This document shows, one piece after another, positions 1-64,000 of a DNA stretch of 64,000 nucleotides. This DNA comes from Eledone cirrhosa (Eukaryota): the NCBI GenBank assembly GCA_964016885.1, contig OZ024741.1:373550001-373614000 (forward strand), given 5' to 3'. A program made the translations under genes and the position numbers. The notes beneath the pieces are model-generated. The model was not told the DNA's origin. It saw nothing but the letters and a program-made list of their open reading frames with translations, and made no database searches. Each line of letters opens with the position of its first letter. Position 1 is the first letter of the stretch.

Positions 1-16425: not shown

Positions 16426-18350
16426 TCATCATCATCATCTTCATCATCATTTTACGTCTGCTTTTCCCTGCTTGCAAGGGTGGGACGGGTCTTATTCAGC
16501 ACAGCATCTCTCCACTCGTCATGGTCCCTCGTCATCTCCACCGTGAGCTTCAATGATCTGAGGTCTGTTCTCACCACCTCCGCCCATGTTTTTCGTGGTC
16601 TACCTCTACCACGTCTTCCTTCAACTGGCATTTCCTGGCACTTCTTCACCCATCGGTCATCCTCCATGCACATCACATGTCCATACCACCTCAGTCTCCT
16701 CTCCCGTACACTACATTCTATCCCTCTCAGACACAGTTTCTCTCTCAACACATTTATGCTGGCTCGTTCACGCACATTTACACTGCACATCCAACGGAGC
16801 ATGCTTGCCTCATTTCTCTCCAGCCGTCGCATATCCTCTGCAGTTGCTGCCCATGTCTCACTACCATGCAGCATCGCGCTCCTCACACAGGCATCATACA
16901 ACCGGCCTTTCGTACGCAGAGAGAAACCCTTCTTCGTCAACAGAGGAAGCAGCTCCCTAAACTTCTTCCAACCCGTCCTTATTCTAGATACTATGGCTTC
17001 TAGATACTATGGCCACATAGATGATAATTGGAATTTCTTACGTGACAACTTACTGCAGGCTACTGATGAAACTTGTGGCTAGAGCAGAGCTCCAACCAGA
17101 CAGAGAGTGACCTGGTGGTGGAACAGCACGGTAGATAGGGCCATTAGAGACAAAAGACTAGCATGGAAGACTTGGAAAATCGGTGGGAGTAGAGAAGGAT
17201 ATACAGTCGCTAAGAGAGAAGCTAGACGTCAGGTGTACTTAGCACGCAGGGTGGCTGAGAGTAGAAGGTTTGCCAATGTTCTGCAACAAGAAGATCAGAG
17301 ACGTGCGGTGTTCTACATTGCAAGGCAGTGTGTCAATGCAAATCAGGATGTTGTTGGAGATAAATGTGTCCGGAATGATGGCGGTCTACTTAGTGTCACG
17401 AATGAACAGAAAAAGGAGGCCTGGAATGTCATTATGAGAGACTGTTGAATGTAGAGAACGAATGGGATAGAAAGAAATTACCCTCAGTAGATCCGACAGA
17501 GTGACCAGCTATTGAGATTGACGAATATAGGGTCCAGGAGGCGATTAAGGAAATGAAAAATGATAAGGCCGCTGGACCGTCAGGGATAGTTGATGAGATG
17601 CCGAAGGCATCAGGGGACGTAGGCACTAAACTGGTTGCACGCATCATCAATCAGGCTATATATGGCGGTGTCATACCCAGACTGGTGCAGCAGTATTCTC
17701 ATAAATTGCTACAAAGGTAAAGGGGATGCTGTGGAGAGGAGCAATTATAGGGGTATAAAACTGATGGATCAGGTTATAAAAGTGGCAGAAAGGATATTAG
17801 CACAACTAATTAGAGAAAGGGTCAAACTAGATGAGATGCAGTTTGGTTTTGTGCCTGGGAAAAGTACAACAGATGCCCTCTTCTTGGTGAGACAATTACA
17901 AGAGAAGTTCTTAGTAAAGAATAAGCCACTATACTTAGCTTTTGATAGGGTACCCCGATCTGTCATCTGGTGGTCCCTAAGGAAACTAGGTGTTGAGGAA
18001 TGGCTTGTGAGGACAGCGCAAACTTTGTACAGAGGTGCTGTCAGTAATGTCAGGGTAGGAATGGAGTTTAGTGAGGAATTCCAGATACAAGTAGGAGTAC
18101 ATCAGGGTTCAGTCCTCAGCCCACTCTTGTTCAAGCCATGACAGAGGAGTTTAAGACTGGCTGTCCATGCGATTTTCTCTATGCTGACGATCTGGTTCTT
18201 ATAGCAGAATCAGTAGAGGAGCTAGAGAATAAATTCTGGCTATGGAAACAGAAGTTGGAAGCAAGAGGACTGAGAGTGAACCTAGATAAGACAAAAGTGC
18301 TGATGAGTATAAAAAGAGGACAAAACTCTGATTTCGTCAGGGAAATGGCC
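16426..18350. mobile_element. RTE family 2 insertion with 5' inversion: 3' part on minus (16426-16997), upstream part on plus (~17010-18350)
   Basis: Minus ORF 16452-16940 ends [13 protein letters not shown] next to the (GAT)n tail; plus ORFs have TWWWN, NYRGIKL, GVHQGSVLSP and YADD. Confidence 0.88.
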
Positions 18351-18506
18351 TATATAAATATATAAATACATATATATATATAAATGATATATATAAATAC
18401 ATATATATATATATATATATAAATACATATACATATAAATACATATAGATATATATATAAATACATATACATAAATACATATACATAAATACATATACAT
18501 AAATAC

Positions 18507-18545
<39 letters not shown>

Positions 18546-18557
18546 CTAACTAAAAAT

Positions 18558-19346
18558 GTGTGTGGTGAGGTCATTAACAATAATTCTCTTAATAAACATC
18601 AGGATACATCCTATAAAAACAATAAACAACATCGAAACCGTAATAGACGAGTTACTTGGTATAATGCTCCATTTAATTTACAAATTAAGGATAATATACC
18701 TAAAAAATTCTTTAATATCCTAGAGAAAAACTTCCCGCCAAACCACAAATACCATCAAATTTTAAATAGATCAACGGTTAAATTCTCCTACTCAACAACC
18801 AAAAACATAAAACAAAATATAAGTGCCTACAATGCATATAAATGTAAAAAGACCATGAGTATACCACCAGTACATCAAACTAACCATAATATCTCCTCAG
18901 ATACAGGATTCACGAAAAGTTGTAACTGTAGAAACAAGGCAAACTGTCCATTAAAAGGAAATTGCCTTGTTAATAACATAGTATATAAATGTAAAGTTAA
19001 CACTAAGGACTCAATTTATTCATATATAGGAGCTACCTCTAACAAATTTAAGGTAAGATTTAATACCCACAAACATAGTTTTAAAAATGCCGCACTAGCT
19101 AATACAACATCTCTAGCTGAAATAATTAATAATTATAGAAAGAGGAATATAGATTATGATCTGACCTGGAGTGTGCTCAAAAGGGCTACCCCTTATCAAA
19201 ATAGTAGATATGAATGTAGATTATGTTCCCAAGAACTTTTTGAAATAATGAAATCTAAGGATATCCTATTAAATAAGCGACAGGAATTAATAATATCGTG
19301 TAATCATAAACTGAGAAAAACCTTTAAATATTATAAACCTAATTAA
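18558..19346 (+). CDS. PLE C-terminal linker + GIY-YIG endonuclease (open reading frame, 5'-truncated)
   Basis: 262-aa ORF with Cys cluster and GIY-YIG motifs. Confidence 0.8.
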
Positions 19347-19718
19347 TATACACTTTAGAAATTAATATATAAACTGTTTTAAATTTAGTTAACCTATAAT
19401 TAATATTCTACTACTGATGAACCACATAATTTTACTTTCCTTCCTACAACTATCATTTCCTAAAACTGATACCATTAAGTAAACATATATAATGCCTTAA
19501 CTTCAGGTTATGACTCTATGTTCCTTGAAATCTCTATATATTTATTATTTCTCACTAATAAATTTAATCCCCCCCCCCAATAATTATATATGTAACTATG
19601 TATGTGTGTGTATATATATGTGTATGTATGTATGTATATATGTGTGTGTATATATATATATATATATACATATATATATGTGTATATATATATATATGTG
19701 TGTGTATATGTGTGTGTG

Positions 19719-19797
<79 letters not shown>

Positions 19798-20491
19798 TAT
19801 TTTTATATTCTTTTAATTTCCCCTCATCTTTAACAGCACTCTTCAACTGCATCTAACTCTTATTTATCATATCTATATGCATTAGTATAATTTTATCAAT
19901 ATAAATATACCCATCAATTAAATTAATTTATATTCTTTTCATAGATGTATTTTTTTCACTAACACTCTTATCATAAAATTTTAGTCTCCTTAGATATTTG
20001 CATTGGCATTACTGGTTTATAACAGCAACTGCACATATACCTTTTACTGACCTGACCTATTTTCACCCCTAAAATAACTTTCTCATACTTCACACTCCAT
20101 TCAAAACTGAAATCTGCCTTATTCTACCCCTAAAATAAGCTTCAATTACTACTATTTTACCATTTGGCCAATTATTAACTTTCTATTGGTTAATTCTAAA
20201 CCTCTTACCAAACAGACAGAATATATTAGATCTTTGTTGGTTTTATTCAATGAACAAATAAAATTATTTCTGAGGTCAACATAAGACCTATTTTCATCCC
20301 TAAAATAATCTTTCATTCATAATATTCTTTTCCATCTAAAAGTGAAATCTACCTTCCTCTACCCATAATTTAAGGTTCTTCTAATACTATATTACTATCT
20401 TGACCCTCACTATCTCCTGATTGGTCAATTCAAAACCTGTTCCCAAACAGACCTATTGTATTGAATCTTTGTTATTTTCAATAAACACATA

Positions 20492-20633
20492 TCATTATTT
20501 CTGAAGACAGCATATATATGTGTAGGTATGTATATTCCCTCTGATAGTTTGTATAAATATTGTACATAGATCTATAGAATATGCATACCAACTCTAACAC
20601 ATATATATCCTAGAAACGATCGTAAAATGATGA
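20492..20633 (+). ncRNA. Hammerhead ribozyme with ~105-nt extended stem II
   Basis: TCATTATTT-CTGAAGA-[long hairpin]-GAAA-CGATCG-TA-AAATGATGA. Confidence 0.72.
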
Positions 20634-21140
20634 ATTTTTTTAATATAAGGAACTGTTTCTTTGTTTATTCATTATTTTATTAATTTATACATATATATAT
20701 ATATATATAAATACATATACATAAATACATATACATATATATATAAATACATATACATATATATATATAAATACATATACATAAATACATATACATATAT
20801 ATATATAAATACATATACATATATATATATATAAATACATATACATATATATATATATAAATACATATACATATATATATATATAAATACATATACATAT
20901 ATACATATACATATATATATATATAAATACATATACATATATACATATACATATATATATATATAAATACATATACATATATATATATATAATACATATA
21001 TATATATATAAATACATATACATATATATATATATAAATACATATACACATATATATATAAATACATATACACATATATATATAAATACATATACATAAA
21101 TACATATACATATATATATATACATATATATATACATATG

Positions 21141-21212
<72 letters not shown>

Positions 21213-21215
<3 letters not shown>

Positions 21216-21547
21216 GGCTTAGTGGTTAGAGCATTGGGCTTGCAATCGAAAGGTTGTGGGTTCAATTCTCAGACCGGGTGATGTGTTGTTTCCTTGAGCA
21301 AGACACTTTATTTCACATTGCTCCAGTTTACTCAGCTGTAGTAATGAGATGATAGGGACTGGGGTCTCTATCATTCCACTGCAAAGTGGTCGTGTAGGTG
21401 CCACGGCAAAAAAAAGCACCCAGCACTCACTGTAAATGAGGTTGGTGTTAGGAAGGGCATCCAGCTGTAGAAATCAAGCTAGAATCAGTTCCCGTCCCAC
21501 CCTTGCAAGCAGGGAAAAGCGGACGTAAAAATGAAATGAAAAATGAT
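21213..21547 (+). mobile_element. CORE-like/RTE-tailed SINE copy
   Basis: Near-identical to 3028-3370. Confidence 0.88.
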
Positions 21548-21596
21548 ATATATATAAATACATATAAATATATATATATATATATATAAATACATA

Positions 21597-21628
<32 letters not shown>

Positions 21629-21754
21629 CATATGCATATAAATATATATATATAAATACATATATATATATATATATAAATACATATGCATATAAATATA
21701 TATATATATATATAAATACATATACACATATATATATATATATATATATATATG

Positions 21755-22022
21755 CAAAAGTTCTATTTAAAGTTGTTGGGATACAACAAGTAAATATTTT
21801 TATAACTGATATAAAGCACTGGACAAGTTTTTGGAGTAGATATACGATATTAATAAATGGAAACTATATTTATAAAACCATATTTATTTCATTATACATA
21901 TTTCAGGGATACCATATTAAATTATGGTATGCCTTCATCAGACAAAATACAATATATAAGAGTTTTACAAATAGCTTTGACGTACCCTTTTAAGATACAT
22001 CCATTACTTTTGGAGGCTGTCT

Positions 22023-22025
<3 letters not shown>
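21755..22025 (-). mobile_element. PLE-type 3' remnant with a hammerhead at 21885-21949
   Basis: Minus strand TATTTTGT-CTGATGA-AGGCATACCATA..TATGGTATCCCT-GAAA-TATGTA-TA-ATGAAATA; homologous to 27452-27796. Confidence 0.78.
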
Positions 22026-22063
<38 letters not shown>

Positions 22064-22070
22064 CATATTC

Positions 22071-22137
<67 letters not shown>

Positions 22138-22251
22138 CATATATATATAAATACATATATATATATATAAATACATATATATATATATATAAATACATAT
22201 ACATATATATATATATAAATACATATGCATATATATATATATATAACATCA

Positions 22252-22348
22252 TTGATCTCAGTAGACAGGTGGGGTAGTTGGCCTTGATAAGCTTCAACCA
22301 AAGCGAAACATGTCATGTCGGCTTATCTCCCCTGTTTGCTGAGATCAA
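22252..22348 (+). ncRNA. Hammerhead ribozyme, U3-A8 variant with long stem I, inside a ~190-bp island (22245-22438)
   Basis: TTGATCTCAGTAGACAGG..GGCC-TTGATAA-GCTT(CAACCA)AAGC-GAAA-CATGTCATG-TC-GGCT..CCTGTTTGCTGAGATCAA. Confidence 0.75.
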
Positions 22349-22565
22349 AGTGAGTGAATTTGTCACTACTTTAAAACAATAGCTTACGGTCTTCAAAATG
22401 CTTTTCATTAAGCATAAAGTGTATTGCAAAATACATTATATATACATCCATATATATATATATAAATACATATACATATATAAATAAATACATATACATA
22501 TATATATAAATACATATACATATATATGTATAAATACATATACATATATATATATATATATATAA

Positions 22566-22604
<39 letters not shown>

Positions 22605-22652
22605 CATATATATATATATATATATATAAATACATATATATATATATAAATA

Positions 22653-23157
22653 CATCATCATCATCATCATCATCAACGTTTAACGTCCGTGTTCCACGCT
22701 TGCATGGGTTTGGACGGGGGTAGTCCCACTTGAGGCAAGAGTGATTGTCTTGCTCGCATAGGACTGTCTGGCAGGTTTTCTACAGTTGGATGCCCTTCCT
22801 AACACCAACCACATTTACAGTGTGGGTCTGGGAGGTTTTTACCGTGTTGCCTACACGGCCACATTACAGCGTGGACTGTGTGTTTTTTTGTCGTGACACC
22901 TACACGATCTCATTTGTTTCGGCCTCGATGGCGCGGCACCAACATAACTTTACATAGAACGGGGTGGTGTGGATCGGGTGGGGGTGGTGGGACGGGGTGT
23001 ATTTTGTTAGAGATGCCTACTGGCTGGAGTAGGTTTTACTATATATTTAGGTAAGGCGGGTCTTCTCTGTTACTGAGTACCGCCAAAGGTCTCGGTCCAG
23101 TGACATTGTCTTGGAGAGGTGTAAGTGTGTGATGTCGGAGTTTATCAGCTCGTCCCA
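22653..23157 (-). mobile_element. RTE family 1 3' fragment
   Basis: WDELINSD..KTRLT, 3' UTR and (ATC)n tail. Confidence 0.92.
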
Positions 23158-23164
23158 TATATAA

Positions 23165-23203
<39 letters not shown>

Positions 23204-23253
23204 CATATATATATATATATATAAATACATATACACACATATATATATATATT

Positions 23254-23431
23254 AGCCCCACACTGTAAATGTGGTTGGTGTTAGGAAGGGCATCCAACTG
23301 TAGAAAACCCGCCAGACAGTCCTATGCGAGCAAGACAACCACTCTTGCCTCAAGTGGGAAAACCCCCGTCCAAACCCATGCAAGCGTGGAACACGGACGC
23401 TAAACCTGATGATGATGATGATGATGATGAT
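23254..23431 (+). mobile_element. RTE family 1 terminal 3' UTR fragment
   Basis: Matches the 3' end of the 44184-47680 subfamily; (GAT)n tail. Confidence 0.9.
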
Positions 23432-23445
23432 ATATATATAAATAC

Positions 23446-23482
<37 letters not shown>

Positions 23483-23654
23483 CATATACATATATATATA
23501 TATATATATAAATACATATACATATATATATATATATAAATACATATACATATATATATATATAAATACATATATATATATATATAAATACATATACATA
23601 TATATATATATAAATACATATGCATATATATATATATATATATATATAACATCA

Positions 23655-23751
23655 TTGATCTCAGTAGACAGGTGGGGTAGTTGGCCTTGATAAGCTTCAA
23701 CCAAAACGAAACATGTCATGTCGGCTTATCTCCCCTGTTTGCTGAGATCAA
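23655..23751 (+). ncRNA. Second copy of the U3-A8 hammerhead (one stem II substitution)
   Basis: Duplicate of 22252-22348, with AAAC replacing AAGC. Confidence 0.68.
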
Positions 23752-23960
23752 AGTGAGTGAATTTGTCACTACTTTAAAACAATAGCTTACGGTCTTCAAA
23801 ATGCTTTTAATTAAGCATAAAGTGTATTGCAAAATACATTATATATACATCCATATATATATATATAAATACATATATAAATAAATACATATACATATAT
23901 ATATATATATAAATACATATACATATATATGTATATATACATATATATATAAATACATAT

Positions 23961-26932
23961 ATGGTCACGTTGGACAACATTGTGACGGCTACGACGAAAT
24001 CCATGGAGGCTATGGGTTTGGTACTAGAAATGAGGAAGGCTCCAGAATCCTGGAATTCTGTGATGCAAATAACCTAACTATCTGTAACACTAACTTCAAA
24101 AAACGTGACAATCACCTGATCACCTATAGATCCGGGGAACACACAAGCCAGGTAGATTATATCCTTACCAGAAGACGTGACAGAGTGTCTGTTGTTAACA
24201 CTAAATCCCTCCCCCATGAAGAATGCACCTCCCAACATAGACTGATAATTAGCGACCTCATAGTCAGGACGAGACGTACTCGACAACAGAAGAGGACTAT
24301 CCTCAGGAGGAAAATATGGAAGCTAAAGGACCCCACAGCCAGGAATAAATTTCAAAGCATATTACTTGATGCTTTCGACAGTAAGGAAGAACATTTAGAG
24401 TCGGACAATATAGAGGGAGAGTGGGAATTTCTGAAAGCAAACCTGCTGTTGGCGACAGACGAAGTCTGTGGCTGGAGCAGGCCTGTAGGCAGGAGGAGAG
24501 TAACATGGTGGTGGAACAGTAAGGTGGAGGGGTCAATTAAGGCCAAAAAGCAGGCTTGGAAAGTATGGCGGGATGGGGGAAGTAGAGAGGACTATCAAGT
24601 GGCCAGGAGGGAAGCTAGGAGACAAGTGTACTTAGCAAGAAGGGAAGCTGAGGAAAGAAAGTTCAAGCATGTTCTACAACGCGATGACCAAAAACGTGAG
24701 GTGTTCAGGATTGCTAGGCAATGCGTCAAGGAAAACCGTGATATTGTCGGGGAGAAGTGTGTACTAAACGACGATGGCACACTTGCCATCACCGACGCTG
24801 ATAAGAAGGTAGCTTGGAAGTGTCACTATGAAAGGCTACTAAATGAGGAGAATAATTGGGAGAAAGGCAGTCTCCCCCATATCGACCCAATAGAGGGACC
24901 AGCAGTGTTAGTCGAGGGGAGTATAATAAGTAAGGCAATCAAGGATATGAAGACGGGTAAGGCGGCTGGGCCTTCGGAAATAGTTGCTGAGATGCTGAAG
25001 GCATCTGGCACGGTGGGACACACCATGGTCACCCGCATAGTTAACCAAGTCGTACAGAATGGGGTTGTTCCGAAGGACTGGCATAGCAGCATCATCGTTA
25101 ACTGTTATAAGGGTAAAGGAGACGCCCTAGATAGGAGTAACTATAGAGGCATTAAATTAATCGACCAGGTCATGAAGGTCACGGAAAAAGTAATAGCGCA
25201 ACTAATCAGAGAGAGAATTGACCTAGATGAAATGCAGTTCGGGTTTGTGTCAGGCAAAAGTACCACAGACGCTCTTTTCATAGTACGACAACTACAGGAG
25301 AAGTACCTAGCTAAAGGTAAACCCCTCTACTTAGCTTTTGTCGACTTGGAGAAAGCCTTCGACAGAGTCCCCCGCTCCATTATCTGGTGGGCTCTTAGAA
25401 AACTAGGCGTTGACGAATGGCTTGTGAGGGCTATACAAGCCATGTATAAAGAAACAGTCAGCAAGGTTAGAATTAACAACGAATATAGTGAAGAGTTTAG
25501 CGTAAAAGTTGGCGTCCATCAGGGCTCTGTTCTCAGCCCACTACTATTTATTATTGCCCTTCAGGCTATAACAGAGGAGTTCAAGACAGGCTGCCCATGG
25601 GAACTCCTATACGCAGACGACCTGACACTCATAGCGGAATCAATGGCCGAGCTAGAGAAGGAATTCCAAACATGGAAGCACGGCCTAGAGTCAAAAGGAC
25701 TTAAAATTAACCTGGCTAAGACCAAAGTACTAGTTTGTAGGAAAGAAAACAAGGCGGCGGTCCCTTCTGGGAAATGGTCGTGCTCGGTGTGTAGGAAAGG
25801 CGTAGGTAGAAACTCCATTTTATGTCCTAAATGCAAAGTATGGGTGCATAAAAGATGTAGTGGGATCACAGGTAAGCTAACTAAGAACATAGATTTTACA
25901 TGTGGCCGGTGCTCTGGTGCAATAAGTAGCAGCAAGTGCCCACAAACTACTAGCTCTTTCAATTGCGCAGAGGGTTCTATAGAAATAGTGGACAGCTTCC
26001 GTTACCTGGGCGATAAAATCAGCAGTGGGGGAGGGTGCTCTGAAAGTACTGTAGCTAGAGTCAGAACTGGTTGGAAAAAGTTCAGAGAGCTTATACCACT
26101 ATTAGCTGCTAAAGGGTTCTCACTAAAAATGAAAGGCAGGTTGTACGATGCCTGCATACGAACAGCAATGCTGCATGGCAGTGAGACCTGGGCATTGTGT
26201 GCAGAGGATATACGCAGACTAGAGAGGAACGAAGCTTGCATGCTCCGCTGGATGTGTAACAGTAATATACGTGAACGGCAAAGCATAAACGAACTAAGGA
26301 AAAAATTAGAGATAAGAGGGATCAGATGTTGTTTACTCGAGAGAAGGCTACGTTGGTATGGACACGTGATGCGTATGAAAGTCGATAGCTGTATAACAAA
26401 GTGCAGGGCAATAAAGATAGACGGTAGCCACGGAATAGGCAGACCTAGAAAAACCTGGGACGAGCTGATAAACTCCGACCTCACACACTTACACCTCTCC
26501 AAGACAATGTCACTGGACCGAGACCTTTGGCGGTACTCAGTAACAGAGAAGACCCGCCTTGCCAGTAGGCATCTCTAACAAAATACACCCCGTCCCGCCA
26601 CCTCCCCCACCCATCCACACCACCCGTCCTATGTAAAGTTATGTTGGTGCCGCGCCATCCAGGCCGAAACAAATGAGATCGTGTAGGTGTCACGACAAAA
26701 AAACACACAGTCCACGCTGTAATGTGGCCGTGTAGGCAACACGGTAAAAACCTCCCAGACCCACACTGTAAATGTGGTTGGTGTTAGGAAGGGCATCCAA
26801 CTGTAGAAAACCTGCCAGACAGTCCTATGCGAGCAAGACAATCACTCTTGCCTCAAGTGGGACTACCCCCGTCCAAACCCATGCAAGCGTGGAACACGGA
26901 CGTTAAACGTTGATGATGATGATGATGATGAT
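23961..26932 (+). mobile_element. RTE family 1 LINE, truncated within APE; uninterrupted RT-PHD ORF; small deletion removes the normal stop codon
   Basis: 797-aa ORF, 3' UTR and (GAT)n tail. Confidence 0.96.
24185..26578 (+). CDS. RTE polyprotein (end of APE, RT, embedded C4HC3 PHD finger at 25781-25912)
   Basis: NYRGIKL, QFGF, DLEKAFD, QGSVLSP, YADD, CSVC-x10-CPKC-x4-HKRC-x14-CGRC, FRYLG. Confidence 0.92.
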   Translation: MSVVNTKSLPHEECTSQHRLIISDLIVRTRRTRQQKRTILRRKIWKLKDPTARNKFQSILLDAFDSKEEHLESDNIEGEWEFLKANLLLATDEVCGWSRPVGRRRVTWWWNSKVEGSIKAKKQAWKVWRDGGSREDYQVARREARRQVYLARREAEERKFKHVLQRDDQKREVFRIARQCVKENRDIVGEKCVLNDDGTLAITDADKKVAWKCHYERLLNEENNWEKGSLPHIDPIEGPAVLVEGSIISKAIKDMKTGKAAGPSEIVAEMLKASGTVGHTMVTRIVNQVVQNGVVPKDWHSSIIVNCYKGKGDALDRSNYRGIKLIDQVMKVTEKVIAQLIRERIDLDEMQFGFVSGKSTTDALFIVRQLQEKYLAKGKPLYLAFVDLEKAFDRVPRSIIWWALRKLGVDEWLVRAIQAMYKETVSKVRINNEYSEEFSVKVGVHQGSVLSPLLFIIALQAITEEFKTGCPWELLYADDLTLIAESMAELEKEFQTWKHGLESKGLKINLAKTKVLVCRKENKAAVPSGKWSCSVCRKGVGRNSILCPKCKVWVHKRCSGITGKLTKNIDFTCGRCSGAISSSKCPQTTSSFNCAEGSIEIVDSFRYLGDKISSGGGCSESTVARVRTGWKKFRELIPLLAAKGFSLKMKGRLYDACIRTAMLHGSETWALCAEDIRRLERNEACMLRWMCNSNIRERQSINELRKKLEIRGIRCCLLERRLRWYGHVMRMKVDSCITKCRAIKIDGSHGIGRPRKTWDELINSDLTHLHLSKTMSLDRDLWRYSVTEKTRLASRHL

Positions 26933-27090
26933 ATATATATAAATACATATATATATATATAAATACATATACATATATATATAAATACATATATATATAT
27001 ATAAATACATATACATATATATATAAATACATATATATATATATAAATACATATACATATATAAATACATATACATATATAAATACATAT

Positions 27091-27147
<57 letters not shown>

Positions 27148-27193
27148 AATACATATATATATATATATATATATAAATACATATATATACATA

Positions 27194-27796
27194 TACAATA
27201 TTAAATAAATGGAAAACTATATTTATAAAACCATATTTATTTCATTATATATATTTCGGGGATATCATATTAACAATATGCTATGCCTTCATCAGACAAA
27301 ATACAATATAAACAGTTTTATAGATAAATATATTCGACATACCGTAATAAACATCAACTTCATTTGAAGAGGTTTACGCTAGCAGTGAAAATACAGAGAG
27401 AAAGAAAGAGAGAAAGAAAAGAGGGAAAAAAGAAAGAAAGAAAGACAAAACGTTTTGTCTTTCTTTCTTTCTTTTTTCCCTCTTTTCTTTCTCTTTTTCT
27501 TTCTCTCTGTATTTTCACTGCTAGCGTAAACCTCTTCAAATGAAGTTGATGTTTATTACGGTATGTCGAATATATTTATCTATAAAACTGTTTATATTGT
27601 ATTTTGTCTGATGAAGGCATAGCATATTGTTAATATGATATCCCCGAAATATATATAATGAAATAAATATGGTTTTATAAATATAGTTTTCCATTTATTT
27701 AATATTGTAAATATACTCCAAATATTTGTCGAGTGCTTTTATATCAGTTATAAATATTTACTAGTTGTAACCCAACAATTTTAAATATAACCTTAC
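27194..27796. mobile_element. Spacer-less palindromic PLE-type remnant (centre ~27451) with hammerheads at 27238-27303 (-) and 27600-27665 (+) and a ~87-bp unpaired tail
   Basis: Arms are reverse complements around GACAAAACGTTTTGTC; CTGATGA..GAAA-TATATA-TA. Confidence 0.8.
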
Positions 27797-31241
<3,445 letters not shown>

Positions 31242-44183: not shown

Positions 44184-47100
44184 ATCATCATCATCATCAT
44201 CATCAGGTTTAGCGTCCGTGTTCCACGCTTGCATGGGTTTGGACGGGGGTTTTCCCACTTGAGGCAAGAGTGGTTGTCTTGCTCGCATAGGACTGTCTGG
44301 CGGGTTTTCTACAGTTGGATGCCCTTCCTAACACCAACCACATTTACAGTGTGGGGCTGGGAGGTTTTTACCGTGTTGCCTACACGGCCACATTACAGCG
44401 TGGACTGTCTGGCGGGTTTTCTACAGCTGGATGCCCTTCCTAACACCAACCACATTTACAGTGTGGGGCTGGGAGGTTTTTACCGTGTTGCCTACACGGC
44501 CACATTTACAGCGTGGACTGTGTGTTTTTTGTCGTGACACCTACACGATCTCATTTGTTTCGGCCTGGATGTTGTGGGACCAACATAACTTTACATTGAA
44601 AGGGGCGGTGTGGGTGGGGTGGAGGGTGGTGGGACGGGGGTGTGTTTTGATAGAGATGCCTACTGACTGTAGTAGGTTTTTACTTTGTATTTAGGTAAGG
44701 CGGGTCTTCTCTATTACTGAGTACCGCCAAAGGTCTCGGTCCAGTGACATTGTCTTGGAGAGGTGTAAGCGTGTGAGGTCGGAATTTATCAGCTCGTCCC
44801 ATGTTTTTCTGGGTCTGCCTACTCCGTGGCTACCGTCTATCTTTATTGCCCTGCACTTTGTTATACAGCTGTCGTCTTTCATGCGCATCACGTGACCGTA
44901 CCAACGTAGCCTTCTCTCGAGTAAACAACATCTGATCCCTCTTATTTCTAATTTTTTCCTTAGTTCGTTTATGCTTTGCCGTTCACGTATATTACTATTG
45001 CACATCCAGCGGAGCATGCAAGCTTCGTTCCTCTCTAGTCTGCGTATATCCTCTGCACACAATGCCCAGGTCTCACTGCCATGCAGCATTGCTGTTCGTA
45101 TGCAGGCATCGTATAACCTGCTTTCATTTTTAGGGAGAACCCTCTAGCGGCTAATAGTGGTATAAGCTCTCTGAACTTTTTCCATCCAGTTCTGACTCTA
45201 GCTACTGTACTTTCAGAGCACCCTCCCCCACTGCTGATTTTGTCACCCAGATAACGGAAGCTGTCCACTATTTCTATAGAACCCTCTGCGCAGTTGAAGG
45301 AGCTAGTATTTTGTGGGCACTTGCTGCTACTTATTGCACCAGAGCACCGGCCACATGTAAAATCTATGTTCTTAGTTAGCTTACCTGTGATCCCACTACA
45401 TCTTTTATGCACCCATACTTTGCATTTGGGACATAAAATGGAGTTTCTACCTACGCCTTTCCTACACACTGAGCATGGCCATTTCCCCGATGGGACCGCC
45501 GCCTTATTTTCTTTCCTACAAACTAGAACTTTAGTCTTAGCCAGGTTAATTTTAAGGCCTTTTGATTCTAGGCCGTGCTTCCACGTTTGGAATTTCTTCT
45601 CTAGTTCGGTCATTGATTCAGCTATGAGCGTTAGATCATCTGCGTATAGGAGTTCCCATGGGCAGCCGGTCTTGAACTCCTCTGTTATAGCCTGAAGGGC
45701 AATAATAAATAGTAGGGGGCTAAGAACAGAGCCCTGATGGACACCAACTTTTACGCTAAACTCTTCACTATATTCGTTGTTAATTCTAACCTTACTGACT
45801 GTTTCTTTATACATGGCTTGTATAGCTCTCACAAGCCATTCGTCAACACCTAGTTTTCTAAGAGACCACCAGATAATGGAACGGGGGACTCTGTCGAAGG
45901 CTTTCTCCAAGTCGACGAAAGCTAAGTATAGGGGTTTACTTTTAGCTAGGTACTTCTCCTGTAGTTGTCGTACAATGAAAAGAGCGTCTGTGGTACTTTT
46001 GCCTGACACAAACCCGAACTGCATTTCATCTAGATCAATTCTCTCTCTGATTAGTTGCGCTATTACTTTTTCCGTGACCTTCATGACCTGGTCGATTAAT
46101 TTAATGCCTCTATAGTTACTCCTATCTAGGGCATCTCCTTTTCCCTTATAGCAGTTAACGATGATGCTGCTACGCCATTCCTTCGGAACAACCCCATTCT
46201 GTACGACTTGGTTAACTATCCGGGTGACCATGGTGTGTCCCACCAAACCAGAAGCCTTCAGCATCTCAGCAACTATTTCCGAAGGCCCAGCCGCCTTACC
46301 CGTCTTCATATCTTTGATTGCCTTACTTATTATACTACCTTCAACTAACACTGCTGGTCCCTCTATTGGATCGATCTGGGGGAGACTGTCTTTCTCCCAT
46401 TTGTTCTCCTCATTTAGAAGCCTTTCGTAGTGACACTTCCAAGCTACCTTCTTATCAGCGTCGGTGATGGCAAGTATGCCATCATCGTTAAGTACACACT
46501 TCTCCCCGACAATATCACGGTTTTCCTTGACACATTGCCTGGCAATCCTGAACACCTCACGTTTTTGGTCCTCACGTTGTAGAACATGCTTGAACTTTCT
46601 TTCCTCTGCTTCCCTTCTTGCGAAGTACACTTGTCTCCTAGCTTCCCTCCTGGCCACTTGATAGTCTTCTCTACTTCCCCCATCCCGCCATACTTTCCAA
46701 GCCTGCTTTTTGGCCTTAATTGACTCCTCCACCTTACTGTTCCACCACCATGTTACTCTCCTCCTACCTACAGGCCTGCTCCAGCCACAGACTTCGTCTG
46801 CCGCCGTCAGCAGGTTTGCTCTCAGGAATTCCCACTGTTCCTCTATATTATACGACTCTAATTGCTCTTCCTTACTCTCGAAAGCGTCAAGTAATATGCT
46901 TTGGAATTTATTTCTGGCTATGGGGTCCTTTAGCTTCCATATTTTTCTCCTGAGGATAGTCCTCTTCCGCTGTCTAGTACGTCTCGTCCTGACTATGAGG
47001 TCGCTAATTATCAGTCTATGTTGGGAGGTGAATTCTTCATGGGGGTGGGATTTAGTGTTAACAACAGACACTCTGTCACGTCTTCTGGTAAGGATATAAT

Positions 47101-47680
47101 CTACCTGGCTTGTGTGTTCCCCCGATCTATAGGTGATCAAGTGATTGTCTCGTTTTTTGAAGTTAGTGTTACAGATAGTTAAGTTATTTGCGTCGCAGAA
47201 TTCCAGGATTCTGGAGCCTTCCTCATTTCTAGTACCGAACCCATAGCCTCCATGGATTCCGTCATAGCCGTCACAATGTTGTCCAACGTGACCATTTAGG
47301 TCGCCTGCAATAACTATATAGTCACTGTCGGTTATTTGGGAGGTAGCGAGCATCAGTGTCTCGTAGAATTTGTCTTTTATAGCGCGGGGCAGTCCGGATT
47401 GGGGTGCGTACGCAGATATTACTGTCACCGTAGTTTTATTGAGGACAAGTCTTATTTTAATTATTCTGTCGTTCACTCTATTTACGTCTATTATCTTATC
47501 TGCCCACTTTTCTGCTACCATGATTCCTACCCCACCCAACCCATTGTCATTTCCCACCCAGAAAAGCTTATAGCATCGTTCTTTACCCACGATGAATCTA
47601 GCCGACCCTCCCCTCCACCTGGTCTCTTGAATACAACAAACATCGACCTCCTTACGTTCAAGCATTTCTACAACCTCGTT
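44184..47680 (-). mobile_element. Near full-length RTE family 1 LINE (APE-RT-PHD) with a single frameshift near 45120
   Basis: ORF 45035-47755 (906 aa; first ~25 aa derive from flank) plus 44691-45089; 3' UTR; (ATC)n tail. Confidence 0.96.
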
Positions 47681-47942
47681 ATATATATATATATATATAC
47701 ATACACATATACATATATCTGATAGAAGCAGCGATGTGGGGCACTTCCATATCAATTCTTTGTTTATATTTTGCTGTAACCCAGTAGGGATTACTGAAGT
47801 AAATCTTTTAAATTGTTTATGTTCATTACATCGGATGATGTTGCCAATTGTCTTACATCATGGTATGATGACATAAGCTGGCCATAAAAATAAGTATTAT
47901 GTAATTAAAGGAATATATTGCAATCCAACCTTCTATTTTCAT

Positions 47943-48023
47943 ATCATCATCATCATCATCATCATCATTTTACGTCCGCTTTTCCCTGCTTGCAAAGGTG
48001 GGACGGGTCTTATTCAGTACAGT
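47943..48023 (-). mobile_element. RTE family 2 extreme 3' end
   Basis: Matches 39018-39097. Confidence 0.82.
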
Positions 48024-48321
48024 ATATATATATACACACACACACACTCTCCTAAGATGCCACAGAGTCAGTTTGAACCAAAAGCCATGTGATTTGGAAG
48101 AAAATTTCTTAACACCTCAGATTTACTTGCACTTTTCAAAACAGCCACTAAAAAGTTTTACTTTTGAAGTTTATGGAATTTCAGTTTGGCTTTATGAAAG
48201 GCCATGAATATTGATTTGGGCTTCAGCTTCAACACTGCCTATCTAAAACAAAGTTTTAACATCATAATCTTAAAGAGACTTCTTTTTTTTCTTTGCCCAC
48301 GTATTCCTGGGAGGGTTGTGG

Positions 48322-48724
48322 TATAATGGGTTTTAGGGTCAATTCTTAATATACATAATAGAGATCAGAAGGCATTTAGAACATTGACTAAATCCATTAT
48401 CGATGTTGTAACTCTATTTATTAGTCGTACATGTTGAACGGATACATTAGGTACAGGTCGTATCTACATGTGTAGGATGTAGCTTGGTCCGCTTCATTGC
48501 AAGATGGAGATGTTGTTAGCAGCGATGAGTGTAGCCTGGTCTTGTCGATAAGAGAGGTGCGTGTAGACTAATGACTCTCTTGGTCACCTCCGCTCACACT
48601 GGTGACGTAGTTCTAGACAGTCGAATTAGTGCGCCGAAGGTTTTGATTGGCCCACACTTCAGCCAACTTACCTCTGTAACACCATTCCTCCGCAGAAGGA
48701 AAATACATTTTATTCACTGCTACA
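48322..48724 (-). repeat. 3' LTR (TG...TA), preceded by the PPT AAGCAGGGGGTGA
   Basis: Direct repeat of 53654-54056 with about 5 transitions counted by eye. Confidence 0.95.
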
Positions 48725-48946
48725 TCACCCCCTGCTTAGGCTTACAGCCGACAGAGAAATAAGGGTAGCAGTTGAATGAAAGAAAAAGTACTATATAATA
48801 GTAAACACAATAAAATATATCACTGATAAAGAAATGTTCATATTACAGGAAAGTCAGAAATAGTGTAATGTTCACCTTAGTTCATACATTTAATACAAAT
48901 ACAAGGGCGGAGCAAACTCCAAGAAGATTGCTGTAAATAACATAGT

Positions 48947-51900
48947 TCATATATAAAGAGTCTTGCAAAGCTTCTTGGGCCAATGTACTCGCCGACCGCT
49001 ACGTGTGGTGGTGACATATGTAGGTGTAGGTGTGTGCGATGTTATATGTGTATTGTGGCTTGGCTGCTGCCAGGTGTATGTGGGGGGAAAATGGGGCTCT
49101 TGTGTGAGAGTGTCTGTATAGGCCCGTTTTACCCTGTCAATGGACACAGTCTCTTTTTTACCCCCAATGTCTAGGGTGAATAGCTTATCTGTGCGCTCAA
49201 GCACGCGATAGGGACCGGTATACGGTGGCATGAGAGGAGCTCTCACGGCGTCCTTTCGTAAAAAGACGTGGGTCCATGAAGCAATGTCTTTCGGGACCGA
49301 AGATTTGATTGTCTGTTGGCGAGGGTGCATAGGCGGAAGATTGCTGAAATATGATTGCAGTCTGCTCACATACAGAGCTGGGTCTGTTGCTGGTAGGTCC
49401 AATGGAGCTAACATCTGACCAGGCAGAGATATAGGCACTCCGTAAACCAACTCGGCGGGGGAGTAGCCTAGATCTTCCCTGATGGCTGCACGACAGCCCA
49501 GGAGGACAATTGGTACATATTCGCTCCACCGCTGCTGATCCGGATAAGCGCGCAGTGCGGCTTTCAATTGGCGGTGGAAGCGTTCAATCATTCCGTTAGA
49601 AGCTGGATGGTAGCTGGTCGTTCGAATGCGTTGCATTCCCAGGATCCTTGAGAGCTCTCGGAAAAGGTGTGACTCAAATTGTCCACCGCGGTCAGTGGTG
49701 ATAGTGGCTGGAACTCCGTAACACGATATCCAACCCGATACTAGGGCTCGCGCTACAGATTCCGTCGAAATGTCACTTAAAGGAATGGCTTCAGGCCAAC
49801 GTGTGAAGCGATCTATGCAGGTCAGGAGGTATGTAAATCCTCGGCTGACCGGCCATGGTCCGACAAGATCTATATGGACATGGCTGAACCGAGCGTCTGG
49901 AGTGCTGAAAGTTCCAAGGGGTGCGCGAATGTGTTTGTGCACCTTTGACTTTTGGCAGGATAGGCAGGAACGTGTCCAGGCAGTGATGTCACGCCTCATA
50001 TTAGGCCAGAAGAATCTAGCCGAAATGAGCTTCACTGTGGTCGATATTCCAGGGTGTGCCAGACCGTGCAAGGTGTCGAAAACTGCTCGACGATGAGTCA
50101 CTGGCACTAGAGGGCGAGGTGCATCTGCCGACGTGTCGCAGATAATCTGTGTGTCCGAAGTGGGTACAGGCAGATATGCAAATTTGCCAGTTGCAAATTC
50201 AGAAGACGAGAGGTCCAAAGTATCCAGAGGTGGTTGTTCTGTGGCCATTCGTTGGAGGTCGATTTCCGCTGGCGATGACAGGGAATTAATTGGGAGGCGA
50301 GACAGTGCATCTGCCGCCGCATTCTGTTCACCAGAGATGTGTCGGATATCGCTGGTAAATTGCGAAACGAAGTCCAAGTGGCGAGTTTCGCGAGGTGAAT
50401 ATTTGTCCGGCTTAGAACGCAGTGCGAACGTAAGCGGACGGTGGTCAGTGTATATAACAAATTGGCGACCCTCCAGTGAATGCCGAAAGTGTTTCACTGC
50501 AAGGTACATAGCCAAGAGTTCACGGCCGAATGTGCTATACCGTGTTTCTGCAGGCTTCAGCTGTTTAGAAAAGTAGGCAAGAGGTTGTAACTGTTGTTGG
50601 TGATGTTGTTGCAGTACTGCACCTACAGCCGTGCCTGATGCATCAACAACCAGTGAAAACTGGGCACCAGACACAGGATGTGCAAGCAGTGATGTCTCCG
50701 CAAGCTTCCGCTTCACTTCGTCGAAGGCTTTTAGCTGATTCGTGTCCAATGAAATGGAATCGTTCTTCCTTTTCCTGTTACGTAACAGGTCGGACAGAGG
50801 AGACAGGAGATCCGCACAGTGTGGGATAAAGCGCCTGTAATAGTTCAGTAGCCCAAGGAAATGTCGTAGTTGACGAAGTGAAGTGGGTGGTTGGAGGTCT
50901 TGTACCGCTTTCACTTTATCAGGTAGTGGCGAAATTCCTTCTGGGCTGATGACATGGCCCAAGAAGACAAATGAGGAAGCACCGAAAACACATTTTGCCG
51001 GATTAATTCTCACTTGGTATTTTTGAAATCTCTCGAACAGGAGACGGAGGTGAGTGACATGTTCCTCAGGTGAGGCACTTGCCACAAGAATGTCGTCGAT
51101 GTAGTTGTACACGAAGTCTAAATCGCGCACAACTTCATCCATAAATCGTTGGAACGTGCTGGCTGCGTTTCGCAAACCGAAAGGCATGGTCAAAAATTCA
51201 AACGCTCCAAATGGAGTTGTTACTGCAGTTTTAGGTATGTCTGCCGGGTTCACCGGGATTTGGTGGTATGCTTTGACCAAATCCAATTTGGAGAATATGT
51301 TGCATCCATGCAGCGAAGATGCAAAATCCTGTATGTGTGGTATCGGGTAGCGGTCGGGTACCGTCATTGCATTTAACCGCCGAAAGTTCCCAGTGGGACG
51401 CCAATCACCGGAACGCTTTGGTACCAAATGCAAGGGTGCGGCCCACAGGCTTGAGGATGGGCGAATGATCCCGAGCTGCAGCATGTGATTGAATTCAGCC
51501 TTTGCGGCCTTCAGTTTCTCAGCAGAGAGACGGCGAGGGCGCGAAAACACAGGAGCTCCGGATGTTTCAATGTGGTGCTTGGTGGAGTGAGTAAACTCAC
51601 TCATCACAAAATTCAAATTTGTTAATTCCGGGAAGGAATGCAAAAGTGATTGGTAAGGATCTTCTGTAGCAGCGATAAAGAAGACCGGGCTGACCGACGA
51701 GACAGTCGATCTGGTACCCGGCACAGACAGTTCTGTGTTGGCATCCAACAACCGGTGTCTGCTCATATCCACTATCAAGTTATAGTGGTGCAGGAAATCT
51801 GAGCCTAGGATGGGGTAAGGCAGATCAGCAACAGTGAAGATCCACGTGAAATCTCTACGCAATTCCAGGTTCAAAGAACGAGAAATCTGACCGTACGTGG

Positions 51901-52126
51901 GGATCGGTGACTGGTTTACTGCTTGCAGAGAGACGGTTGAGAGTTGGGGCTTCTCTTTGAGAAGTTTTAGCGGCCAAATGCTACAAGCCGCGCCGGTGTC
52001 GATCAGACAACATGCTTGCGACTCAGTGTCTGTGATGAAAAACACACGGTTATTAGGGAGGGTCAGAGGAGACTGTGCCGTGCTCAGGTCTCCTGAAATC
52101 TGTTTCCCTGGCCTGAAAATGTACAA
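48947..52126 (-). CDS. pol: Gypsy Pol (protease, RT, RNase H, integrase), intact; probably expressed by -1 frameshift
   Basis: LIDTGA, YIDD, DAS..ELLA..TDH..ADALSR, HHCC, DDE, GPY. Confidence 0.95.
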
Positions 52127-52992
52127 GGCTGTTTACAGGAGCGTGCTGCTGCGCCAAAACGGCTGTGGTAGTAACACAAACCTGAACTGCTTGTGTGACG
52201 GCGTCGTGGCGAGGGTGAACGGCTCTGGAAGCGGCGTCTGGGCGAATGAGCCCTGTGAGTGCTTAGTTTTCTCACTTCCTTGGTTAGCTGCTCTATTGCT
52301 TGCAGCATTGCTGCATTTGCAAGTGACTGGTCGGTATAACTGGCAGCCGCTGGAGTGAAGGAAGCGACCGCAGTCGGCGGCTGGGATACATTGACGGAGA
52401 CAGGAGTGAACGGATTGACCGCAGCCGGTGGCTGGGGTGCCTGGAAGGGGGCAGGAGAGAACGGATTGACCGCAGCCGGTGGCTGAGGTGCCTGGAAGGG
52501 GGCAAATGAGGCTGGGTGTCCGATGACACTCATAACCCTGTCGGCCGAAGCCGCTAGCTGGTCGACAGGAGCAGCCTCCATCATGGGCGCTAAGATCGCC
52601 TGAACTCCGGGGGGTAGCCTTGAGACAAAAAGCTGTCTAAGGAGGGCACTGTCAGCTGGGGCATCTTCCGCCAGCTCTCTCATCCGACGCAGTAGTTGTG
52701 TGGGCGTCCGATCACCCAAATGTTCGTCATTGACGAGTGTCTGACATTTTTTTTCTGCGGACAATGTGGTCCGCCGCAACACTTCGAGCTTCACGCTCTC
52801 ATAGGAGGCCCCAGGGCGAGGATCGGTAATTAAGTCTTTGACGACCGACGTCAATGACGCTGGAAAAGCGCTTAACAGGAGATTTAACTGTCTGTGGTCA
52901 CTGGTGATGTTATTCGCTGTGAAATGTGCTTCTATCTGGGCGAACCAGACAGTGACGTCACCGGTAAACGGTGGCAATGAAGTGCTACCCAT
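52084..52992 (-). CDS. gag: Gypsy Gag with CYYH..C..C knuckle and a duplicated [15 protein letters not shown] segment
   Basis: [44 protein letters not shown]; first ATG at 52992. Confidence 0.9.
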
Positions 52993-53633
52993 TGTGTATA
53001 CTGATGTAAAAGCAAAGGGCAAAGAAAGGACAACTCTGCACTTGTCACCGAGACAAAAGTGAAAATTCAGGCCAAGAAAATATATAATCCGAGTGAAGGA
53101 CAGAAAAAGAAAAATATATCAAAAACAATGTTGGAGGGGAAAAACGTCAAGCTTTAAAAAAAAAAAATTATGATTTATCTTTGTCCTATTATTTTTTTTT
53201 TTTTGTGTACTTTTCAAAATGGCGTTGCCTCCGTCGTTTTGGCGGGAAAACAGCTGAAGAAGACGGAAGTCGGCCATCCTGCTCTGACCGGCTATCAGCA
53301 CCAACAGTTTTTTTTTTTTTTTTTTTTCAGAAATTGAGAGGGAAATTGAGAGGGAAAAATAAGATTTTTGTATTAACGCATGTGTTCGGTGATGTTAGAA
53401 AGTGAAGGTGTGATGTGCAGATTTAGTAACAATAAGACAATATATCAAATACATATTAGGACTCACGCTAATCGCGTACATACCCCGAGAAAAGGCGAGT
53501 GGCTTTGTTTTTTCTTTTTTTGGGGGGGATGCGAAATGTTGATGTGTTCGTTGCAACGGAAAGATGTGGTTTCTTCTGTGTTGATGTCCTTAAACGTTCG
53601 GGTCACCATTTATAATGTGATTTGTTGTATCGT

Positions 53634-53651
53634 ATCACGTCGGGGTCACCA
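53634..53651 (-). promoter_or_regulatory. Primer-binding site complementary to the tRNA-Trp 3' end
   Basis: TGGTGACCCCGACGTGAT, 2 nt from the 5' LTR. Confidence 0.88.
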
Positions 53652-53653
53652 TT

Positions 53654-54056
53654 TATAACGGGTTTTAGGGTCAATTCTTAATATACATAATAGAGATCAG
53701 AAGGCATTTAGAACATTGACTAAATCCATTATCGATGTTGTAACTCTATTTATTAGTCGTACATGTTGAACGGATACATTAGGTACAGGTCGTATCTACA
53801 TGTGTAGGATGTAGCTTGGTCCGCTTCATTGCAAGATGGAGATGTTGTTAGCAGCGATGAGTGTAGCCTGGTCTTGTCGATAAGAGAGGTGCGTGTAGAC
53901 TAATGACTCTCTTGGTCACCTCCGCTCACACTGGTGATGTAGTTCTGGACAGTCGAATTAGTGCGCCGAAGGTTTTGATTGGCTCACACTTCAGCCAACT
54001 TACCTCCGTAACACCATTCCTCCGCAGAAGGAAAATACATTTTATTCACTGCTACA
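53654..54056 (-). repeat. 5' LTR
   Basis: Direct repeat of 48322-48724. Confidence 0.95.
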
Positions 54057-54229
54057 GTGGGAGCAGAGTGCTTAAACACTTCTTCGAATGGGTCCTATCT
54101 AAAGCAACCATTTTCAATTGATCCAGCTGGATCCCCAAGCGAGATCAGCTGAGCTCATGGATGTTATCCAACCATCTTACTCAGGGTCTACCCCAGGGAC
54201 TCCTGCCAGTTGGTTTTGCCCATAAATAT

Positions 54230-54675
54230 GTCCATTGATCCTTTCCTGAGACACTCTAACCACATGTACTGTAATCTCTCAATTCCACAGGACCTGTTGT
54301 GGAAGGTTCTGCTGGAGTATGGGATCGATGGACATCTTGTTGCCCTGATGTCTCTATACAAATGTCCTAGTATTTCTGTTTGGGTAAATGGTGCTAATTT
54401 GAAACCATTTAATGTGGGTGACAGACTCTGCCAAGGGTGCATTCTGTCTTCACCCTGTAAGGTGGCCATGCTTGTGCCATGACAAAAATCACTCCGTCCA
54501 CCCCGTCAGCAAGTAGTGCTGGTGTGATGAAAAAAGCTCCTAGTACATGCTGTAAATTAGCTGGTGTTCAAAAGGGTTTCCAGACGAGCTAAAAATGACC
54601 TGTTTAGCCTCATAATGTGACAACCCATCTAACTTATGCACACATGGGAAATAGAAGTTAAATGGTGGTGACAGT
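54230..54675 (+). mobile_element. Old degenerate RTE-like RT fragment and 3' end
   Basis: LWKVLLEYGI..F.VG..L.QGCILS and a decayed terminal motif. Confidence 0.6.
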
Positions 54676-55579
54676 GAAAGGTATTCAGAATTTCAAATGT
54701 AGTCATTGACAAGAAAGACAAAAGCTCATTAACTCTTAACATCCTGTAATAATTTAGCAGATATGATCTAAATACAATTTTTTTTAAAGTTCAAATGTTT
54801 ATAGTATCCTTGCTAATGGAGATATTACTGTGAAAATTTGTAGTATACTAAAGACTAATTTTTCATGCTGCTTTGTACTTTTCAAAAGTGTTTTGTTAGT
54901 GTTGGTTAATGCAGTAGAAGTTGTGAATAGCTTATGGTACACAACGTCATAATTTATGCATAACCCCACAATTTGACAACCAGAAATACCTGTTATAGGA
55001 AATGCAATTAAAATTACTGTTTAAAACATATTTGATGTATTTTACTAAGACTTGCTTTTCAAGATGTTTAGTTGTGGTGATACTTAAAATTGTTTACAAT
55101 TCTTCTCTCTGAAACATATATACATATATATGGTAGTTCTGATGCCATGAAAAAATGCACCTAGTCCACACTATACAGCGGTGGTGCCATGAAAAAGCAC
55201 TCGGTTTTTCCTGACAGGTAGTAGTGGTAGTGCTATGAAGAAAACAAACCCAGTACATACTGTGATGTAGTTGGCATTAAGAAGGGCATCTAGTCATAGA
55301 AACCATGCCAAAATGGAACATATGAGCAGGATGTAGTCATCTGACGTGTCTAGCCTCAGAATGTGACAACCTGGCTAAACCCATGTAAGTATGAAAAATA
55401 AATGTAAAATATTGATAATAATGATGATATGTATACATGAAAAGGCAGACATAAAATGTTGATGATGATGACATATACATATGCACCCACACTGCACTCC
55501 CATCTAAACTACATAAGTGGAGTAAAGATCATAAAGCAGCCACACAAGTTAAATATATGGTAAGAGACTCTCTCGTTGA

Positions 55580-57312
55580 TATGTAATAAATCTTATTGCT
55601 GTATCAGATGAAAGAATGGTATTTAACTAATGTATTGGTATGCGATGGGGCCCACCCACAGCCCCGGAGGACAGAATGGAGAAGGCGTTTCCCCGGAAGA
55701 CGGCAAGGGAGACGCGCTGGAAAAGCCACTCCAGCTCGCGGGGCTCACACTTGTGGCTGGCCAGCTCAGCACCTATGGTGGTGAGTAAGGAGGTAGCCCT
55801 GGGGCCGAGGACACCAGAAGTCTCCACTGCCAAGGGAACGACCACAAACCTGTCGGAGAGCGACCAGTATTTGAGGAGTTTGGCCCCCTCAGCCCAATGT
55901 GCAGCAGAACCTGGGTCAGTCGCAGACTGCACCAGGTTGCGGCTGCAGAAAGTGTCGGTGCAAGTGGCATCCCAGACGAGGGGTTTGCCACCGCGGAACG
56001 GGAAGATGGTCATGCCATCTGGTCTTTTGCCGTCCCCTCAATCCAGCCCCACCAGCTCAAGCTGGGAAGGGAAGCCTGCAGCGTCCAAGTCATGCTTAAT
56101 GACCTCGTTGAGGGCAGTATGACGTGGAATGCGGCCGGCACTGTGGTGACAGGAAAGCGGGTGGAGGCCGAAAGAGTCCACGGTGGAACCGCAGCGACAT
56201 TGGTGTGGCTGGCAGATCCGGAGGCCGAGCCTCAGGGAAACGCCGATTCGCAGGCTATGGTTGTCTAGCTGCGTGCCAGTAGAGAAGGAGGGCAGAGCAT
56301 GGAGCCAGGCACCACTGTGGCGTTTGGAGGCCGCACGAAAACAAGCAAGGCGATGCTGGTCGAGCTGGCGCGTGAGCCTGTCTGAGGCCAGGCTGCACTG
56401 GATGGCATCCCAAGTGCGTTGGAGGGACTTGGTGTCAACAGAGGGATAAGGAGGAGGGACGTCTACTGGGCTAAGTCCCAGCCAGTCCCACATCTCACAG
56501 CAGATGGCCTCACGTTCTCTGAACACAGAGGGTTCTGTTGTTTTGAAGAACCCTGCTGACGAGGACGCGGCACGGGGTTACCGACGAAAGATACGCTGGC
56601 AAAGCTAGTGAGATCAGGGACTGGAGGCCTGTTGCCACCCTATATCTTCAAACTTGACGTTGCATATCCCCTCGGCTGCTGCTCGGATACAAGTATTGAG
56701 GAGAGATGTCTGGGTATAGCATGGAGCGTTGCGGAGTGTATAGAGGAGCTTCGGCATGGCGAAGCAGTTCCTCAGCAGAAAGAGAGCTGGGTGGCCGTCA
56801 ATCAAGCCCAGTCGGCTCGTGAGAGTTTGGAACTGTTGAAGCCTGGACCTGATGGTGGAGCGGATGGCCGGCGGGTGGATCGGTGACCCGAGGATGAGGA
56901 CATTCTCTTTGGGGGTCACCTGAACCTGGCAGAGAATGGACCGCACGTCCAAGACGGAGGCTGCAAAGCTCGCAGCATCGAGGCTGACGTTCACCACATC
57001 CGACTTGGCCGAGTTGACCTGGAGGCCGATTCCCGCCAGGGCAGGAATCACCGATTGAAGGTCTTGGTAGACCGTCCGTACGGGCCTGCCCAACATATCA
57101 TCATCCAGATACCAAACGTTGAGAGGCAGCGCGATACTTCGGGCGATGTGGTCAATACCAAGGGCGAACAGGAGGGGTCCCAAAGGGTCGCCCTGTTTTA
57201 CTCCAGTAGCCGATGGTATGACCGTATCAGCAGCTAGGAGCATGCTCGGGGCTCCATATGACAGGTAGGCCAGCGGGTAGGCAGAGGGGCCTCAGCTGAG
57301 GCAGGCCTCGAA
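55580..57312 (-). mobile_element. CRE-type non-LTR retrotransposon (RT + CCHC + restriction-like endonuclease), 5'-truncated and frameshifted
   Basis: GVKQGDPLGPLLF, WYLDD, SGAWLHALP, CRCG..HPLSC..RH, RPDG, WDAT, K..KY, PLAVETSG. Confidence 0.88.
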
Positions 57313-57699
57313 CATTTTCATTGTATTTATTCTTCATAATAGTATGACTTTTGTACAAATGTTTTATGGCCTTTTCTTTAATAAATCAGGGTTTGGCCTT
57401 GCAGACCCCACAAAATGAGGTCCTTTTTCAGGCAATGATATACATTCAGATGCTCTTTGTGGCATCAACCCTTTTAATCCACACTTACAACACGATGCAA
57501 TGATGCAGTATAGTAATTCTAAACCTGATACAGACAATATTTCTCACAAATCTGATACTGAAGTTAATTTATATTATTCAAACAATAAGTAAAAGACAAG
57601 ACCAGAACCAGAATTTCACGTGCTATATGAAATTTGAGGCTCTTTAGAAAAATTCTCTAAAAACATTTATATTAATGTTAATGATAAAATATATATATA

Positions 57700-58203
57700 G
57701 TCTTTGTCAGGTTGACTTTAAGACCCTTTGTTTCTAAGCCGTGCTTCTAGGTTTGAAATTTCTTCTCTCATTCTGCCATTGACTCAGTGTGAGATCATCT
57801 ATGTACAGGAGTTCCCATGAGCAACCAGTTTTAAACTCCTCTGTTATAGCCTGCAGTGCAATAATAAACACGAGAGCCCTGGTGGATGCCACCCTGCATG
57901 CTAAATTCTTCGCTATAGTCGTTGTTAATCCTAACTTTGCTGACTGCTCCCATATACAGCCTTCACAAGCCACTCATCTACTAGTTTTCTAAGAGACCAC
58001 CAGATTATGGCATGGGGGACTCTATGAAAAGCTTTCTCCAGATTAACAAATTCCAGGTAGAGCAGCTTACTTTTAGCTAGGTACTTCTGTAGCTGCTTCA
58101 CCAGGAAGAGAGTATTGGTGGTGCTTTTACCCGGCACAAATCCGAACTGCATTTCATCTAGATTTATCTGGTCCCTATTCAACTGTTCTATAATTCTTTC
58201 CAT
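57700..58203 (-). mobile_element. Degenerate RTE RT fragment
   Basis: DEMQFGFVPGKST..LEKAF..AITEEFKTGC.WELLYIDD. Confidence 0.85.
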
Positions 58204-59719
58204 TATATATATATATAATTTTTGATGATTTAGTGTTGAAGAATAAAACCTAATGTTGAAATAAAAATATATATTAAAAAAGAGGCCCTGAAGGTGTGTG
58301 GCCCTAACCTATAGCTTATTTACCTTATAGGTAAGTCCAGCACTGGATTATGACACTCAATAACTAGTTGTATACACCAGGTGGGATAGATAAAAACAAC
58401 ATATTAAAGCAATATCAGAAATAGACATCTTCTAGAAACTGTCCGTTAGAAACTAATTGCTCAGTTAAAATGGTCGACTTAAAGGAAGCATTGCTAATTT
58501 GTTTCAAGTAAGCTGACATTTCAAAAAGATGTTATCAAGAATAAACTGAATTATATTTTCCCATTTTAATTACATCCTGAAGAAAAAACATCTATTTAAT
58601 TAGGTTCCAAATTATTTTGGTAAAAAAAAGCACAAACTAAAACTACTGAGTAAAAACATCCTTCTGTCAACTCTATCAACATAAAGAAATTCTCGTCAGT
58701 CACAAGGCAGCTTGTTAGTATTCAGCTTAAATAATATTGGAGTATGAAATGGAAGTGTTGGCAATCCTTCCATCACAGACTTTATCACCACAATCATCTT
58801 ATCTTTTATTAACCATTTCTTTGCCATATTTCTAATCAAAGATACTGCCTATGATTTTCAAATTGTTTTAAAAACAATCAAGAATTTGGAAGGATTTAGC
58901 AATATAATTATGTTTGCATTAAGCTGGTGTTTGGAGGATAACTTTACAAAGGTTCTTACATAAAATTATCTAAATATAAGTACTTTAACTTTTTTGATAT
59001 ATTTTTTTATGAAAGACACTGCCTATGATTTTCAGTCTTATTGGTAGCTTGGAGTTCCATATATTTATGGTATGCTGTCCATGCTAGCGTTTTTCTGACT
59101 GAGAAGTTTGTTTTTTTTCAGAACTTTAGGTCCAGGATCCTAGATATTTAGATTTATCAACAACTTTCAACATTTCACCACTTTTCTCCACCAGTAAACA
59201 TTTGAATAAACAAACCCATTTCTTCATATTTTCTGCTAAATCATTATAGGATGTTAAGATTTAATGAAGAATTGGAGGTAGTGGTTACTAGAATGATTAA
59301 TTATTCCTTTACCTATGAAGATGTCATTTCTAACATAATTTAAGAAGTTCTTATATAAAATCACTTCAGAAGATTTTTATTTTGCTAGAAGCCCTTTACA
59401 ATGGGTTGCTTTATTTCATAGAAACAGAGGAGACTTTGGGTGAGTTTGTATCAAAAGGATTAAAATACAAATATCTTCTTTAACATTTTAAGACAGAAAT
59501 GATTTGAGGTAGATTTGACTGATATTTTTAGCAGGTTGAGTGGCTTTAGCCACCACTGCCAACTCACCAACAGGAGGGTGTTACAACACAGGGGTCAAAA
59601 CACCCAATGAGTGTTGGGCACATTCAGATGACATCAACTCCTCCTGGTCATGGCTATATTCACTGAAAGGGAATGAATGAGAAATCTTTAAGATGTAATT
59701 ATTCTTATTTAACTATAAT

Positions 59720-59903
59720 TGTTTTACTTTTGGCACAAGGCCAGCAATTATCCCAGTGCATTACTGGTACTTTATTTTATTGACCCCCGTAAGGATGAAA
59801 GGCAAAGTTTACCTTGGCAGGATTTGAACTTAGACCGGAAAGGGGCATAACTATGCTGGAAAGCATGGCGTCCAACCCTCTACCGATACTGTCAATCCAC
59901 TCC
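59720..59903 (-). mobile_element. Meta-like SINE flanked by a 17-bp direct repeat (TSD) TCTTATTTAACTATAAT
   Basis: Homolog of 7779-7979; repeat at 59703-59719 and 59904-59920. Confidence 0.82.
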
Positions 59904-60104
59904 TCTTATTTAACTATAATGATGGGTAAATTTAGTTATGTTTGAAAATGGATAATTCTTCAGTAAGAACAAAAAGGAAAAACAAAATTTAATGTTTCGT
60001 AAGTTACCACTATATTGTTGCTGCTTTTGTTGTTGTTGTTTAGACCCAAATCAACATGGATCAAGCAAGCATCTTCCTTGCCAAACAAGAGATTAACATA
60101 TATA

Positions 60105-61000
60105 CGAGGTGTGTCAGAAAAGTTCCAGGACTGATGTCACAAAAGATTTATTTCAAACCCAAACTTCACACTAAGAGTTTTCTCCTTCAAAGTAATCTCC
60201 CTGGAGTTTAATGCACTTTTCCATCCTTTTCTGCTACGCTTGCATGCACTCCTGGAAGGATTCTTCCGGGATCCTCTGCAGTTCCGTCGTCACAACCTTT
60301 TTGATGTCGTCCACGTCTTCAAAACGGGTCCCCCCCGGGTCGTACTCGAAGATCCATGACACATCACCGGTGATGACTGTCCCTAGCAAGTCTGGTTCGG
60401 TTTCAAGACGCTCAAGGATGTCCTGGCACACTTGCATGCGTCGACCCTTCTGGTCATCGTTCAGCAGTTTTGGCACCATCTTCGCGCAGACTTTCCACAT
60501 GTCCAAATCTTCAGTGAGAATCTTCCAGACGCTGTCCCGATTCATGCCCAGCTCATTTGCCATTAGTCGAACAGTCAGCCGACGATCGCTACGCACCATC
60601 TGCCTGACGCGCTCAACGTTGACCTCAGTCCTGGTTGTTGAGGGCCTTCCGCTCCTGGGGACATCTTCCACGTCCTCGCGTCTTTCTTTAAACCTCTTGC
60701 ACCACTCAAAAACACGTGAGCATGACATCGTCTCATCTCCATACACTTGCTGCAGCAATCCCAGTGCTTCTGACGGAGTTTTCAAGTTTGTTCGTTGCTA
60801 TGTGCTCATTGCTTGACGACCTGAAACAGAGGACATGTATATAAAATTATGAAGAAAAAAGTTTGATCGCTGCAGAGAGCTAAGATTACATTTACATACT
60901 CCAGAGGGATTACTTTGAAGGAGAAAACTCTTAGTGTGAAGTTTGGGTTTGAAATAAATCTTTTGTGACATCAGTCCTGGAACTTTTCTGACACACCTCG
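60105..61000 (-). mobile_element. Internally deleted mariner transposon with ~100-bp TIRs and TA TSD
   Basis: TA-CGAGGTGTGTCAGAAAAGTTCC ... GGAACTTTTCTGACACACCTCG-TA. Confidence 0.92.
60234..60785 (-). pseudogene. mariner transposase remnant (HTH, MVPKLL, ITGD; most of the catalytic domain deleted)
   Basis: RSGRPST, CAKMVPKLL, VITGDVSWIFEYDP joined directly to GTRFEDVDDIK. Confidence 0.9.
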
Positions 61001-61009
61001 TATATATAT

Positions 61010-61249
61010 AACCTGAGTTCCTATGGGTACAAGCTGAAGCATATAGAGAATATGCTTCACTCCCTCCCACTATAAAGTGGTCGTGTAGGTGCCATAGTAA
61101 AAGAAGCACCCATCACTCACTGTAAATGAGGTTGGTGTTAAGAAGGGCATCCAGCTGTAGAAATCAAACCAAAATCAGTTCCGTATGAGCAAGACATGGT
61201 CACCTGACCTGGCATGGCCCACAACAGGAAAACCCGTCTAACCCATGTT
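61010..61249 (+). mobile_element. RTE 3' UTR fragment (850-2550 subfamily) lacking a tail and followed by a third mariner TIR end (61250-61277)
   Basis: Similar to 2225-2508. Confidence 0.78.
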
Positions 61250-61631
61250 AGTCCTGGAACGTTTCTGACACACCTCGTATGTGCACATATAACTGACTCA
61301 ATACACACGTATTTTTCTCATTTCCTAATACTTTCTCCATTGTACTGTGTCATTTGCTTTGTTATTTCTGTTTACCTTTTACACACACACACATATATTA
61401 TAACGAGTTGGGACTGATACTGAGCTCTTCCGATTTCAAAAGCTAGTCTGGAACTAGCTGTTGAAAAGGCAAGAGCTCAGCCATTGGGTTCAAACTCTTT
61501 ATAATATAGCCATATTTTATTGACCCAAAAAATTAATGAATAAACAATACAGGGAAACAGTACACTACAATGAATGTATATATATATATATATATATATA
61601 TTAGTTTAGTGCTTAATATAGTCGAAAAAGA

Positions 61632-61669
61632 ATCTTAACCTTTCAGATGTTAATCCTTCATCAGAAGAT
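61632..61669 (-). ncRNA. Degenerate minimal hammerhead in a PLE-type remnant (~61600-61800)
   Basis: Minus strand ATCTT-CTGATGA-AGGAT(TAAC)ATCT-GAAA-GGTT-AAGAT; next to (TA)n. Confidence 0.6.
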
Positions 61670-62004
61670 GGAATGAAAGATAAAAGAATAGAAAGATAGA
61701 TGAGAGTAAGAAGAGGAAAAGATAAAAAATATTGGAAAGGAGAAGAATTTTTATGTTTAGTTAGTTGGTTAGCCATATATACTCTTGTATTATCCAACTA
61801 TACCAGAGGTCTCACCACCAGCTAGCCTCATGTCTCCAAACATGAAACTGAGTCTCTGAGTAACAAAACACAATATGTCTGAACACATTAAACTTCCTCT
61901 GTATAGAGTTTTTCTTTTTATTTCGTTTGTAATGTTTTATAAGAAGAAATATTTGCAAACATAATCCCAAAACAACATATGTGTGTATTCTGTGTGTGTG
62001 TGTG

Positions 62005-62089
<85 letters not shown>

Positions 62090-63014
62090 TTTACTTAAAT
62101 AAAACCCTGTTTTTCAAGATTTTACAACAATGATTGACTGCCATGAAATTGCAACAGACACAAATAGAATTACTTTTTTAAATAGCAAAATCCAGAAAAC
62201 TCTATCTAATTAGTTGGCAATGTAACAAGAAGTGACATATTTTAAATATTTAGATCTTTTGCCAGAATTTCTTTTTAGGCTAGTTTTGGTTAGAATTTAG
62301 TTAATTATTTTTGTTTTGTTTTTAAATTACAAAATGAACAAAAGTAGGAAGATATTTAAAAGAGCTAAACACATCCTTCTGAAAATGTTCCTGTTTCTGA
62401 TTCTCTAATTATTAACTAATAATAGAATATTCATTGAAAGCCAACACCATTCCATATTTACCATACCTACCACATACATATGCAGGTGCAAACTTGAGAA
62501 AATTTCTGTTGAATTTTGAGTAAAGAGAATTAATCCTGAAGATAGTAAATAACCTCCAGAGGTATTCTCCCAAACAGCGAATAAGCCACTACTGTTTCTT
62601 AAATTAACAGTTGGCATTTTTTCTTAACTATTTTTTTTGTACATGTTAGCAAGTTTTATCAAAGCCAACTGTTTCCTGACTATATCAGTGTATTAAACAG
62701 ATGCCGAAAATGGTTTGAATATCATAGTTTTTCTGTTCTGTCAGTAGCATTATAGTTATCCATCTCACCACCTTGCCACCAACACTATCTATTTCTTTTC
62801 TAGTTAAATGTTATTAAACAGATTCTATATAAATCATAGGAAGCAAAATAATCGACATTTTGATGTTTATTCTAGATCTTGTATGTATGTAGACCCAGAA
62901 TCTCCTGGTGGAATCATAGTGTTGCCATAGAGACATACATCATGTCTAGGGCATTTAAAACTTGGCAGAGCCCATCATCTCCCCAGCTCAGAACACAGCC
63001 AAATTTCTTCCACA

Positions 63015-64000
63015 GAAGGAGAGAGAGGATGTGAGAGAGAGAGGATGTGTGAAAGAGAGGGGATGCGAGAGAGAGGGGATGCGTGAAAGAGAGGGGATGC
63101 GTGAAAGAGAGGGGATGAGCGAGAGAGGGGATAAGAGAGAGAGGGGATGAGAGAGAGGATATGAGAGAGAGGATGTGTGAGGGGGTGATATGGGGGTGAG
63201 AGATGGTGAGAGGGGGAGAGGGGGGTTGAGAGAGGGGGGTGATAGGGGGGGTGAGAGATGGGGGGAGAGAGAGGGGGATTTGAGAGAGAAAGGGGGGATT
63301 TGAGAGAGATTGGGGATTTGAGAGAGAGAGGGATTTGAGAGAGAGGGGGATTCGAGAGAAAGAGGGGGGGATTTGAGAGGGAGAGGGGGGATTTGAGAGG
63401 GAGAGGGGGGATTTGAGAGAGAGAGGGCGATTTGAGAGAGAGAGAGGGCGGTTTGAGAGAGAGAGAGGGGGGTTTGAGAGAGAGAGAGGGGGATGAGAGA
63501 GAGGGGGGTTGTGAGAGAGGGGTTGTGAGAGAGAGGGGGGTTGTGAGAGAGGGGTTGTGAGAGAGAGAGGGGTTGTGAGAGAGAGGGGTTGTGAGAGAGA
63601 GGGGGGTTGTGAGAGAGGGGTTGTGAGAGAGAGAGGGGTTGTGAGAGAGCGGGGGGGGGGTGAGAGAGAGAGGGGGGGTTGTGTGAGAGAGGGGTTGTGA
63701 GAGAGAGAGGGGTTGTGAGAGAGAGAGGGGGTTTGTGTGAGAGAGAGGGATGTGAGAGAGAGGGATGTGAGAGAGAGGGATGTGAGAGAGGGGGATGTGA
63801 GAGAGGGGGATGTGAGAGAGAGAGAGAGGATGTGAGAGAGGGGGATGTGAGAGAGAGAGAGAGGATGTGAGAGAGGGGGATGTGAGAGAGAGAGAGGATG
63901 TGAGAGAGAGAGGATGTGAGAGAGAGGGGATGTGAGAGAGAGGGGATGTGAGAGAGAGAGAGAGGATGTGAGAGAGAGAGAGGATGTGAGAGAGAGAGAG
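63015..64000. repeat. Purine-rich (GA)n/GGGG(A)T(G)T minisatellite
   Basis: Direct reading. Confidence 0.95.

Follow-up and report, generated by a model that had tools for sequence, protein, structure and literature searches.

Ribozymes of the twister T-variant type lie at the 5′ end of the RTE element Perere-3 (Liu et al. 2021, PMC8501958), and HDV-like ribozymes have been reviewed as IRES-like leaders (PMC6765202). In the accessible parts of these two papers, cleaved ribozymes are reported to be sufficient for translation and the ribozyme-cleaved RTE RNA to be without a cap. Pieces of RTE 5′ UTRs also recur in SINEs (PMC5786205). In the 3′ UTR of R2Tg, a pseudoknot is bound by the R2 protein for TPRT; the element is the last 67 nt, described as necessary and sufficient in the accessible part of that paper (PMC12222951). 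For the central domains of SINEs, including the CORE-SINE domain of the MIR family, the functions are called unknown in the accessible text of Nishihara 2016 (PMC4824008). Leader pieces of RTEs within SINEs, RTEs headed by ribozymes and the R2 3′ pseudoknot are already published.

Here we analyse a 64,000-nt stretch of the Eledone cirrhosa genome (the window; contig OZ024741.1, positions 373,550,001 to 373,614,000, forward strand), in which a sequence-only reading had proposed a tandem array of H-type pseudoknots shared by a LINE 3′ UTR and a SINE. In the literature searched we found no account of these folds, nor of any pseudoknot in the leaders or tails of RTEs or in CORE domains; most subscription papers, Repbase and figures lie outside that coverage, and unreadable supplements could describe one.

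Copies were gathered from ~1.6 Mb of stretches of the 3.0 Gb genome. Some stretches were picked as repeat-rich or by pattern, so module counts do not represent a random sample. LINE1, LINE2 and family 3 are working labels for the three autonomous families examined.

Results

A tandem cassette in the 3′ UTR of a LINE

The flagged array lies in the 3′ UTR (26579-26910, +) of a LINE1 copy. The 5′-truncated ORF of this copy (23885..26578, +) encodes an RT and a PHD-like zinc finger, the latter directly following the RT domain in all LINE1 ORFs scanned (here at ~25780-25915, ORF residues ~633-676). From the single APE-RT ORF, the type of tail and the leader similarity we infer that LINE1 is RTE-type. 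As read from the sequence, the element ends in a stem-loop and an RTE-type (TGA)n tail (26870..26931, +) and carries no poly(A), in line with the earlier claim. This end would likely serve as the RT docking signal; a related tail is common to family 3, where it has no cassette. The 3′ edge of the LINE1 cassette is ~95 nt ahead of the tail repeat.

The cassette consists of (A+B)n followed by module C. In LINE1 the order is A1-B1-A2-B2-C, which confirms the proposed alternation of two modules ahead of a hairpin region and places it downstream of an RT ORF. A1 (26679..26706, +) is a predicted H-type pseudoknot with a 5-bp stem 1, a 3-nt loop 1, a 4-bp stem 2, no loop 2 and a 7-nt A-rich loop 3. 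B1 (26707..26727, +) can be drawn as a hairpin or an H-type pseudoknot of 4+4 bp, in which stem 2 covaries and stem 1 is nearly invariant. A2 (26728..26755, +) is a decayed A with a predicted 7-bp hairpin and a loop-downstream stem of at most 3 bp, and B2 (26756..26777, +) has 3+5 bp. C (26778..26816, +) is a putative bulged hairpin (26783-26801) whose six-base loop (26790-26795) can pair with 26813-26816. A residual ATG (26827..26829, +) lies 10 nt past C, the spacing of the start codon in the leaders described below.

At 3210-3299 and 2290-2430 we find the copies attributed earlier to a SINE and to another subfamily. Additional units do exist at 430-710, 31340-31578, 39430-39700 and 44290-44520, but as duplications of the whole cassette, C included, that measure 112 or ~140 nt. 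Elsewhere in the window are two long near-perfect inverted repeats (27378-27525 and 35723-35810), another APE-RT LINE ORF (32056-34392, −) and an LTR-type pol ORF with RT, RNase H and integrase (48947-53118, −), with a further ORF upstream of the latter.

A mechanical search of the LINE1 stretch returned four abutting H-type-compatible folds, compared with a dinucleotide-shuffle mean of 1.4. This count was matched by 0/300 shuffles at minimum stems of 3/3 bp and 3/4 bp, and by 2/300 at 4/4, in a test that is post hoc and in which the tandem module copies are not independent. The same test was weak for the SINE stretch (37, 1 and 44 of 300 shuffles across three settings). H-type geometry (interleaved stems, a short loop 1, a loop 2 of 0-1 nt and a longer A-rich loop 3) was found in A1, B1, B2 and the A and B of the SINE; A2 did not fit it. 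Nested minimum-energy folding of the whole cassette stretch was no better than that of shuffles (z −0.01). In the SINE, nested folding favoured a 13-bp hairpin (z −1.83) that uses the downstream arm of A, B and the start of C, and in this model the hairpin competes with the predicted knots.

Abutting short H-type folds make up the upstream pseudoknot domain of tobamoviruses, and the HCV IRES has a pseudoknot ~10 nt ahead of its AUG. The cassette is analogous to both in layout only, with no Rfam match; of the likeness to viral 3′ pseudoknots that had been drawn, the architecture stands and nothing beyond it. Rfam returned nothing credible on the flagged cassette or the family-3 leader. No twister was reported in the cassette or among the 150 matches listed of 167 for the window, all of which were microsatellite-driven miRNA or snoRNA. 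A search of viral contigs for the cassette gave 0 matches.

Pairing support differs between modules

Sequence comparison gives uneven support for pairing in the cassette, moderate overall. We parsed 279 A+B units (0 in reversed controls), which fall into a few subfamily haplotypes. The outer pair of A stem 1 is U-A in 107 units, U-G in 71 and C-G in 54. The inner pair of A stem 2 is C-G in 103, U-G in 18 and U-A in 53, and is unpaired in 105, mostly A2 and leader units. A lineage with A-U in place of U-A in the loop pairing of A has 7,144 genome matches, and the partner U was present in 95 of the first 100 (by eye).

Across 13 representative haplotypes, 89% of the cells in the A+B stems were paired, with two-sided changes at 4 pairs. 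Five measures of these stems were equalled by 5, 28, 18, 34 and 10 of 500 shuffles (18-28 of 500 for the two-sided counts, with 28/500 for the number of two-sided pairs), and A stem 2 alone, at 80% paired, by 12-51 of 500 (24/500 for two-sided pairs); these figures are to be read in the knowledge that related sequences outdo such shuffles even without structure. Slid controls for A/B pairing were far lower. With controls that are borderline, there is moderate support for the first A module having retained both stems with several two-sided changes.

The pseudoknots claimed for module A are thus upheld for A1 and not for A2, where the loop-downstream register is broken at 3/5 positions, leaving the shifted short pairing and the 7-bp hairpin. 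Both young LINE lineages have a broken A2. The C-A mismatch of A2 stem 2 occurs in 22 LINE2 units, and mismatched A2 lineages have multiplied successfully (by eye, 57 of the first 100 among 2,501 matches).

In B, the middle pair of stem 2 is A-U in 1,493 and U-A in 47,954 matches genome-wide, compared with 271 for A-A and 519 for U-U. Among the first 100 U-U copies, about half retain an ancestral upstream letter; the data suggest that the U-U form is a short-lived intermediate, and the swap counts as one event. Across the 13 haplotypes, stem 1 of B changes only from C-G to U-G, and for this reason we show B as a hairpin and the knot as a proposal. The earlier statement that both pseudoknot stems covary therefore applies to A, in both of its stems, whilst B stem 1 has no two-sided change.

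We also considered where A and B might come from. A twister origin found no support: the best HMM match in 1.6 Mb had E 0.9, and most pairwise scores fell inside the shuffle range (at best 8-10/500 among 20 tests); only the last ~9 nt of B can be aligned to the 3′ strand of twister. Pistol and hammerhead were rejected, since by eye the cassette has none of the stems required by the consensus of those ribozymes. The likeness of A to the Deu/Nin SINE domain is by eye only.

Exact matches to a 22-base pattern in C number 98,436 in the genome; the reversed pattern, used as control, has 0. The final hairpin as first drawn is the nested minimum-energy fold of the LINE1 copy itself. It did not survive comparison of 18 haplotypes from several animals, being 80.6% paired with 431/500 shuffles as good. 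The alternative register, the bulged hairpin with a six-base loop, was 89.7% paired with 0/500 shuffles as good (18 haplotypes from the own genome and foreign contigs). One of its pairs is U-A in 11 and C-G in 7 haplotypes; another is U-G or U-A.

Because the pattern that selected the initial C haplotypes demanded the downstream partner, the loop pairing was retested without that filter. A loop partner of at least 3 bp, ending 14-21 nt downstream, was found in 13/15 foreign copies (perhaps five or six families) and 159/176 own copies. In four control windows further downstream, 2-4 of the 15 foreign copies had one. A 4-bp partner is possible in 9/15 foreign and 47/176 own copies. Because the C loop is invariant, stem 2 of C is a case of conservation, with no covariation. 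In three copies (530-560 and 39570-39610 (−) in the window, and L102), a variant of C was seen by eye in which two changes jointly abolish the bulge and leave the helix uninterrupted. In a comparison with the published Meta/MESC, V and Deu/Nin SINE domains, the C core did not turn up in the supplements of PMC4824008 and PMC4758252 so far as they can be searched, which in each excludes one file.

A1 and C probably fold as predicted. The proposed structured tandem cassette is retained in so far as A1, B stem 2 and C appear to be under pairing constraint; its description as a native 3′-end device is not.

The cassette as probable start-codon-proximal leader sequence

Comparison with related elements makes it very probable that the cassette is start-codon-proximal RTE leader sequence. 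We read it in this way because the same modules precede an in-frame ATG in the sister family 3, and C does so in the RTEs of other animals. In family 3, the cassette lies directly ahead of an in-frame ATG in 12/12 loci picked by ORF start, one of them the query's own locus. The order in this leader is a Ceph-like RTE domain, (D+A+B)n, C and an ATG 6-7 nt later, and of 32 own loci scanned, 8 distinct ones have a start ATG whose frame stays open into the endonuclease domain. Upstream of the cassette, the leader resembles the published RTE 5′-UTR/Ceph domain by eye (PMC5786205). Module D, found before each A, has a G/C stem and a 9-nt loop that can pair with a tract ~15 nt downstream (L190:1383-1425 and 1474-1518; L188-L217). 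For one of its pairs, 17 of 41 units have A-U and 16 have G-C, which is one difference between two paralogous units.

At its 3′ end, family 3 runs from ORF to tail without a cassette, as in the window copy (16428..16995, −). Seven of the eight copies examined reach the family-3 end in this form, one of the seven matching only partly; the eighth is truncated. At least 29 distinct insert-free ORF-to-tail ends were recovered, and the youngest share 97-99% identity with the window copy; for the young copies it is the insert-free tail that was seen, the leader cassette being known from the 12 ORF-start loci. The cassette was absent from the 750 nt upstream of 13 LINE1/LINE2 endonuclease matches, at least 4 of which are cut off short of the UTR. 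All three autonomous families studied thus have the cassette at one end only.

In RTEs of other animals, C follows a twister ribozyme and precedes the start codon. Twister-P1 overlaps the 5′ edge of C in 5/12 foreign contigs scanned (E 7e-13 to 1e-3, all below gathering score). In 4 of these 5 contigs an ATG follows C after 9-11 nt, and in 2/5 it opens into the endonuclease domain. Taking family 3 and the foreign RTEs together, the distance from C to the in-frame AUG is 6-11 nt, a fixed short distance of the kind expected of an IRES-like leader. The exact canonical twister core has 0 matches in the own genome.

Twelve C-bearing stretches in bacterial genome records (L176-L187) resemble animal repeat DNA, both RTE leaders and SINEs, and are likely contamination. 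A contig filed in a bacterial MAG (L178:400-561, −) has a B-like fold whose stem-2 letters differ, followed by C and by a tail resembling that of LINE1. In old elements, a MESC/Meta-like domain stands directly ahead of C (window ~41650-41780, −; L089:6800-6960; L111-L117), and the same order was seen in metagenome contigs of another animal. Near-identical 3′ UTR copies also occur in sequencing runs labelled as 15 other organisms (X5-X19); in the three examined (X5, X15 and X19) they are short and of low depth; carry-over is likelier than transfer, and these contigs were left out of the analysis. A further run (X20) has diverged A, B and C and can only be guessed to be RNA; none of the sequencing runs listed is an RNA run with the cassette.

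Probable relocation to 3′ UTRs and a SINE

The SINE (3028..3348, +) is composed of a tRNA-like head, a CORE-like body, the cassette (A 3210-3239, B 3240-3259, C 3260-3299) and a family-3 tail. In LINE2 the cassette is in the 3′ UTR (2290..2430, +), and A2 stem 2 has the C-A mismatch. The UTRs of LINE1 and LINE2 can be aligned only over the cassette (81%) and the tail, and the cassette shows higher conservation than its flanks. Two-sided changes arose in the tail and SINE lineages, among them two transversion pairs. Old short elements fuse a D remnant, A, B, C and the tail (~7/25 loci by eye), and a D remnant and A follow one old RT end. A segment homologous to an RTE 5′ UTR is here joined to an RTE tail without an ORF, the make-up of a bipartite RTE-derived element. 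Copies that are 5′-truncated and start inside the cassette are common. At single loci, the 48-nt A+B unit forms arrays of hundreds to thousands of bases (L229-L232, L242, L083 and L054).

The arrangement parallels the bipartite route of Kojima 2018, with a leader piece on an RTE tail behind a tRNA head and a CORE-like body (PMC5786205). It differs in that the leader piece is another one, adjacent to the ATG, whose C core was not found in the text-readable supplement; in that it has also been captured by autonomous LINEs and tandemly amplified; and in that no pseudoknot is proposed in the accessible part of that paper. An internal deletion would have made a leader-plus-tail element, and template switching may then have moved this end onto an autonomous LINE and a CORE SINE. 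Slippage and unequal exchange would alter the unit number, with surplus units decaying or becoming minisatellites, whilst the relocated A1, B hairpins and C would have stayed more conserved than their flanks and gained two-sided changes.

The end of the SINE's CORE-like domain (3145..3170, +) has a two-stem architecture as in module B. The B layout fits 6/6 hand-picked CORE ends, with first stems of 3-5 bp and loops that vary (0-15 of 300 shuffles as good), and by eye it fits MIR1_AMi from Kojima's supplement, where the stem-2 letters differ. An HMM of B had no match in the CORE region. Pairwise similarity to the CORE end was significant for 1/8 B haplotypes, the SINE-type B (0/2000 shuffles, best of 8). 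From these sequences, a two-stem architecture common to B and the CORE ends of this genome's SINEs and of MIR1_AMi is plausible; common descent would be a further step.

Discussion

The reading that we prefer, and to which we give about even chances, is that a relocated leader cassette, still partly constrained, helps an uncapped and non-polyadenylated RNA to engage ribosomes. A1, the B modules and C are predicted still to fold as short stacked hairpins and pseudoknots, and a fold that keeps a short, constant spacing to the AUG across distant RTEs would most simply position the ribosome. Family 3 would have grown an array of such folds in its leader, in a genome without an exact canonical twister core. 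The closest parallels are Perere-3 and the HDV-like leaders (PMC8501958, PMC6765202), in which a ribozyme-headed, uncapped RTE RNA needs cap-independent initiation; C adjoins twister-P1 in five foreign contigs. The accessible parts of those papers credit the ribozyme itself, whereas in the present case ribozyme and ATG are separated by a distinct fold, C, which persists in this genome without an exact canonical twister core. A translation role of the cassette is credible, if tentative and somewhat short of even. The SINE is non-coding, therefore such a role there must mean ribosome association or hitch-hiking.

The cassette might instead be a site that the element's own protein binds regardless of position, serving RNP assembly or cis-preference, which we consider rather unlikely. 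It would account for a cassette found at one end only among the three families and kept in a non-coding SINE, and it has precedents in the recurrence of RTE 5′-UTR pieces in SINEs (PMC5786205) and in R2 proteins, whose targets are pseudoknots of both the 5′ region and the 3′ UTR according to the accessible parts of PMC6765202 and PMC12222951. However, the 6-11-nt distance from C to the ATG that is kept across animals is a better fit to ribosome positioning, and the common 5′-truncated copies that start inside the cassette imply priming at the tail.

It is unlikely, in our estimate, that the cassette in 3′ UTRs and the SINE is a passenger, that is, a leader-inherited structure in decay whose unit number is set by DNA slippage. 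Decay is apparent in A2 of both young LINE lineages, and slippage would fit the kilobase 48-nt arrays at single loci (L229-L232 and L242). The independent two-sided events are few, and SINE-type B, being like the SINE's own CORE end (0/2000 shuffles, best of 8 haplotypes), could reflect conversion. Against this, two-sided changes arose in the tail and SINE lineages, with two transversion pairs among them, and conservation between LINE1 and LINE2 is higher in the cassette than in its flanks.

An essential 3′ RT-recruitment or poly(A)-substitute domain, as the viral analogy had implied from abutting pseudoknots that precede the terminal structure of an RNA lacking poly(A), is very improbable because the tails of family 3, the youngest insert-free ends (97-99% identical to the window copy) included, have no cassette, and because the sequence is leader-derived. 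The likeness to R2Tg is likewise that of a pseudoknot in a non-LTR 3′ UTR; the R2Tg element is terminal in the accessible part of PMC12222951, whereas the cassette is non-terminal and absent from family-3 tails.

A broader reading, which we consider unlikely, returns to ribosome engagement: animal non-LTR retroelements may share a small kit of portable H-type pseudoknots that engage ribosomes from either end of the RNA. Within this kit, C would position the AUG behind an RTE 5′ ribozyme, and B would be an ancient CORE-SINE 3′ end kept, with compensatory changes, as far as amniote MIR. If true, this would explain the conservation of SINE 'body' domains.

RTE UTRs are being engineered for gene insertion, as described in the accessible part of PMC13708176, and a well-delimited element of such a UTR would have practical value. 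The cassette offers candidate folds of 20-40 nt with natural compensatory variants, and a natural experiment in which one cassette is found at the 5′ end in one family and at the 3′ end in two others. It bears on how ribozyme-cleaved, tailless RTE RNAs start translation, and on why the central domains of SINEs stay conserved.
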